A stretch of DNA of 64,000 nucleotides from an uncultured Chloroflexia bacterium (GTDB lineage Bacteria; Chloroflexota; Chloroflexia; QHBQ01; JADMIH01), in assembly GCA_963797095.1 (NCBI GenBank), contig CAWCNY010000007.1, positions 96,001-160,000 of the forward strand, written 5' to 3'. The translations under genes were made by a program, and so were the position numbers. Positions 1 through 64,000 of the stretch are shown one piece after another; the first letter of the stretch is position 1, and each line of letters begins with the position of its first letter. The notes under the pieces are model-generated. The model did not search any database. It was not told the origin of the DNA and saw only the letters and a program-made list of their open reading frames with translations.

Positions 1-2
1 AG

Positions 3-527
3 CCCGACAAGCTGACCAGCGAAGAGTACGAATATGTGAAGAAGCACGCCGCGCTGGGAGGCGAGTTCCTGGAGACGTGCCGTGGCCTGCGCCATCTCGC
101 GCCCTTCGTACGCCACCACCACGAGCGCTGGGACGGCAGGGGCTATCCCGACAGGCTGGCAGGCGACGATATCGAGATAGAGGCGCGTATCCTGGCGGTA
201 TGCGACGCGGCGGAGGCAATGGCCTCAGATCGCCCGTACCGCAAAGGTATGTCGCTTGACGAGATGATCAACGAGATCAGGCGATGCGCGGGCACGCAGT
301 TCGACCCGGCGGTGGCGCAGGCGTTCGTACTGGTTGTAGAGCGAGAGCGCGACCGGCTGGTTACCAACTCGGCGCAGGAAGTTATGAAGAAGTACACCGA
401 CAACGGCATCCTCTCGCCGGTAAGGAACGGGGCAGCCCCCGTCCAGAAGACCCCTAACCAGCACCCCGAAGCGCCCGGCCTGGCGGTGGCTATAACGCAA
501 ACGACCCGCAGACCCCATACGGCTTAG
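3..527 (+). CDS. HD-GYP domain protein, C-terminal part (5' end outside window)
   Basis: Open frame from position 3 (PDKLTSEEYEYVKKH), HHHERWDGRGYP, ARILAVCDA..AM.SDRPYR, GTQFDP. Confidence 0.9.
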   Translation, partial: PDKLTSEEYEYVKKHAALGGEFLETCRGLRHLAPFVRHHHERWDGRGYPDRLAGDDIEIEARILAVCDAAEAMASDRPYRKGMSLDEMINEIRRCAGTQFDPAVAQAFVLVVERERDRLVTNSAQEVMKKYTDNGILSPVRNGAAPVQKTPNQHPEAPGLAVAITQTTRRPHTA

Positions 528-535
528 CTCGGTTC

Positions 536-588
536 TAATCTAACTCAAAGGTTTCTCCAATCTAACTTTAATCTTGATAGCTTACAAT
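536..588 (+). promoter_or_regulatory. 11-bp-phased direct repeats (OmpR/PhoB-type boxes) with TACAAT -10
   Basis: TAATCT 536, AAAGGT 547 (degenerate), CAATCT 558, TAATCT 569; TACAAT 583-588. Confidence 0.5.
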
Positions 589-594
589 AACCTT

Positions 595-822
595 GTAAGC
601 ATGATTGAAGACTGATTCTCAAAGCTCCTTCCTTCTCTTGACGGGGGGCAGGGGAAGCGAGATGAAGCGGTAGGTTACAGAGCAGTAGCGCGCTTCTTCG
701 TCTCCCTCCCCCTGCCCTTCCGTCATCCCTCCCCCTTTAGTAAAGGCAGCACACGGAAAAAGCATATTTACATGGGGTTCCGCAGGAGGCCGGTCACAGT
801 GACCGGCCTCCTGTCGCTTTGT
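595..822 (+). ncRNA. Candidate small RNA (long hairpin flanked by CU-rich anti-SD-like tracts)
   Basis: Long imperfect stem 639-725, terminal palindrome 782-814, own promoter upstream, separate promoter for the next gene. Confidence 0.45.
782..822 (+). terminator. Intrinsic terminator-like hairpin
   Basis: GCAGGAGGCCGGTCAC-A-GTGACCGGCCTCCTGT followed by CGCTTTGT. Confidence 0.65.
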
Positions 823-860
823 TATAATGGCGCGACAAGCTGTGAAGCAGGAGGAAGAGG

Positions 861-1803
861 TTGGCAACTTATCACATTGAGCCGGAACGGCGCACCCTGC
901 ACGGGCACTTTTCGCGGGACCTGCCGCCTGTGCTGACAATTAAGCCGGGGGACAGCATCCAATACCGCACGCTCGATGCCGGTTGGGGTCTGGAGCAATA
1001 CAGGGGCGGCGAAAGGCGCAAGTTCGAGCCGCGCGATCCCGAGTTGGACAAAGGCCATGCTCTCTGCGGCCCAATCTTCATAGAGGGCGCGGAGCCTGCT
1101 ATGACCATCGAAGTGCGCATTGGTGAAATCGTCCCAGGCTCGTTCGGTTGGACGGTGGCCGGGGGCTGGTCCAACCCAACCAATGATTGGCTAGGCGTCG
1201 GCGAAGGCTCAGAACAATGCATCCTCAGTTGGGACCTGGACCCCACCACAATGACCGGGCGGAACCAGCTGGGTCACATCGTCACCCTCAAACCGTTCAT
1301 GGGCGTGCTGGGTATGCCACCTGCCGACCCCGGCACCCACCCAACCGCCCCTCCCCGCGTAACCGGCGGCAATATAGACTGCAAAGAGCTTGTCACTGGC
1401 AGCACTCTCTATCTCCCCATCGCAGTACCGGGTGGCCTATTCTCCGTAGGCGACGGTCACGCCCTCCAGGGCGATGGCGAGTTCGAGCACTACCGCCATC
1501 GAATGCCCGATGGACAAAGTGACCCTGACCTTCAACCTGCGCCCCGATATGCACCTGACCACTCCCCGCGCCAACACCCCCGCGGGCTGGATTACCTTTG
1601 GCTTCAACGAAAACCTACAAGAAGCCACCATGACAGCCCTCGCGGCCATGCTCGAACTGATGCAGGAACATCATAATCTGGAGAGATTGCAGGCTCTCGC
1701 GATGGCAAGCCTGGTGGTTGATTTACACGTAACCCAGATAGTGAACGGCGTAAGAGGTATTCACGCAATCCTGCCGCACAGCGCTGTGATACGTGATACG
1801 TGA
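861..1803 (+). pseudogene. Acetamidase/formamidase family protein, frameshifted near 1484
   Basis: GHALCGP, GGNIDCKEL, FSVGDGHALQGDGE in one frame; [20 protein letters not shown] in the 1474..1803 frame; extended -10 TGtTATAAT at 820-828. Confidence 0.85.
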
Positions 1804-1910
1804 TACGTGATACGTGATACGTGATACGTGATACGTGATACGTGATACGTGATACGTGATACGTGATACGTGATACGTGATACGTGATACGTGATACGTG
1901 ATACGTGATA
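1786..1910. repeat. Heptamer tandem array (GTGATAC) x ~18
   Basis: Directly visible; overlaps the stop codon of the amidase. Confidence 0.97.
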
Positions 1911-2158
1911 TGCAACTTACTGCATAGGGCATACTGCTTATCTAGTCACGCACCCTCCGACTACCGACTACCCACCCCCATACACCAGCAGATCGGCCCC
2001 GATAAAGGAGAGCAGAGTGCTATCGGGAGAGCCCGGTGCTTTGAAGGGCTGACGCGCTTCAGGAAATAGGAGCAACACCGCCCACCAGAGGTAGACCGCC
2101 ATCCCCTGCACGTACAGGTATGCCACCGCCAATGTGCGTGCCACGGCTGCGCCCCGCC

Positions 2159-3562
2159 CTACTTCCCTATGCAGAAGTTGCGGAATATCTCGTCCAGCAG
2201 ATCCTCGCCAACAGTCTCGCCCGTGATCTCTCCCAATGCATTGAGCGCGCTGTGCAGGTCAACCGCCAGCAGCGCCGACACCGCCCCTGACTGCGCCGAC
2301 TGCAAGGCACTTTCTACCAACTCTTGCGCCCTCTGGAGCGCATCACGGTGCCGCACGCTGGTTACTACTGCTTCACCCGGCCTCGGCACCGCCTTGCCGC
2401 TAAGGACAAGGGCGGCCAACCGTTCTTCCAACAGATCAGTACCGTGCCGTTTGACCGCCGAAGCCTCCACCACAGGCACATCGTCCCCAAGCACCTCGTT
2501 TAGGGTGCGCCTGTTCAACTGCTGCTCAAGGTCGATCTTATTCACCACCACCAGCCACGCCGGGGGCGACATCGCCTTGATCTCCACCACAAGCGACACA
2601 TCTTCGTCCGTAAGTTGCTGCGAGCCATCCACCACAAGCAGCGCCAGGTCCGCCATTTCTAATGCCCGTCGTGTGCGGTCCATCCCGATCCGCTCTATCG
2701 GGTCCTCCGTCTCCTCACCTGCGCGCAACCCCGCCGTATCGGTCAGCACCAACGGCACCCCGCGCACGTTCGCCACCTCTTCCAACGTATCCCTGGTCGT
2801 GCCCGGTATTGGCGTAACGATGGCCCGCTCCGTCCTCAACAGCGCGTTCAACAGGCTCGATTTCCCTACATTGGGCCTCCCCACCAGCGCCGTCCTTACT
2901 CCCTGCCTCAACACAATCCCCGTGGTGGCCGACGCGATCAACGCTTGAAGGTCGTCCAGCGCATCCCGCAGTTCGGGCGACACATCGGCGGGCGGCACGT
3001 CATCCTCCGGGAAATCTATAGTAGCCTCAAGGTGAGCCAGCGCGTGCAATAGCCGGGCGCGTATCCCCTTCACGCGCGCCGACAAGCCCCCGCCCAACTG
3101 CTCGACCGCCAGCCGCAGCCCCTCGCCAGTCCTCGCCCTCACCACATCCACCACGGCCTCGGCCTGCGCCAAATCTATCCGCCCGTTGAGAAAGGCCCTC
3201 AGGGTAAACTCCCCCGGCTCCGCGCCCCGCGCCCCCTCGCGCAAACAGAGCGCCAGCAAGCTTTGCAGAGGCACCACCCCACCGTGGCAATCGATCTCCA
3301 CCACATCCTCCGCCGTGTACGAGTGGGGAGCGCGCATCAGCACCGCCAGCGCCTCGTCAACCTTTTCACCGGTCCCGGGGTCGCGCACCATCCCATAAAT
3401 AAGCTTGTGCAACTCCACACTCCCCAGATCGAGCGGCCTCCCCGAAGCAGGCGCAAAAATGCGTGCCATGATGCGCCCCGCGTCCGGCCCGCTCAGCCGG
3501 ATCGTCCCTATTCCTCCTTCGCCGGGCGGAGTGGCTATAGCCGCGATGGTATCAGCATACAT
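2159..3562 (-). CDS. mnmE: tRNA modification GTPase MnmE/TrmE
   Basis: DTIAAIATPPGEGG, GRPNVGKSSL, GTTRD, DTAG, NKID, C-terminal FCIGK. Confidence 0.98.
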   Translation of the reverse strand: MYADTIAAIATPPGEGGIGTIRLSGPDAGRIMARIFAPASGRPLDLGSVELHKLIYGMVRDPGTGEKVDEALAVLMRAPHSYTAEDVVEIDCHGGVVPLQSLLALCLREGARGAEPGEFTLRAFLNGRIDLAQAEAVVDVVRARTGEGLRLAVEQLGGGLSARVKGIRARLLHALAHLEATIDFPEDDVPPADVSPELRDALDDLQALIASATTGIVLRQGVRTALVGRPNVGKSSLLNALLRTERAIVTPIPGTTRDTLEEVANVRGVPLVLTDTAGLRAGEETEDPIERIGMDRTRRALEMADLALLVVDGSQQLTDEDVSLVVEIKAMSPPAWLVVVNKIDLEQQLNRRTLNEVLGDDVPVVEASAVKRHGTDLLEERLAALVLSGKAVPRPGEAVVTSVRHRDALQRAQELVESALQSAQSGAVSALLAVDLHSALNALGEITGETVGEDLLDEIFRNFCIGK

Positions 3563-3563
3563 C

Positions 3564-4079
3564 CTACTTGACTACCCACAAAGGCAGCCCGCGCTGGACC
3601 GCTACCTGCGCAGCCAGCAATGTCTGGCTGAAAGTCATCATCTCCGTACCCTCGTCCGCGTCCATATCACCGTTATACTTGTCCCACAATCGTTTGAGGT
3701 TCGCCGGGTCGGTCGAAATCAGGCTGGCCGCCGCCAACTGCTCCAACTCGCCAAGAAGTCCCGGCAGGCTCGCGCACTGGAGCCAGGCATCCTCGTCAAT
3801 TTCCAGAGATACAGGCTCGATAGCCATCGGAAGAAACACTCCGCGCCATGCGTCCACCGACAGCAAATTGGGGGCGCTCGGCCTTCCAATCGCCGCTCCC
3901 GCCATCTGCTGTAGCTGCGCCCACCCGAACCACTCCACCTCCTCCGAGCGATATGGGTCGCCGGATAATTGAGATTGTGCAGAATAGTTGAACCTCATGG
4001 CTAGCTCCTGTTCAACCTGAACCGCAAAATCCCCGAAGAAGACATCGGCGGGCGTGCCGACAGTAAAGATCAGTCCCAT
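3564..4079 (-). CDS. Hypothetical protein
   Basis: 171-aa ORF with GGAG RBS, abutting mnmE start. Confidence 0.7.
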   Translation of the reverse strand: MGLIFTVGTPADVFFGDFAVQVEQELAMRFNYSAQSQLSGDPYRSEEVEWFGWAQLQQMAGAAIGRPSAPNLLSVDAWRGVFLPMAIEPVSLEIDEDAWLQCASLPGLLGELEQLAAASLISTDPANLKRLWDKYNGDMDADEGTEMMTFSQTLLAAQVAVQRGLPLWVVK

Positions 4080-4121
4080 ATCTAACCCTATCTCCTTCCC
4101 GTGGCCTGGGAGAGCAAGCGC

Positions 4122-5048
4122 TCAGGGCGCGCTTCCCAATCGCATAGAAAGTTGTTCCCTGGTAGGAATCCCTTCCGCACCCAACCCCTCTATCGCGCAA
4201 GCCGCTGCTGCATGGGCGAACCGGGCAGCCACGATCGAGTTGCGTGTCTCATAGTAACGGACCAGAAAGGCAGCAGCAAACACATCACCCGCTCCGGTAA
4301 GATCGACCGACCGGGAGGCTACGGCAGGCACGACGATTTCGGTTCGATCCCCCGGCGCGGTTAGGGATCCCCTGCTGCCTCCTTGCTCCGGTATATAGTC
4401 TACTACTTCTGCCACCGGGACGAAAATGAAAGCACCATCCTCAGACCGGGTAATCGCCACGACATGGGCCAATCTGCTATATTGCTCGACCAGCCCGTAA
4501 TCCCAACCCAGGTCTTCCATGCTCAGGATCAGGCAGGAACCTGGAGGCAGGTTTGCCAGCGCACCGGGCACGGGCCAGGCAGTTTGCGCCACATGCCCCT
4601 CCGCATTCCAGGACCTCATCCACCCTTGCGGCGTGATCCCAAGCAGGCTATAAGGAAACATCGCGGACATATCGGCGGACAGTTCCTGTGCCACAGGCCC
4701 CAGGTGTACGATAGGCGCGCCTCGCCAGGCCACCGGCACATCGCTCCACTGAATAGCCCTCGCCGGGCTACCTATCCGTTGCGTGCGCCGCCCATCCTCA
4801 TCATACACATTCTCGAACGTAGTGGTTCCGCCCGAATCCACCGCGCACACCCACGCCCCCGCTTCACGCGCCTGGTCCAACAACCCATCGTCATCAGTCG
4901 ATAGCGCCGTCACCATAGCCGCCTGCAACCCCAACCGCTGCGCCGTGATAGAAGCATAAGTAACGGTCCCACCCGCCCTCGCCCCACCACCAGGCAGCAA
5001 GTCCTTCGATACATGCCCCAAGACAAGGTAATCAGGTCGCGCTTGCAT
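4122..5048 (-). CDS. PfkB/ribokinase-family carbohydrate kinase
   Basis: GGTVTY near N-terminus, DLTGAGDVFAAAF signature; start taken at MQARPD. Confidence 0.9.
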   Translation of the reverse strand: MQARPDYLVLGHVSKDLLPGGGARAGGTVTYASITAQRLGLQAAMVTALSTDDDGLLDQAREAGAWVCAVDSGGTTTFENVYDEDGRRTQRIGSPARAIQWSDVPVAWRGAPIVHLGPVAQELSADMSAMFPYSLLGITPQGWMRSWNAEGHVAQTAWPVPGALANLPPGSCLILSMEDLGWDYGLVEQYSRLAHVVAITRSEDGAFIFVPVAEVVDYIPEQGGSRGSLTAPGDRTEIVVPAVASRSVDLTGAGDVFAAAFLVRYYETRNSIVAARFAHAAAACAIEGLGAEGIPTREQLSMRLGSAP

Positions 5049-5189
5049 AGCTCTATTATAAACACACTTTGGATTCAGGTTCGCAGATGTGTAATCCAAT
5101 TAAAGAGAGAGCCCCTCCCCAGAATATGGGGAAGGGCTTGGGTGGGGCCTTCGAGGTCGCCCACGTTAGCTAGCTTACTTCACAACAGG

Positions 5190-7175
5190 CTAAGGGTGCT
5201 TCGTCAGATAGAAGGTAGTGTTCGGGTCGGAAGTATTAGTCCTCACCACCTTCAACCGAGTGCCAGCAGCACTATCGAATGATATCCTGTAGGTGTTATC
5301 AGGAGTCTGCATCACCAACGGCTCGCCTTTGAAGGTGATGTTCACCTGGTGCTGAGGCAACGGCCCGCATGGCTGGTCTATACATATACCCTCGAACGAA
5401 TGTATATGGATCGTATCGCCGTTATTGGTGATCACCAGCTTCAGGGTGGTAGGGTCGTTCGCCCACGTCCCATCATAAGAGCTTGTCACCACCTGGTGAA
5501 AGTGCGGGAAATTAGTGTCGTTGAACACCACCCTCAAAGCCGAGTCCCGCAGGTCGTTCAGCATTATCCTGAAGCTGTTGCCGTTGATACTAATCTCGAA
5601 CGGCTCGGCATCGTACTCTTTGGTCTTGCTGTCGCGCTGGCAGATATGCTCCCCGCAAGCCTCGAACCAGGTGACCGTCAATTTCCCGTTGTCGGACTCG
5701 ATCCAGAGCTTGGCAACATTACCCCCTGGCGCATCGTTCAGCCACACACCCTGGTAGTCGCTCGCCTTGGCCCGCCGGAAGGTGGTCTCGTCGGTCTGCT
5801 GCATTACCTTCAACTTATTATTCCCCTGGTTCTCGAACGAGATGCGCAGAGTAACCGTATCGAATATCAACTCAACTACCCCACCGTTGTACTGCTTCGT
5901 CTTGATACCCAGGTCGCAGTCCTGGTCGTTGCACCCGCGCCAGGCATGCACGGTCAGCGTATTTCCGTTGTGGGTGATCCACAGCTTGCCTACCTTCACG
6001 GCAGAAGGTTGAGGATTATCCAGCAGCCACGTACCGTCAAGATCCGCCGCCGTATGTTGAGGCCCCGCGGTAGCAGTAGCGGTAGCGGTAGCACTCGCCC
6101 CCGGAACAGGCGTATCGGTCGGCACAACCGGCGTATCCGTAGCTGCAATGGGTGTGTCAGTAGCAGCGGCAGGAGTATTGGTAGGCTGATCGGGCGGTGT
6201 AGTGGCCGTGGGTTGAGGCTGAACAGTAGGCGCGGGCGTGGGCGACTGGCTCCCATAGCGCCAATCATAATAATGCTGGCCGATATTGCCCATCTGCACC
6301 TTGAACCCGTCCGGCGCGCTAGGCACATAAGTTACCACCCGCCGCTCGAACGCCTGGATCATCACGTCCACGTTCGGCACGTTAGCTATCTTCACCTTCG
6401 CCCAGTAAGGCTCCGAGATCGGCAGCCCCGTTGCATAATACCAGGGCACCGAAAGCTGCGCTGTCTGGTCGTGCCCAGTGGTTGGATCGTAGATCATGCC
6501 CGACATATTCAAGAACTCCCATACCGCTTCGGGAATATTGTGCCCTGTCAAAGGCTCGTGGTACACAAACTGAGTGCCCGGCACACTCACCTTCGAGGGG
6601 TCGTCGCCCACCTGTCCTGCCTTGTTGATGGTGGCGGTGGCAAACTGTCCAACCTCGCTCCCCACCGGGTGCGAGCCAAGCGGCGTGTTGCTCACGCCCT
6701 GGAAGCTCCTGTAAGTAGGTGCGTTGGGATCGTCCGTGTCCGAAGCCAGCGGTATATCCGCAGGCTCGCGATCCACATACGATGCATCGCTAACTTGCAT
6801 CTTGCCTGAAATCAACTCGATAGTCAGCAACCCATTTGTCACATAGAAGGGGTCATTGGGGTTAGCATAAGGATTGTTGATCTCCATCCGGCTCTTATCG
6901 AAATACTGCACAACGCGCTGCCCATTCACACCCTGCGCGTAAGGCTCCAGCAACGGGAGTGTATTGGCCTGGGGGCCCCAGAAGTACGAGCGCTGCACCT
7001 CGCCCAGCGCCACCGGCCTATCGGTGCGCTGCCAGGTAATATCGAAGGCCGGGTCGCCAAACGGGATGGGCTGCGAAGCGTGCGCGGTCAGCGAAGCCGC
7101 CCCCAGACCGGGCAAAAACGACGCTGCTACAGTAACAACCGCCAGATAACACAACGATCGATGAGTAGTCTTCAT
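5190..7175 (-). CDS. Secreted/cell-surface protein: Chloroflexota-type N-terminal domain, Pro/Thr linker, three C-terminal beta-repeats
   Basis: Signal peptide, VQYFDKSRMEIN/QAFERRV motifs, PTATP linker, three 'D.G.W....KL.I' units. Confidence 0.85.
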   Translation of the reverse strand: MKTTHRSLCYLAVVTVAASFLPGLGAASLTAHASQPIPFGDPAFDITWQRTDRPVALGEVQRSYFWGPQANTLPLLEPYAQGVNGQRVVQYFDKSRMEINNPYANPNDPFYVTNGLLTIELISGKMQVSDASYVDREPADIPLASDTDDPNAPTYRSFQGVSNTPLGSHPVGSEVGQFATATINKAGQVGDDPSKVSVPGTQFVYHEPLTGHNIPEAVWEFLNMSGMIYDPTTGHDQTAQLSVPWYYATGLPISEPYWAKVKIANVPNVDVMIQAFERRVVTYVPSAPDGFKVQMGNIGQHYYDWRYGSQSPTPAPTVQPQPTATTPPDQPTNTPAAATDTPIAATDTPVVPTDTPVPGASATATATATAGPQHTAADLDGTWLLDNPQPSAVKVGKLWITHNGNTLTVHAWRGCNDQDCDLGIKTKQYNGGVVELIFDTVTLRISFENQGNNKLKVMQQTDETTFRRAKASDYQGVWLNDAPGGNVAKLWIESDNGKLTVTWFEACGEHICQRDSKTKEYDAEPFEISINGNSFRIMLNDLRDSALRVVFNDTNFPHFHQVVTSSYDGTWANDPTTLKLVITNNGDTIHIHSFEGICIDQPCGPLPQHQVNITFKGEPLVMQTPDNTYRISFDSAAGTRLKVVRTNTSDPNTTFYLTKHP

Positions 7176-7370
7176 TGTCTTGTCTCCTTGTTACCTCTGA
7201 TCGGCCCAGGAGACAACCTTTTGTCTCCTGGGCCGCAGTGACTTGCTTTTCACAATCCAAGTATGAGGTCGGCCACCCCCTTTTTGAAGGGACTGAGCCG
7301 TGACATTAGCATGGACAAGAGAGGGGACAAGAAGCGTGACAGAATGTACCACAGGAGTGCGCATGGCAAC

Positions 7371-7408
7371 AAAAAGACGCCGCTTCTGCTCAGAAGCGGC
7401 GTCTTTTT
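7371..7408. terminator. Bidirectional intrinsic terminator after jag
   Basis: AAAAAGACGCCGCTTCTG-CT-CAGAAGCGGCGTCTTTTT. Confidence 0.85.
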
Positions 7409-7423
7409 GTTGCTTTACTTATT

Positions 7424-8479
7424 CTATTTAGCTGCCTCTTTAGGCAGCACCACCACCCGGCGCTCAGGCTCAACACCCGTCAACTCCGTCACCACCGCCG
7501 GGTGCTCGGAGAGGGTCATGTGGATGATGCGGCGCTCGTATGCAGGCATCGCCTCAAGTGGGATGGCCTGTTTGCGCGTCTCCACCTGCTCTGCCGTCCG
7601 GCGGGCCAGGTTCATCAGCGCAAGCTTGCGCCTGAGCCTCCAACCCTCTACGTCCACCGTCACACGTGCCCACAGATCAACCTTGCGACCAAGCACCAAA
7701 TTCAGCAAGAACTGGATCGCGTCCAGCGTTTCCCCGCGCCGCCCGACCAGATTGCTCTGGTCGCGCTCATTGAGGCCCACCACGTTCAACACGAGCGACT
7801 CGCTATCGTCGGGGAAGGCGGCTTCACCCTCCTCGGCGGCCTCGCGTCGCATGATGCGCCCGCGCACCCTCATTCCATTCAGGATCGTCTGGAGTATTTC
7901 GGCGGCCACAGGAGCCACTGCATCCTTCGGCGAAGCCAGGTCAGCCTCGGCCGCAGCGCCCGGCTGAAGCAACTCATCGACGGTCACACCGCCTGGCCCG
8001 CTTGCAACAGCCGCAGCGGCGGGGCGTGCACCTTCGTCAATGCGGTTGCCCCGGTTATCGTCCTCGTCAAACTCCTCATCCGTCGCGGGAAGCCCTTCCA
8101 TGCGATTGCCGCGAGGTGGGCGATCATAGCGGTCGAACCGGTCGCGCCCTCCGGCCCTGGGCGGGCGTTCCATGTAATCGGCGCGGTTGCCTCTGTCGCC
8201 CCCGCCCCGAGTTCCCTCGCGCCTGCCGTAGCCGCCCGCGCCGCCCGGTCTCGGGCCGCCGTAACCCTGGCGGCCCCTGGGCGAAATCTCATCGTGTGAC
8301 CTGCCCTGGGCTTGCCCGCCGCCTGCATCCGTGGTGGTAACCCGCACCAGCACTTCGTCCCCACCGGGGTCGGTCGCCAGTACCTCCACCTTCACCTGGT
8401 CCCTCGTGCGGCCCAACTGCTCCAATGCCAGCCGCACAGCCTCTTCAACGCTGCGGGCTTGTATATCTACGTGTCGCAA
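7424..8479 (-). CDS. jag: RNA-binding protein Jag/EloR (KhpB)
   Basis: Jag_N (ARSVEEAVRLAL), KH (LVGRRGETLDAIQ), R3H (ERRIIH), position after yidC. Confidence 0.95.
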   Translation of the reverse strand: MRHVDIQARSVEEAVRLALEQLGRTRDQVKVEVLATDPGGDEVLVRVTTTDAGGGQAQGRSHDEISPRGRQGYGGPRPGGAGGYGRREGTRGGGDRGNRADYMERPPRAGGRDRFDRYDRPPRGNRMEGLPATDEEFDEDDNRGNRIDEGARPAAAAVASGPGGVTVDELLQPGAAAEADLASPKDAVAPVAAEILQTILNGMRVRGRIMRREAAEEGEAAFPDDSESLVLNVVGLNERDQSNLVGRRGETLDAIQFLLNLVLGRKVDLWARVTVDVEGWRLRRKLALMNLARRTAEQVETRKQAIPLEAMPAYERRIIHMTLSEHPAVVTELTGVEPERRVVVLPKEAAK

Positions 8480-8568
8480 GATTTCCCTCCTCGGTGACCA
8501 AATAGCCGGGATATATTACACATCATTTGCCCACCATCGGCTACTGATACCAGCAGTTATTTCCTATC

Positions 8569-9741
8569 TTATCGTTTCTTCTTCCTGGGCGGTAATTCGG
8601 TGGTTGCGGCACTGTTGTTCTGCTTGCGCATGTCCGACGCATACTTCACCGCCGGTGCGCCCGAATCCTTGCCGTTTGTACCGCTCGATTGCACTATCCT
8701 GATGTTCGGCTCGCTCGCCTTGCTCTTGACGCGAGCCGTCGCCGCACGCGCGCCGTTACGAGGCCGCTCCGCACGCGCGCCGGCACGCGCGCCGGCACTC
8801 GTACTGGTAGAGATCGCGCGCGTGGGCTCCCCCTCCTGCGCCACCCTGGCGCTGCCGCCGGTGCTCCCATCTTCGGTCTTGCGGGCCTCCTGCGCCTGAA
8901 GCGCACGGTCCATCATCCTGGTAATCAGGCCGCGACGTGCCGTACCCTCGGCGGGCTGCGGCGGAGGTTGTGGCGGTGTTACAGCCTTACGCGGCAGCCA
9001 TCCGAAGCCCGGGAAATCGGGCAACATACCGAAACCGGTAATGAAATACTGCTGCACCGCCCCGAACAGGCTTGAGAAAGCCCAGTAGATCACGTTGCCA
9101 ACGGGGAAGCCAAGCGAGATGAGCGTTATATAGATAGGCATGAGCTGCATCATACCGCTCATCATGCGCTGCTGGGCATCTACAGGAGCGTTAGGGTCGC
9201 GCCTCGGCATCGACATGCGTCCCTGGAAGAACTGGAAAAGACCCGACAGCACAGGCCAGATAAAGAGCGGGTCAGATGCCGCCAGGTTGGGCACCCACAA
9301 GAAGGGCGTTGCCCCGAAGTTGGCATAAGGGATCCAGTCGTGGTTCCAGAGGATGGCCTGTAGCTGGGTGACGTCTGTGCCGTGGTCGAGCGTAAATCGA
9401 AGGGCTGCATACAGGCCGAAGAATATAGGGATCTGCACCAACAGCGGGAAACAGCCGGCGGCAGGGTTGATGCCGTACTGGCTGTACAGCTTCATCGTTT
9501 CTTCCTGCTGCTTCGCCCGATCGTCCTTGTATCGCTTCTGAATCTCCTTCATCAAAGGCTGGATCGCCTGCATATTCCTGTTCGACCTGAGCGATTTCAT
9601 CGTCAAGGGAATAGTCAACGCCCTGATGAGGATCGTGAAGATGATGATCGACACGCCGGGAACGTGGACGACCGAGTTGATGGCAACCAGGATGTTGAGT
9701 AGCAGGTGCCACAGCGAGTCCCAAATAATGCCCAAGTCCAA
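8569..9741 (-). CDS. yidC: Membrane protein insertase YidC/Oxa1
   Basis: MQAIQP..KEIQKRYK, GINPAAGCFPLLVQIP, IYW; synteny. Confidence 0.96.
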   Translation of the reverse strand: MDLGIIWDSLWHLLLNILVAINSVVHVPGVSIIIFTILIRALTIPLTMKSLRSNRNMQAIQPLMKEIQKRYKDDRAKQQEETMKLYSQYGINPAAGCFPLLVQIPIFFGLYAALRFTLDHGTDVTQLQAILWNHDWIPYANFGATPFLWVPNLAASDPLFIWPVLSGLFQFFQGRMSMPRRDPNAPVDAQQRMMSGMMQLMPIYITLISLGFPVGNVIYWAFSSLFGAVQQYFITGFGMLPDFPGFGWLPRKAVTPPQPPPQPAEGTARRGLITRMMDRALQAQEARKTEDGSTGGSARVAQEGEPTRAISTSTSAGARAGARAERPRNGARAATARVKSKASEPNIRIVQSSGTNGKDSGAPAVKYASDMRKQNNSAATTELPPRKKKR

Positions 9742-9772
9742 TCATTTTCTCCTGATGAATTACCTTAATTGC

Positions 9773-9988
9773 TCAAGGCACGGGATCGTGTCCGCCCTTG
9801 TTCCACGGGTTGCAGCGCATAACACGCCAGATTGCCATTCCGCCACCCTTGATAACACCGTACTTTTCTATCGCCTCGTAACCATAGTGCGAACAGGTGG
9901 GGTAGAAGCGGCAGGTGTCGGGAGGCAGCATCTTGGCCAGGGTATTCTGGTACCCGCGAATCATCCAGAGTACAGGTTTCCTTAGCAA
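9773..9988 (-). CDS. yidD: Membrane protein insertion efficiency factor YidD
   Basis: CRFYPTCSHY..EAIEKYG..G...RVMRCNPW.GG.DP; TTG start inferred. Confidence 0.95.
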   Translation of the reverse strand: MLRKPVLWMIRGYQNTLAKMLPPDTCRFYPTCSHYGYEAIEKYGVIKGGGMAIWRVMRCNPWNKGGHDPVP

Positions 9989-10101
9989 TGCTTTTCCCCG
10001 AGTAATTAGTAACAATGAGTTATGAATGAGTGCTGGTAGTTGTCCCCCATCGGCAACTACTATATTATACGTGATCCGGCCATCTCTGTTGCACCTGATC
10101 A

Positions 10102-10491
10102 TCATTGCTGAGGCACAGCCCCTTCTTTTCCCCGCCCATCGTCGCGAAGCGGCGGCAGATCCCGCGTCGCCACTATGCGACTACGCTGCAAGAGATGATC
10201 CACCGCCTCGAGCACATCCCAGAAATTCGCCTCAACTATGGGTGCTTTCGCTATCCAGACGAGGTCCCAACCCGGCGTTACATGAGGTAGCCTGAGGCGT
10301 AGTGCCTCGCGAACAAGCCTCCTGGCCCGGTTGCGCGCTACAGCTTTGCCGATCTTCTTGCCGGTGATGAACCCACAGCGTACTACGCCCTCACTATTGG
10401 GGGCGGCGTTTAGCACCAGCAAGCCCGAACCCCACTTGCGCCCTGCTTTTCGTACTCGCTCGAACTGTGCGCTCTTCCGCAGCCGTTCCAT
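10102..10491 (-). CDS. rnpA: Ribonuclease P protein component
   Basis: ERLRKSAQF, KKIGKAVARNRARR; synteny. Confidence 0.95.
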   Translation of the reverse strand: MERLRKSAQFERVRKAGRKWGSGLLVLNAAPNSEGVVRCGFITGKKIGKAVARNRARRLVREALRLRLPHVTPGWDLVWIAKAPIVEANFWDVLEAVDHLLQRSRIVATRDLPPLRDDGRGKEGAVPQQ

Positions 10492-10545
10492 TGGAAAAGA
10501 CGACTGGCGAAAGACGAACGCTATTTCATACTGCGTACTGCTTGT

Positions 10546-10586
10546 CTCGCCACTCGTCACTCGTCACTCGTCACTCGCCACTCGTC
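10546..10586. repeat. Heptamer array (CTCG[C/T]CA) x ~6 between rpmH and rnpA
   Basis: Directly visible. Confidence 0.9.
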
Positions 10587-10599
10587 GCTTTCATCGTTC

Positions 10600-10761
10600 C
10601 TAGCGTACGCCTTTGCGCTCGTCGCTGACAGATAAGGCCCACCGGCCCTTGGCGCGGCGCATAGAGATCACTCTTCTGCCGCCCTTTGTGCGCATCCGCG
10701 CCAGGAAACCATGCTCGCGTTTGCGAGGGATGCGCTTCGGTTGGTACGTTCTTTTGACCAT
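10600..10761 (-). CDS. rpmH: 50S ribosomal protein L34 (absent from ORF track)
   Basis: [62 protein letters not shown]. Confidence 0.97.
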
Positions 10762-10891
10762 TTTTGCTCAGTCTCTCCTCGTATTTTGGAGCCGTACATT
10801 CGGACGGCACAATACCCCAGTTTACAGAATATACAGGCCATTATACGTGATGCCCGCGCACGATGTCAACCGCGCGCAAGACCCGGCAAGA

Positions 10892-11034
10892 CCCTGTCAG
10901 GGGCGCAGGGGTCCTCCCCTGACAGGGGGTTTGGGGGGTGTCCCCCAACTCTTCCCCACTATTTATTCCCCCCTTTCCCCGCAAAGCGGGGTGCCGACGA
11001 AGGAGGCGGGGGCCGGGGGTGAGGGGTCTTTGCA
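10892..11034 (+). repeat. ~140-bp multi-hairpin MITE/REP-like element, copy 1
   Basis: Shares GGGGTGCCGACGAAGGAGGCG(G)nCCGGGGGTGAGGGG and GGGGGGTGTCCCCC with the inverted copy at 36817-36958. Confidence 0.85.
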
Positions 11035-11125
11035 TGCATCCGCCTAAGAATCCTAGCAAGAAACCTACCCTTGATAGCCTCATCTCGGCTGGGTGAGGGG
11101 TCTATCCCCCGAGAAAGGCCAGCCC

Positions 11126-11818
11126 TCACAGCCCGGCTTCTGAACTGACCTTAGGGCGCGCCAGGTACGCCTGGTAAGCAGCAATCACCAGCAGCAGGTA
11201 CGAGAATCCCAGCGCATAGCCCCCCAGCGCATCGGATGCCCAGTGCTGCCCCATATAAACACGCGATGGACCGACCAGCACGATCATCAACCCACACACA
11301 ACCATCACCCCTCGTTGCGCCAAAGAGTGCCTGGGCAATTGTGTATAGGCCAGATAGAAAATAAACCCGAACAGCACAGTATAACCCGTCACGTGCCCGC
11401 TCGGAAAAGAATAAGTCCCCAGCGGCGCATAAATATGTGCTAAATCGGGAGTTGGGCGCGGGCGGTCCACCAGGTTCTTCACCACTTCAGCCAATATCCC
11501 CCCAGCCGACGCTATCACCGTAAAAATAGCCTGCATAAACCAACGCATGCCCACCATAAAGAGAATAATCAGGCTGGACATGAACAAGTTCCAGGGCCAG
11601 AACCCCGGCAAGCTCACAGCCACCAGCACATCGCCCACCGGCACAGCCGGAAACTCCTGCACCTCATGAGTGATACTGAGATCCCAGGGCGTGGGCTGTA
11701 AGTCCGCGCGCAACACGAGAGCGGTCAATAGCGTAAATATAAGCGCGAGTGTGGCAGCCACCACGAGCAGTATATGTCCGCGCAACAGGGCGATAATGCG
11801 TGCCATGATTTGCTCCAT
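11126..11818 (-). CDS. PAP2-family phosphatase (undecaprenyl-PP phosphatase-like)
   Basis: K..VDRPRP, SFPSGH, SRVYMGQHWASD. Confidence 0.93.
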   Translation of the reverse strand: MEQIMARIIALLRGHILLVVAATLALIFTLLTALVLRADLQPTPWDLSITHEVQEFPAVPVGDVLVAVSLPGFWPWNLFMSSLIILFMVGMRWFMQAIFTVIASAGGILAEVVKNLVDRPRPTPDLAHIYAPLGTYSFPSGHVTGYTVLFGFIFYLAYTQLPRHSLAQRGVMVVCGLMIVLVGPSRVYMGQHWASDALGGYALGFSYLLLVIAAYQAYLARPKVSSEAGL

Positions 11819-11987
11819 TTTCGCATATACCTATTGACAATGCTAAGGGCATGTGCTAGAGTACGCGAAAGCACGGCACGCCACAAGAGGCCGAGCATTT
11901 ATGCTTGTTCCTGAGTAACCAAACTTTCCGCCCATTCCAATATTGAGCCGACGGGCCGCATACGGCCCGTGGAAAGGAGACCGGATA

Positions 11988-12965
11988 ATGTCGTACAACC
12001 CCGAATCAGGTGGTAGCACAGAACCGACCGGGGGCAACGAAACCCGAAACATGGGTGATGCCGGGCAACCGGGCGCGCCAGACGGGCAGCCAACCCAGCC
12101 CGCAGGCGGCATGCCCACAATGCCCACAGGTGGCTATACCCCACCACCTCCCCCCCCACCGCCACCTTCCGGCGGCTATACCCCACCCCCCGGTGGAGCT
12201 GGCGGCTACACACCTCCGCCCCCACCTCCTGGCGGCTATGGCTACGGCGCGCCTCCACCTCCCCCAACCCCTCCACCGGGCGGGGGCATCAATATGGCCG
12301 ACATCAGCAAGGTTGACTACCAGAACCTCATGCAAAAGTACATCAATGTCCTGACCAAGCCCAATGTGGCGGTGTACGATGCGGAGATTCCACAAGCCAA
12401 CTGGATGACAGTCCTGATAGGCGTCGTTGCGGTAACAGTGGTTACCCTCATATTCCGCCTCATTTCCGCCCTGGTGTTCGCCGGAGCAGTAAACTCCTCG
12501 TTCTCCCAGCTTCAGAGCCAGTTGAATCAGCAGGGCAGCAACGTAGACCTATCCTTCATGAATAACCTTAGTGGCGCAAGCGTCGCAACCGCCTTCGGAT
12601 CGATCATCAGCGTGCCCCTCGCCTTCTTCCTGGGCGCGGGCCTTCTCTTCCTGATGGGCAGGCTCTTCGGTGGCACAGGCAGCAACTTCATGACGCACAG
12701 CTACCTCCTCTCCCTCAGTTGGACCCCCACCCGCATCATCGCGGCGGTGCTCTCCATCATTCCCTTTGTGAGCATCCTGGGCAGCCTCCTCTTCCTCTAC
12801 CAGATCTACCACGCGGGCCTCGCCCTACAGTCATCGCAAAGAATGACCTCGGGGAGAGCACAACTGGCGGCTTGGTTGCCCCTTCTCGTCGGCATATTGC
12901 TCTTCTGCTTGATCATCGTGCTATGCTTCGGCATAATCCTCGCCGCGATCAACGGAAACAGCTAA
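11988..12965 (+). CDS. Yip1-like multi-pass membrane protein with Pro/Gly-rich N-terminus
   Basis: AAGGAG RBS, GGYTPPPP repeats, about 5 TM helices. Confidence 0.8.
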   Translation: MSYNPESGGSTEPTGGNETRNMGDAGQPGAPDGQPTQPAGGMPTMPTGGYTPPPPPPPPPSGGYTPPPGGAGGYTPPPPPPGGYGYGAPPPPPTPPPGGGINMADISKVDYQNLMQKYINVLTKPNVAVYDAEIPQANWMTVLIGVVAVTVVTLIFRLISALVFAGAVNSSFSQLQSQLNQQGSNVDLSFMNNLSGASVATAFGSIISVPLAFFLGAGLLFLMGRLFGGTGSNFMTHSYLLSLSWTPTRIIAAVLSIIPFVSILGSLLFLYQIYHAGLALQSSQRMTSGRAQLAAWLPLLVGILLFCLIIVLCFGIILAAINGNS

Positions 12966-13013
12966 TCACACCTACACCTAACTAACCGAAAACAAACGCA
13001 GAACCTGTTACTA

Positions 13014-13058
13014 AAGAAGCCGGAAACGGCGGCCAAGGCCGCCATTTCCGGCTTCTTT
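13014..13058 (+). terminator. Intrinsic terminator
   Basis: AAGAAGCCGGAAAcGGCGGCC-AA-GGCCGCCaTTTCCGGCTTCTTT. Confidence 0.85.
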
Positions 13059-13077
13059 GTGTGCTCTCTCCAAAACA

Positions 13078-13128
13078 TGGGGATGGGTTGGGGTTGGGAT
13101 TGGGATTGGGGTTGGGGTTGGGATTGGG
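13078..13128 (+). repeat. TTGGG(G/A) hexamer array, G-quadruplex-capable
   Basis: Nine tracts of 3 or more G with 2-3 nt loops. Confidence 0.85.
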
Positions 13129-13424
13129 CCTTCGGGCATTCCCGAACGCATAACTATCCTAACTTTGTCGTGCTCGGCCCTTAAAAACTGCGTACAAACC
13201 CACGATCACCACCACTACAAGCAGCAAGTGCCAGGGCGCACGACCGCCCCACCCCAGAACAAGACCAACCAGGTATATCAATCCTAGCCCAACCACCAGG
13301 CCCCATACCAGGCGCTCATCCTTCATCAAGGGCGATTATAGCACGGACGACGGGCGAAAGACGAAGGACGATAGTTCCTGATCACTCGCCACTCGTCACT
13401 CGCCACTCATCGTCCATCGTCGCC

Positions 13425-13601
13425 TTACACCGCTCTCCGTCCGGTGAGCAAGTTATAGATAATCACTATGATCGCTACTACCAGCAACAGGTGCAGCAGC
13501 CATCCGGCTGCGCCTGCCGCCCAACCAAGTAGAATGCCGATCAACCAGATCACAACCAGAATTACCGCTATTGTCCAAAGAATACTGACTAAACTACCCA
13601 T
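13425..13601 (-). CDS. Small membrane protein (lmo0937/DUF5670-like)
   Basis: LWTIAVILVVIWLIG..G.LLHLLLVVAIIVIIYNLLTGRR; AAGGAG RBS. Confidence 0.85.
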   Translation of the reverse strand: MGSLVSILWTIAVILVVIWLIGILLGWAAGAAGWLLHLLLVVAIIVIIYNLLTGRRAV

Positions 13602-13688
13602 TGTGGATGTCCTCCTTATTCCTTCCAATATTCTACTTCCGCCAGGATGTATGTAAGAACAATTGCAAAAACCGTGCCAATGGATAGT

Positions 13689-13738
13689 CCAAAACCTGTC
13701 CCGTTTTGGCAGAGCAAAGTCCCTTAGTTAATGAGGGG
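13689..13738 (+). repeat. Bipartite dispersed motif, copy 1 (CCAAAACCTGTCC..CCCTTAGTTAATGAGGG)
   Basis: Similar to 32681-32745 (-) and 50618-50681 (+). Confidence 0.6.
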
Positions 13739-14102
13739 GAGAATAAGCAACCCCAACGACACAAAGCAAGGAGGACAAAATGGAGAAAATGGAATTAGCG
13801 GCGCTCACCCCAGGCAGGAGATCATACCGGGCGTTATCGTTCAACCTGAGCCAGCACAAAACGGCACCCTCGATACCGAAATCGCGATCCTGCGCGGCGC
13901 GCTTCGCCAAATGGCCGACTGCATAGAAAACACCGAGCACAAGGGCAACATCCCCATGTACATAGGCATCCTGGCGCGCGTGGCCAACTCCCGCGTGCGC
14001 GCCCTCCTGGCAGCCCACAAACTCGACAAACCGAACAAAGACCAAACGCAAATCCAGATCAAAACCATCTTCAAAGCCCTCGGCTGGGACGACCAACCCT
14101 AG
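13731..14102 (+). CDS. Phage-like small helical protein (possible terminase small subunit), probably frameshifted
   Basis: LDTEIAILR motif, upstream of terminase; the strong AGGAGG+ATG at 13780 is out of frame with the main ORF. Confidence 0.5.
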   Translation: MRGRISNPNDTKQGGQNGENGISGAHPRQEIIPGVIVQPEPAQNGTLDTEIAILRGALRQMADCIENTEHKGNIPMYIGILARVANSRVRALLAAHKLDKPNKDQTQIQIKTIFKALGWDDQP

Positions 14103-14189
14103 CCACCTGTATGAGGGCGCACACAAGGCCTATTCACCCCTCCAACCAAACCGCCCAAACATACACAAAAGTAACGCAAGGAAGAACCG

Positions 14190-14432
14190 ATGAACCGAGA
14201 ACGCATACTAATCAACAAAAATGCCGCAATCCACACAAACAAAGACACCCGCCGCCCCAACGAAGACGAACCCCTCGATGATCGCCCCAGATCCGTCTAC
14301 GAGATCGTGACCAGGCAAATGCTCCAGGACCTGCGCTCCGACCTCGACGAGATCAAAAGCAGGGTAAACACCCTCCTCTGGATCACCGCGGGCGCGGTAA
14401 TCCTCGATTTCATAACAAAACTCATCAAATAG
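14190..14432 (+). CDS. Small coiled-coil protein with C-terminal TM helix (phage-associated)
   Basis: LQDLRSDLDEIKSRVN followed by LLWITAGAVILDF. Confidence 0.65.
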   Translation: MNRERILINKNAAIHTNKDTRRPNEDEPLDDRPRSVYEIVTRQMLQDLRSDLDEIKSRVNTLLWITAGAVILDFITKLIK

Positions 14433-14446
14433 AAAGGACACCCCCT

Positions 14447-15658
14447 ATGGCCTCAATCACCAACCACCCCACCGGTGCCAACCCCCACGATCTGGGCCGC
14501 TTCTCCCGCCAGGTCTGGCCCCGCTACGCCCTCCGCCCCTACCAATCAGATGTAGCCCGCAGGATCCTCAACTCCATAGACGGCTATGCCGCCAAACAAA
14601 TAGCCATGGTATTCGCCCGCCAATCGGGCAAAGACGAGCTACTGGCCCAACTCTGCGCCTACCTCATGTGGCGCGCCCACATCAAAGGCGGCTCCATCAT
14701 CACCGTAAACCCCACCTACAGGCCCCAGGGCATGATCGGCAGGCGCAGGCTTCAGGAGCGCTTCCAACCCCTCCTCGTAGACGGCACACCCCCGCTTCTC
14801 ACCGAAGGCCCAACCCTCCGCCTCGGCAAAGCATCCACCGGCTTCCTCTCGGCCTACCCGCAGGCCCAGGCGCGGGGCGAAACCGCCTCCATCCTCATGA
14901 TCGCCAATGAGGCCCAGGACATCTCGCCCGCCCGCCGCGCCCACATGCGAGGCGACCACCCTCGCGCCCGCTCGGCCACCCCCGGCAAGCACTACGCCCT
15001 CCTCCTCGACGTAGCAGGAGCTGATGAGATTTCCGATTTCAGATTTCGAATTGCAGATTTTGACGATCCCGGCACAATCCAAAATCCAAGATCTAAAATC
15101 CAAAATCGCGACATGACCGCCCTCACCGTAGTGGAGGTAGACCTCTCCGGCCTCGATGATCCGCTCACCCTACGCCCCCGCTACCGCGTGGTCGCCCGCC
15201 GCCTCTGGGTGGGCACTCCCCACCCCCAACTCTACGCCGACCTCGCCGACCTCGCCGACCTCGCGCGTAACGTCTGGCAAGCCCGCTGGCGCGTCGTAGA
15301 TGCCACCGGCGTGGGCGCGGGTCTCGCGGGTTTCCTCCAGCAGGCTCTCCCCGGCAAGGTCGTCCCCTTCATCTTCACAGCCCACAGCAAATCCCAACTC
15401 GGTTGGGACTTCCTCGCTCTCGTAGAAAGCGGACGCTACAAAGAATATGTCGAAGACGACGAATCCGACACGGGCACCTTCTGGGCGCAAGTAGAGGTAT
15501 GCCGCTCCCAGGTCTCCGACGCCCCTGGCCGCCTTCTGCGCTGGGGCATAGAAGACCCCCACACCCACGACGACCTCCTGATAAACGCCCCCCTTTGCGC
15601 CCTCCTCGACCGCCTCGACCGCCTCGACTGGCGACCCCGCATAGCCCGAGGCCGGTAA
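14447..15658 (+). pseudogene. Terminase large subunit with internal deletion
   Basis: LRPYQ, Walker A ARQSGK, Walker B ANEAQD, then an abrupt jump to the nuclease domain (LDVAG, DMTALTV, VDATGVG, HDD). Confidence 0.8.
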
Positions 15659-15739
15659 CGTATCCTTGACACCACATACCGGCGTTACCTATAGTAAGCG
15701 AAGAATAGCGAAGCCTGCCGGAACAATAGGAGGCAGCAG

Positions 15740-16579
15740 GTGTTAACTCCCGATTATGATGCAGCGGTGAACAAGCACTACGGGCGCAATGACCTGATGG
15801 AAACTATCCTGGCAGGTTTGCGGGCCGCGGGCAAGGACCCCGACCACATCACCTACGAAGACCTCACGCCGGTCGATAACTTCCACACGCGCGGCAGAGA
15901 CTCCACGCGCGAGCTTGCCCGGCTTGCAGGCTTCAGCCCCGGCTTGAATGTGCTCGATATGGGAGGCGGGTTGGGCGGCCCCGCCCGCCTCCTTGCCGCC
16001 GAATGCGGTATCCATGTGACCGTGCTAGACCTCACCGAGGAATACTGCCGCGTAGGCCAACTGCTCACCGAGCGCGTCGGCCTCGCCGGCCTCGTCACCT
16101 TTCGTGTAGGCAACGCCCTCGACCTCCCCTTCCCCGGTGCCGCCTTCGACGCGGTGTGGACCCAGCATAGCTCCATGAACATCCCCGACAAAGAGCGCCT
16201 CTATTCCGAGGTCCATAGAGTGCTCAAGCCGCGCGGCAAGCTGGCTTTGCACGAGATCATGGGCACGAGCCTCGGACCTGTCCACTTCCCAGTGCCCTGG
16301 GCGGGTGTGCCCGAAATAAGTTTCGTGCGCCCCGCTGAAGAGATGCGTGCGCTCCTGGCAAGCTCAGGCTTCCGCGAAACCGCCTGGATCGACGTGTCCG
16401 GCCCCTCCCTAGACTTCTTTCACATGCTCAGCGAAACAACATCCCCTGGCTCAAGCGCACCAGGGCGAACCAATCTCTTCCTGGGAAACCAGGCAAATGC
16501 CGCCTTCATAAACCAGGCGCGTAACCTGGAAGAAGGTCTCACCGTCGTGATCATGGCCGCTTACGAAAGAGAGGACTAG
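15740..16579 (+). CDS. Class I SAM-dependent methyltransferase
   Basis: DNFHTRG, VLDMGGGLGGPAR, LPFP..FDAVW, RVLKPRG. Confidence 0.9.
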   Translation: MLTPDYDAAVNKHYGRNDLMETILAGLRAAGKDPDHITYEDLTPVDNFHTRGRDSTRELARLAGFSPGLNVLDMGGGLGGPARLLAAECGIHVTVLDLTEEYCRVGQLLTERVGLAGLVTFRVGNALDLPFPGAAFDAVWTQHSSMNIPDKERLYSEVHRVLKPRGKLALHEIMGTSLGPVHFPVPWAGVPEISFVRPAEEMRALLASSGFRETAWIDVSGPSLDFFHMLSETTSPGSSAPGRTNLFLGNQANAAFINQARNLEEGLTVVIMAAYERED

Positions 16580-18336
16580 CGCCCTTCCGCCACCTCAGGC
16601 GCAACCTCCGCCCCGGTGCCCTGCTCCCCACGCACCTCCATCAGCGCATCGCACAACTCATACTGCTCTGCCTTCGAGGCGGCCTCATACGCCTTCTTCC
16701 ACTCCTCCGCCCCCCGTTCAGGGTCCAGCCTCGCGGCATGGTACACCGCCTCCGCGATAGCAGCCTGGTTGCCCGCTTTATACCGCTTCCGGTAATAGGC
16801 TTCCATCGCCTCGTCCGCCTCCCGCACCAACTTATCGTCGTGCTCGTACAGCAGCCGTCTCAGCAGCCCGTGTATGCGGTACAAGCCCCGCCCCTCCCCC
16901 TGCTGTATCCGCGTCACAAACGAATACTCCGTCAATCTATTGAACCTCGGCATCTCCGCCTTGAAGTGCAGCTTCTCCCCTAGCCACTCATAAATCCCAT
17001 AGTCAAACACCCTGCAAACGCTCAGCGCCCTGATCGCATACTCCTCCGTCTCGTCCGTGTACCTCAACAGCTTGTGGATCAACGCCTGCTCCTTGCTGTC
17101 CAGCACAGGCGCTTCCCTGAAATCGCGCGCCCCCAACCTCTCCCCGCGCCCCTCGGCCAGCTTAACCACGTCGGCGCTCATGCCAAGCAGCAGTGGGTGC
17201 ACCTCCCCCTTCGCCGCGCTCGCATAGTGAATGATCGCCCCCCTCAACACACCATCCCCGATCCCTCTCTTGCTCAAATAATCGAGCGCATCCGCCCCCG
17301 AAAAGAGATTCACAGGCACCACATCCAGGTACTCAGGCGTGATCCTGTACTGGGGTGCTTCGGGCCACCGTAGCTGGTTCCGCCCCGCCAGCACCACCAC
17401 GATCCCCCTCTCCAGCGCGATCTTCCGCAACAGTCGCCGCAGCCACTCGTCCGCCTTGAACAGGTCGTATCCAGTCGAATGCCTCTCCTGGCTGTACAGC
17501 GTCTCCAGCGTATCGAAGAACAGCACGATCCGCGCAGGCGCATCCGCCCGCGCCATCATCTCGTTCAAATCCTCCGCGAATAGCGCGGGCAACTCATTGT
17601 ACAGTTGCTTCCCCGGCCCCGCGTCCAGCACCCCCAATCTCCTGGCGGTCGCCGCGTCCACCCCCCGCCCCTGCAAATAGAGTGTTATCCTCTCCTCGAT
17701 GCTAAGGTGCTTCCCAGCCACCCCCATCGCCTTCCGCACCACCTCGATCACATCCAGCACAGGCTTCACCACCGGGTTATCGGCAAACAACCCCACCAGC
17801 GTAGTAATAAACTCGATCTCCTCACTTGGGAAAAGCTGTTTGATCCTCTCAGGCTGGAACCTGTTGTTCTTCAGCAGATACAGCACGCCCGCGTAATCGA
17901 ACCTCGGGAAGCGCACCCCCTGACTCCCCAGCGCCCGCCGCAGCATGAATAGCGCCGAAAACAACTCCTTGGGATTGTCCTCCCCATGCGGTGGCGCATC
18001 GAAATCGAGGAATGAGGTCACGATCCGCCTGCGTCTATCCTCAGGCGCGCTCCTGAACAGCCTGATCAGCCTCTCGTAAGTCTCGTGCTCAATACTGACC
18101 TCACCCCGCGCCACCTCCGGCACAACCTTACAGAAAGTGCCATACAGCATATTGAGCAACTGCGTCTTCCCGTTCCCACCATCCCCAGGGAAATAGAGAA
18201 TGCGCTTCACAGGCGGCTCGGCATAAATATAAGCCAGGAACCTCCGGATCAACTGGGCGCGGTCGGTAAACCACTGCAAAGATTGCGTACCATCCGCAAC
18301 CCCATCCTCCCGCCCCAACTCATCCTCTATAGGCAT
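16576..18336 (-). CDS. STAND/AAA_16-like P-loop NTPase with short helical tail
   Basis: FTDR, GDGGNGKT, IVLFFDTLE, AGR, HPLLLG, YRIHGLLR. Confidence 0.8.
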   Translation of the reverse strand: MPIEDELGREDGVADGTQSLQWFTDRAQLIRRFLAYIYAEPPVKRILYFPGDGGNGKTQLLNMLYGTFCKVVPEVARGEVSIEHETYERLIRLFRSAPEDRRRRIVTSFLDFDAPPHGEDNPKELFSALFMLRRALGSQGVRFPRFDYAGVLYLLKNNRFQPERIKQLFPSEEIEFITTLVGLFADNPVVKPVLDVIEVVRKAMGVAGKHLSIEERITLYLQGRGVDAATARRLGVLDAGPGKQLYNELPALFAEDLNEMMARADAPARIVLFFDTLETLYSQERHSTGYDLFKADEWLRRLLRKIALERGIVVVLAGRNQLRWPEAPQYRITPEYLDVVPVNLFSGADALDYLSKRGIGDGVLRGAIIHYASAAKGEVHPLLLGMSADVVKLAEGRGERLGARDFREAPVLDSKEQALIHKLLRYTDETEEYAIRALSVCRVFDYGIYEWLGEKLHFKAEMPRFNRLTEYSFVTRIQQGEGRGLYRIHGLLRRLLYEHDDKLVREADEAMEAYYRKRYKAGNQAAIAEAVYHAARLDPERGAEEWKKAYEAASKAEQYELCDALMEVRGEQGTGAEVAPEVAEGR

Positions 18337-18419
18337 CGTACCGTCCTACCTCTCCCCATCCTCAAGAAACGCCCTCCCTGAGCCCAAACAAAACCCCGCC
18401 TAAGTATACCCAATACACC

Positions 18420-18629
18420 CCACCCGACGACACCCGCACCATCACCGAAATCCGCACCGACCTCCTAGCCTTCGCAGACCTCCCAGCCATCCAGCTACAG
18501 GACCTAGACGGCACCATCTACACAGTAAAAGTGACCGCCTACACAGAACAACTGCTAGAACCCTACAACTCAACCCACCCGGAAGGGGGCTGGCTAGCAA
18601 CCATAGAGCTATCCCAAACCGAAGAATAA
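18420..18629 (+). pseudogene. 5'-truncated remnant of a probable phage-module gene
   Basis: Startless frame DTRTITEIRTDLLAFADLPAIQLQDLDGTIYTVKVTAYTEQLLEPY..GGWLATIELSQTEE*, same C-rich codon style as neighbouring phage genes. Confidence 0.45.
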
Positions 18630-18664
18630 CCCAACCCAGAACCAAATCCCAGAAACAAGCAACT

Positions 18665-18725
18665 AGGAACCTGGAACCTGGAACCTGGAACTTCCGACTA
18701 TCGACTACCCACTACCCACTACCAA
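18665..18725. repeat. Composite heptamer arrays GGAACCT + CCGACTA
   Basis: Directly visible. Confidence 0.85.
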
Positions 18726-18741
18726 GAAAGGAGGTGATCCC

Positions 18742-19062
18742 ATGAACCCAGACGACCAAACTACACCGAACGACCGCGTAGCCGCTGCCGGAGCCCAGGC
18801 TGCACAGGCAATAGCACGCTAGCGCGACCTCGTAGCATCGTCCCCCGGCATAGTCGCAGGCATGGTACAGGGCAGCACCATCGAAGAGATAGACGCCTCG
18901 GCAGAACAAGCTCGCCACGCCTACGACGAAATCAGCCGCCAGGTAGCTCAATCCTACGAGCACACAATCCCAGCGGCCAACCCGGCCCGCTCCGCCCAAA
19001 CCCAAGGAGCCGAAACCCTCAAGCCCGAAGCCAAAATAGCCCTGGGCCTTCGTAAGTTCTAA
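18742..19062 (+). pseudogene. Putative capsid scaffold protein with in-frame TAG at 18820
   Basis: AAGGAGGTGA RBS; AIAR*RDLV..G.TIEEIDAS..IPAANPAR..LKPEAKIALGL; directly upstream of the capsid gene. Confidence 0.65.
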
Positions 19063-19193
19063 GTTTCTGGTTCCTGGTTCCTGGTTCCTGGTTGATCAAT
19101 ACCTAAACCAAAACAGGACACCAGCAACATCCACCTACCAGGAACCAAAACGGGAAATGTGGAACTTGGAACTTGGAACTTGGAACTTGGAAC
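19058..19193. repeat. Heptamer arrays TGGTTCC and GGAACTT at the IS boundary
   Basis: Directly visible. Confidence 0.85.
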
Positions 19194-20025
19194 AGTCGTT
19201 TCGCTCATTTTCATGGCGGTTTGACGGAACCAGTAACCAGCTTGGTATAGATGTCGGGTGAGGAGCCGGCCAAGTCCAAGATGCGGGTTTGTAAGTGGGA
19301 AAGTGGGGTTAGGTGGCGCAACACTGCTCCAGCATGATCAATAATTGTCAGCGTCAGCCCACGGAAGCTCTCCAGTATGCGCTCAGTGGTCGGGCGGCTC
19401 GTTGTGGCCTTGCGCTGTCCAGCATACAACCCCGCCAACTCTGTCCCCTCCTGCGCCAGGTGTCCGCGCACCACAAACTCCAGCAGCGCCAACACCCGCA
19501 CCCCCAGGCTCAACAGTCGCACCAACCCTCTGGCGTGGTCGTCACGCTGCGGATAGAAGGGGCTCAAACTCAGTGGCGCCCCCTTCAAGCTCAGTGGCGC
19601 CCCCTTCAAGCGGCCAAAGCTCTGCTCGATGCGGTACTCTTCCCGATAGCACAGCACCGCCGCTTCCAGTGACAACTCCTGTGCCCCTCGGTTGGTTGCG
19701 TACACTCGCCAGCCCAAACCGGCACTTGTTCGCCCAAGCGCCTCCTCATCCACTCCCACATTGATGCTGAAGTCCCATTCTCTCTCGACACGCGGTTCTC
19801 TCCCTTTGTAGGTGCGCACTTGCCGCTGCTGCCACTGCTCCGTCAGTTGCACGTCCAACAAGCCGACTACGCGGTAATGCTCCAGGACCGCACCCGTCAC
19901 CTGTTCAAGGGCCGCCTTGTCGGCTGGCCTCTTTTTGCCGCGTCGCCGCCCGTTCAGTGCCATAAGCTCCGCCTGTGCCGCCGCAAGCCGCTTGCGCAAC
20001 CCTTGCAGAGCGTTTTTGGCAGCAC
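19194..20025 (-). mobile_element. IS1634-family-like transposase, 3' fragment
   Basis: GWRVYATN..LSLE.AVL.YREEY.IE..FGRLK, LYAG..R.T.RPTTERIL..F, LS.LQ.RIL.L; N-terminal half missing; 21-bp tandem duplication 19569-19610. Confidence 0.8.
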
Positions 20026-20882
20026 TGATAGAGGACATGCTCGTGCGCGGCCTAGTCGAAACCATCATCGAAGAATCCGCCGCCCTCCGCTATCTCCCCT
20101 TCGTGCAGATAGTGGGCAACTCCCTCCGCTACAACCAGGAGGTCACCCTCGGCTCGGTCGACTTCTACGCGGTGGGCGACACCTGGGCCGAGTCCGCCAT
20201 GATCACCACTGAAATGACCGCCCAGCTTGCCATCCTGGGAGGCGACGCCGATGTCGACGCCTTCCTCCAGCAAACCTACTCCGACCCCAAGGACCTGCGC
20301 GCCCTCGTGATCGCCGCCAGGGCCAAGGCGCTAGCCCACACCTTCAGCGACACATTCTTCAACGGCGCCACCTCCGACGACCCCGATAGCTTCGACGGCC
20401 TCAAGGTCCTCTCAGCGGGCGCTCGCACCATCTCCAAAGGCGACGACGGCGCGGTGCTCGCCCTCGACCACCTCGACGAGTTGATCGACATGGTCAAGCC
20501 GGGCATGCCCCACGTCCTCTTTACAAGCAAGCGCATCCGCCGCAAGCTATCCAGCCTCCGGCGTGCTTCAGGCTCCGTCCTCGAAACCTCTACTGGCGCC
20601 TTCGGGAGGCGCGTCCTCACCTACGACGGTATCCCCGTCGAGGTAGACGACCACATCGCCGACGACGAAGTCAAAGGCGAAAGCGAAGACTGCTCCTCGA
20701 TCTACGCGGTGCAGTTCGGCTTCCAGACCGGCCTCTGCGGCCTCGAAAGCGGCGGCATCCAGGTCCAACCCCTGGGCGCTCTCGAAACCAAAGACGCTTG
20801 GCGCACCCGCATCAAATGGTACTGCGGCCTCGCCCTCTTCCGCGACATAGCCCTGGCCCGCCTCGAAGGCGTAAGGGTATAA
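20026..20882 (+). pseudogene. Major capsid protein (HK97-type, Chloroflexota family), start lost at the IS junction
   Basis: DML.RG.VETII, LPFVQIVGN, GGDADVD.FL, FDGL, LDELID.VK.G.P, YDGIPV, SIYAVQFG, LETKDA.RTRIKWY. Confidence 0.85.
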
Positions 20883-20950
20883 CTTTCGCTCTATTCGAGC
20901 AACACCTGGCAGGCTGCGCCAGGCGTTACTCGACCCCAAAGGAGCTTCCA

Positions 20951-21328
20951 ATGGACAACTTCCTCAACGGCCTCACCCTCCTCGGCATCCCCGCCATCCT
21001 GCTCGTGCCTCTCATCGTGCAGGCCATGAAAATGCTCGGCCTCCCCGGCCGATGGGCGGGCGTAGCCTCCATAGCAACCGGCCTGCTCGTAGCCGCCCTC
21101 ATAGAGGCGGTCGCCGCATGGCCCGGCGTCACACCCATAGTGCGCGTGCTCGTAACAGGCATCCTGCTCGGCCTCGCCGCCTCAGGCTCCTACAGCCAGT
21201 ACCGCACCCTCTACCGCACCCTCACACAATCTCGCACCACCCCAGCGGTCAGGGCCCATCTCCGTGATGGGTCCCCGCCTCCACCAGCTCCCTGGCGCGC
21301 TGAGCAGCGAACCTGCCCAACGACCTAA
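20951..21328 (+). CDS. Holin-like small membrane protein; 3' end runs into ppa on the opposite strand
   Basis: AAGGAG RBS; GIP..LV..IVQ.MK.LGLP.RW..GILLGLAASGSYS. Confidence 0.7.
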   Translation: MDNFLNGLTLLGIPAILLVPLIVQAMKMLGLPGRWAGVASIATGLLVAALIEAVAAWPGVTPIVRVLVTGILLGLAASGSYSQYRTLYRTLTQSRTTPAVRAHLRDGSPPPPAPWRAEQRTCPTT

Positions 21329-21833
21329 ACTTCTTCCCCTCGTACTCGTTATAGGACGCAAAGAAATGCTCGATTTCCTCAAGCATAGCATCGTTCAACT
21401 GGTGGATCGACCCGACACCCTCGTATGTGTGGCTCTCGGAGGCCACCGCCACCAGCCGGTCATTTCGTATCACTGTCCCGTCAACCTCGGTCTGCTCGGC
21501 CTCGATAACCCCGATCAGCCGCGCTTGCACAAGGCACCCCGGAAAGGCAGGCTCGTCCATCAAAATCAGCACATCCAGGGGATCGCCGTCCCCCCCAACT
21601 GTATTGGGCACAAATCCGAAATCGAACGGAAACACGGCTCCGGCAGGCAACACCTTCCTAAGCTTGAAGATGCCTAATTCCTCATCCCGATTGAACTTGT
21701 TCCTGCTTCCCTTCGGCGTCTCGATGATCGCGTTGATCAGAGTTCGGCCCTCGCCAGCCGCACCTTCCCCCAACAACGGCGACAGGCGGCTATACACGCC
21801 ACCACTTTGCTTGCGCATTTGCTGCTCAGGCAT
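21249..21833 (-). CDS. ppa: Family I inorganic pyrophosphatase
   Basis: IETPKGSRNK, FPFDFGFVP.T..GDGDPLDV, IEHFF..Y. Confidence 0.93.
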   Translation of the reverse strand: MPEQQMRKQSGGVYSRLSPLLGEGAAGEGRTLINAIIETPKGSRNKFNRDEELGIFKLRKVLPAGAVFPFDFGFVPNTVGGDGDPLDVLILMDEPAFPGCLVQARLIGVIEAEQTEVDGTVIRNDRLVAVASESHTYEGVGSIHQLNDAMLEEIEHFFASYNEYEGKKFRSLGRFAAQRARELVEAGTHHGDGP

Positions 21834-21905
21834 AGCTCACCTCCTATCAAATAATGAGGCAACCATTGCACTTTGCATGCCGCGCCCGCTAAGGAAAAGC
21901 CAATG

Positions 21906-22715
21906 CTAAAACCAGAACTGCGTCCAGGCCGACCACCAATCCTCGGCCGTCGACACCACCAGACGAGGCTCCGGCACCTCTACCCCGTGCTTGTGCCTGT
22001 AAGGCTCGGCGCGGTCGGGCGAGGCCAGCTCAATCCTGATCTCACAAGGCTTGCCCGGATTATAGGGGCGTACGTCCGGCCTCTCCTGAATAGCCCTTCT
22101 CGCCCCCGCCTCGATCAGGGCGCGAGCCCGCTGTGGCGCTATATGCCGTGCCGTATACCTGCCCAAACCCTCTTTCACCGCCACCGTGACCAGATTCTCA
22201 CCCAGCAACTCGCTCGCCTCCGCGCAGGTAGCCTGGTCGCCCGTCACCATCAACACCGGGCATCCCCACGTCCCGCACAGCGCCGCGTTGATCCCCGTCT
22301 CGCCCACCACCGTCCCGTTGAACCACAGATTATGCCATGCCTCGCTCGAAACCGTGTGGCTCAGCACCCCGAACCGCGTCCCGGCCCGTGCGTGCATCCC
22401 CACAAAGAGCGCCGCGTCGCACCCCTCCTCAAGCGCGCCCGTATATCCCGTCCATCTCTCCTGTACCACATACTCGCAGCCAGGATCGAGCATCTCATGC
22501 ACCAGCGAATTGAACGACCAACCTCCGCCGGCCCCGTGGCAGTCCATCACCACGATCTCGTTAGCCCCACCGGCCCGCGCCCCACGCACCGCCGCGTTGA
22601 TCTCTTCCGTATACAGCTTGCGGCACTCTTCGTACATCGGGTCGCCCCCTGTCACCTGCTGCCACTTGACGATACCCGCCACCCCTTCCATATCGCTGAT
22701 GATAATTACCCGCAT
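21906..22715 (-). CDS. Peptidase M55 (D-aminopeptidase) family
   Basis: SDMEG, DCHG, GMHARAG, LSHT, GETGIN. Confidence 0.93.
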   Translation of the reverse strand: MRVIIISDMEGVAGIVKWQQVTGGDPMYEECRKLYTEEINAAVRGARAGGANEIVVMDCHGAGGGWSFNSLVHEMLDPGCEYVVQERWTGYTGALEEGCDAALFVGMHARAGTRFGVLSHTVSSEAWHNLWFNGTVVGETGINAALCGTWGCPVLMVTGDQATCAEASELLGENLVTVAVKEGLGRYTARHIAPQRARALIEAGARRAIQERPDVRPYNPGKPCEIRIELASPDRAEPYRHKHGVEVPEPRLVVSTAEDWWSAWTQFWF

Positions 22716-22727
22716 CCTATCGTCCTC

Positions 22728-23261
22728 CTACTCTGCGTACCCAACAGCGCCCTGCAAACCCTTCAGAGTCGACACCTCGCCACAAATATTATCCGCATGC
22801 CCGGCCAGATACCGTGCTATCACCCATCGCCGGGCCACAGGCTCCATCCCGAAGCTAGACAGATCCAATACCTCGTCCAGGTCGTCAACCGTCAAACCCG
22901 CCAGGTATTCATCCGAAGCCTGGTACACCGCCTGCGCATATTCTCGAAACACCGGCAAATCGACCCGAACACGTCGCATCCAGGCCCTGTAATCCTCCGG
23001 CTCGGTCGGGGGCAATGGGTGCGGCTCGCTGGCTCCCAGCTTATCCTTCCAGGTGGTCGCGCCCAGCATCTCTGTGCCGCGCAAAAGCTGCTGCACAATA
23101 GAATCCTCAGACTGCACAAGGTGGATGTAATTTGCCCCAATCGGCGTGGCGATCCCTGGAGGTATCCAGTGCGCCAATTCGTCCGTAACGTCGGCCATGG
23201 TCTCCTCAAGATACTCATGGGCCGCCTTCAACTGCTCTCTAAGCAAAGAAACGCTGTCCAT
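22728..23261 (-). CDS. DinB-family protein
   Basis: H...SED, H...CGE..LKGLQG..GY. Confidence 0.8.
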   Translation of the reverse strand: MDSVSLLREQLKAAHEYLEETMADVTDELAHWIPPGIATPIGANYIHLVQSEDSIVQQLLRGTEMLGATTWKDKLGASEPHPLPPTEPEDYRAWMRRVRVDLPVFREYAQAVYQASDEYLAGLTVDDLDEVLDLSSFGMEPVARRWVIARYLAGHADNICGEVSTLKGLQGAVGYAE

Positions 23262-23390
23262 ATTCTTGGCCCTCTCTCCCCATAATTCGCGCTACACCTT
23301 CTGAATTCACCGTGCCGCATTATAGCACTCCCCCAATTCTATTGATAGATATGTTAGGATGAATACAGGGTCCCATCACAAAGGAAAGGA

Positions 23391-24488
23391 ATGAGTAACC
23401 ACATTGTCCCATCTCAATTAGCAACCGCTCCAAAAGAATACGAGCGTCTCGGCATGAAGAAAGGTCTTATCGAAGAGTGGGAAGATGGCATCCGCACCGG
23501 CGGAGTGAAAGGCACCTATGAATGGTGGTACTTCGATGCCCACCTGAACGATGCCTCCAAAGTTGTAATTGTCTTCTACACCAAGAACCTCATAGATGTA
23601 GGCAAACCTCTTGCTCCTTATATCGCCTTCACGCTTGACCGTCCGGATGGCACCCATTTCGAAAAGGAATACCATGCTCCCACTCAATCTTTCTCAGCCT
23701 CCAAAGAGACATGCGATGTTCGCATAGGTCCCAATGTCTTCAAAGGCGACCTGCACTCTTATGAAGTCCATCTCCAGATGGAAGGCCTCACCTGTAACAT
23801 CACGCTCAAAGGCACCGTGCCGCCCTGGCGACCTGAAACCGGCTATCTTCTCTTCGGTGAGCGCTTCGAACACTACTTTGCATGGCTTCCTGCTGTGCCC
23901 CAGGGCGAGGTCGAGGCCACCATCATCATTGACGGCAAAAGTGAGCACTTTACCGGCATAGGCTACCACGACCATAATTGGGGCAACGTATCTCTGGTCA
24001 AACTCATGCATCACTGGTACTGGGCACGTGGCAAAATCGGCGACTACACCGTGATCGCCTCCTATATAACAGCCGAGAAACGATATGGCTACAAAACCTT
24101 CCCCGTGTTCATGCTCGCCCATAACGGCAAGATCATCGCCGACGACGCCGGTCAGGTGCATTTTTCCGCCAGCGATACTCAGTCAGACAAACAAACCGGC
24201 AAGCCCGTCGCTAACGTGCTCGTCTACGATTACAACGATGGGGGCATCCGTTACCTACTCACCTTCAAGCGCAAGAACACCATCCTCCGTATGAAGCTCA
24301 TCGATGGCATACGCGGCATCAGAAGGCCGTTGGCCCAATTAATCGGCTTCGACGGCTTATTCTTGCGCTTCACCGGCGATCTTGCGATTGACCACTATGA
24401 GGAAGGCAAGCTAGTCACATCTGAGCATGAAGAAGCGATCTGGGAGCTTATGTACTTGGGACATGTCCCTAAAGCGCGAGCTGTCTAG
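23391..24488 (+). CDS. AttH/CrtC-like lipocalin-fold protein
   Basis: YEWWYFDA, GYHDHNWG, WYWARG. Confidence 0.8.
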   Translation: MSNHIVPSQLATAPKEYERLGMKKGLIEEWEDGIRTGGVKGTYEWWYFDAHLNDASKVVIVFYTKNLIDVGKPLAPYIAFTLDRPDGTHFEKEYHAPTQSFSASKETCDVRIGPNVFKGDLHSYEVHLQMEGLTCNITLKGTVPPWRPETGYLLFGERFEHYFAWLPAVPQGEVEATIIIDGKSEHFTGIGYHDHNWGNVSLVKLMHHWYWARGKIGDYTVIASYITAEKRYGYKTFPVFMLAHNGKIIADDAGQVHFSASDTQSDKQTGKPVANVLVYDYNDGGIRYLLTFKRKNTILRMKLIDGIRGIRRPLAQLIGFDGLFLRFTGDLAIDHYEEGKLVTSEHEEAIWELMYLGHVPKARAV

Positions 24489-24577
24489 CAAATGGGGATG
24501 CCAGGTGCACCCTTGCAGAGGGAGCCGGGATGTCCCGAAACTGAAAGTAGGGTACAGAGTTATGGTTTATTATAGTA

Positions 24578-25363
24578 ATGGTCAAAATCATGGAAGATGA
24601 ACTCTTCATAGTGTTCGGCGGGGGATGCTTCGGCACCCACCACACCCACCACATAGAAAAAGGCCGGGCACGGGGCCGTATCTCCCCCAACTCGCGTATC
24701 ATAATGGTCGACCGCAACGCCCACCCGCCCGCCCTCGACCTACCGGAGATCGCCCAGAACCGACACCTCACCTACCTACGGAGCGACTGGCTAGACTACA
24801 TGAAATCGGCCTGGGACACCCTCCCACCCAACGCACAGGCCATCCCTGCCCCCGTCGCCCCTCACCTCGCGTTCGACTGGATGGTGTGGAGCGTCCAACA
24901 GCGCCTGGGCGAACACGCCATCTCCGTAGAGCCGATGGAGCACAACTTCGGCGGCCTCCCCTACGAATACCTCGCCCCGGCAGGTGTCCGCTACATCTCC
25001 GCCGCCAACTGGATATGCCCAACCAACTGCCGCGCTCCGCATATCTGCCCCATGATCCGCGATGTGCGCACCTGGGAACTGGCCGACACAGTCAATGCCT
25101 ACGCCCAGTCCCACGCCGAAAGCACCGCCGCCGCCATCGTTCTCCAACCTCGCTTTCGCGTCCCCGGCGTCGATACCCTCCGCGTCCATGAGTACACCGA
25201 GGCCCGCGACCGCATCCTCACCCTCGCCTCCCAACCCGAAATGGCGGGCAAAGAGATAGTGGTCGCCACCGTCTCACCCTGCCACGGCGCGGTCAGCCTC
25301 CTCAAGATCGGCGCTAAAGCTGCTTTAGCCGAACAGCAAGCACATACTTCAAGGGCGGTGTAA
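24578..25363 (+). CDS. Hypothetical Rossmann-like protein with Cys cluster
   Basis: IVFGGGCFG; CPTNCRAPHICP; SPCHG. Confidence 0.7.
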   Translation: MVKIMEDELFIVFGGGCFGTHHTHHIEKGRARGRISPNSRIIMVDRNAHPPALDLPEIAQNRHLTYLRSDWLDYMKSAWDTLPPNAQAIPAPVAPHLAFDWMVWSVQQRLGEHAISVEPMEHNFGGLPYEYLAPAGVRYISAANWICPTNCRAPHICPMIRDVRTWELADTVNAYAQSHAESTAAAIVLQPRFRVPGVDTLRVHEYTEARDRILTLASQPEMAGKEIVVATVSPCHGAVSLLKIGAKAALAEQQAHTSRAV

Positions 25364-25365
25364 CC

Positions 25366-26175
25366 ATGTTCAACAAAGTACAGGGCTTCTACGATAACGA
25401 CGTGCAGCGGGAATGGGAGCGATTGGAGCGTCACAGGACCGAATTCGCCGTGACTATGCAGGCCCTGCGCGAGTACCTGCCTCCTCCACCCGCGCGTATC
25501 CTGGACATCGGAGGCGGGCCGGGGCGCTATTCGATCGCGCTCACGCAGCAGGGCTATCACGTTACGCTGTTCGATCTCTCGCCGGGCCTGCTATCCTTCG
25601 CCCAGTCAAAGGCAACGGAGCAAGGGGTTCAGATCGACGACTACATACAGGGCAACGCCCTTGACCTGAGCCACTTCGCCGACCACAGCTTCGATGCCGT
25701 GCTCCTGATGGGCCCGCTCTACCACCTGACTTACCTTGAAGATCGGCAAAAGGCGGTACGTGAAGCCCACAGGGTACTAAAACCCGGCGGCATGATTTTT
25801 GCCGCCTTCATCACTCGCTACGCTGGCGTGCGCTGGTCGGCCAAATATATGCCAACCTGGATATCGGATCACGCCTACGAGCTTGAGAAACTATTGATTG
25901 AGGGTAAGAACCTGCCACCGCCCGGAGCCAAGTTCATCAACTCCTATTTTGCCCACCCGTCCGAGATAAGGCCATTGATGCAAGAAGAAGGCTTCGCCAC
26001 CGTCAGCGCCATAGCCTGTGAAGGCGTGATAAGCATGATCGATGAAGAGATAAACACCTTCGAGGGCGAGCTATGGGAAACCTGGGTTGACCTCAACTAT
26101 CTCCTGGGCAAAGACCCCACCGTGCACGGAGCCGCCGAGCACATACTCTACGTGGGCAAAGCCCAATCCGGCTAA
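25366..26175 (+). CDS. Class I SAM-dependent methyltransferase
   Basis: EWERL, ILDIGGGPGRY, FDAVLLMGPLYHL. Confidence 0.9.
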   Translation: MFNKVQGFYDNDVQREWERLERHRTEFAVTMQALREYLPPPPARILDIGGGPGRYSIALTQQGYHVTLFDLSPGLLSFAQSKATEQGVQIDDYIQGNALDLSHFADHSFDAVLLMGPLYHLTYLEDRQKAVREAHRVLKPGGMIFAAFITRYAGVRWSAKYMPTWISDHAYELEKLLIEGKNLPPPGAKFINSYFAHPSEIRPLMQEEGFATVSAIACEGVISMIDEEINTFEGELWETWVDLNYLLGKDPTVHGAAEHILYVGKAQSG

Positions 26176-26241
26176 ATACATCTCAAGCCCGATCACAACC
26201 AACCCCTCCAACGCTATACTACACAAGACATCCTTCCGAAA

Positions 26242-26307
26242 ACTCGCCACTCGCCACTCGCCACTCGCCACTCGCCACTCGCCACTCGCCACTCGCCACT
26301 CGCCACT
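26242..26307. repeat. Heptamer array (ACTCGCC) x ~9 abutting a TATAAT box
   Basis: Directly visible. Confidence 0.95.
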
Positions 26308-26482
26308 ATAATGACCATGTTCATGATTCGCACTCGCACATAACAGCGGCAAAGCTCCAACCGCTGACACATACCTGAGCTAGCTGTCCAGGGCCGCGAC
26401 TAGCCGCACGGCCCGCCTGCTTTGCCGCGTTACAACCATAACACCCTCGGCCTCGTGCCGCTGGGGTTATGGTTTTTTGTTT
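26307..26482 (+). promoter_or_regulatory. Leader-peptide transcription attenuator (M[TMFM]IRTRT*)
   Basis: TATAAT 26307; uORF stop at 26341-26343; stem 26341-26355/26419-26432; terminator 26434-26478 with U-tract. Confidence 0.7.
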
Positions 26483-26519
26483 GGTCAACGCGGCTACCGG
26501 TCAGCAAAGGAGCAACCCC

Positions 26520-27359
26520 ATGGGAACATCGCGTAGACGAGGCGAACAGCGCCACATCCGAAGTACCCCTCGGCCCCTTGCCCGCACCAGTTGGGATGCC
26601 GTCGCCAACTGGTACGACGGCTGGGTGGGCGACGCAGGCAGCGACCACCACCGTGAGCTAGCCATCCCGTCCCTGCTCGATCTACTCGAGCCGAAGCAAG
26701 GCGAGAGCATCCTCGATATAGGCGCGGGCCAGGGCGTGCTCGCATCCTACATCGCTTCCGTTGGGGCCTCCTACACAGGCGTAGACGCATCGCCACGCCT
26801 CGTTGAGATGGCGCGTCGCAGGCACGGAAAGAGCAGGCGTTTTCTGTCGGGCGATGCTTGCCAGCTCAGCGCCACACCCGGCCTGCGAGCAGGCCAATTC
26901 GATGCCGTCACCTTCCTCCTGAGCATCCAGGACATGGACCCATTGGAGAAGGTGCTGGCCTCGGCTGCCTGGGCGCTCAAGCCGGGCGGGCGCGTCGCCA
27001 TCGTGATGGTACACCCCGCCTTTCGTGTACCGCGCCAAAGCGGATGGGGCTGGGATGGCCTGCGCAAGCTGCGCTACAGGCGAGTAGAGAGCTATCTCAC
27101 TCCCCTGGCGGTGCCGATGAAGTCTATCTCAAAATCGTCGGGAGGTCAAACAAGACCAACCCGCACTTTCCACCGTCCCCTGAGCGCCTACGTGAATGCC
27201 CTCGCAGGCAACGCCCTCCTGCTTGAGCGCATGCTGGAGATTCCGGCGCACAAAATACACGCCCCACCGAATGCTTATGAGGACAAAGCCAACGAGCGCG
27301 CACGCCGGGAGATACCGCTTTTCCTGGGCCTACGCGCCCGCAAAATGGAGGCGCTCTGA
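26520..27359 (+). CDS. Class I SAM-dependent methyltransferase, basic, under attenuator control
   Basis: AAGGAG RBS; TSWDAVANWY, ILDIGAGQG, HPAFRVPRQSGW, FHRPLS.Y, EIPLFL. Confidence 0.9.
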   Translation: MGTSRRRGEQRHIRSTPRPLARTSWDAVANWYDGWVGDAGSDHHRELAIPSLLDLLEPKQGESILDIGAGQGVLASYIASVGASYTGVDASPRLVEMARRRHGKSRRFLSGDACQLSATPGLRAGQFDAVTFLLSIQDMDPLEKVLASAAWALKPGGRVAIVMVHPAFRVPRQSGWGWDGLRKLRYRRVESYLTPLAVPMKSISKSSGGQTRPTRTFHRPLSAYVNALAGNALLLERMLEIPAHKIHAPPNAYEDKANERARREIPLFLGLRARKMEAL

Positions 27360-27373
27360 TGAATATAGTAGAA

Positions 27374-27470
27374 TGATGGGTACCGACCTGAATTCCAGTC
27401 TCACAACCATCGGGGCGTTTGCCACAATGCTATGGCTCCTTATTCTGCGCCGCTGGCATACTTTCGACTT
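27374..27470 (+). pseudogene. C-terminal remnant of an ArsB-type transporter
   Basis: GTDLNSSLTTIGAFATMLWLLILRR resembles the ArsB 'G.DLGP.LT.IGSLATMLW' segment; followed by a USP gene. Confidence 0.5.
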
Positions 27471-27551
27471 GGAATCGGCGTCATGCCAATTTGGCTCGCC
27501 CTTGCCATACTCGCCCTCTGGCTCACTTCTCTGTAGACAAAGGAGGAGACA

Positions 27552-28037
27552 ATGGCCGACAGATCGACCTTGATATGCTTGAGCGGTCTCGATACGGACG
27601 AATTTATCGAGCGTGCAGCACCGCATATTCCACGGGACCGCCACCTCACGCTTTTGTATGTGGTAGATACAAGGCCGACAGAGGAGCTTGGCTACCTGGC
27701 GCGCAGAATGTACAGCAGGCCAGGAGTATCGTCGCAGCATGCCGGTATTATAGAGACAGCCGAACAGCAGACAGCCGAAGCTGTACTGAACGAGGCGGGG
27801 AGCAAATGCCTGCAATTGGGGTTTGACGCGCAGAAAATCCAGAGAGAAGTACGGAAAGGCCGCCCTGAACAACAGATCGTGGAGTTTGCACGCGCACGTG
27901 AAACCAATGTCGGGCTGATAGTAATTGGGTCGGCCTATAAGCGAGGACCGAGTGCAGCGCCCGGCCCTGCCAGCATCGGGCACGTTGCCAGGTTCGTTGT
28001 AGACCATTCGCCCTGTGATGTACTGCTGCTCCGCTGA
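27552..28037 (+). CDS. Universal stress protein
   Basis: GRPEQQIV, LIVIG, IGHVARFVVDHSPCDVLLLR. Confidence 0.9.
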   Translation: MADRSTLICLSGLDTDEFIERAAPHIPRDRHLTLLYVVDTRPTEELGYLARRMYSRPGVSSQHAGIIETAEQQTAEAVLNEAGSKCLQLGFDAQKIQREVRKGRPEQQIVEFARARETNVGLIVIGSAYKRGPSAAPGPASIGHVARFVVDHSPCDVLLLR

Positions 28038-28088
28038 TACTGGACGTCGAATACCGGCCGCCAACGCACTCCGAACCTTACTCTATAT

Positions 28089-28796
28089 ATGAAGAATAAA
28101 GCTGCAAGGCAGAAGCAGGTGGTGGGCAGATTGTCACACATCTACTGGATCGGTGGCTCTCCGTGCTCAGGCAAAAGCTCGATTGCACGCATACTATCGG
28201 AGAGATACGGGCTGAGGATATACGATTGCGATAGCATGTACGAAGCCCATCTGAAGCGTGCGGTGCCGGGCAAGCACCCACATCTGACAAGAGCAGCAGA
28301 GATAAGTTGGGACGAGGTCTGGATGCACCCCGTTGACTACCTGACCGAGCGCGAGTTCGCCTTCTACCGCGAGGAGTTCGAGCTAATCAGGGAGGACTTG
28401 ATAGCGATGCCGCAGGATACGCCGATCTGTGCGGAGGGTGCGGCGCTCCTACCCGAACTATTGGCTGCGATGAAGATCAGCCCTCAAAAAGCCATCTGGA
28501 TCATGCCTACCGAGGAGTTCCAGCGACGAGAGTACGCACGTCGCGATTGGGTGCAGGGCATCCTTGCCCAGTGCAGCCAACCGGACGAGGCGTGGGAGAG
28601 TTGGATGGGGCGCGATGCCCAGTATGCCCGCGTAGTGGCCCGGCAGGCCGAACGCCTGGGCTACGCCGTGCTGAAAGTGGATGAGAGCCGCTCTATCGAA
28701 GAGAACGCCATCAGGTCGCGGAGCATTTTGGACTGGGACGCCAATAGGCATCAACGAGGCAGGGTAGCGCCCAGGAAGCCCACATCCCGCAGGTAG
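28089..28796 (+). CDS. P-loop nucleotide/small-molecule kinase-like protein
   Basis: YWIGGSPCSGKSS, AEGAALLP. Confidence 0.75.
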   Translation: MKNKAARQKQVVGRLSHIYWIGGSPCSGKSSIARILSERYGLRIYDCDSMYEAHLKRAVPGKHPHLTRAAEISWDEVWMHPVDYLTEREFAFYREEFELIREDLIAMPQDTPICAEGAALLPELLAAMKISPQKAIWIMPTEEFQRREYARRDWVQGILAQCSQPDEAWESWMGRDAQYARVVARQAERLGYAVLKVDESRSIEENAIRSRSILDWDANRHQRGRVAPRKPTSRR

Positions 28797-29098
28797 GTAA
28801 GCGCCACCACCAGAACATACACCATCACCGCAACCAGAAAGAGAGCACAAGCAGCTATGAGGGAGGCGGCCTCCAGCGCGCTCGTATCGAAGCGCGGGTT
28901 GGCGGGGAAGAAGCGATAGAACGGTTCCACCAGGGGAGCGGTGACACTATAGACGAAGCCTGGAAGGGGTAGTTCGGTGCGGACGCCGAGCGCACGCATC
29001 CCGAACCTGAGCAAGAGGCCCACTACCGGCAGCCCCACTACCAGCCAACCTATAGCTAACCGTGATTTGCGAATTGTGGGTCCGGCACCCGTTAGCAT
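28751..29098 (-). CDS. YggT-like small membrane protein
   Basis: LLLRF....G..F..FVY.VT.PLV.PF. Confidence 0.6.
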   Translation of the reverse strand: MLTGAGPTIRKSRLAIGWLVVGLPVVGLLLRFGMRALGVRTELPLPGFVYSVTAPLVEPFYRFFPANPRFDTSALEAASLIAACALFLVAVMVYVLVVALTYLRDVGFLGATLPR

Positions 29099-29117
29099 AA
29101 AAGGTGAGTGATCCTGA

Positions 29118-29552
29118 TCAGGCGCGCTCTTCGACCCGCACGCCGGTCATTCTGTCGCCTACCGAGATCTTCTTGACCACGTCCATACCCTCGATCACCT
29201 GGCCGAAGTTGGTGTACTCACCGTCGAGCCAGGAGGCATCGCTCTTGGTGATGAAGAACTGGCTGTCGTTATTGCGCGACTTGTCCATGCCACGGGCCAC
29301 GCCGAGAGCGCCCTCGCCGAAGTGGACACGGTTATACTCGGCAGACATCTTGCCGCCGCCGGTGCCGTTACCGAGAGGGTCGCCACCCTGGATCACCCAG
29401 TTCTCGACGCGATGGAAGTTGCGCCCGTTGAAATCGCCTGCATTGGCCTTGCCTTCGAAATTGGCTATGGTGTTTGCCACACCTGCCGAGGCGTCGGTGT
29501 GTAGCTGGCACACTATAGTGCCCTTGCCTGTCTCGATTACCATTACTTTCAT
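29118..29552 (-). CDS. Cyclophilin-type PPIase (cytoplasmic)
   Basis: FHRV..WVIQGGDP.G.GTGG, SQFFIT, LDG.YT.FGQV. Confidence 0.95.
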   Translation of the reverse strand: MKVMVIETGKGTIVCQLHTDASAGVANTIANFEGKANAGDFNGRNFHRVENWVIQGGDPLGNGTGGGKMSAEYNRVHFGEGALGVARGMDKSRNNDSQFFITKSDASWLDGEYTNFGQVIEGMDVVKKISVGDRMTGVRVEERA

Positions 29553-29579
29553 CTAGTTACCTCCTGAGTCGTTCGTGCA

Positions 29580-30389
29580 CTACTGCTTATCCACTATTGC
29601 CATAGAGGTGATTTTATCGCCGATGGCGATCTGGTTTACTACGTCCATGCCCTGGACAACCTGCCCCCAGTTGGTGTACTGGCCGTCCAGGTAGCTTGCG
29701 TCGCTCTTGGTGATGAAGAACTGGCTGTCGTTGTTGATCGCGGGGTCGCCGCCACGGGCCACGCCTAGCGCGCCTGCTTTGAAGGTAAGCTGGTTATATT
29801 CGGAGGGCATATCACCACCGCCGGTGCCGTTGCCGAGGGGGTCGCCGCCTTGAATTACCCAATCTTCGACGCGATGGAAGGTGAGGCCATTGAAATAACC
29901 CGAATTGGCTTTTGACTCGAAGTTGGCAATGGTCTTGCTGACGTTGGCGGAGGAGTCGGTATAGAGCTTGGCGATGATGCGTCCCTTGGAGGTGTCGAGC
30001 ACCATGTACTTACCCGCGTCCATAGAGGCGACGGCTGCCTGGGCATCGGTGGAGGAGGGTGGGGGCGTAGAGCTAGAATTCCCATTCCAGGGCTGGAGGA
30101 GCCAGAGCAGCACCAGCACCAACGGTATCATGCCAAGCAGCCATATGGCGGCATAGCGCTGGATGCTGAAGGGAGGGAGGATGCGGTCAAAGGTGCTGGG
30201 CGGGGCCTGTTGCACGCGCCCGCCTCTGCTATTTACAGGCTGACGGGTGGCAGGCGGCCTTGCGCCGGATGCTGGTCTGGGAGCGCCGGGGCGTGGGGCC
30301 CGGCTCTGGCGGGAACCCGACGCGCCGGCTGTATTTCGGGGAGCACCGGCGCTACTACTGCTACTACGTTTCTTGGGTGGTTGCGACAT
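29580..30389 (-). CDS. Membrane-anchored cyclophilin-type PPIase
   Basis: Basic disordered N-terminus, one TM helix, cyclophilin domain very similar to its neighbour. Confidence 0.93.
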   Translation of the reverse strand: MSQPPKKRSSSSSAGAPRNTAGASGSRQSRAPRPGAPRPASGARPPATRQPVNSRGGRVQQAPPSTFDRILPPFSIQRYAAIWLLGMIPLVLVLLWLLQPWNGNSSSTPPPSSTDAQAAVASMDAGKYMVLDTSKGRIIAKLYTDSSANVSKTIANFESKANSGYFNGLTFHRVEDWVIQGGDPLGNGTGGGDMPSEYNQLTFKAGALGVARGGDPAINNDSQFFITKSDASYLDGQYTNWGQVVQGMDVVNQIAIGDKITSMAIVDKQ

Positions 30390-30420
30390 GTTTCCTTTCC
30401 TGGTCCAGGGGCTTACGGGT

Positions 30421-30477
30421 AGTGCGTACTGCGTAGTGCGTACTGCTTATTGGTTATGGTTATGGTTATGGTTATGG
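30421..30477. repeat. TA(G/C)TGCG heptamers plus TTATGG hexamer array
   Basis: Directly visible. Confidence 0.8.
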
Positions 30478-30689
30478 GATGGCGACTTTAAGACGCTGGC
30501 ACTTTGTAACACATCGGGGCAGGGGCGTCAACCTGAGATACAGCTCAAGTGGCTATTGCATGGCGGGCGGGTTGCTTATACAATTAGTGCGCTTGCGGCA
30601 ACTGTGATGACCCGGCTCTTGTAGCGACCGGGTTGCTGACGGTTTGCCGGAGGCAAGCATATCACGCTGGTACACAGGAGGATAGGGAC

Positions 30690-31421
30690 ATGGACATGAT
30701 CGCGCCTAAGGACTGGGGCAAGGTTATCGCCGAGGTGGTGGGCACGTTCTTCTTCTTCTTCATAGGCATCGGCAGCACCATCTTCGCTGGGAGCGCGGGG
30801 GTGCTCTACGTGGCGCTGGCGCACGGGCTGGCGCTGGCAATCGCGGTATCGGCATTGGGGCATATATCGGGCGGGCACTTCAACCCGGCGGTCACGATCT
30901 CGCTGATGGTGGCGCGCAAGATCACGCCTATACTGGGGCTGTTCTATATCATCGGGCAGATCGTGGGCGGGGTGCTGTCGTGCCTGGTGCTGCTGGCGGC
31001 GGTGCCCAACGCGAGCACCACGCTCGCCAACTCGGCACCCAACCCGGCACCGGGGGTGGACTTCTTGCCAGCGTTGGTGATGGAGATCGTGCTGACGTTC
31101 TTCCTGGTGCTGGCGGTGTTCGGGACAGCGGTGGACAACCGGGCGGCCAAGATCGGGGGGTTCGGGATCGGACTGACGGTGTTCGTGGATATACTGGTGG
31201 GCGGGCCGGTTTCGGGTGGGGTGATGAACCCGGCGAGGGCGTTCAGCCCATACATCGTGTTTGGGCCATACAACGCCAATATCCTGATCTACTGGATCGG
31301 GCCGATCATCGGTGGGATACTGGCTTCGCTGCTCTACAGCACGTTGTTCCTGCCGGATGATGTGGCAGACGCTAAGAAAGCGCCGCCGTTCAGCGAGCCG
31401 GGCTTGCTGGAAAAGGGTTAG
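30690..31421 (+). CDS. MIP-family aquaporin
   Basis: HISGGHFNPAVT and MNPAR motifs. Confidence 0.96.
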   Translation: MDMIAPKDWGKVIAEVVGTFFFFFIGIGSTIFAGSAGVLYVALAHGLALAIAVSALGHISGGHFNPAVTISLMVARKITPILGLFYIIGQIVGGVLSCLVLLAAVPNASTTLANSAPNPAPGVDFLPALVMEIVLTFFLVLAVFGTAVDNRAAKIGGFGIGLTVFVDILVGGPVSGGVMNPARAFSPYIVFGPYNANILIYWIGPIIGGILASLLYSTLFLPDDVADAKKAPPFSEPGLLEKG

Positions 31422-31447
31422 GTCTGTACACTGGTGGAGAGGCAATT

Positions 31448-32620
31448 ATGATCTCCACACCACGGCGACTGACCTTAATATTAGCTTTGTTGATGGCGCT
31501 CGCCACGGCTGCGGCGGGCGCTTTGTCATGGGCCTACGCCCAGACGCCGGGGCCGGACTGCCGCACCTTCACCGAGACGGGGAAGACGGTGTGCGGGCGG
31601 TTCCTGGCGTACTGGGACGCGCACGGAGGGCTAGCCCAGCAGGGATACCCGATCTCAGGGGAGTTCCAGGAGAGGTCGGAGATCGATGGGAAGAGCTATA
31701 CGGTGCAGTATTTTGAGAGGGCGGTGTTTGAGTTGCACCCTGAAAACGCGACTCCATACGATGTGCTCCTTTCGCTGCTTGGGCGGATGAAGTTGGAAGA
31801 GAAGTACCCGCAGGGCGCGCCCGATGGGGGCGTGGGGCTGGTGCCCGGCGAGAGCCTGGTGTTCCCTGAGACGGGGAAGACGGTTAGCGGTGTGTTCTTG
31901 AGGTACTGGCAGGAGAACGGGGGATTGGCGCAACAGGGATACCCGATCTCGAATGCGATGTATGAGAGCGATAGCAAGGCCGCGCCGCCCAGGATCGTGC
32001 AGTACTTTGAGAGGGCGGTGTTTGAGTTGCACCCTGAGAACAATGACCGTTTTTCGGTGCTGCTGTCGAGGCTGGGGGCCGAGCGGTTCGAGGCGAAGTA
32101 CCCTGACGGCGAGCCGACGGCGGAGAGCGGTGGCGGAGACGTGTGGGCGACGCTGCGCGCCAGGCCGTTGAACTTCAACTATATTAAGGCGAACGGGCCT
32201 TGCCCCGCCGATACTGCGAAGCAGGTTGACCCCGATTTCGGGCTGGCTATAGGGCCTGGGCCCGCCTACCCGGTGGGGTTCGATACTGACGGGGTGTACG
32301 ATTACAGCAGCACTATCGAGGAGGGTGGGTGGTACCTCCTCAAGGTGTTGTGGGTGGTGAACCCGAAGGCTTATACGGGGCCGGTGCTGGTGAGGGGTCA
32401 CCAGCTTGACGGCGGGAGCGAGTTGCGGTTCGGGCAGGGGGCAGACCCCGCGAGTGAGCTTCAGTTGGACCCCGCAACGGCGCTGGATGGGTCGTCGCCG
32501 TGGGATTGGCCCAATTGGCCTACTTATACGCGGTTGCAGAGGCCTGGGTGCTATGCCTACCAGATCGACGGGACTTCGTTCTCGAATGTGATTACTTTCC
32601 GGGCGGTGGACGGCAAATAG
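31448..32620 (+). CDS. Secreted protein with two Chloroflexota surface repeats and an unknown C-terminal domain
   Basis: Signal peptide; 2x F.ETGKTV.G.FL.YW..GGL.QQGYPIS..VQYFERAVFELHPEN. Confidence 0.88.
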   Translation: MISTPRRLTLILALLMALATAAAGALSWAYAQTPGPDCRTFTETGKTVCGRFLAYWDAHGGLAQQGYPISGEFQERSEIDGKSYTVQYFERAVFELHPENATPYDVLLSLLGRMKLEEKYPQGAPDGGVGLVPGESLVFPETGKTVSGVFLRYWQENGGLAQQGYPISNAMYESDSKAAPPRIVQYFERAVFELHPENNDRFSVLLSRLGAERFEAKYPDGEPTAESGGGDVWATLRARPLNFNYIKANGPCPADTAKQVDPDFGLAIGPGPAYPVGFDTDGVYDYSSTIEEGGWYLLKVLWVVNPKAYTGPVLVRGHQLDGGSELRFGQGADPASELQLDPATALDGSSPWDWPNWPTYTRLQRPGCYAYQIDGTSFSNVITFRAVDGK

Positions 32621-32680
32621 TACCCGAATGGGTGAGGTTTGTTGGTTTTTGTGGGCCGGGTGATTTCATGGTTGGATTCC

Positions 32681-32745
32681 CCCTTCCACTTAACTTAAGG
32701 GCATTGGTGGGGGAATCTGGACAGGTTTTGGGGTGTACTTTCGGG
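32681..32745 (-). repeat. Bipartite dispersed motif, copy 2
   Basis: Reverse complement CCCGAAAGTACACCCCAAAACCTGTCCAG..TGCCCTTAAGTTAAGTGGAAGGG. Confidence 0.7.
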
Positions 32746-32825
32746 CGGATCTTTAACGCGGAATGCCGAATGTGAAGTGATTTTCCACCGCAGAGGCGCT
32801 GAGGGCGCTGAGGTAATTTTGGATC

Positions 32826-33413
32826 TTAGATTTCGGATTGGGGTTGCGGGTCCGGAGATCCCAGGTGGCGGATTATTTTGCATGGGTTGCCCGCCGCGAA
32901 GACATCATCGGGGATGTCTCTGGTTACTACGCTGCCTGCCCCTATTACTGTGCGTGCGCCTATGGTGACGCCGGGGAGGATTACGGCGCTGCCGCCTATC
33001 CAGGCTTCCGAGCCTATGCGGATCGGTTTGCCTAGCTCCATGCCTGTGCGACGGGTTTCGATGTCGAGGGAGTGGGTGGCGGTGTAGATCTGGACGTTGG
33101 GGCCGAAGAGGACGGCATCGCCGATATCGACGCGGGCGACATCGAGGATTATGCAGTTGGAGTTGAAGTAGACATCGCGGCCCAGGTGGATGTTGTAGCC
33201 GTAGTCGCAGTAGAAGGGTGGCTCTATGTAGACGCGCCCGCTGAAGGAGCCGAGGAGTTTGGCGAGGATTTCGCGCCTCTGATCTTGCCGGTCAACTTGG
33301 GTGGTGTTGAAGGCTCCGGTGAGGATGCGCGCCTGGTGGCGCTCCTGCGAGAGTTGGGGGTCCCATGATTTGTATAGCTCGCCATTGAGCATCTTTTCTT
33401 TTTCGGTGGGCAT
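32826..33413 (-). CDS. maa: Maltose/galactoside O-acetyltransferase
   Basis: TEKEKML.GELY, PPFYCDYGYNI, hexapeptide repeats, AGNPCK. Confidence 0.9.
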   Translation of the reverse strand: MPTEKEKMLNGELYKSWDPQLSQERHQARILTGAFNTTQVDRQDQRREILAKLLGSFSGRVYIEPPFYCDYGYNIHLGRDVYFNSNCIILDVARVDIGDAVLFGPNVQIYTATHSLDIETRRTGMELGKPIRIGSEAWIGGSAVILPGVTIGARTVIGAGSVVTRDIPDDVFAAGNPCKIIRHLGSPDPQPQSEI

Positions 33414-33532
33414 TTTGTTGGGTGGCTCCTCGGGGTGGGGTTTGGGTGTAGTTTAGCATACAGGCAAGGGCAGTGCGTGGGGCGCGGGCGTCTTGTAGAG
33501 GAGACCTGGGGTGTGGTATAATTAAGTGGCAA

Positions 33533-33605
<73 letters not shown>

Positions 33606-33745
33606 CCCAAAATAAGCGATATGGGGTATTTGGTAGAACAGGAAACGGGGCGATGCCTATGGACAATTTATGTGATGTTAGCCACCTCCGAGGGTGGCTT
33701 TTTGATTCGTTCCGGCGTGAAGGATGGCCGGAGAGGGGGTTTGAG

Positions 33746-33982
33746 ATGGAAACGAACACTTATCGAGCTATTTATGACAACGGCGAGGTGCGGTTTGCCG
33801 AGCCTATGAACATGGAGGGCGAGTGGGAGCTTATTGTGACGTTTGTGCAGCCGCTTGACGAGAGCACGATACCGATCGAGGCGGACCCACACCGCCACGA
33901 GCATAGTTCGTGGTCGGACCGCCTGGACGAGGCGCACGAGCATGTGATCGACGCAGGGCACGCACGAACCAACCCGTTTTAG
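33746..33982 (+). CDS. Small hypothetical protein (AF2212/DUF104-like N-terminus)
   Basis: RAIYDNGEVRF.EP; G-rich RBS. Confidence 0.5.
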   Translation: METNTYRAIYDNGEVRFAEPMNMEGEWELIVTFVQPLDESTIPIEADPHRHEHSSWSDRLDEAHEHVIDAGHARTNPF

Positions 33983-33997
33983 CGGGGTCTTGCGGGA

Positions 33998-34947
33998 TTA
34001 TTCTCCCGAGAAGTAATCACTGTCGATGCGTTTCAGTTCATAGACGGTATCAACAGTTACAACAGTTACACCAACATTGTGATCAATCATGAGTTGGGCT
34101 AGCTGCTCCCCATCGATCAAAACGATCTTATTGTCGATCCCTGCCGCAAAGTTCTTTGCTTCAGTGGTAAAACCTGAGGTTGTTATGAATACACCCTTTC
34201 TTGCCCGTTGCCCTTGAAGAGCACCAGCAAATTGCTGGTTTTCTGGCCGTCCAATCGTGCGGTCCCATCGCTTGGCCCGGATGTAGATTACATCCGGGCC
34301 AAGTTTGTCTTCCTTGATTATTCCGTCTATGCCTTCATCACCTCTTCTGCCGATAGCCTGCCCAGCATCTTGTATGGAACCACCGTAACCCATCCTGACC
34401 AGGAGCTCTACAACCAACCTCTCGAAAAATGCTGGTGATTGACTTATTATTGTTGAAAGGAGTTCTTGAGCTAAGGCTTCCTTTAGCTGCTGATAACTGA
34501 GTTCAATGGCTTCCTTTGGTGTTCGGCGATCTGTATGCTGCGGCAGATCCGACGTAGCTACCTTAGTTGCGAGTGAGCACCCGATTTCTCCCTGGTGCGA
34601 TTCTTAAAGTCCACGTATTCAGGGAATTGTTCTAATAATTTGGTGGTAATCCTCGAAGGTCTGTCTGCAAGCACCAACAAGACACGCTCGGTAATCCTAA
34701 AATGTGATCGACGGGTGTCTTCAACTAGCCCTGCTTGCTTCAAGTGCGTGCGTGCCCATGCCATTCTGTGAGCAAAGATAGTCAACTTAATCTTGCTTGG
34801 GCTAGGGTAATGAAGATCCCTTTCTTGATCGCTCAATTTCATCATGCTAGCTACTTCTTCAACGGAATCGTCCATTCTATGCTCACGCCCATCTGAGGCG
34901 AATTGTAGCAGGGGAAGCATTATGGCTTGGAAATCAGGGATCGTCAT
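33998..34947 (-). pseudogene. mrr: Mrr type IV restriction endonuclease, frameshifted near 34550
   Basis: IPDFQ.IMLPLL..WARTHLKQAGL (N-terminus); SPAFFERLVVELL..MGY, DEGIDG, IYIRAK, LIDGEQLA (C-terminus) in another frame; lower GC. Confidence 0.9.
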
Positions 34948-35153
34948 ACCGTGTCCTTTTATCAAGACATATCTCAATGAGTTGGATCAATGGATCCAGC
35001 TTTGCAAGTTACAAATGACAACCTGGGATTACCTTATGAAACAGGGGCATTATACTACGAACCTACGACTGTGCATAGGCACACATGCTGCTCTGTTTCC
35101 GGTGAGGGTACGTGAGTCGCACTCACCAAAGAGAGGCAATAACAAAAGTATAG

Positions 35154-36692
35154 CTATTTGAGCTTATCTAGCCCCGCCCGAACCGCCGCGAATTCGTCCC
35201 AGGGGGTTTCATCTGTGCCGTAGCACATGGAGGACTCGTGGGCTTTGCCGCAGGTGAGCACCATGTCGCCCGGCTTTGCGAGGGAGATAGCGTAGGCGAT
35301 GGCCTGGGCGCGGTCGTGGACCAGCCAGAAGTCGCGGCCCTCGGTGCGGCCTTCCTCGGTGAGGGCGCGGGCTATCCCGGCTGAGATGTCTTCCACGCGC
35401 TCGGTGCGGGGGTCCTCGGCGGTGACCACGGTGAGATCGGCCAGCTTGCCCGCGACGTGGCCCATCATGGCGCGCTTGGCACGATCGCGCAGGCCCGCAG
35501 AGCCGAAGACGGCGATCACCCTGCCACCGTGAGGCTTGACCAGTTGGCGCGCAAGCTCAAGGGTCTTTTCGAGGCCGTTGGGGGTGTGGGCGAAGTCTAC
35601 CACTACATCGAAGCCGAAGGCGCGCGCCTCCGGCACCCATTCCATGCGGCCCTTGATGCTGTCGACCGCCTGGAGGCCCGACGATATGGCCTCTTTGGGA
35701 GCGCCGAGGGCTAGAGCCGCACCAACGGCGGCCAGGGCGTTGTAGATGTTGTGCTTGCCGGGAAGGTGGAGGCGCACCGGGATATCGGCGAGGGGGGTCT
35801 GGACGGTGAAGCGGGTGCCTTCGGCGCGGTATTCGAGGTCGTCGGCGGTGAGGTCGGGCTGCTGGCGGCGGTCGAGGCCGTAGACGTATTGCATATCGGC
35901 GGGGATGCGCTTGAGCCAGTCGTACGATTTGTCGTCGGCGTTGATTACGGCGACTTTGGGGGTGGAGGGCTTGCGGTAGGAGCCGTTGAGCATGTGGAAG
36001 AGGCGGGCTTTGGCCTCCATGTAGTTCTCCCAGGAGCCGTGCCAGTCCATGTGCTCGTGGGTGACGTTGGTGACCACGGCCACGTCGTAATCGACGCAGA
36101 GCACGCGGCCCTGGTCGAGGGCGTGGGAGGTGGTTTCGAGCACGGCCACGTCGGTGCCTGCCTGCACCATGTCGTACAGGTAACGCTGCACGTCGAAGGC
36201 TTCGGGGGTGGTGACGTGGAAGCCGGTGTCGTAGGAGCGGCCCGCGATCTCGGCGCGGATGGTGGAGATTAGGCCGGCGCGGCGTCCTGCGGCGAGGAGG
36301 ATGGAGTGGATGAGGGTGGAGGTGGTGGTTTTGCCATCGGTGCCTGTGACGCCTATCACCTGGAGCTTGCGCGAGGGATAGTCGAAGAAGGCGGCTGAGA
36401 GGAGGGCGACGGCGGCGCGGTCGTCGGGGACGTGGAGGTAGGGGATATCGGGAGAGAGGTCGGAGGGGCGGTCGGGGCGGGTGCCCGCGACGGCGACAGC
36501 GCCGCGAGCGAGGGCGTCGGGGATGAACTTGTGGCCGTCGTGCACGCTGCCTTTGACGGCGATGAAAAGGGTGCCGGGTTGGACGATGCGGGAGTTCTCG
36601 GCGATGTGGGTGATAGGGGGGTTGTGGTTGGGGTTGCCTAGGATGGCGGAGTTGGGGATGGCTGCTCTGGAGAGCAGATCGCGCAGGTTCAT
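35154..36692 (-). CDS. murE: UDP-MurNAc-tripeptide synthetase
   Basis: GVTGTDGKTT, ETTSH, TN.THEH.DWH, DFAHTP, EDPR, GKAHE. Confidence 0.93.
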   Translation of the reverse strand: MNLRDLLSRAAIPNSAILGNPNHNPPITHIAENSRIVQPGTLFIAVKGSVHDGHKFIPDALARGAVAVAGTRPDRPSDLSPDIPYLHVPDDRAAVALLSAAFFDYPSRKLQVIGVTGTDGKTTTSTLIHSILLAAGRRAGLISTIRAEIAGRSYDTGFHVTTPEAFDVQRYLYDMVQAGTDVAVLETTSHALDQGRVLCVDYDVAVVTNVTHEHMDWHGSWENYMEAKARLFHMLNGSYRKPSTPKVAVINADDKSYDWLKRIPADMQYVYGLDRRQQPDLTADDLEYRAEGTRFTVQTPLADIPVRLHLPGKHNIYNALAAVGAALALGAPKEAISSGLQAVDSIKGRMEWVPEARAFGFDVVVDFAHTPNGLEKTLELARQLVKPHGGRVIAVFGSAGLRDRAKRAMMGHVAGKLADLTVVTAEDPRTERVEDISAGIARALTEEGRTEGRDFWLVHDRAQAIAYAISLAKPGDMVLTCGKAHESSMCYGTDETPWDEFAAVRAGLDKLK

Positions 36693-36816
36693 TGTTGGGT
36701 GGTCACTCCTGGTGTGGTGTGACCAGTATAACGCTTCCTTTGGGGGCGCTCAAATCGATGGCGATGTTGGGAATGGTTTGCCCGACCCTTTCTTGTCGGC
36801 ATAGAACCGGGAGGTC

Positions 36817-36958
36817 TGCAAACACCCCTCACCCCCGGCCCCCCGCCTCCTTCGTCGGCACCCCGTGTTCGGGGAGAGGGGAGAAGATGAAAGAAGAAGT
36901 AGAGTTGGGGGGACACCCCCCGAACCCCCTGTGAGGGGACTTGTCCCCTGCACCCCCC
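36817..36958 (-). repeat. ~140-bp MITE/REP-like element, copy 2 (inside the 3' end of the glycosyltransferase)
   Basis: Inverted near-copy of 10892-11034. Confidence 0.85.
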
Positions 36959-38088
36959 ACTGCAAGCACATCGTCGTAGACGTCTTTTGTTAGCTGGGCT
37001 GTGCGGTGCCAGGAGAATTGGGCGGCGCGTTGGAGGGCACGTTGGGCGTATTCGTGGCGTTTGGTGGGGTCGGTCAGTAGGAGTCGGAGGGCTTTCGTCA
37101 GGTCGGGGGTGGAGGTGGGGTTGACTGTCAGGGCGGCGTCGCCCACCACTTCGGGGAGGCTGGAGGTGTTGGAGGTGACGGTGGGGGTGCCGCACGACAT
37201 GGCTTCCAGGGGTGGGAGGCCAAAGCCTTCGTAGAGGGATGGGTAGCAGAAGATGGTCGCGCCGGCGTAGAGGGCTGGAAGGTCGGGTTCGGGCACGTAG
37301 CCGGGGAAGATGACGCGGTTGGAGAGGCCGAGGCGCTGCACGTCGGCCTCAACCTGGGAGCCTTGCCAGCCGCTCTGGCCTGCTATTACGAGGGAGAGTG
37401 AGGGGAAGTCGGGGGCGAGGGCGGCAAAGGCGCGGATCAGGCGGCGGAGGTTCTTGCGCGGCTGCTTGTTGCCCACGGCCAGGATGTAGTCGGTGGCGAG
37501 GGAATGGGCGTGGCGCACGCGGACGATTTCGCCGGGGGGTTGGGGTTTGAAGTGGGGGGCGGCGGCCAGTGGGGTGACCACCACGCGGGAGGGATCGGGG
37601 TGGTAAAAGCGAAGGATGTCGCGCCTGGTGCTCTCGGAGATGGCGATCACGCGGGCCGCGCGCCGGATGCTTGGGCCGACCAGGAGGGCCAGCAGGAGGC
37701 GCACGCGCGGGGAGAAGTAGCGCGGGAATAGCTTGTAAGAGACATCATGAACGCTGAGGACGAGGGGGCAGGGGAGGACGGGCGGGGCCATGTAGGTCAT
37801 GTGGAGGAGGGCGAGGCGGTCGCGGCGAGCAAGTTGTGGGTATAGAAAGGGGATGCGCACGAAGGACGGCACGCTGGGCAAGGGGCGTATGGAGATGGGG
37901 GCGACGGTGCGCAGGTCGGGCGGGATGGCGTCGGGGAGGGGGGTGTAAAGATTGTAATGGTAGCCGTCGAGCGCGCCCAGGGCGACGGAGAGCTGCACCA
38001 CGTAGGTCTCGTTGCCCGTCTCGTGGGTGCCGACCATGTGGGCGTCTATGCCTATGGTGGGGGAGGTGGGAAGGTCAGGGGGTGCCAA
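36829..38088 (-). CDS. GT4-family glycosyltransferase
   Basis: PRKNL, YPSLYEGFGLPPLEAM.CG.P, SSLPEV. Confidence 0.95.
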   Translation of the reverse strand: MAPPDLPTSPTIGIDAHMVGTHETGNETYVVQLSVALGALDGYHYNLYTPLPDAIPPDLRTVAPISIRPLPSVPSFVRIPFLYPQLARRDRLALLHMTYMAPPVLPCPLVLSVHDVSYKLFPRYFSPRVRLLLALLVGPSIRRAARVIAISESTRRDILRFYHPDPSRVVVTPLAAAPHFKPQPPGEIVRVRHAHSLATDYILAVGNKQPRKNLRRLIRAFAALAPDFPSLSLVIAGQSGWQGSQVEADVQRLGLSNRVIFPGYVPEPDLPALYAGATIFCYPSLYEGFGLPPLEAMSCGTPTVTSNTSSLPEVVGDAALTVNPTSTPDLTKALRLLLTDPTKRHEYAQRALQRAAQFSWHRTAQLTKDVYDDVLAVGGAGDKSPHRGFGGCPPNSTSSFIFSPLPEHGVPTKEAGGRG

Positions 38089-39562
38089 CGCCTACGTCCT
38101 GGGGGTCTTCTGAGAGGGTGCGTCTACTGAGGAACGATTTGATCTGGGATGTCAGGAGGGCATAGTCGCCCCACAGATTGGCGGCGAGCATGAGCAGGCC
38201 AACGAGGCCGCCCACTATGATCAGCGATAGGAGGTCGTGGACGAGAGAGGGGGCCAGCAGTTGCAGGATGGCAGCACCCACGATGCCGCTGGCGAGTGGG
38301 CGCCACAAGGGGATAAGGAGGGTGAAGCCGCCGAAGTCGCGCAGATCGCGCACGACTATGTAGAGGGCCGCCAGCATCCCGATGAGGAAGGCGGTGGCAG
38401 GCGCTTCGAGGCCGACGCCAGAGAGGGCCAGGGCTATGCCGGGTAGCCAGGTGAGGATTAGCATGATGAGAAGGAGGCGGAAGGCTTTGCCGCCACGTCC
38501 AAGCGAGTAGAGGGCGGGGGTGAGGATGCCCACGGGCACGTTGATGGCTGTGTTGATGGTGAAGATATAGAAGGGGGCGAGGGCGGGGAGCCACCTGGGG
38601 CCATAAACGTATTCGATGACCTGGGGGCCGAGGCCGATCAGGAGGGCGCAGGCCGGGAAGGTGAGGAGGCAGGTCCATTTGAGGAGGGAGCGGAGGGTGG
38701 AGGCGAAAGCGGCGGGGTCGTGCTGTAGGCGCGAGAGGGCGGGGAAACTTACGCGCGAGATAAGCTGGATAAGCTGGATGGGGATGACTGCCACCTGGTG
38801 CGCCCATGTTATGTAGCCGACGCCCGCGCCACCAGCCGATAGGCCGCCCAGGAGGGGGAGCATGGCATATTTGGCGAGGCTCGCGCCCTGCTGGCCCTGG
38901 TAGGATAGGCTGAAGGCCGCCCCAGAGTGGATGGAGCGCCAGCGAAAGTTGAGCGCGGGGAGCCAGGCCACGCGGGCGTAGAGAACGAGGGTGTTGGTAA
39001 GGCTGAAGGCGAGGGCGGAGGCCACCACGCTCCAGACGCCCCAACCGGCCAGGGCGGTGGCTATGGCTACCAGCCAGTAGGCGACCTGCGAGGCCACATC
39101 GGATACGACTATGGGCGCGTAGGTTAGCTTGCGTTGGGCGATGATGGAGGGGGCGGTGCGCAACGAGATGAGCAGGAAGGAGAGGGCGAGCGCCCACACT
39201 ATGGAGGAAAGATCGCCAAGGGCGAGGGGGCCGGAGAGGAAAATGGAGGCGAGGATGGCAAGCAGGGAGATGGAGGCGCACCAGGCGAGCTGGTAAGTGA
39301 AAAGGGCGCTGAGGTCGTCGTTGGAAACGTCGCCCTGGCGCACGAGGCTCGCGCCCAAGCCGACCTCGCTGACCAGCACGAATAGGCTGAGCGCGAAGCT
39401 GGCTACGGCGAACAGGCCGAACGTCGGCGGGTCGAGCAGGCGGGCCAGGGCGATCCAGCCGCCGAAGGCGAGGGCCTTGACCGCGAACTCGCGCCCGCCC
39501 ATGCTGAGGATCGCGCCCAGAGTGCGGCGCTGGACTGCGGAGGGGTGCTCTTCAGGGATCAT
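38075..39562 (-). CDS. Wzx-type oligosaccharide flippase
   Basis: LARLL.P..FGL, about 12-14 TM helices, V.FPALSRLQ. Confidence 0.88.
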   Translation of the reverse strand: MIPEEHPSAVQRRTLGAILSMGGREFAVKALAFGGWIALARLLDPPTFGLFAVASFALSLFVLVSEVGLGASLVRQGDVSNDDLSALFTYQLAWCASISLLAILASIFLSGPLALGDLSSIVWALALSFLLISLRTAPSIIAQRKLTYAPIVVSDVASQVAYWLVAIATALAGWGVWSVVASALAFSLTNTLVLYARVAWLPALNFRWRSIHSGAAFSLSYQGQQGASLAKYAMLPLLGGLSAGGAGVGYITWAHQVAVIPIQLIQLISRVSFPALSRLQHDPAAFASTLRSLLKWTCLLTFPACALLIGLGPQVIEYVYGPRWLPALAPFYIFTINTAINVPVGILTPALYSLGRGGKAFRLLLIMLILTWLPGIALALSGVGLEAPATAFLIGMLAALYIVVRDLRDFGGFTLLIPLWRPLASGIVGAAILQLLAPSLVHDLLSLIIVGGLVGLLMLAANLWGDYALLTSQIKSFLSRRTLSEDPQDVGVGTP

Positions 39563-39674
39563 GCCTTACTTCTCAACTGGGGCGCTCGCCGCCGGGAGCT
39601 ATCCAGGCTCGCGGCCGATTGATACTGCCTATTTTTGAGCCCCGAAGCAACACGAAGGATCCCACCCCAACCTC

Positions 39675-41075
39675 CTATGGCCTGTAAATCCATGTCCTCC
39701 TGGTACTCACGATACCAACGTCATAACCCCCGGCGATCAGCACATCGCCATTCGACAGCCGCGTAGCCGTCTGGAAATACCTCGATGTGTCCAAAGCCCC
39801 CGCCGCTGCCGCGAACACCCCGTTGGCTGGATCGTACACCTCTACGTCGCTCCCACCACCAGACACGGCCACTTTGCCACCGGCGATTGTCGTAATTGCA
39901 CCCGCGAACTTAAAGCGCCTATCCTGCATACTCCCTGTAGTTGAAAATCGCCCCGTAGCCGGGTCGTAAATCTCTGCCTCCGAATACTGACCGCGCCAAT
40001 CGCGCCCATCCGCTCCCCCCAACACCAACACCCGCCCATCATCTAGCGCCACCTGCGCGTGCTTATGCCTCGGCACGCTCATACTCCCCGTGGTTGAGAA
40101 CCTCCGAGTGGCCGGGTCATAAATCTCGGCGGTGGCGAGCGCGGTGCCCACTTTCCCTCCGCCTGTGATCAGGACCCGCCCATCGGGCAAAAAACTCGCC
40201 CCCGACGTAGCCCTCCCTTCCAACAAATCTCCCGCCAGCGTGAACCTCCCTGTGGCCGGGTCATAGATTTCCGCGCTCTTCAACATCACACTTTCGTGCC
40301 CACCCTCGAAGCCTCCCGCGATCAGCACCTTCCCGTCGTTGAGCAGTGTGGCTGGAGCTCCGTTGCGCCCCTGGTTGAGGCTACCCACCATCACAAACTT
40401 GGCTGTGGCCGGGTCGTAGATTTCGGCGCTATCCATGTTATAATCCCAATCGCCTCCTACTACCAGCACCCTCCCGTCCTTAAGGAGCGTGGCCGTGTGA
40501 CATGCCCTCTCCCTGTTCAGCGATCCGGTAGGTGCAAACTCTCCCGTCGCTGGATCGTACAATTCGGCGTTCGCGCTGAAAACCCCATCGCGGATCATCC
40601 CACCCGCGATAAGCACCTTCCCGCTCCCAAGCAGAGTCGCGCTGTGGCACGACCTTTCGATAGCCATATCGGGACCGGCCACCACGTTCCCCGCCGTCAC
40701 ATGAGTCTTGTACTTCGCCCTGTACCGGAACGTGCCCAATTGCGACAACAGCACCCTGTATGGTTCGCTGTTCTCGGGGTGCTCCTCGAATACGGCACGC
40801 TCAAAGTACTGTACTGTATAGCTCTTCCCGTCGGTGGCCGACACTTCGCTCAACTCCTCCGAAATCGGATAGCCTTGCCTCTCTAAACCGCCGTTCGCCT
40901 CCCAGTACTCCAGAAACCTGCCCTCTACCGTCTTCCCCGTCTCGGGAAAGAGTCGGCTTCCCTACTGCGCCATCGCCAGTTGCGGCCCCGCTTCACCGCG
41001 CACCAGAGCGAGCGCAAAAGCGCTCAAAAGCACGCTCACAAGCAGCCTTACCACGCTAAATCGTCCCGGAGTCAT
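39675..41075 (-). pseudogene. Secreted Kelch-repeat protein with surface repeat; in-frame TAG at 40962-40964
   Basis: MTPGRF..AMAQ*GSRLFPETGKTV continues in frame into six Kelch units (H.ATLL.DG.VL..GG..AE.YDP). Confidence 0.85.
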
Positions 41076-41372
41076 AACTTTGCCCTCCCATAGCCCTTGC
41101 CATTGTTACCGGACCTACGGTCGTCGCTTATTACCCTTACCCCGCACTCACCTCATTAGTTCCGGTGTCAACGTCGCAACTCTTGCCCTTTTCGGTAGCA
41201 AATGAGCATTTATTGGGCAGAAATCGGGCTGGGCATCGTCGGATACACCGGGTAGACTGACTTTAGCTGCATTGGACAGGTGTGGCGAAGGGATGCTGAG
41301 AGCTTGTGGGACGCATTCCTATTTGGGCGCGTTTTGAGCCCGATACACCAGAGTTTGAGGAGGTGTCATTTT

Positions 41373-41666
41373 ATGTATACGGTGGTCAATCACTTGCACC
41401 TGGATGGTCCTATCGAGGCTTTCGTGCCCTCGCTGCAGTCGGAAGGGCTGCCTTTGCTGTCGTCGATGCCGGGGTTTCGCTCGTTCTACTTCGTGAGGGA
41501 AGGGGACGACCGCGCTATTGTGGTGATCATCTGGGACAGCCTGGAGGATGCGGTGGCGGGCGGCAAGGAGTTCGGCTCCACATGGTTCGCGCAGAATATA
41601 GCTCCGCATCTCGCCGGCGAGCAACAGCGCACGGTGGGGGAAGTGCTGGCGCATAAGAGTAGATAG
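41373..41666 (+). CDS. ABM-like dimeric alpha/beta-barrel protein
   Basis: GAGGAGG RBS; PGFRSFY..IIWDS.E.A. Confidence 0.75.
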   Translation: MYTVVNHLHLDGPIEAFVPSLQSEGLPLLSSMPGFRSFYFVREGDDRAIVVIIWDSLEDAVAGGKEFGSTWFAQNIAPHLAGEQQRTVGEVLAHKSR

Positions 41667-41674
41667 GGCGCGGG

Positions 41675-42460
41675 TCAGGTGACGTTGGTCTCGCCAACGT
41701 AGATAATACCGCCCTGCTCGAGGGTGTCGTCTTCGCAGGCGCGCACGATGGCGGCGGCCATATCGTCGATGGTGGGGAGCCAGCCGGCCACGCGGCGGCG
41801 CTCCTCCAGCAGGCCGCGGTCGGTGCGCTCCATCAGTTTGGGGGTGATGGTGCCTTCTACGAGGTCGCCGCTGACACGCACAAAGCGGATGCCGCGCCTG
41901 TCAAGCTCAGGGAGGAGGTTGAGGAGAGCCATCTCGCCTTCGTGTTTGCTGTGGGCCACCGCTTCGTAAACGGCATACTGGGAGACTTTGCCGTAGAAGT
42001 GCGCCCAGTGGCTGGTGACATAGACCACGCGCGAGCCGGGGGGCATAAGGGGTAGGGCGTGCTTAAGGGTCCACACCTGGGCTTCGCGATTCAGGAGGAG
42101 GGGGTAGTCGGGGTTCTCGGCAACCATCTCGCGCTCAAGGCCGCCCGAAGCGTTGAGTACGAGTATGTCGAGCCTCTCGAACTCTTCCTTTACGCGCTCC
42201 ATCATGGCCTCCACCTCTTTTTCGACGGTGATATCGGCTTGAATAAGGAGGGCACGCACCTCGTGGGCTTCGATGGCAAGCACCACTTCCTCGGCGCGAG
42301 ACGATTTGCTGCGATAAGTTACCACCATATCAGCGCCATGCTCGGCCATCAGGATGGCGGTGGCCGCGCCGATGCCCCTGGACGAGCCGGTTACGAGGGC
42401 GACCTTGCCGTGCAGGGGCTTATCTACCTGCGTTTCTTCTTGCGCGTGCGTCTCATCCAT
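41675..42460 (-). CDS. SDR-family oxidoreductase
   Basis: ALVTGSSRGIG, LNASGG, YEAVAHSK. Confidence 0.9.
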   Translation of the reverse strand: MDETHAQEETQVDKPLHGKVALVTGSSRGIGAATAILMAEHGADMVVTYRSKSSRAEEVVLAIEAHEVRALLIQADITVEKEVEAMMERVKEEFERLDILVLNASGGLEREMVAENPDYPLLLNREAQVWTLKHALPLMPPGSRVVYVTSHWAHFYGKVSQYAVYEAVAHSKHEGEMALLNLLPELDRRGIRFVRVSGDLVEGTITPKLMERTDRGLLEERRRVAGWLPTIDDMAAAIVRACEDDTLEQGGIIYVGETNVT

Positions 42461-43562
42461 CTTTGAGGGCCTTTAGCTCGGTCACTACGCGGCTGAGGAA
42501 GTCGTCGGCGTTGCGCACGATGCCGAACGCCTGGTGGGTGCCCCGGTCTACCAGTTTCTGGATCACCATCTCCTCCTGGTCAACCACGATTGTATAGACC
42601 GGCTCCATCTTGCCGTTGCGCTCTATGTAGGTTGGCATCATGTTGCCTGTGGCGATGGAGTGGAGCATGGTGGCAAGCATGACGACCAGGGTAGCGCCCG
42701 GCGTGAAGAAGCGCATCTTGTCCTGGGCCTCCAGCACGTCGGTAATCACGCCAGGCAGGGGGCCATCGTCGCGGATGGAGCCTGCCAGGATGAAGGGCAC
42801 CCCGTAGGTGACCAGCGCGTGCATGATACCGTCGGGGATGATGCCCGACTGGACCGCGCCAGCGATGCTCCCCGCGCGGCGCACGGTGTTGATGGCGTCC
42901 ATGTGGTGGCGATGCCCTCCTATCACGGTGTGCCCTTCGAGGTCCATGCCGAGAGCGGTACCGTAGAGGGCGAGCTCAAGGTCGTGCACAGCCACGGCGT
43001 TGCCGCCGAACACCGCGCCCACGTAGCCGTTCTCGATCAGCCAGGCCATGTGGTCGCGCCCGCCCGCGTGCACGACAGCGGGGCCAAGCACCCAGATGCT
43101 GCGCCCGTTGCGGCGCTTGTCCCATTCGAGTAGCTCGGCCAGGCGTCGGTAGTTGATGGGTCGCTCGCGCGATGCGCCGCTAGCCATGAAGGTGAAGGCC
43201 TCGCCCGTGGAGGTGGTGGTGCCGAAGCCGTTGTGATGCACCAGCAGGCCGGTATTGCCGTCCTCCTGGGTGCCTGTAACGACCGATTGCCCGGCGCGCA
43301 CCTTACGCATCTCGGTGCAGACGAACTCCTGGGCTTTGTCATCCCAGATGAGAAGGGCATCCATCCTGGGCTTCCTGGCGAGCAGCCATTTGCCGCCACG
43401 CTTGACATAGGTGGGGAAGTTGGTGGAGGAGTAGAAGGCGGTGGGTGCAAGGCCATCCGCGCTGGCAAGTTCGACGGCAGCGTCGGGCGCATCGGCCAGA
43501 TGAGGCTGGCTGAAGTCGGGTGGGGTGTAGGTCAGGTCAAAATCGTATTTGCGTTGCGACAA
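42453..43562 (-). CDS. TIGR00300-like protein (ornithine cyclodeaminase / ArgZ-AgrE C-terminal-like)
   Basis: P..FYSSTN.PT, GGNAVAVHDLE..YGT.LG, LAGSIRDDGPLP, TMLHSIATGNM, KL.DRG. Confidence 0.8.
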   Translation of the reverse strand: MSQRKYDFDLTYTPPDFSQPHLADAPDAAVELASADGLAPTAFYSSTNFPTYVKRGGKWLLARKPRMDALLIWDDKAQEFVCTEMRKVRAGQSVVTGTQEDGNTGLLVHHNGFGTTTSTGEAFTFMASGASRERPINYRRLAELLEWDKRRNGRSIWVLGPAVVHAGGRDHMAWLIENGYVGAVFGGNAVAVHDLELALYGTALGMDLEGHTVIGGHRHHMDAINTVRRAGSIAGAVQSGIIPDGIMHALVTYGVPFILAGSIRDDGPLPGVITDVLEAQDKMRFFTPGATLVVMLATMLHSIATGNMMPTYIERNGKMEPVYTIVVDQEEMVIQKLVDRGTHQAFGIVRNADDFLSRVVTELKALKDG

Positions 43563-43584
43563 AGCTGGCTCCAGGCGTGGTTAG

Positions 43585-43857
43585 TTATGAACTAGCAGAG
43601 ATTAAAGGTTCCATGCGCTTTATCTGGCTCAAGCGCGTAGCGAAAACCAAGACCGCAGGAAGGTCATCGCGCTCCAAATCCTCATAGTCGGCCAGGATGT
43701 CGTCAGTGCTCATTCCTGAACTAAGCAACTCAAGCAATACCTCAACAGGATAGCGAAGCCCACGAATGCAAGGCTTGCCGTGGCAAATATCAGGATCAAT
43801 TGTTATGCGATCTAGTAATGACAATTTTATCTGCCTTTCGTAAGCAACAGAGGCCAC
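43585..43857 (-). CDS. DUF433 (VapB45-like antitoxin) protein
   Basis: RITIDP.ICHGKPCIRG.R.PV, IL.DY..L...D. Confidence 0.88.
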   Translation of the reverse strand: MASVAYERQIKLSLLDRITIDPDICHGKPCIRGLRYPVEVLLELLSSGMSTDDILADYEDLERDDLPAVLVFATRLSQIKRMEPLISASS

Positions 43858-43885
43858 TCTGCATTTATATCACAATCCCTGCACG

Positions 43886-45550
43886 TTACTCCTGCATCGG
43901 CACGCGAATGCCGAACCGCTGTGCGGCCTCCAGGGCTTCGTCGTAGCCCGCGTCGGCGTGGCGGATTATGCCCATGCCGGGGTCGGTGGTCAGCACGCGT
44001 TGCAGGCGGGCGTCGGCGGCTTCGGTGCCGTCTGCCACTATCACCTGGCCCGCGTGGATGCTGTAGCCGATGCCCACCCCTCCCCCGTGGTGGACCGATA
44101 CCCAGGTCGCGCCGCCGACCGCGTTGATCAGCGCGTTCAGGATCGGCCAGTCAGCGATGGCGTCGCTGCCGTCCTTCATCGACTCGGTCTCGCGGTTGGG
44201 CGAGGCCACGCTCCCCGCGTCGAGGTGGTCGCGGCCTATGACTATGGGCGCGCTCAGTTCGCCGTCGCGCACCATCTTGTTGACCACAGCGCCGAAGTGG
44301 GCGCGCTCGCCGTAGCCGAGCCAGCAGATGCGGGCGGGCAGGCCCTGGAACTTGACGCGCTCGCGAGCCAACTTGATCCAGCGCACCACGGATTGGTTGT
44401 CCGCGAACTCGCGCAGCACCATATCATCGATCCTGTAGATATCCTCCGGGTCGCCTGAGAGGGCGGCCCACCTGAAAGGCCCCTTCCCCTCGCAGAAAAG
44501 GGGACGGATGTAGGCGGGCACGAAGCCGGGGAAATCGAAGGCGTTGGTCACGCCCTGCCCGTAGGCTTGCTGGCGGATGTTGTTGCCATAGTCGAACACC
44601 ACCGCGCCCATCTTTTGCAGGTCGAGCATGGCGCGCACGTGCAACGCCATCGAAGCGAGCGATTTACGCACGTACTCGTCGGGGTCGCTGGCGCGCAACG
44701 CGGCCGCCTGCTCCACGTCGTAGCCTGTGGGCACGTAGCCGTTGAGGGGGTCGTGCGCCGAGGTCTGGTCGGTGACGAGGTCGGGCACCCTGCCGCGCCG
44801 CACCATTTCGGGGTAGATGTCGGCGGCGTTGCCCAGCAAACCGATGGATAGGGGCTTGCGCTCTTTGATGGCGGCATCCGCCAGCGCGAGGGCTTCATCG
44901 AGCGTTTCGGCTGAGGTATCGAGATAGCGGGTATCGAGCCTGCGCCGGATGTGGGTGGGGTCAACCTCCACGCAGAGAGCCACCCCGCCGTTCATCGTGA
45001 CGGCGAGCGGTTGGGCACCACCCATCCCACCCAAACCTGCGGTCAGAATGAGCTTGCCCGCAAGGTCGGCCTCGAGACCGTAGTGCTTGCGAGCGGCCTG
45101 CGCGAAAGTCTCGTATGTGCCCTGGAGGATGCCCTGCGTGCCGATGTATATCCAGCTACCGGCGGTCATCTGGCCGTACATGATCAGGCCCTCGGCCTCC
45201 AGTTTGGAAAAGACTTCGCGGGTGGCCCAGTGGGGCACGAGGTTGGAGTTGGCGATCAGTACGCGTGGCGCGTCGGGGTGGGTCTTGAAGACGCCCGCGG
45301 GCTTGCCGCTCTGCACCAGCAGGGTCTCGTCGTTTTCAAGCTCGCGCAGGCATGCTATGATCTTGTGGAAGGCGGGCCAGTTGCGGGCCGCTTTGCCTCG
45401 GCCACCGTACACAACAAGGTCCTGCGGACGCTCGGCCACTTCGGGGTCGAGGTTGTTCATCAGCATCCGCATGGCCGCTTCCTGAAGCCACCCCTTCGCG
45501 CTAAGTTGGGTGCCGCGTGGGGCGCGAATTGTTTGTTCAAGAGTCTTCAT
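43886..45550 (-). CDS. hutU: Urocanate hydratase
   Basis: [55 protein letters not shown]. Confidence 0.98.
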
Positions 45551-46611
45551 TGACTTGCTCTCCTGACGTTCTGTACTTCACACTCGTACTGCGAAGAAGC
45601 TTGCTTGACGCTATAACCTACCAATTCGTAGAGGTGATTGGCCCCCGTCGCGCTGCTAGCGTCTACGTTCAAGTATACGTCTTCCACCCCGGCCTCGCGC
45701 AACGATTGGAGCGACCGCAGCAAAAGATTGCGAGCAAGACCCCTGCCACGCCACTCGCGCAGCGTGCCCACATAGGTTATTAGGGCATCGGCTGCACCTG
45801 TCTCTTTGTTCTTGACAGCCCCCACATCTACGATGCAGACCGACACTATCTGCCTGGTATTATCACCCTCGGCGACCCACGAAAGCTCAGGGCGGAGGGT
45901 ATCGACGTTATCCCAGTGCTGCCACTCTTGCGCGAACACATCTTTATTGAAGTCGTAATGGTCGGCGAAGGAAGCAAGAGCCGCCTGCCGCACGCCTGCA
46001 TTGTCGTCGGGCTTTCTGTATGTATGGAAGCTCACCCCCTCCACAGCGGCGGGCTCAAGGATCGGGTCAGACGTGGTGCGGTGCATCCAGTACCAGCGGC
46101 GCTCCTCCTGCATGCCAAGCCACCGCCAGAGGGCGATCCCGTTGGTGCTGGAATCAAATGTATAGGCTCGCACCAGCACGCGCCGCCCTGGGAGCACCAC
46201 TCCTTCCTCGCGCTTCCGCTCTTCTTCGGAATCGACTATCGCCAGCAACTCGCGAGCCGTGTCGCGCTCCGTCAGGCTGTCACGCAGGGAGGGGTGCACC
46301 CGGAAGGCAAGCTCGTAGACGCACTCGTTCGTTTCCGTATTTTCGATGGGGAAGGCGCGGCCCGTGCCGAGCAGCGCGCCCGTGGGCAAGCCTTCAGGGA
46401 GTGGCCCATCCACCACGACCACATGGCGCTGCGGGTCGCGGCCCGGCTGGTTGTACATCCGCTCATAATCCGCCTCCGTCATCTGCCAATCGTCGGTGGT
46501 GGCGCTGACGGCATTGGCCAGGGCTACCAGGGCGGGGATATCGCCCTGTCGGTAGAGCCGTATCGACCATTCGGCATCGTGCTGCGCTTCGTTACCTGCC
46601 ATATGTGCCAA
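45547..46611 (-). CDS. Tandem-GNAT acetyltransferase (paralog 3)
   Basis: [31 protein letters not shown]. Confidence 0.88.
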
Positions 46612-46631
46612 CCTCTTATATAATCACAGCC

Positions 46632-47645
46632 TTATGCCGTCAATTCATCGAGCGGCGCTCTGTAGTTCAGCCACACATCGTGCACTCCGAACCCAACCAA
46701 CTCGTACAGCCTGTTCGCGCCTGTGAGGCTGCCGGTGTCCACGCCGAGCGCGCCTGTGTCGAACCCTGCCTCTTTGAATGTTTGGAGCGCCCTCGCTATC
46801 AGACCGCGCGCTACGCCCTTGCCGCGCCAATCCCTGACCGTGCCGAGCAGTTCGATCCACGCCCAGTTGCGCCCAAGCTGCTCGTTCTCGCTGGCGTATA
46901 CCGATGCCAGGCAGAAGCCCGCCAGCCTGCCGCCCTCGCCATCTATCTCGGCCACCCACGACATATCGAGACGCATTACCTGGCGCTCCAGGCGGTGCTG
47001 CCACGCTTCGACGCTGCTGGCGTGCGACCCGAAATGGTCGCGAAACGAGTCGTTGTACGCCTCGCGGCTTGGCTCGTCGTCGCGCACAGGCTCGAACTTC
47101 CTGAAGAGCACTCTCTCAACATGCTTCGGCTCTTCGATGCTATCAAGCGGGCGCGACATCATATAGAAGCGGCGCTCTTCTCGCAGTCCCAGGCTCTCGT
47201 AAAACTCCTGCCGCCACACGCTTCTCGGAGAAAGGAAGTCTCTCACCTCCACCTCGCTCGCCGCCGCTCGATCGGGGTCGCTCTCGATGCTCCGTATGAT
47301 CTCGATTAGCTTGCGGGCGATTGTGCGCGGCAATTCCGTCGCCCGCATTGCCGGATCGACGTCCATGCTCAGCGAATAGGTGCGACTGTTGTCGTCGGGG
47401 TTGTCGCGCATATGCACCGAGCCGAACCCTATAATGGCTTCTTCGGCCGGATCTTCGGCATTCAGACCTTCGACAACTAATGCCTGCCGTTCCACGTCGA
47501 AGCCGGGGCCGCTGACCATGCCCTCGACATCTTCTTCGCCGTACGCAATTTCAACGCTATCGGCCTCGAAGCCCGCGTTGAAAATAGCGGCAACCCCGTC
47601 AAGATCGCCCTCACGGTATGGGCGCATATGCCACCCGGACTCCAT
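46632..47645 (-). CDS. Tandem-GNAT acetyltransferase (paralog 2)
   Basis: SFRDHF, LGTVRDWRGKGVA, LGVD..S.TGANRLYE. Confidence 0.88.
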   Translation of the reverse strand: MESGWHMRPYREGDLDGVAAIFNAGFEADSVEIAYGEEDVEGMVSGPGFDVERQALVVEGLNAEDPAEEAIIGFGSVHMRDNPDDNSRTYSLSMDVDPAMRATELPRTIARKLIEIIRSIESDPDRAAASEVEVRDFLSPRSVWRQEFYESLGLREERRFYMMSRPLDSIEEPKHVERVLFRKFEPVRDDEPSREAYNDSFRDHFGSHASSVEAWQHRLERQVMRLDMSWVAEIDGEGGRLAGFCLASVYASENEQLGRNWAWIELLGTVRDWRGKGVARGLIARALQTFKEAGFDTGALGVDTGSLTGANRLYELVGFGVHDVWLNYRAPLDELTA

Positions 47646-48706
47646 CAGAGTTTCACGCTCTCAAGGGGCGCTTCATATGCGAACTCGCGCACGCGGATGC
47701 GGAAGCCAACCAATTCGTAGAGGCGGTTCGCACCTGTGGGACTGGTCGAGTCGACGCCGAGGAGGGCGGTGTCCATGCCCGCATTCTTGAGGGAGAGGAG
47801 GCCGTGCAATATGAGGGCTCGGCCCAGGCCAACCCGCCGCCAGTTGCGGGTGGTGCCCAGGAGATCGATCCAGGCCTCCTTTACACCTCGTAGCTCGTTA
47901 TCTTCAACATCGACGCTGTTTATGCAGAAACCGGCAAAGGTGCCCGGCTCGGCATCCACTTCGGCCAGCACAGAGAGGTCGGGGCGAGTGGTCCCTTGCG
48001 AAGACCAGTGCTCCCAATCCTCGCTATCGATCGGGTGGTGGTCCCAGTGGTCGGAGAAGGAGTCGTTGAAAGCGATGCGCGCCCCCTCGCTGTCTTGCGG
48101 GTAATTGAAGGGGTGGATGGTCACGCCATCCACCAATGGAGGCTCGTCGATGGGGTCGTGCAGGGGGCGCGCCATCGTCCAGAACTGCCGCACCTCGCGC
48201 AAACCCATTTCATGGAACAGGGCGCGCTTGTACGATATCGGCTCAAGGGTGCCTGCCTTGATGAGGCGCTTGTCCATAGGTTTCATGGTGGGGTCGCTCT
48301 CATAGCCGCGCACGATCTCCATCAGCTTGCGTACCAGAATACGCTCAAGGCCAAGCCCCTCGGCACCCTTATGCACCGCGAAGTTCAGGTAGTACATACG
48401 CTCGCCGGTGTCCTCGTCTTCCTCGTATCGGAGGCTGGCATGGCCCAGGTGCATATTGTGGGGCACACCCGGGATGTGCGGGCCATCGACCACCAGGCGC
48501 TGCCGGGCAGGGTCGGAGCGTGGAGAGGTAAGGTACGATCTCAGTATCGACTCGCTAAGCGATTGCTCTATCCTATAGGCATTGTAGACCGAATTGTAGA
48601 GGGCGACCACAGCCGGCACATCGCTATCGGCGAACGGCCTTATATGCCAGTCGATATTGTTGTCTGTGCCTTCGGTGGGGGTATCCTGGATCGAAACGTC
48701 GGACAA
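47645..48706 (-). CDS. Tandem-GNAT acetyltransferase (paralog 1)
   Basis: SFSDHW, LGTTRNWRRVGLG, LGVDS.SPTGANRLYE. Confidence 0.88.
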   Translation of the reverse strand: MSDVSIQDTPTEGTDNNIDWHIRPFADSDVPAVVALYNSVYNAYRIEQSLSESILRSYLTSPRSDPARQRLVVDGPHIPGVPHNMHLGHASLRYEEDEDTGERMYYLNFAVHKGAEGLGLERILVRKLMEIVRGYESDPTMKPMDKRLIKAGTLEPISYKRALFHEMGLREVRQFWTMARPLHDPIDEPPLVDGVTIHPFNYPQDSEGARIAFNDSFSDHWDHHPIDSEDWEHWSSQGTTRPDLSVLAEVDAEPGTFAGFCINSVDVEDNELRGVKEAWIDLLGTTRNWRRVGLGRALILHGLLSLKNAGMDTALLGVDSTSPTGANRLYELVGFRIRVREFAYEAPLESVKL

Positions 48707-48818
48707 GGGAACACCTCTGCTCAGTTGTATTCGTTAAAGGACTGTATAATAGGCATGATAGGCATACCGGCACTGGTCCAACCGACATTGTATCATATCG
48801 TTCTCAGGGGTAACAATC

Positions 48819-50369
48819 GTGCGTGCTCTTTTGCGCCTTGCGCTTTCATTATTCGCTGTAACTCTAATACTCCTCGATTTCGGCCTCCCCATCAGCGGTC
48901 AGGTGGTGGATTTCCAGGGTCACACGGCCCTGGCCCAAACACATACGCTGCAACCGGCAGCCGCACAGCCCTACACGGGCGACCCGCTTGAGCCGAGGCC
49001 CGCGCCCATTACGCCCGCGCCTTACACAAGGTATTACACCGAGACGGGGCACTACCTTGGCGGCGAGTTCCTCGACTACTACAACGCCAACCCGAAGGCC
49101 GCCGAACTGTTCGGCCTGCCCATAAGCGAGGAGTTCCCACAGCAGTTCAACAACGGCGCTATCTTCTATGTGCAATATTTCGAGCGTGCGCGCCTGGAGT
49201 GGCATGAGGATCTGCCCGAAGGACAACGCGTGCAGTTGGGGAGCCTATCACGCGAGGTGCTGGGCAGCAAGACCTTCGAGCGGATGCCCGCCGGTGAGAG
49301 CAGCGACAACAGCATTTATTTGCCCGAGACGGGGCACACGGTATCGAACGGGTTCCTCAATTACTGGCGAGATAACGGTGGGCTTGCGGTGTTCGGCTAC
49401 CCGATCAGCGAGGAAACCGTCGAGGATGGGCTGAACGTCCAGTGGTTCGAGCGCGCGCGGTTCGAGTTCTACAAGGCGTTCGACGGCACGGCCTACGGCG
49501 TGCAACTATCGCCGCTGGGGTACCTGGCGCTGAAGGCGAGCAACTTCAACCTGCCTATGGGCACGCTGGTGCGCTTCAACCCGCCCCGCGTGGCCGAGGG
49601 CCATACCACCACTCTCACGGTGGGCGCAACTTCGGGAGTAAGCGTTACGGGCACGTACGAGGGGCGCGAATTGCTCTTCCAGCAAGACTCGGCGCGAGGG
49701 ATCGCGTGGGCCTTGATCGGTACGGAGCCGTTCGAGGATACAGGGGCGCACCCGGTTACGATCAACCTCCAGAACGGGGATGGAGGCAAAAGGACAGTGA
49801 CGCGCAACCTGGCAACGGATCCCTACCCTTACCCCAGCGAATCGCTGCAATTCGACCCCGCGACGGCCGCCCTGCTCGACCCATCTATCACCACGCCGGA
49901 GAGCGATCTCCTTGATCAGATTTTCTCGAAGCGCACGCCCACGCAATACTGGCAGGGAACGTTCCGGATGCCGCTGGATGGGCCTATCCGTATCACGTCC
50001 TATTTCGCCACGCGCCGGTGCTACAACTGCCCGGATGGCTCTGCGCCCACCACCTACCACGGTGGTATGGATATGGCCGCCGTTGAAGGGACTGAGGTAC
50101 ACGCGCCGGCAGATGGGGTGGTGGTGTTCGCGGGCAAGCTGCAAGTGCGAGGCAACGCGATCATTATCGACCACGGCATGGGGGTATTCTCGCTCTTCGC
50201 GCACAACTCGCGATTAATCGCTACTGTGGGGCAGATGGTCAAGAAAGGGGATGTTATTTCCCTCTCAGGAAATACGGGCCTATCGAACGGCCCGCACCTG
50301 CACTGGGAGCTACACGTCAGCGGCCCCCCGGTCGAGCCTCGGGAATGGGTGGCGCGAGCCCTCCCCTGA
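48819..50369 (+). CDS. M23 metallopeptidase with Chloroflexota surface repeats
   Basis: HGGMD, GNAIIIDHG, GPHLHWE; ETGH..GYPISEE..QWFERAR repeats. Confidence 0.93.
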   Translation: MRALLRLALSLFAVTLILLDFGLPISGQVVDFQGHTALAQTHTLQPAAAQPYTGDPLEPRPAPITPAPYTRYYTETGHYLGGEFLDYYNANPKAAELFGLPISEEFPQQFNNGAIFYVQYFERARLEWHEDLPEGQRVQLGSLSREVLGSKTFERMPAGESSDNSIYLPETGHTVSNGFLNYWRDNGGLAVFGYPISEETVEDGLNVQWFERARFEFYKAFDGTAYGVQLSPLGYLALKASNFNLPMGTLVRFNPPRVAEGHTTTLTVGATSGVSVTGTYEGRELLFQQDSARGIAWALIGTEPFEDTGAHPVTINLQNGDGGKRTVTRNLATDPYPYPSESLQFDPATAALLDPSITTPESDLLDQIFSKRTPTQYWQGTFRMPLDGPIRITSYFATRRCYNCPDGSAPTTYHGGMDMAAVEGTEVHAPADGVVVFAGKLQVRGNAIIIDHGMGVFSLFAHNSRLIATVGQMVKKGDVISLSGNTGLSNGPHLHWELHVSGPPVEPREWVARALP

Positions 50370-50441
50370 TCTACAATATACGCCGCCAGCCTCTCCCACA
50401 CTGAGTCTCCTGTGCGCCTATATCCTCTTAATAGTGGTCCG

Positions 50442-50529
50442 CGACATCCTGAGCATAGCGCCTTGGAAGTAAGCGTATACATCAACTTCCCCCTGTGCCC
50501 TGTCATCCTTCACTTCGTTCAGGATGACA
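50442..50529. repeat. Degenerate REP-like element (G[T/A]CATCCTGA..TCAGGATGAC)
   Basis: GACATCCTGAGC at 50442 and GTCATCCTTCACTTCGTTCAGGATGAC at 50502-50528. Confidence 0.5.
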
Positions 50530-50548
50530 ACCTCTTTGCAGAAACGCC

Positions 50549-50595
50549 GCACTCGGCACTCGGCACTCGGCACTCGGCACTCGGCACTCGGCACT
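50549..50595. repeat. Heptamer array (GCACTCG) x ~6.5
   Basis: Directly visible. Confidence 0.95.
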
Positions 50596-50617
50596 GACAA
50601 CCGACAACAAAAAAATA

Positions 50618-50681
50618 CCCGAAAGTACATCCCAGAAAGAGTCCAGTTTTGCCCTCCAACTGCCATTTAGTCAGTGAAGGG
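50618..50681 (+). repeat. Bipartite dispersed motif, copy 3
   Basis: CCCGAAAGTACATCCCAGAAAGAGTCCAG..TGCCATTTAGTCAGTGAAGGG. Confidence 0.7.
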
Positions 50682-50717
50682 CAAAAATAACCCTGAAAAT
50701 CCGCAAAAGAAAGGAGA

Positions 50718-51224
50718 TCAAAAATCGTGCGGAGTGTGAACAGATACCGCGTAGTCGCAGGCAGCGTCCCACGGCTCGCGTGCCCAGCCAGCATAGCGGG
50801 CTTGTAAACGCAGACCGGCGGCGTGCGCAAGCCTATCGAAATCGTCCAGTTGCAGGCGGCCCATGCTCAGGTAGAAGCCTGTTATCAGGCTGCCGCCGGG
50901 AGCTAGATGCAGAGCCATGTTTTGTAGGGCAAGCTCCTCGCTCCCTTTCGCAAGAAAGAGCATCACGTTGCCAGCCAGCACTATAGCATCGAAGCGACGT
51001 TCCAGGCGCACGCGGCATATATCGCCCAACCGCCAGGAAAGTTGAGGAGCAGCAAGGCTGGCCCGCACCAGCATTGCCGTGCTGATGTCGATCCCGACAA
51101 CATCAAGGCCGCGCCGCGCAAGCTCTATAGCCACCCGCCCGGTGCCGCAACCCGCATCCAACACGGATCGGGGCGACGGTTGCAGGGATTGTATGAAATC
51201 CGCTTCGGCGGTGCCGTCCAGCAT
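50718..51224 (-). CDS. Short class I SAM-dependent methyltransferase
   Basis: VLDAGCGTGRVA, FDAIVLAGNV, HLAPGG. Confidence 0.85.
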   Translation of the reverse strand: MLDGTAEADFIQSLQPSPRSVLDAGCGTGRVAIELARRGLDVVGIDISTAMLVRASLAAPQLSWRLGDICRVRLERRFDAIVLAGNVMLFLAKGSEELALQNMALHLAPGGSLITGFYLSMGRLQLDDFDRLAHAAGLRLQARYAGWAREPWDAACDYAVSVHTPHDF

Positions 51225-51297
51225 GGTGAGCCTTTAGCAATCAATGAGAACGAAATGAAACACAATCGACCGTAAGATTCACTATAATATAGGACAG

Positions 51298-52260
51298 ATG
51301 CCAATAACTGCCATCGAGCCGAATATCGCGTTCATGGGTACACCGGAGTTCGCAGTGCCGTCATTGCGGGCGCTAGTGGAGGGGCCATACAGGATCACGG
51401 TGGTCACGCAGCCCGACCGTCCCGCCGGACGTGGCGGGAAGCTGACCCCACCGCCTGTGAAGGTAGTCGCAGAGGAGTTCGGGCTGGATGTGCTGCAACC
51501 CGACAGCCTGCGAGACCCCGCTTTCAGAGAGCGGTTCGCGGCGTTACAGCCGAAAGTGACGGTGCTTGTGGCCTACGGAGAATATGTGGCCCCGTCGCTG
51601 CTGGACCTTCCTGAGCGGGGCAGCGTCAACCTGCACCCATCACTGCTGCCGAGATGGCGAGGCAGCACGCCTATCCAGTCGGCCATACTGGCTGGTGACA
51701 ACGTTACGGGCGTGAGCATCATCAGGATGGACAAGGGGCTTGATACAGGGCCGATAATCGCGCAACGGAGCGTGCCAATCGAGCCTGAGGGGACGCACCC
51801 GGAGCTGAGCTGGCGGCTGGCGCGGATCGGTGCGGAATTGTTGGCAGAAACGCTTCCGCTATGGCTGAGAGGTGAGGTCGAGGCGAGGCCGCAGGATGAT
51901 AGCCAGGCCACCATGACACGGACCCTCTCGAAAGAAGACGGTCTGCTGGATTGGAACATGCCGGCTGAGCAACTGGCTAGAAGGGTGCGCGCACTTCAGC
52001 CGTGGCCGGGGACCTATACTTACTGGGAGGATCGTTTGCTCAAGGTCCTGCAAGCGCGACCGGCCAGGCAGAATATGCAGGGGAAACCTGGGACGGTTTC
52101 GATCCTGCCTGGTAACGAGAAGAACATTGTCGTGCAAACCGGGAAAGATTCCCTTCAACTGTTGAGGGTGCAACCGGCGGGAAAAGCGGCTATGGAGGCA
52201 CGAGCCTTGCTTGCAGGGTATCCTGAGATAGCAGGCAGTGTGCTGAAAAGTCGGCTGTGA
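51298..52260 (+). CDS. fmt: Methionyl-tRNA formyltransferase
   Basis: FMGTPEFA, TQPDRPAGRG, NLHPSLLPRWRG, PWPG. Confidence 0.97.
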   Translation: MPITAIEPNIAFMGTPEFAVPSLRALVEGPYRITVVTQPDRPAGRGGKLTPPPVKVVAEEFGLDVLQPDSLRDPAFRERFAALQPKVTVLVAYGEYVAPSLLDLPERGSVNLHPSLLPRWRGSTPIQSAILAGDNVTGVSIIRMDKGLDTGPIIAQRSVPIEPEGTHPELSWRLARIGAELLAETLPLWLRGEVEARPQDDSQATMTRTLSKEDGLLDWNMPAEQLARRVRALQPWPGTYTYWEDRLLKVLQARPARQNMQGKPGTVSILPGNEKNIVVQTGKDSLQLLRVQPAGKAAMEARALLAGYPEIAGSVLKSRL

Positions 52261-52373
52261 AACGAGGCGTGAAGTGGTGTATGAACTTGACGTACACCCC
52301 CCAAAAGTGTAGAAAGATAGTGTGGACCGGTCATAACCCGCAACCTGAAGTCCGCAAACAACCAAAGTAGAAT

Positions 52374-52943
52374 ATGCCAACCAATACACCTGAACCTCGG
52401 CTCCCGCTGGAGCCGGAAGAATACCCGCTCTATTCGCCGCCCAAGCGCATAGGTTGTTCGGCGTTAGCTATCCTGCCATTGTTGCTTGTGGCAGTGTTCG
52501 TGATCCTCTTCTTCCGGATCACACCCAACCTCGCGCAGGGGATGGTCAATCCAATCCGGCAGATACTGAATATTGAACTGCCGACGGTTGAGCCGACGCT
52601 TCCTCCCAACGAGGATGGTGGTTCGATGGCAACAATCACTGTAGCGGCGCCAACAAGGACACCTACTCACATACCAACAGCTACTCCTGTAATTCCTACA
52701 CCGCTACCTGAGGAGTACGTGCAGGTAGCCAACACAGGAGGGCAGGGAGTGCGATTGCGGGCCGAGCCGAAACTCGACGCAGACCGCGTGGATGGCCTGG
52801 CCGAAGGCGTGGTTTGCAAGGTCATCGGGACGGATGTGACTAACAGCGATGGAACGTGGCGCAACGTGGAAGTTGTGGACAGGAACGAAAAGGGGTGGGT
52901 GCTTAATCAGTGGCTTGCCCCTGCCGAGAAACCTAGTCCGTAG
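52374..52943 (+). CDS. Membrane-anchored SH3b-domain protein
   Basis: TM helix, PT linker, V.NT.G.GVRLR..P..W..V....GWV. Confidence 0.8.
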   Translation: MPTNTPEPRLPLEPEEYPLYSPPKRIGCSALAILPLLLVAVFVILFFRITPNLAQGMVNPIRQILNIELPTVEPTLPPNEDGGSMATITVAAPTRTPTHIPTATPVIPTPLPEEYVQVANTGGQGVRLRAEPKLDADRVDGLAEGVVCKVIGTDVTNSDGTWRNVEVVDRNEKGWVLNQWLAPAEKPSP

Positions 52944-53005
52944 TACATTACAATGCGGTTAGGGAACACCCTATTCATCGTTCTTTGTCATGCAGGGGTA
53001 CGGCT

Positions 53006-53509
53006 ATGAGCAAACAAAAATACGAACAAGAGATAGAAGAAATACTGAAGAAGTATGACGAAGAAAAAGGTAAGCGGGAACGGAACAGCGCGGACGCCGG
53101 GTCCCCAGGAGACCGCGTGAGCAACCCCAAGCCCAGGCCACCTATCGACTTCCGCGCGGCGCAATCCAGGCGTACCACTTATTCGCGCCCGCCACAGAAG
53201 AGCGGGCCATCCATGCCCAACTGGAAGCGCCTCAGTGCTGGGCAGTATATCGCCATGGCTATCGGGGCTGCGGTGCTGGCGGTGCTGGTTGGAAGAAGCA
53301 TCCCGATACTTACGGGTGTGCTGGTGATCCTATCTGCAATACTCTTTTTCATTCCCTTCGTGCTTTACCGGAGCACGGGCACGACCTCAGGCGGTTATTC
53401 GCCTACAGAGGAGAAGCGCTGGCGCGGGCAGCCTATTGACTACAGGCCGAATCAGAATGACGATGATGATCCTTTGGCCGGTGTCAAACGATGGCTGAAG
53501 AAGCGGTAG
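53006..53509 (+). CDS. Hypothetical membrane protein
   Basis: KYEQEIEEIL, two TM helices, EKRWRGQ. Confidence 0.75.
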   Translation: MSKQKYEQEIEEILKKYDEEKGKRERNSADAGSPGDRVSNPKPRPPIDFRAAQSRRTTYSRPPQKSGPSMPNWKRLSAGQYIAMAIGAAVLAVLVGRSIPILTGVLVILSAILFFIPFVLYRSTGTTSGGYSPTEEKRWRGQPIDYRPNQNDDDDPLAGVKRWLKKR

Positions 53510-53595
53510 TCTCTAAAAGTAGCACAATCGGGCGCTGAACACCCGATTGTGCTTCGCATGGAATCCATGCAAACATTTACTTGCACTCTTCGCGC

Positions 53596-54384
53596 TTAAT
53601 CTTCGGCCAGATTCTCTAGCGAGAGTTTCTCGGTTTCCGGTCTGCTCATCTCTAGCCATTCGAGGACGCGGTGGCTGGTTTCGGGGTCGTGAGGGGCGAA
53701 GCGATGGTCGCCGCCAGGGAGGAGCCAGCAGGTTTTCGGCTCTTCAACAGAATTGTAAATCCGCTCGCTGATATGCGAGGGAACCGATTGGTCGCCTTCG
53801 GAATGGACGAGCAGGAATGGGCGCGGGTGAATTCTGCGCGCCGACTTGACAACATCCAGCCTGTAAAGTAATTGCATGGTGGAATTGACGTTCACTCGCG
53901 GAGGATTGTCGGAAACCATTGGCGACTTATGGCCGCGCTGAACGAGGGCAACCTCTTCCATAGTAATCAGCATGATCGCTTCGGTGGGGGGGCAATATGC
54001 GATTACAGGAGAGACATCTCGCAGGTGGGCCGCGGTATGGATAGCGAGCCAACCGCCCATAGAGTTGCCCCGGATGGCGATGCTTGTGGGGTTTACTTCA
54101 GGACGTGATTGCAGATACTGGAGGGAGGCTGCTACGTCGTTGAAGATGTTGGAATCCACCTCGCCGCCACTTTCGCCGTGTCCACGCAAATCGGGCGCCA
54201 GCACAACGAAACCCCCCTCCGAGGCCATCTGTGCGAAATCGGCATGGTTCTCTTTGCACGAATCAAAGCCGTGACAGACAATTATACCGGGCCACCAATC
54301 GGCGGAGTCGGCGTTCCTCTGAGGCAGATAGAGGTTGGCCGCCAGGTCAACGCCGTCATAGGTTGTAAATTTCACTTGCTCCAT
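53596..54384 (-). CDS. Alpha/beta hydrolase
   Basis: HGF, DLRGHGES, GNSMGG, HSEGD..VP, GGDH. Confidence 0.9.
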   Translation of the reverse strand: MEQVKFTTYDGVDLAANLYLPQRNADSADWWPGIIVCHGFDSCKENHADFAQMASEGGFVVLAPDLRGHGESGGEVDSNIFNDVAASLQYLQSRPEVNPTSIAIRGNSMGGWLAIHTAAHLRDVSPVIAYCPPTEAIMLITMEEVALVQRGHKSPMVSDNPPRVNVNSTMQLLYRLDVVKSARRIHPRPFLLVHSEGDQSVPSHISERIYNSVEEPKTCWLLPGGDHRFAPHDPETSHRVLEWLEMSRPETEKLSLENLAED

Positions 54385-54401
54385 AGATTTGCCTCTCCGA
54401 A

Positions 54402-54556
54402 GACGAAGGACGAATGATAACTGGTGACGAGTGACGAGTGACGAGTGACGAGTGACGAGTGAGTAATGCATACTTCGTACTGCTTATTCTTTCGTCCTTC
54501 GTCGTCACCTATCACGTATCACGTATCACGTATCACGTATCACGTATCACGTATCA
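54402..54556. repeat. Composite nested heptamer arrays (GACGAAG / GTGACGA / CTTCGTC / TATCACG)
   Basis: Directly visible in the divergent intergenic region. Confidence 0.9.
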
Positions 54557-54628
54557 TGGTCTCGTTTGCGTTCTCTTTCACCCTTTGCTATAGTCTCATA
54601 GCCACTAATATACCAGGAGAAATCAGCT

Positions 54629-55979
54629 TTGTCTCAAATGAACACAATAGAATTCGGGTATCGGGAGCAGCTTGCACGCAAAATAGCGGATCGCACAGCC
54701 GTTGTGAGCGTTATCGGGCTGGGTTATGTGGGGCTGCCTCTTGCCGTGGAGTTTGCCAGGGCCGGGTTCCGAGTAGTCGCACTCGACCTCGACGAACGCA
54801 AGATCGCGGATATCAACGCCGGCCGCTCTTATATTAAGGATGCTGACGAGCCGGGATGTGAAGGAGGCGGTGGAGGCGAGCAGGTTGCACGCTACCAGCG
54901 ACTATCACTCTTTGCACGAAGTAGACACGATATCTATCTGCGTGCCGACGCCGCTCCGCAAGACCAAAGACCCCGACATATCCTTTATTGTGTCGGCAGC
55001 CGAGTCTATCGCCGCCAACTTCCGCCCAGGCCAGCTTGTAGTGCTTGAAAGCACTACCTACCCCGGTACTACGGACGAGATCATTTTACCACGCCTTTCG
55101 GCGGGAGGCTACACGGTTGGCCTCGACTTCTTCCTTGCGTTCTCGCCGGAGCGGGTAGACCCCGGCAATCCTCAGTTTCAGACGGCGAACATCCCCAAGG
55201 TGATGGGCGGCGTCACGCTTGCGTGCCGCGACCTGGCGACCGCCCTCTATTCGACCATCATCGAGCGGGTGATCCCGGTATCATCGACCGCTACAGCCGA
55301 GATGGTGAAATTGCTGGAGAACACGTTCAGAGCGGTAAATATCGGCATGGCAAACGAGCTTGCGATTATGTGCGCCAAGCTCGGAATAGATGTATGGGAG
55401 GTGATCGAGGCGGCGTCTACCAAGCCGTTCGGGTTCATGCCGTTCTACCCCGGGCCGGGGCTGGGAGGGCACTGCATACCGATCGACCCGCATTATCTAT
55501 CGTGGAAGCTGAAGACGTTGAATTACAATGCGCGGTTCATCGAATTGGCGTCCGAGATAAACACCAATATGCCCAATTATGTGCTCGATCTGGTGGCAGA
55601 CGCGCTGAACGACCGGGGCAAGCCGCTGCGGGGAAGCAAGGTGCTCGTACTGGGTGTTACATATAAGCGGGACATCGAGGATGTGCGCGAGTCGCCCGCG
55701 ATGGATATCATCAGCCTCCTTCAGAGCAAGGGAGCGCAGGCCGATTACCACGACCCATATGTGCCGACGCTCCAGATAGCGGAGCTGCGCGATGACCCGA
55801 TCACGATCAGCAGCATTGAGCTTAGCGAGAAGACAATCAGGGCTTATGATGTGGTGGTTATCGTCACGGACCACATTTCATACGATTATGATTGGATCGT
55901 GCGCAACTCGAAGCTGGTGGTAGATACCAGGAACGCCACCAGGAATGTGCACGATAAGGGCAACATCAGAAGATTATAA
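54629..55979 (+). pseudogene. UDP-glucose/UDP-GlcNAc 6-dehydrogenase family, frameshifted near 54840
   Basis: GLGYVGLP in one frame; CVPTP, ESTTYPG, SPER, KLLENTFR, GGHCIP.DP in the next; a 2-nt restoration gives KDVLTS. Confidence 0.88.
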
Positions 55980-55984
55980 GGTCG

Positions 55985-57271
55985 ATGTTCCGCACACTCC
56001 TTAGAGACGAATCGAATCACTTCCGCGTCGTTGATGACCCATCGGCTATCAGCGAGATCGTCATGCATAAAGAGCGCCTTTTGTGGCTCGATGTGGAGAG
56101 TCCCACCGCCGCCGAGCTTGGGATGATCCAGGAAGAGTTCAGTTTGCACCCCCTCGCCATCGAGGACGCGGCCACGCGCCACCAGCGCCCCAAGGTGGAC
56201 CAGTACGACAATTTCTACCTGGTGATCTTCTATTCGGTCGAACTGGACGTGCCGGGCGAGGCTGTTCTGCAAGGGAGGCGCGGCTTGCGCGGCAGCGCGT
56301 TCCACGATGGGTACGAAGGCATGAGTGAAACTGCCGGGGCTGGTCCGTTTGAGCGCGAATCGGCCCAGGATAATGTAATCGCAGAACACCTGACACAGGA
56401 AGTCGCCAACGATACCGACGAGCGGGTGGTGTTACGCGAGTTGACGCTTTTCATGGGCGAGAATTACCTGATAACGGTGCACAATTACCCGGTCCCCGAG
56501 TTGGACGAGGCCGCGAAGCGGTGGCGGCGAAACGCCGAGATCATCACGACCGAGCACGAAAAGCCGGAGGAGGTGCCTGGCACCCGCCGTCTCAAACCGC
56601 AGGACGAGTCTCAGTTCAAGCGCACAGGCTCGCCGGCGGGCAACGGGAGCAATGTGGGTGCAGGTGCAAACGATACGCAGGGGCCACAAACCGCGCAACG
56701 AGTAAGTGGGGTAGGCATTCTCCTCTATTCGCTGCTAAACTCGATTGTCGATAGCTACTTCCCGACAATCGATAGCATTGTTGAGCGTGTGGAGGGCCTG
56801 GAAGAGCAGATATTCGAGCGGTTCGATCAGAGGTCTATCGAATCGATCTTCACTCTGAAGAAGGACCTGCTTACGCTTCGCAAGGTGCTCGCCCCTGAAC
56901 GCGATGTGTTGAACGTGCTGATCCGCCGCGATCTCCCGATCTTCGATGAGCATACTATCGTTTACTTCCAGGATGTGTACGATCATGTAGTGCGCATCAC
57001 CGACAGCATAGACACCTACCGCGACCTGCTATCGAGCGCTCTGGACAGCTATCTTTCGATGCAAAGCAACCGCCTCAACATCACAGTGCAGACGCTGACC
57101 TCGGTTTCTATCATGCTGATGAGCATTGCCACGATTACAGGCTGGTACGGGATGAACTTCACCATGATGCCTGAGCTAAACTCCACATTAGGTTACCCGG
57201 GCGTTATTCTGCTGGTGGCTGTGATCGTGGTTATTGAATATATCTTCTTCAAGCGCAGGGGATGGCTGTAA
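55985..57271 (+). CDS. corA: Mg/Co transporter CorA with two low-complexity insertions
   Basis: LHPLAIED..HQRPK, YFQDVYDH, YGMNF..MPEL. Confidence 0.93.
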   Translation: MFRTLLRDESNHFRVVDDPSAISEIVMHKERLLWLDVESPTAAELGMIQEEFSLHPLAIEDAATRHQRPKVDQYDNFYLVIFYSVELDVPGEAVLQGRRGLRGSAFHDGYEGMSETAGAGPFERESAQDNVIAEHLTQEVANDTDERVVLRELTLFMGENYLITVHNYPVPELDEAAKRWRRNAEIITTEHEKPEEVPGTRRLKPQDESQFKRTGSPAGNGSNVGAGANDTQGPQTAQRVSGVGILLYSLLNSIVDSYFPTIDSIVERVEGLEEQIFERFDQRSIESIFTLKKDLLTLRKVLAPERDVLNVLIRRDLPIFDEHTIVYFQDVYDHVVRITDSIDTYRDLLSSALDSYLSMQSNRLNITVQTLTSVSIMLMSIATITGWYGMNFTMMPELNSTLGYPGVILLVAVIVVIEYIFFKRRGWL

Positions 57272-57461
57272 AGATTTCGGATTGCGGATTTTGGATTCGT
57301 GCTAACAGGGGAAGGGGTCATTGAACTTACAGGGTGGGGAAAGTGTAGTCTTAATTCAAAGAGGCTCTAAAACGTCAAACATCCTGGGCTGGCAAGGGAT
57401 ATTATTAGCAGAACAATAGCCTCCCAGGATCTTCCTGATTTTTGAACTCGAGTTTTTTTGC

Positions 57462-58124
57462 ATGAACGAGCGTGAAGCCATAGCTCGCCTGAAGAAGCGA
57501 GATATAAGCGGGTTGGAGTACCTGGTAATGGAATATCAGGTGCAGGCCACCCGCATAGCCTACCTCATCTGCCGCGATGAAGCGCTCGCGCAGGATATAG
57601 TGCAGACCCTCTTTATTCGCGCTTACGAGCGGATCGAACAGTTCGATGCCTCTATGCCGTTCGGCCCCTGGTTCTTCCGAAGCGTCGCCAACGACGCCAT
57701 CAAGGCGGCAGCACGCCGAGAGCGCATCTTATCGCTGGACGACGAAGCAGGCACATGGGCCGCAGAGTGGGAAGCCACCAGGGTCGCCCCCGACTTGGAG
57801 GAGAGGCTGGAACGGCTGGAGACGAGTGCGGCGGTAAGCGCCGCCATAGAGCAGTTACCTCCTGACCAGCGGGCGGCCATAGTGATGCGCTACTACCTGG
57901 AGCTAAGCGACGAGGAGATGTCCGAGAAGCTGGAGTGCGCGAAGAGCACAGTCCGGTGGAAGCTACACACTGCAAGGCGCAAACTACGCGGATTGCTCTC
58001 AGGGTGGGCAGCCTCGCCTGACGGTGAGCACGGGAGCGCGCCTGAGCTGGCTGAGATACCGGTCGATTCCAGCATGAGCCACAGAACAGTGGCAGCCTTT
58101 GTGAAAGGAGGCGACGCGCTATGA
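57462..58124 (+). CDS. ECF sigma factor
   Basis: AQDIVQ..F, F.PW.FR..ND, LP..QR..IVMRY..LS..E, TVRW.LH.AR. Confidence 0.93.
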   Translation: MNEREAIARLKKRDISGLEYLVMEYQVQATRIAYLICRDEALAQDIVQTLFIRAYERIEQFDASMPFGPWFFRSVANDAIKAAARRERILSLDDEAGTWAAEWEATRVAPDLEERLERLETSAAVSAAIEQLPPDQRAAIVMRYYLELSDEEMSEKLECAKSTVRWKLHTARRKLRGLLSGWAASPDGEHGSAPELAEIPVDSSMSHRTVAAFVKGGDAL

Positions 58125-58948
58125 GCGACAAAGAGCGCATTAGCGGGCATACACACGGCAGAACGCGCATAGCACGCGCCCTGCACGAAGACGCAAGCAG
58201 GATCATAAGCGACGACCTCAACCTGTGGCCGCAGATACGGACGCGTATGACTGAAACGCAGGAGGACAGCGGGGTAAGAGGTGGATTGTCGGCTCGTGCA
58301 GAGCACGAGGAGTTGCCGGCGAGGCAAGGCAGGGCTATCCGGAGCACTGGACGTGAGGGCAACCGTCACTTCAACCTGACGCGGATGCTCCCATCGGCAT
58401 TGATGGCCGTGTGTATGGTGGCCTTCCTGCTGGGGGCTTACCTGCTACCCAACAACACCGCAGTACCCCACAACACCGTCCTCAACGCCTGCGACCTGAT
58501 CACCCAGTCAGAGGTTGAGAACCTGACCGGCACTTCGATGGATCAGTTCCGGTGGCAGCCTAATTTGTCCGAACTGGTAGCGTGCGCCTATTTCGGCCAG
58601 GACGAGATGATCAACGTAATGGTGGCTAACTTCAAGAGCGAAGAGGAGGCCAACAATTACCTGGAAACCATTCGGCCCGACCTTGCCACCGGCCTGGAGG
58701 CCCAGCAAGCAACGTCCGGCTACGGCCAGGGAGGCATGGGCGGACGAAGGATAGATGTCAGCGGCGATGAGGCCTTCTCCAACTCGCGCACTCCCAGCAA
58801 TCGCAATATCAGTTTCTGGGACGTGCTGGTGAGCCAGCATAACCGCTACTTCATCATTACCTGGATGACCAGCGCCTCAAGGCCCGACCCCACGTCTCAG
58901 ATGCAAGACCTGGCCCGGTTGGTGGCTTCGCGCCTTCCCGCCAGGTAA
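58121..58948 (+). CDS. Putative anti-sigma factor (one TM helix, Cys-containing extracellular domain)
   Basis: ATGA overlap with the sigma gene; NLWPQIR; ACDLIT..EV..C.Y. Confidence 0.7.
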   Translation: MSDKERISGHTHGRTRIARALHEDASRIISDDLNLWPQIRTRMTETQEDSGVRGGLSARAEHEELPARQGRAIRSTGREGNRHFNLTRMLPSALMAVCMVAFLLGAYLLPNNTAVPHNTVLNACDLITQSEVENLTGTSMDQFRWQPNLSELVACAYFGQDEMINVMVANFKSEEEANNYLETIRPDLATGLEAQQATSGYGQGGMGGRRIDVSGDEAFSNSRTPSNRNISFWDVLVSQHNRYFIITWMTSASRPDPTSQMQDLARLVASRLPAR

Positions 58949-58970
58949 GCCCGCCTCAAATAGACCCATC

Positions 58971-59972
58971 ATGGCCGAAGCACTAGCTGCCCCGCAAGCC
59001 CACGACCAGGCACTTGTAACTGCTGATAGGATAGAGACGCAGTTTGCTATGGTCTGGCGGCGATTTCGCAGGCACAAAGCCGGTATCGCGGGGATTGTTG
59101 TGCTGCTGTTGCTGGCGGTGTCTTGCATATTGGTGCCGGTGTTCAGCTCATTCGACCTCTACACGGTAAATCCGGCGCAGCGATATGCCAATTTCGGGGA
59201 AACCGATATTCTGGTGGGCGGCACGCACTGGCTCGGAACGGACTGGCTCGGACGCGACGAGATGGTGCGGCTCTTCTTCGCAGGGCGCACTTCACTCTTT
59301 GTGGCGCTTTTATCTACAGCTTTAGTAGTGATAATCGGATCGGTGGTAGGGGGCGTCGCGGGGTTCTACGGAAGTTGGGTGGACACGTTCGTCATGCGGT
59401 TCACAGATTTCTTGCTGGCCCTGCCGCTGCTACCTCTATTTCTGTTCGCGCTCAGGTTCCTGCGTGAAAGCCAGGCGCTTACAACTATGTGGCAGAACCA
59501 GGACTCGAACACGTTTATAACAATCGTGGCTATCAGTGGCGTGTTTACTCTGTTCGGGTGGATGGGGTTGGCTCGATTGGTGCGCGGGTCGGTGCTAACG
59601 TTGCGCACGCAGACTTATATCGAGGCAGCACGCGCCCTGGGGGTAAGCAACCGCCGCATTATCTTCCGCCACCTGCTGCCCAACACGATAGCGCCCATAC
59701 TGGTGTCGGCTACTTTCGCCGTCGGCGATTTCATTATCCTGGAGGCTGTGCTGGCCTACTTCAATCAGGGGATCAACGACCCGCCGCTCCCTTCATGGGG
59801 CAATATGATCGTTTCCACTCAGAGCCTGGCTTTCGGCATCACGGAGCTTAATCCGTTTGTGAATGTGCGCGGCTGGCTATTCCTGATGCCCGGCTTTATG
59901 GTGGTAGCTGCCGTGTTGTCTATCAACTACATAGGTGACGCGCTCAGGAGCGCTCTCGATCCGCACCAGTGA
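58971..59972 (+). CDS. Oligopeptide ABC permease (OppC/DppC type)
   Basis: HWLGTD.LGRD, EAARALG..RIIFRHLLPN, SWGNM, GDALR.ALDP. Confidence 0.93.
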   Translation: MAEALAAPQAHDQALVTADRIETQFAMVWRRFRRHKAGIAGIVVLLLLAVSCILVPVFSSFDLYTVNPAQRYANFGETDILVGGTHWLGTDWLGRDEMVRLFFAGRTSLFVALLSTALVVIIGSVVGGVAGFYGSWVDTFVMRFTDFLLALPLLPLFLFALRFLRESQALTTMWQNQDSNTFITIVAISGVFTLFGWMGLARLVRGSVLTLRTQTYIEAARALGVSNRRIIFRHLLPNTIAPILVSATFAVGDFIILEAVLAYFNQGINDPPLPSWGNMIVSTQSLAFGITELNPFVNVRGWLFLMPGFMVVAAVLSINYIGDALRSALDPHQ

Positions 59973-59973
59973 T

Positions 59974-60060
59974 GGTAGTCGGAGGTTCCAAGTTCCAAGT
60001 TCCAAGTTCCAAGTTCCAAGTTCCTGAGCTCTGACTACCGACTACCGACTACCGACTACT
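59974..60060. repeat. Nested arrays: GGTAGTCGG - (GTTCCAA)x~6 - (GACTACC)x4
   Basis: Directly visible; the flanks are reverse complements. Confidence 0.9.
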
Positions 60061-60067
60061 AACAACT

Positions 60068-61291
60068 ATGTCCACTTATCTTATACGCCGATTCTTTCAG
60101 ACGCTGGCCTTTATTTTCGTTGCATGGCTGGCGGTTTATACTGTGCTCGTTTACGTGATGCCGAACGGGCCGAGAGCCAGGTATGCACGGGCGCTTGAAA
60201 GCGGAGGGATAGATATTATTCAGACGGGAACGCAGGTATTTCCCGCTACGGCATTTGCGATGGAATACCAGTACAAGGTCGATAAGCCGTGGCCCTTCAG
60301 TTTCCTGACCTGGCTGTTCGATCCGAGTGATACGACGGAGACGGTGTTTGATGAAAACAACGATCAGGTGGAGGTGACCAAGGGGATCGATATTGCGATT
60401 GGCCCTGTACGCTTGAGAGGGTCGGGGATATTGACAGGCAACTTCGGCTACGTGGAGCGCACTTCGGGGCTGGGTATTAGCCGCCCTGAGCCTGTAATGG
60501 ATGTGATCGGGTCGAGGTGGGGCAATACGGTGAGTATGATTGGGTTGGCTTTTATAGTGGCTTTGCTGCTGGCGATCCCGGTGGGGATCATTGCGGCGGT
60601 GAGGCAGCGGACTATGCTTGACAATGCGCTCACGTTTGCGACTTTCACGGGGTTTTCCATACCACCGTTCATGCTGGGTATGCTGATGGTGATCATATTC
60701 GGGGTGCTGCCCTACCAGTTCAGGGCGCGATTCGGGTGGGATTGGCTGCCGTTCTTTCCGGCGGCGTATGTGGCAGATAGCTCGGACCTGTACGATAGTA
60801 TCCCCAATCGGTTATACCACCTGGTGCTTCCTGTGGCGACGCTGGCCTTACCGCAGATTGCGTTGTTATCAAGGCAGGTGCGGTTTTCTATGCTGGAGGT
60901 GATGAAGCAGGACTTTATACGCACGGCGTGGGCGAAGGGGGTATCGGCGCGGCGGGTGATCCTGAAGCATACGTTTCGCAACGCGCTGATCCCGATTATT
61001 ACGACTATAGGGCTGGCGATCCCTGTGATTCTTTCGGGGGCGATCATGGTGGAGTCGATTTTCAGCTATGCAGGCATGGGGCAGCTTTACTACCGAGCAC
61101 TGGGGGGATGCCTGGCGACAGGTCCTTCTGTGGAGTTTTTCTGTCCACCTGACCAGCGCCTGCTGCCGCTTGATTATCCCACTACGCTTGCGCTTACTTT
61201 GCTAATCATTGTGGTGGTGGCGTTCTCAAACATGATCGCTGATGTTCTTTATACGTTCGCGGACCCTCGTATCAGCTACAAATCGCGCTAG
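60068..61291 (+). CDS. Oligopeptide ABC permease (OppB/DppB type)
   Basis: YLIRR, HLVLP, MLEV..QDFIRTA.AKG, H.FRNALIP, ADPRI. Confidence 0.93.
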   Translation: MSTYLIRRFFQTLAFIFVAWLAVYTVLVYVMPNGPRARYARALESGGIDIIQTGTQVFPATAFAMEYQYKVDKPWPFSFLTWLFDPSDTTETVFDENNDQVEVTKGIDIAIGPVRLRGSGILTGNFGYVERTSGLGISRPEPVMDVIGSRWGNTVSMIGLAFIVALLLAIPVGIIAAVRQRTMLDNALTFATFTGFSIPPFMLGMLMVIIFGVLPYQFRARFGWDWLPFFPAAYVADSSDLYDSIPNRLYHLVLPVATLALPQIALLSRQVRFSMLEVMKQDFIRTAWAKGVSARRVILKHTFRNALIPIITTIGLAIPVILSGAIMVESIFSYAGMGQLYYRALGGCLATGPSVEFFCPPDQRLLPLDYPTTLALTLLIIVVVAFSNMIADVLYTFADPRISYKSR

Positions 61292-61312
61292 CGGTACAAA
61301 GAGCGCATTCTA

Positions 61313-61353
61313 AACAAAGGAAGTTGGCGGTGAGATCGCCAACTTCCTTTGTT
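61313..61353 (+). terminator. Intrinsic terminator
   Basis: AACAAAGGAAGTTGGCG-N7-CGCCAACTTCCTTTGTT. Confidence 0.85.
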
Positions 61354-61457
61354 AGGACGTTCCAGGCGTGAATGCGAAAGGCGCGTGGATGCGCGAAAGG
61401 AAAAGGAGTAGTACTAAAGTACTGGAAAATTGCTAGCCGGCAAAAGTGAATATTCCC

Positions 61458-61486
61458 TTGCAATCCCATTGTGGAATAGATATACT
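61458..61486 (+). promoter_or_regulatory. Sigma70-type promoter
   Basis: TTGCAA-17 bp-TATACT. Confidence 0.65.
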
Positions 61487-61765
61487 CTTTGCATTCTTTC
61501 GCGACCACAGGGGCGCCGAAGGCAGCGAAAGGACCCAAAGGCGGCAAGGTAGCGTATGGCGAAACGGCCAGCGATTTGCAGCAATAAAGGCCACAGGCTC
61601 GACAAGAGGTCATCGTAGGATAGAGCGAAATAGGTTAGCTCATCACTAATACGAATAGCCTCACGGGCGCGTGGCCTTTTTGCTTGTATGGCGTTTTGGC
61701 TAGAAGCGCTTACGCAATTGCCGAATCGAGAGAAGGGAAGACAGAGAGAGCAAAGGAGAAGAAGC

Positions 61766-64000
61766 ATGCTGAGACACCAACGTAGTCAACTCTTGCAGAT
61801 AGGTGTTGCGGTATTGATGATGGTGCTACTGGCTCAACTGGGGACCTGGGTTGGCTCACAGACCGGGCCGGCAGCGGTCACGCCCCAGAACAACACCCCG
61901 ATGATGGCATCGGTGGCAGGCGCACCCGCTGACCAGGGTAAGGGACAGGCAGTGGATGCGCCGCCGTTCGAGGTGGGTAAGGATGCGATGCATGACGTGT
62001 CGCCACCCCTGCGCGACATTCCACCTGTGCCATACGACAAACCGAGTAGCATACGAGAGATGACCGAGCCGGGCGGCGAAGGGTCAGGTGCAGCGCCATT
62101 GCCTGACGTAAGCGACCCGGTGGTGCAGAACAATTTCGGTAACCAGATCGATGCGCCCTCGCCGAGCAAGAACTTCGAGGGCATAACTAACCGCAACGGC
62201 GTGTACCCACCCGATACGAACGGAGATGTGGGGCCGAACAACTATGTACAGATCGTGAACCTTTCGTTCCAGGTGTTCAACAAGAGCGGCGGGTCGTTGT
62301 ATGGGCCTGTAAACTCCAACACTATCTGGTCGGGGTTTGGAGGGTCATGCCAGACCCGCAACGACGGCGACCCGATCGTGCTGTACAACTCGATGGCTGA
62401 CAGGTGGCTCGTCTCGCAGTTTACGGCAGCCAGCCCTTACGGCCAGTGCGTGGCGATCTCGACCTCGCCCGACCCAACAGGATCGTATTACAGGTACTTC
62501 TTCCAGTTCAGCACGTCCACTTTCTATGACTATCCGCACCTGGGCGTGTGGCCCGATGGGTATTACATGGGCGCGAACCGCTTCACCGGCAACACATATA
62601 ACGGCGGGGCTGCCATTGTGTTCAACCGGGCAAATATGCTGCAGGGTCTTTCGGCTACGTTCCAATCATTCAACCTGAGCAGCAGCTACGGCACGCCTTT
62701 CCCATCGGACCTGGATGGCCCCACGCCACCACCGACAGGCGCGCCCAACTACTTCATGAGCCGGGGCACGAACGTGCTTGACCTGTTCAAGTTCCACGTC
62801 GATTGGACAACACCATCTAACTCGACCTTCACGGGACCAACTGCTCTATCGACAGCGGCCTACAACGTGTTGTGCTCAACTACTCGCAATTGTGTGCAGC
62901 AGCCCGGTACATCGGTAAGGCTAGATGGACTTGGGGACAGGCTTATGTTCCGCGTGGCTTACCGCAACTTCGGAGACCACGAGTCTATCGTGACCAACCA
63001 CTCGGTCAATGTAAGCGGCGGGCTGGCCGGCGTGCGCTGGTACGAGGTGCGCAACCCCGGTGGCTCACCGAGCATCTACCAGCAAGGGACCTATTCACCC
63101 GATAACACGAACAGATGGATGGGCAGCGTGGCGATGGACGGGCAAGGGAACATGGCGATGGTATACAGCGCTTCATCGTCGTCTGTGTATCCTGGCATAA
63201 GGTATACGGGAAGATTGGCGACCGATCCTCTCGGGCAGATGTCACAGGGAGAAACCACCCTGATCGCAGGGAGCGGCTCGCAGACGGGAACGGCGTCGAG
63301 GTGGGGCGACTATTCGATGATGACGATTGACCCCAGCGACGACTGCACGTTCTGGATGACGACCGAATATATTCAGACCACAGGGACGGCAAGCTGGCAA
63401 ACGCGGATCGGGGCGTTCAAGTTCCCCGGCTGCGGCGGCACGCCTCCTACGCCTACCAACACTCCTGTGGTGGCTCCGACCAATACGCCCACGCGCACGC
63501 CGACCGGCTTGCCTACAAATACGCCTACTCGCACTCCTACCAACACTCCGACAAATACGCCAGGGACAGGAGCCACTAATACACCAACACGAACACCAAC
63601 CATCACACGCACACCTACGCGCACCCTTACGCCCACTCGCACTCCTACATCCGCTTTACCTACGAATACACCAACGAGCACTCCTACACCCGGATCGGGC
63701 GGTTGCAGCAACATCATTGCTAACGGTGGGTTCGAGAGTGGATCGACCTCCTGGGTTGAAAGCTCATCGGGCGGCTACGAGCTAGTTGTCAACAATCGCC
63801 CGCACACAGGCTCGTTAGGCGTGTGGGAAGGCGGTTACAACAACGCTACGGAGAGTATCTACCAGACGGTGACAATTCCATCTAACGCTACTTCGGCGGA
63901 CCTGAGCTTCTGGTGGTATATGACATCAAGCGAAGGAACGGGTACGGCGTATGACTATATGTATGCGGAGGTAAGGAACACCAGCGGCACGCTGCTTGGA
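61766..64000 (+). CDS. Large secreted protein ([11 protein letters not shown] domain, PT linker, CBM-like domain), 3'-truncated; absent from ORF track
   Basis: AAGGAG RBS; [11 protein letters not shown] signal, [36 protein letters not shown] repeats, NGGFESG. Confidence 0.85.

Follow-up and report, generated by a model that had tools for sequence, protein, structure and literature searches.

Organization of the locus

The window analyzed here is a stretch of 64,000 nt from an uncultured Chloroflexia bacterium (GTDB lineage Bacteria; Chloroflexota; Chloroflexia; QHBQ01; JADMIH01), corresponding to positions 96,001 to 160,000 of the forward strand of contig CAWCNY010000007.1 in assembly GCA_963797095.1. 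Within it, a short upstream open reading frame (uORF) with an Arg-x-Arg motif, a conserved RNA helix, and an intrinsic terminator lie 5′ of a gene for a basic methyltransferase (Table 1). On re-reading of the sequence, all four were found where the original prediction had placed them. The uORF has the same orientation as the methyltransferase gene and lies 176 nt 5′ of its ATG at 26520. The leader of 219 nt gave a folding z-score of -2.44. A scan of positions 25500 to 28000 against Rfam 15 (E <= 10) returned no match inside 26200-26520 and none that reached a gathering score; six weak matches were located within the scanned region, all outside the leader.

Table 1. Features of the leader and the methyltransferase gene, in window coordinates
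Feature	Position	Strand	Basis or remark
Probable promoter	26192..26220	+	Promoter scan; -35 ATCACA, 17-nt spacer, -10 TATACT
Heptamer tandem array, (ACTCGCC)x9.4, in the 5′ UTR	26242..26307	+	TRF; window-specific
TATAAT of the original prediction	26307..26312	+	At the array/uORF junction; probably fortuitous
Leader ORF, MTMFMIRTRT-stop	26311..26343	+	Sequence; TAA at 26341-26343; homologous uORFs in relatives
Local hairpin A:B, CAGCGG (26344-26349) with CCGCTG (26361-26366)	26344..26366	+	Duplex test
Strand A of long-range helix P1, GCGGCAAAGC	26346..26355	+	RNAalifold consensus; begins 3 nt past the uORF stop
TAGCCGC, possible second long-range pair over the terminator	26401..26407	+	Complementary to GCGGCTA at 26490-26496; by eye
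Strand D, GCTTTGCCGC (26419-26428) plus GTTA	26419..26432	+	Alternative partners: A (P1), or E and the SD-proximal CAAAGG
Intrinsic terminator, AACCATAAC (26434-26442)/GTTATGGTT (26466-26474), T-run to 26478	26434..26478	+	Sequence, scan, RNAalifold
Segment E, AACGCGGC (26487-26494), through SD AAAGGAG (26506-26512)	26487..26512	+	Sequence, folding
Class I SAM-dependent methyltransferase, 279 aa, pI 10.41	26520..27359	+	Pfam Methyltransf_11/23/25

A promoter role had been proposed for the TATAAT at 26307. The hexamer is present at that position, but it is without a -35 partner, was not picked by the promoter scan, and has no counterpart in the alignment of relatives. The site at 26192-26220, which aligns with a conserved TTGAC-N17-TATACT at the loci of relatives, is probably the promoter instead. 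Where the window has its heptamer array, the alignment places a hairpin and an SD-like GAGAAGG before the uORF of the relatives. Within the source genome, 41 further partial matches were confined to the array part of the query.

A conserved leader ORF with an Arg-x-Arg motif

The leader ORF has in-frame ATGs at 26311, 26317, and 26323, and its Arg-Thr-Arg codons are CGC ACT CGC at 26329-26337. As predicted, no purine-rich SD precedes its start. Alignment of the regions upstream of homologues, which had been suggested as a check, recovered a conserved uORF with Arg-x-Arg: homologous uORFs of the form ...[IVTN]-R-[LIT]-R-x-x-stop were found at 14 of the 16 orthologue loci in the order to which the window belongs, and also at L276 and L277. 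The window's copy departs from those of its relatives in having Thr in the middle (R-T-R) and a stop one codon earlier.

We surveyed the codons of 15 clade leaders (alignment A2 plus L276 and L277). R-[LIT]-R was present in 15/15, with Arg encoded by CGC, CGG, AGG, or CGA and the middle residue being Leu (TTA, TTG, CTC), Ile (ATT, ATA), or Thr (ACT), and helix P1 lay at one and the same distance from the second Arg codon in all 15. The uORF is therefore supported, on sequence comparison, as a real coding sequence under selection for Arg-x-Arg, because synonymous changes keep Arg and 14 of the 16 loci have the uORF.

Distribution of the leader and of R-L-R uORFs

A covariance model of the leader (R1) was searched in the source genome, in 40 genomes of the order, and in 151 genomes of the class. 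It matched once in the source genome, in 16 of the 40 genomes of the order (17 matches), and in 15 of the 151 genomes of the class. Every match was at an orthologue or, in the case of L277, at a truncated remnant of one, and the same RNA leader was found before no other gene in the 40 order and 151 class genomes. In genera g1 and g3, each of the 14 genomes with the orthologue also has the leader. Within the order, orthologue L023 is without it. The leader and the methyltransferase gene thus appear to travel together, strictly coupled. The orthologue itself was present in five of the nine g1 genomes that are at least 90% complete (G000 left out). The two-strand pattern of P1, tried as a probe of the genome collection, hit at least 120 stretches in unrelated bacteria, and the inverted 10-mer was rejected as too unspecific.

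Beyond the clade, the protein has 2427 homologues at E <= 1e-20, 445 of the 462 candidate stretches from species-representative genomes held relatives, and a metagenome scan with the protein yielded three orthologues (50-58% identity) among 13 loci. We assembled 91 non-identical orthologue upstream regions of 350 nt from Chloroflexota, Gemmatimonadota, and alpha- and gamma-Proteobacteria. A uORF encoding R-L-R occurred in 34 of them, compared with 4 on the reverse complement and 10.2 +/- 2.7 after dinucleotide shuffling (maximum 20 in 200 shuffles), and one encoding R[LI]R occurred in 47 and was absent from the other 44, compared with 6 on the reverse complement and 13.2 +/- 3.5 after shuffling; the sequences are related rather than independent, so these shuffle statistics overstate the significance. 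RxR as such was not enriched (71/91 versus 64/91 on the reverse strand). The flanking peptides of different clades are unrelated (..VIRLRTN*, ..VAQRLRNEQRH.., ..ARLRQAGDAASRR*, ..GRLRIA*, ..WRLRDSHRG..), the Arg codons vary among lineages and comprise CGC, CGG, CGA, CGT, AGG, and AGA, and the R-L-R-x-x-stop geometry is seen again at a Dehalococcoidia locus (L079) and two gamma-proteobacterial loci (L048 and L050). These comparisons support an association of R-L-R uORFs with the methyltransferase that crosses several phyla.

The codon patterns bear on the idea that the leader is a general attenuator for translation stress or arginine supply, sensing slow Arg decoding or slowed elongation, with the enzyme adapting the ribosome or a metabolite. 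In classical amino-acid attenuators the regulatory codon is repeated in a run within the leader, whereas only two Arg codons, never adjacent, are present here, and these vary among six codons, so that no single isoacceptor would be sensed. Starvation would need no particular middle residue, yet Leu/Ile is enriched at that position (47/91 versus 13.2), as the +x+ literature describes, and the methyltransferase gene has no link to arginine metabolism. Given that the two Arg codons are the sole invariant coding feature and that the whiB7 uORF is described as answering many translation perturbations (PMC10274678), we keep this explanation as an unlikely one.

The coupling of leader and gene also fits a drug-independent feedback, in which the R-L-R peptide would stall on unmethylated ribosomes and pass modified ones, giving a homeostatic level of modification. 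The very basic character of the family fits a ribosomal substrate, and the induction of tlrB in Bacillus subtilis is described as limiting itself, since ribosomes that carry the modification cease to stall (PMC6851288). However, +x+ stalling is reported to be absent without drug (PMC8298421), and the patchy presence of the orthologue within the genus fits an accessory trait over a housekeeping modification, which makes such feedback improbable.

Alternative pairings of the leader RNA

As the original prediction had it, the segment at the uORF stop, TAACAGCGGCAAAGC (26341-26355), pairs with GCTTTGCCGCGTTA (26419-26432). The RNAalifold consensus of 13 leaders consists of a 10-bp helix, P1 (GCGGCAAAGC/GCTTTGCCGC), and the terminator base; eight of the 10 pairs of P1 are invariant and two have G-U variants, and the interior that P1 encloses varies in both sequence and length. 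Strand A can also form a local hairpin with segment B. This A:B duplex was significant in the window (p = 0.020) and reached p <= 0.02 in 9 of 14 leaders, and the window's C..G in place of the relatives' TAGCGGC/GCCGCTA is a two-sided change, as read from the alignment. The loop of the A:B hairpin holds the complement of the SD GGAGC, GCTCC (26354-26358), and the SD is paired with GCUCC in the window's minimum free energy (MFE) structure.

Strand D likewise has a second possible partner, also anticipated by the original prediction, since GCCGCGTT is complementary to AACGCGGC in segment E, behind the terminator. The D:E duplex was significant against shuffles in the window (p = 0.020) and at p <= 0.02 in only 6 of 14 leaders, and the anti-SD:SD pairing in only 4 of 14. 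The possible further long-range pair, TAGCCGC/GCGGCTA, was noted by eye, with matching changes in L076 (CGAGCCGC/GCGGCTCG), and is contained in the MFE structure of L071. Taken with the folding models below, these data support an RNA switch that consists in a choice of partner, strand D pairing either with A or with the stretch from behind the terminator to the SD.

Predicted effects of ribosome position

We modeled three ribosome states (free, stalled at RxR, and at the stop codon) by constrained folding of 13 leaders. The 3′ arm of the terminator was paired with a probability of at least 0.97 in all three states in 13/13 leaders (1.00 in the window), and a search for an antiterminator across these leaders and states found no competing stem in 13/13. 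The original prediction had put mutually exclusive stems ahead of the terminator, and had proposed folding with and without the ribosome footprint as a check. Neither bore out a switch at the terminator, which formed in every modeled state and was unchanged by the footprint in 13/13 leaders, the one overlapping stem being specific to the window. That stem would arise from CAGCGGCA, which is indeed complementary to TGCCGCTG in the terminator interior (26456-26463), as predicted, but the duplex beat shuffles in the window alone (p = 0.007), p being 0.12 or higher in each of the remaining 13 leaders of the 14; we thus rejected the pairing of strand A with the terminator interior as a conserved antiterminator. 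A classical Arg transcription attenuator was rejected as well, with two non-adjacent Arg codons only and no antiterminator in 13/13 leaders. Because the terminator hairpin is predicted in all modeled states in 13/13 leaders, the classical antitermination step is missing from this leader as modeled.

The helix P1, on the other hand, depended on the position of the ribosome. In RNA reaching up to the terminator, its probability was 1.0 in 10/13 leaders when free, 0.78-0.80 in 12/13 when stalled, and 0 in 13/13 with the ribosome at the stop codon. This agrees with the geometry of the leader: an arrested ribosome ends at the foot of strand A and leaves A free, whereas a ribosome at the stop has to melt A entirely. 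When P1 was enforced in the full leader, the probability of an unpaired SD rose in 12 of 14 leaders. The full-length leader preferred the SD-closed fold at equilibrium, and P1 came at a cost of 0.0-14.7 kcal/mol in the free state and 3.1-17.4 kcal/mol in the stalled state. The stalled ribosome was thus rejected as a thermodynamic driver of P1, which a modeled ribosome at Arg-x-Arg does not favor, and the proposed switch would need a kinetic argument.

We also considered the possibility that the short ORF is incidental and that what is conserved is a noncoding RNA (P1 and the terminator), acting for instance as a ligand- or protein-binding attenuator, with the Arg codons kept for the sake of the RNA. 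P1 and the base of the terminator vary hardly at all, the window's uORF has no SD, and constrained folding gave no thermodynamic link between a ribosome at RxR and the terminator. Yet synonymous swaps hold Arg and Leu while altering the RNA (CGC to AGG, TTA to TTG/CTC), and R-L-R recurs in unrelated leaders of other phyla, where both its nucleotides and the RNA around it are different. The variable interior of P1 is unlike a ligand pocket, and the leader matched no Rfam family even at E <= 10. An incidental ORF is, in our estimation, very improbable.

A basic methyltransferase outside the curated families

The methyltransferase has a basic, disordered N-terminal tail (MGTSRRRGEQRHIRSTPRPLART), and its AF2 model has a pLDDT of 80.3. 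All 94 orthologues have a pI above 9, and the net charge of the N-terminal tail is +3 or more in 82 of them. No NCBIfam model scored above its cut-off: the Erm models NF000499 and NF000468 gave 19.4 and 21.5 bits against cut-offs of 212 and 350, and ksgA (TIGR00755) gave 22.4 against 171. Identity with the Erm 23S rRNA (adenine-2058-N6) methyltransferases was rejected on these scores, in line with the earlier description of a basic class I enzyme that is not Erm. RlmA(I) and RlmA(II), the m1G745/m1G748 methyltransferases, have an N-terminal Cys4 zinc-binding module and an RlmA-type catalytic domain. With a single Cys, the window's enzyme is expected to lack a module of this type, and no RlmA chain was among the Foldseek and VIA matches listed, which is still compatible with a distant relation. 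Overall, we found no match to Erm, RlmA, or another curated family and no solved close relative, and the protein atlas offered generic names only. A longer frame running from strand D or the terminator 3′ arm into the gene (296 aa in the window, ATG at 26469) was rejected, as the frame relation is lost in L061. A full-text literature search found neither the methyltransferase family nor its leader described, the supplementary leader lists of PMC6310831 and PMC6851288 (180 leaders) lying outside that search.

The closest structures by Foldseek and VIA were 3e8s (Z 24.4), 3bkw, ToxA, RebM, and NovO, which are orphan or small-molecule/natural-product methyltransferases, and the tRNA methyltransferases METTL6 and Trm9 were also among the neighbors; the ranking has no clear gap, so the fold gives no function. 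Because of the closest of these structures, a small-molecule substrate, including the drug itself, is possible, and the leader may sense a drug while the methyl acceptor of the enzyme is the antibiotic or some other small molecule and not the ribosome. The lack of an Erm match suits this alternative as well. The pI of the orthologues and their basic tails, for which small-molecule enzymes have no evident need, and the presence of tRNA methyltransferases among the neighbors argue against it, and we regard it as a minority possibility. From its charge and its patchy presence, the methyltransferase looks like a nucleic-acid binder encoded by an accessory gene. The ribosome is its likely target, given how basic the enzyme is and how rich its tail is in Lys and Arg.

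Comparison with known leaders

The original prediction had linked Arg-x-Arg to macrolide-dependent arrest, and published work agrees in describing R-L-R/+x+ in this role (PMC8298421, PMC6310831, PMC6851288). In ErmDL, arrest occurs at R6-L7-R8 with Leu7 in the P site (PMC8298421). As with erm(D) and other +x+ (Arg/Lys-x-Arg/Lys) macrolide and ketolide arrest leaders (PMC8298421, PMC12583479), a regulatory uORF lies 5′ of a methyltransferase gene. R-L-R is found in most relatives of the window's leader, and arrest would be expected with the middle residue in the P site. The window's copy differs from ErmDL in being R-T-R and shorter (ErmDL has 14 aa), and the system differs from erm(D) in that its enzyme fails the Erm models and its hosts are environmental Chloroflexota, Gemmatimonadota, and Proteobacteria.

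A close parallel in layout is the B. subtilis tlrB leader, MIIQFIRYR, in which tylosin relieves a terminator and an SD-sequestering hairpin; tlrB (yxjB) encodes RlmA(II), the 23S rRNA G748 methyltransferase (PMC6851288). Both systems have a very short leader with I-R-x-R near its end (..VIRLRTN or MIRTRT here), an intrinsic terminator and an SD-sequestering structure 3′ of it, and a single regulated SAM methyltransferase of the Methyltransf_11 type. As described for tlrB, the arrested ribosome covers the terminator base, whereas here the terminator lies about 95 nt past the arrest site and has no competing stem. The 10-bp long-range helix that begins at the uORF stop codon sets the window's leader apart, and its enzyme is not recognizably RlmA.

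RLR is also a named signature of macrolide-resistance leaders that controls Listeria hflXr by attenuation (PMC6310831). The rli80-hflXr arrangement shares with the window a small RLR ORF, an intrinsic terminator, and one downstream gene, but it has an explicit antiterminator and anti-antiterminator, neither of which was found in the window's leader, and the regulated gene encodes a GTPase rather than a methyltransferase (PMC6310831). The mef/msr(D) leaders likewise combine macrolide-dependent stalling on a leader peptide with transcription attenuation, the regulated genes there encoding an efflux pump and an ABC-F protein (PMC4335068, PMC10314930).

Proposed mechanism and significance

The best explanation, to which we assign a probability of roughly 55%, is that the locus carries a ribosome-sensing, drug-responsive leader for an accessory methyltransferase. 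It builds on what the preceding sections show of the anatomy of the locus, its conservation, the partner choices of A and D, and the cross-phylum R-L-R association. Transcription would most likely start just past the TATACT at 26215-26220 and run through the heptamer array into a leader ORF of 7 to 10 codons. The sensor would be a ribosome that, with a macrolide/ketolide-type tunnel-binding antibiotic, arrests on Arg-x-Arg, presumably so that the P site holds the middle codon (ACT in the window, a Leu or Ile codon in its relatives) and the A site holds the second Arg codon. A:D (P1) would be the first structure able to form during transcription. Once A is melted or captured by B, D could instead pair with the stretch that follows the terminator, beside the SD, and the D:E pairing together with the GCUCC anti-SD would close the ribosome-binding site of the methyltransferase gene. 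Completed translation of the leader may reset the RNA to this closed state, and arrest at Arg-x-Arg may block the following ribosomes, preserve P1, and leave the SD accessible. Basal read-through would be lowered by the intrinsic terminator that separates D from the gene and for which no RNA alternative was found. The enzyme would most likely methylate rRNA or another ribosome component and thereby blunt the drug.

The locus is therefore, in our view, a good candidate to encode a new ribosome-modifying enzyme that is inducible by drugs, with both induction and substrate putative. A broader reading, which we offer as a tentative and rather doubtful extension, is that the methyltransferase founds a cross-phylum ribosome-modifying family gated by the handling of an R-L-R peptide, its RNA working by a translation-reset logic in which completion of the leader melts the SD-opening helix and arrest three codons before the stop preserves it.

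R-L-R leaders are among the few sequence signatures that, even where there is no homology to any known resistance gene, indicate a response to drugs of the macrolide type, and here the signature marks a large family of methyltransferases that are named everywhere only "class I SAM-dependent methyltransferase." If the drug-responsive reading is true, a new ribosome-protecting modification, possibly at a new modified site, would stand beside those of Erm, RlmA(II), and Cfr, and the logic of the leader RNA would differ from the textbook four-segment model. Such inducible modules would be widespread in uncultured soil and water bacteria, Gram-negatives included. If the broader reading of a novel family holds, the leader and its methyltransferase would make up an ancient environmental module, sensor and effector together, that answers to tunnel-binding compounds and is missing from resistance catalogues.

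Architecture of the leader

The leader occupies the intergenic span, on the forward strand, between a methyltransferase gene ending at 26175 and the basic class I methyltransferase gene starting at 26520, and re-reading the sequence located all the elements listed in the original prediction. Its upstream open reading frame (uORF) is followed by strand A, a local partner of A (strand B), a distal partner (strand D) that pairs with A as helix P1, a terminator, and a segment E near the Shine-Dalgarno (SD) sequence of the methyltransferase gene. The sequence 5′ of 26311 contained no purine-rich stretch before the uORF. The 219-nt leader folded better than shuffles (z = −2.44; 5 of 200 shuffles equally good), and no Rfam match to it was found, even at E ≤ 10. 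The SD belongs to the start at 26520; because the methyltransferase frame is already open from an ATG within the terminator 3′ arm, gene-calling software may place the start within the leader. Among the relatives, some have this frame open for about 50 codons upstream (330-aa open frame).

Features of the leader and its surroundings (positions in the window; asterisk, stop codon)
Feature	Position	Strand	Remark
CrtC/Diels-Alderase-like lipocalin protein	23391-24488	+	first of three co-oriented genes upstream (23391-26175)
261-aa protein	24578-25363	+	second of three; no Pfam or NCBIfam match
Second class I methyltransferase	25366-26175	+	third of three
Promoter-like site ATCACA-17-TATACT	26192-26220	+	promoter scan
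Perfect (ACTCGCC)x9.4 tandem array	26242-26307	+	last unit runs into TATAAT
TATAAT	26307-26312	+	sequence
Leader ORF MTMFMIRTRT*	26311-26343	+	ATG ACC ATG TTC ATG ATT CGC ACT CGC ACA TAA
CAGCGG	26344-26349	+	pairs locally with B
Strand A GCGGCAAAGC	26346-26355	+	
Strand B CCGCTG	26361-26366	+	local partner of CAGCGG
GC-rich interior		+	between B and D
Strand D GCTTTGCCGC	26419-26428	+	
Terminator AACCATAAC...GTTATGGTT	26434-26478	+	followed by a T-run
Segment E AACGCGGC	26487-26494	+	
SD AAAGGAG	26506-26512	+	
Methyltransferase start ATG	26520	+	
Open methyltransferase frame	26469-27359	+	296-aa ORF
Paralogous ORF	29118-29552	−	adjacent to the next
Paralogous ORF	29580-30389	−	long N-terminal extension, low-complexity, Pro/Ser/Ala-rich

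The ACTCGCC array is a genome-wide repeat; when 26200-26530 was compared with the window's genome, 41 of the 42 matches spanned the array part only, and many more period-7 arrays occur elsewhere in the window. Perfect or near-perfect 7-base tandem arrays were seen at 1786-1910, 10546-10586, 13383-13408, 18666-18723, 19063-19193, 26242-26307, 50549-50595, 54424-54556, 59985-60059, and other sites, with units varying by site (e.g., GTGATAC x17.9, GCACTCG x6.7, and TCACGTA x7.4). Short tandemly repeated heptamers are a feature of filamentous cyanobacteria, which these arrays recall, although the host here is a Chloroflexia-type genome. In an alignment with the loci of eight relatives, the window's TATACT fell on their conserved −10 and its TACATCTCAAGCCCGATCA on their TACATCTCCAGCCnGATTGAC; in place of the array, the relatives have a small hairpin and an SD-like GAGAAGG, then a GTG start. 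The array is an insertion. The TATAAT, originally taken as the promoter, is therefore probably a by-product of the junction, and that assignment was not upheld. Alternatively, transcription may start at TATAAT, giving a nearly leaderless uORF mRNA.

Conservation of the leader peptide and its gene

A protein query against 41 genomes (G000, the window's own, and 40 relatives) found orthologues in 16 other genomes, at 63-69% identity. Consistent with the original prediction, the leader, with a conserved R-x-R uORF and synonymous Arg codons, was present at 14 of these 16 loci; the exceptions are L023, whose upstream region differs, and L025, which is cut off within the gene. The relatives' uORFs end in ..VIRLRTN*, ..VIRIRTN*, ..GIRIRIN*, ..M[TI]RIRTK*, ..VVRIRNS*, ..MTRIRIH*, or ..NRIRMN*, and the RNA model recovered two extra copies, MSIRIRTK* and MSMFMTRLRIR*. 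Among 15 leaders (alignment A2 plus loci L276 and L277), the Arg codons are CGC, CGG, AGG, or CGA, and between them stands a codon for Leu (TTA, TTG, or CTC), Ile (ATT or ATA), or, in the window only, Thr (ACT). The spacing is the same in all 15: exactly two codons separate the second Arg codon from a triplet overlapping the first base of A. This triplet is TAG in the relatives and CAG in the window, whose stop TAA comes one codon earlier. The leader is conserved as a peptide; such synonymous replacement with fixed spacing is as predicted for a functional arrest peptide, not for a purely RNA element.

A covariance model of 13 leader sequences, with P1 and the terminator base as its structure, gave one match in the window's genome. 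In the order it gave 17 matches, spread over 16 of the 40 genomes, and in a sample of 151 genomes from the class it matched 15; all matches were confined to two genera, g1 and g3. Every match sits before an orthologue or, for the second match in genome G034, before its remnant. At this last locus (L277, G034:C766, minus strand of the locus), uORF MSMFMTRLRIR*, P1, and the terminator are intact and only residues 210-276 of the methyltransferase are left: the leader has outlived its gene here. The leader was found in 14/14 orthologue-bearing genomes of g1 and g3; the gene occurs in five of the nine g1 genomes that are at least 90% complete and therefore behaves as an accessory gene. These tallies count G021 and G022 (flagged unpublished), while the alignments and the covariance model omit both, and no statement rests on them alone.

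RNA folding of the leader

RNAalifold of 13 full leaders yielded two helices, P1 and the terminator base. P1 (A:D) has 10 pairs, eight of them invariant and two with one-sided G-U variants, and the terminator base has nine, three with two-sided changes. We folded each of the 13 leader transcripts as far as the U-run, keeping the bases under the ribosome unpaired. The probability of P1 was 1.0 in 10/13 leaders when free, 0.78-0.80 in 12/13 with the ribosome at RxR, and 0 in 13/13 with the ribosome at the stop codon, and the terminator 3′ arm was at least 0.97 paired in 13/13 leaders in each of these states. No leader element therefore competes with the terminator, and no RNA means of relieving it was found across the 13 leaders and three ribosome states. 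Pairing of A with the terminator interior beat shuffles in the window only (p = 0.007; p ≥ 0.12 in the other 13 of 14 leaders). The mutually exclusive stems first proposed to compete with the terminator were thus not borne out, and the models point instead to the partner of A and the partner of D as the alternating elements.

Nine of 14 leaders had an A:B pairing better than that of shuffles (p ≤ 0.02). Where the relatives have TAGCGGC/GCCGCTA, the window has CAGCGG/CCGCTG, a change on both sides of the pair. In full-length folds, D paired with the post-terminator segment and the SD was mostly paired; D:E beat shuffles in 6/14 leaders and an interior anti-SD in 4/14. Enforcing P1 raised the unpaired probability of the SD in 12/14 leaders, at a cost of 0.0-14.7 kcal/mol that a ribosome at RxR did not reduce.

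R-L-R leaders beyond the order

The methyltransferase family comprises 2427 proteins at E ≤ 1e-20, with no names beyond "class I SAM-dependent methyltransferase" or "UbiE", and a relative was encoded in 445 of 462 pattern-matched stretches of species-representative genomes. The uORF survey used 91 of 97 loci, those whose non-identical upstream DNA reached 250 nt or more, and covered ORFs of 3-70 codons within the 350 nt preceding the gene. RLR uORFs occurred at 34/91 loci, compared with 4 in the reverse complement and 10.2 ± 2.7 in dinucleotide shuffles (max 20 in 200), and R[LI]R uORFs at 47/91, compared with 6 and 13.2 ± 3.5 (max 22 in 60), although these shuffle statistics overstate independence because the sequences are related. 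Plain RxR counts were uninformative (71/91 forward, 64 reverse complement, 56.8 ± 3.8 in shuffles), and the 44/91 upstream regions without an R[LI]R uORF count against the association. With the synonymous codons and the fixed spacing, the R-L-R excess favors the original view of the Arg-x-Arg leader as the sensor, as a predicted arrest peptide.

The contexts were MMI.YMVAQRLRNEQRHLLGS.. in Promineifilaceae-type Anaerolineae, ..ARLRQAGDAASRR* in Parvibaculaceae, ..VRIR.. in Devosia, ..GRLR[FI]A*, ..FRLRTLAA*, and ..GRQRAA* in Gamma-proteobacteria, ..WR[IL]RDSHRG.. and ..GRLRG.. in Longimicrobium and other Gemmatimonadota, and ..TFRLRST* in a Dehalococcoidia MAG. Their differences between clades speak for retention on several occasions, not for a single sequence passed down. 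The geometry of R-L-R, two codons, and stop recurred in the Dehalococcoidia locus and in gamma-proteobacterial loci, and a hairpin with a U-run lay between uORF and gene at 25/47 R[LI]R loci, with three more cut off by a miscalled start. Seven Anaerolineae/Promineifilaceae loci (L043, L046, L090, L091, L093, L097, and L099) have an R-L-R uORF of 34-36 codons with the motif mid-ORF and two tandem terminator-like hairpins before the methyltransferase, a leader of another build on the same family. By eye, at gamma-proteobacterial loci L048 and L050 a local hairpin takes its 5′ arm from the stop codon and the codons between it and R-L-R, and its 3′ arm (in L050, for instance, TAAGTGGCGAGCGG) has its complement some 100 nt further downstream, in a segment adjoining an anti-SD/SD hairpin; this layout, without a terminator, looks nearer the classical four-segment erm type than the window's leader does.

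The methyltransferase and its neighborhood

Pfam found only generic class I domains in the methyltransferase, and no NCBIfam model scored above cut-off. The Erm models reached 19-21 bits against cut-offs of 212-350, in line with the earlier view that the enzyme is not Erm-like. Its best solved relative by sequence is the orphan 3e8s (E = 1.9e-8), and its AF2 model (pLDDT 80.3) lies nearest orphan and small-molecule methyltransferases (3e8s, Z 24.4; 6f5z, Z 22.4; 3bkw; RebM; ToxA), with the tRNA enzymes METTL6 and Trm9 lower in the list; with such mixed neighbors ranked without a clear gap, the fold does not name the substrate. A nearly invariant FRVPRQSGWGWD loop has low confidence in the AF2 model. 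We take the high pI (10.41; above 9 in 94/94 orthologues examined) and the basic N-terminal tail (net charge at least +3 in 82/94) as pointing to RNA, most simply rRNA, as the predicted substrate, with the drug itself as a serious alternative target of methylation.

The three co-oriented upstream genes, which relatives do not keep beside the leader, may make up a small tailoring cassette. Downstream, the two paralogous ORFs on the minus strand have a common motif, FHRVE.WVIQGGDPLGNGTGGG, and by eye look like cyclophilin-type peptidyl-prolyl isomerases.

A predicted arrest leader and its precedents

The ribosome is commonly cited as extending 15-16 nt beyond its P site on the downstream side. 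A toeprint distance of +16 is given in PMC6851288. With the fixed spacing, arrest with the middle codon in the P site would bring the end of the ribosome exactly to the foot of A, leaving A free, and a ribosome at the stop codon would have to unwind all of A. P1 would be the first to form in transcription, holding D off the SD region. Each finished leader translation would melt P1, releasing A to B and D to E/SD (closed), and Arg-x-Arg arrest would stop the following ribosomes and preserve P1 (open), with the terminator reducing basal expression. This RNA path is a kinetic, inferred reading that the thermodynamic calculations neither require nor support, and we hold it much less firmly than the core claim, that a drug-dependent arrest leader controls the methyltransferase gene, to which we give slightly better than even odds (about 0.55).

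PMC8298421 places ErmDL arrest at Arg6-Leu7-Arg8 with Leu7 in the P site, and reports that the motif is indispensable with telithromycin and that without drug there is no +x+ stalling. PMC6310831 describes the Listeria rli80 leader, a 14-aa ORF with RLR that controls hflXr by attenuation, and terms RLR a signature of macrolide-resistance leaders. The closest precedent is Bacillus subtilis tlrB (PMC6851288), where tylosin-dependent RYR arrest in the 9-aa leader MIIQFIRYR relieves a terminator and an SD-sequestering hairpin before the G748 methyltransferase RlmA(II); it has in common with the window's leader a minimal I-R-x-R peptide, a terminator, SD sequestration, and a Methyltransf_11-type enzyme. 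We found no published description of this leader/methyltransferase device in the literature covered by full-text searches. Judged from its sequence, the device appears to be of a known kind, that of the +x+ arrest leaders, with an unusual RNA layout, and it would guard an uncharacterised, widespread enzyme family.
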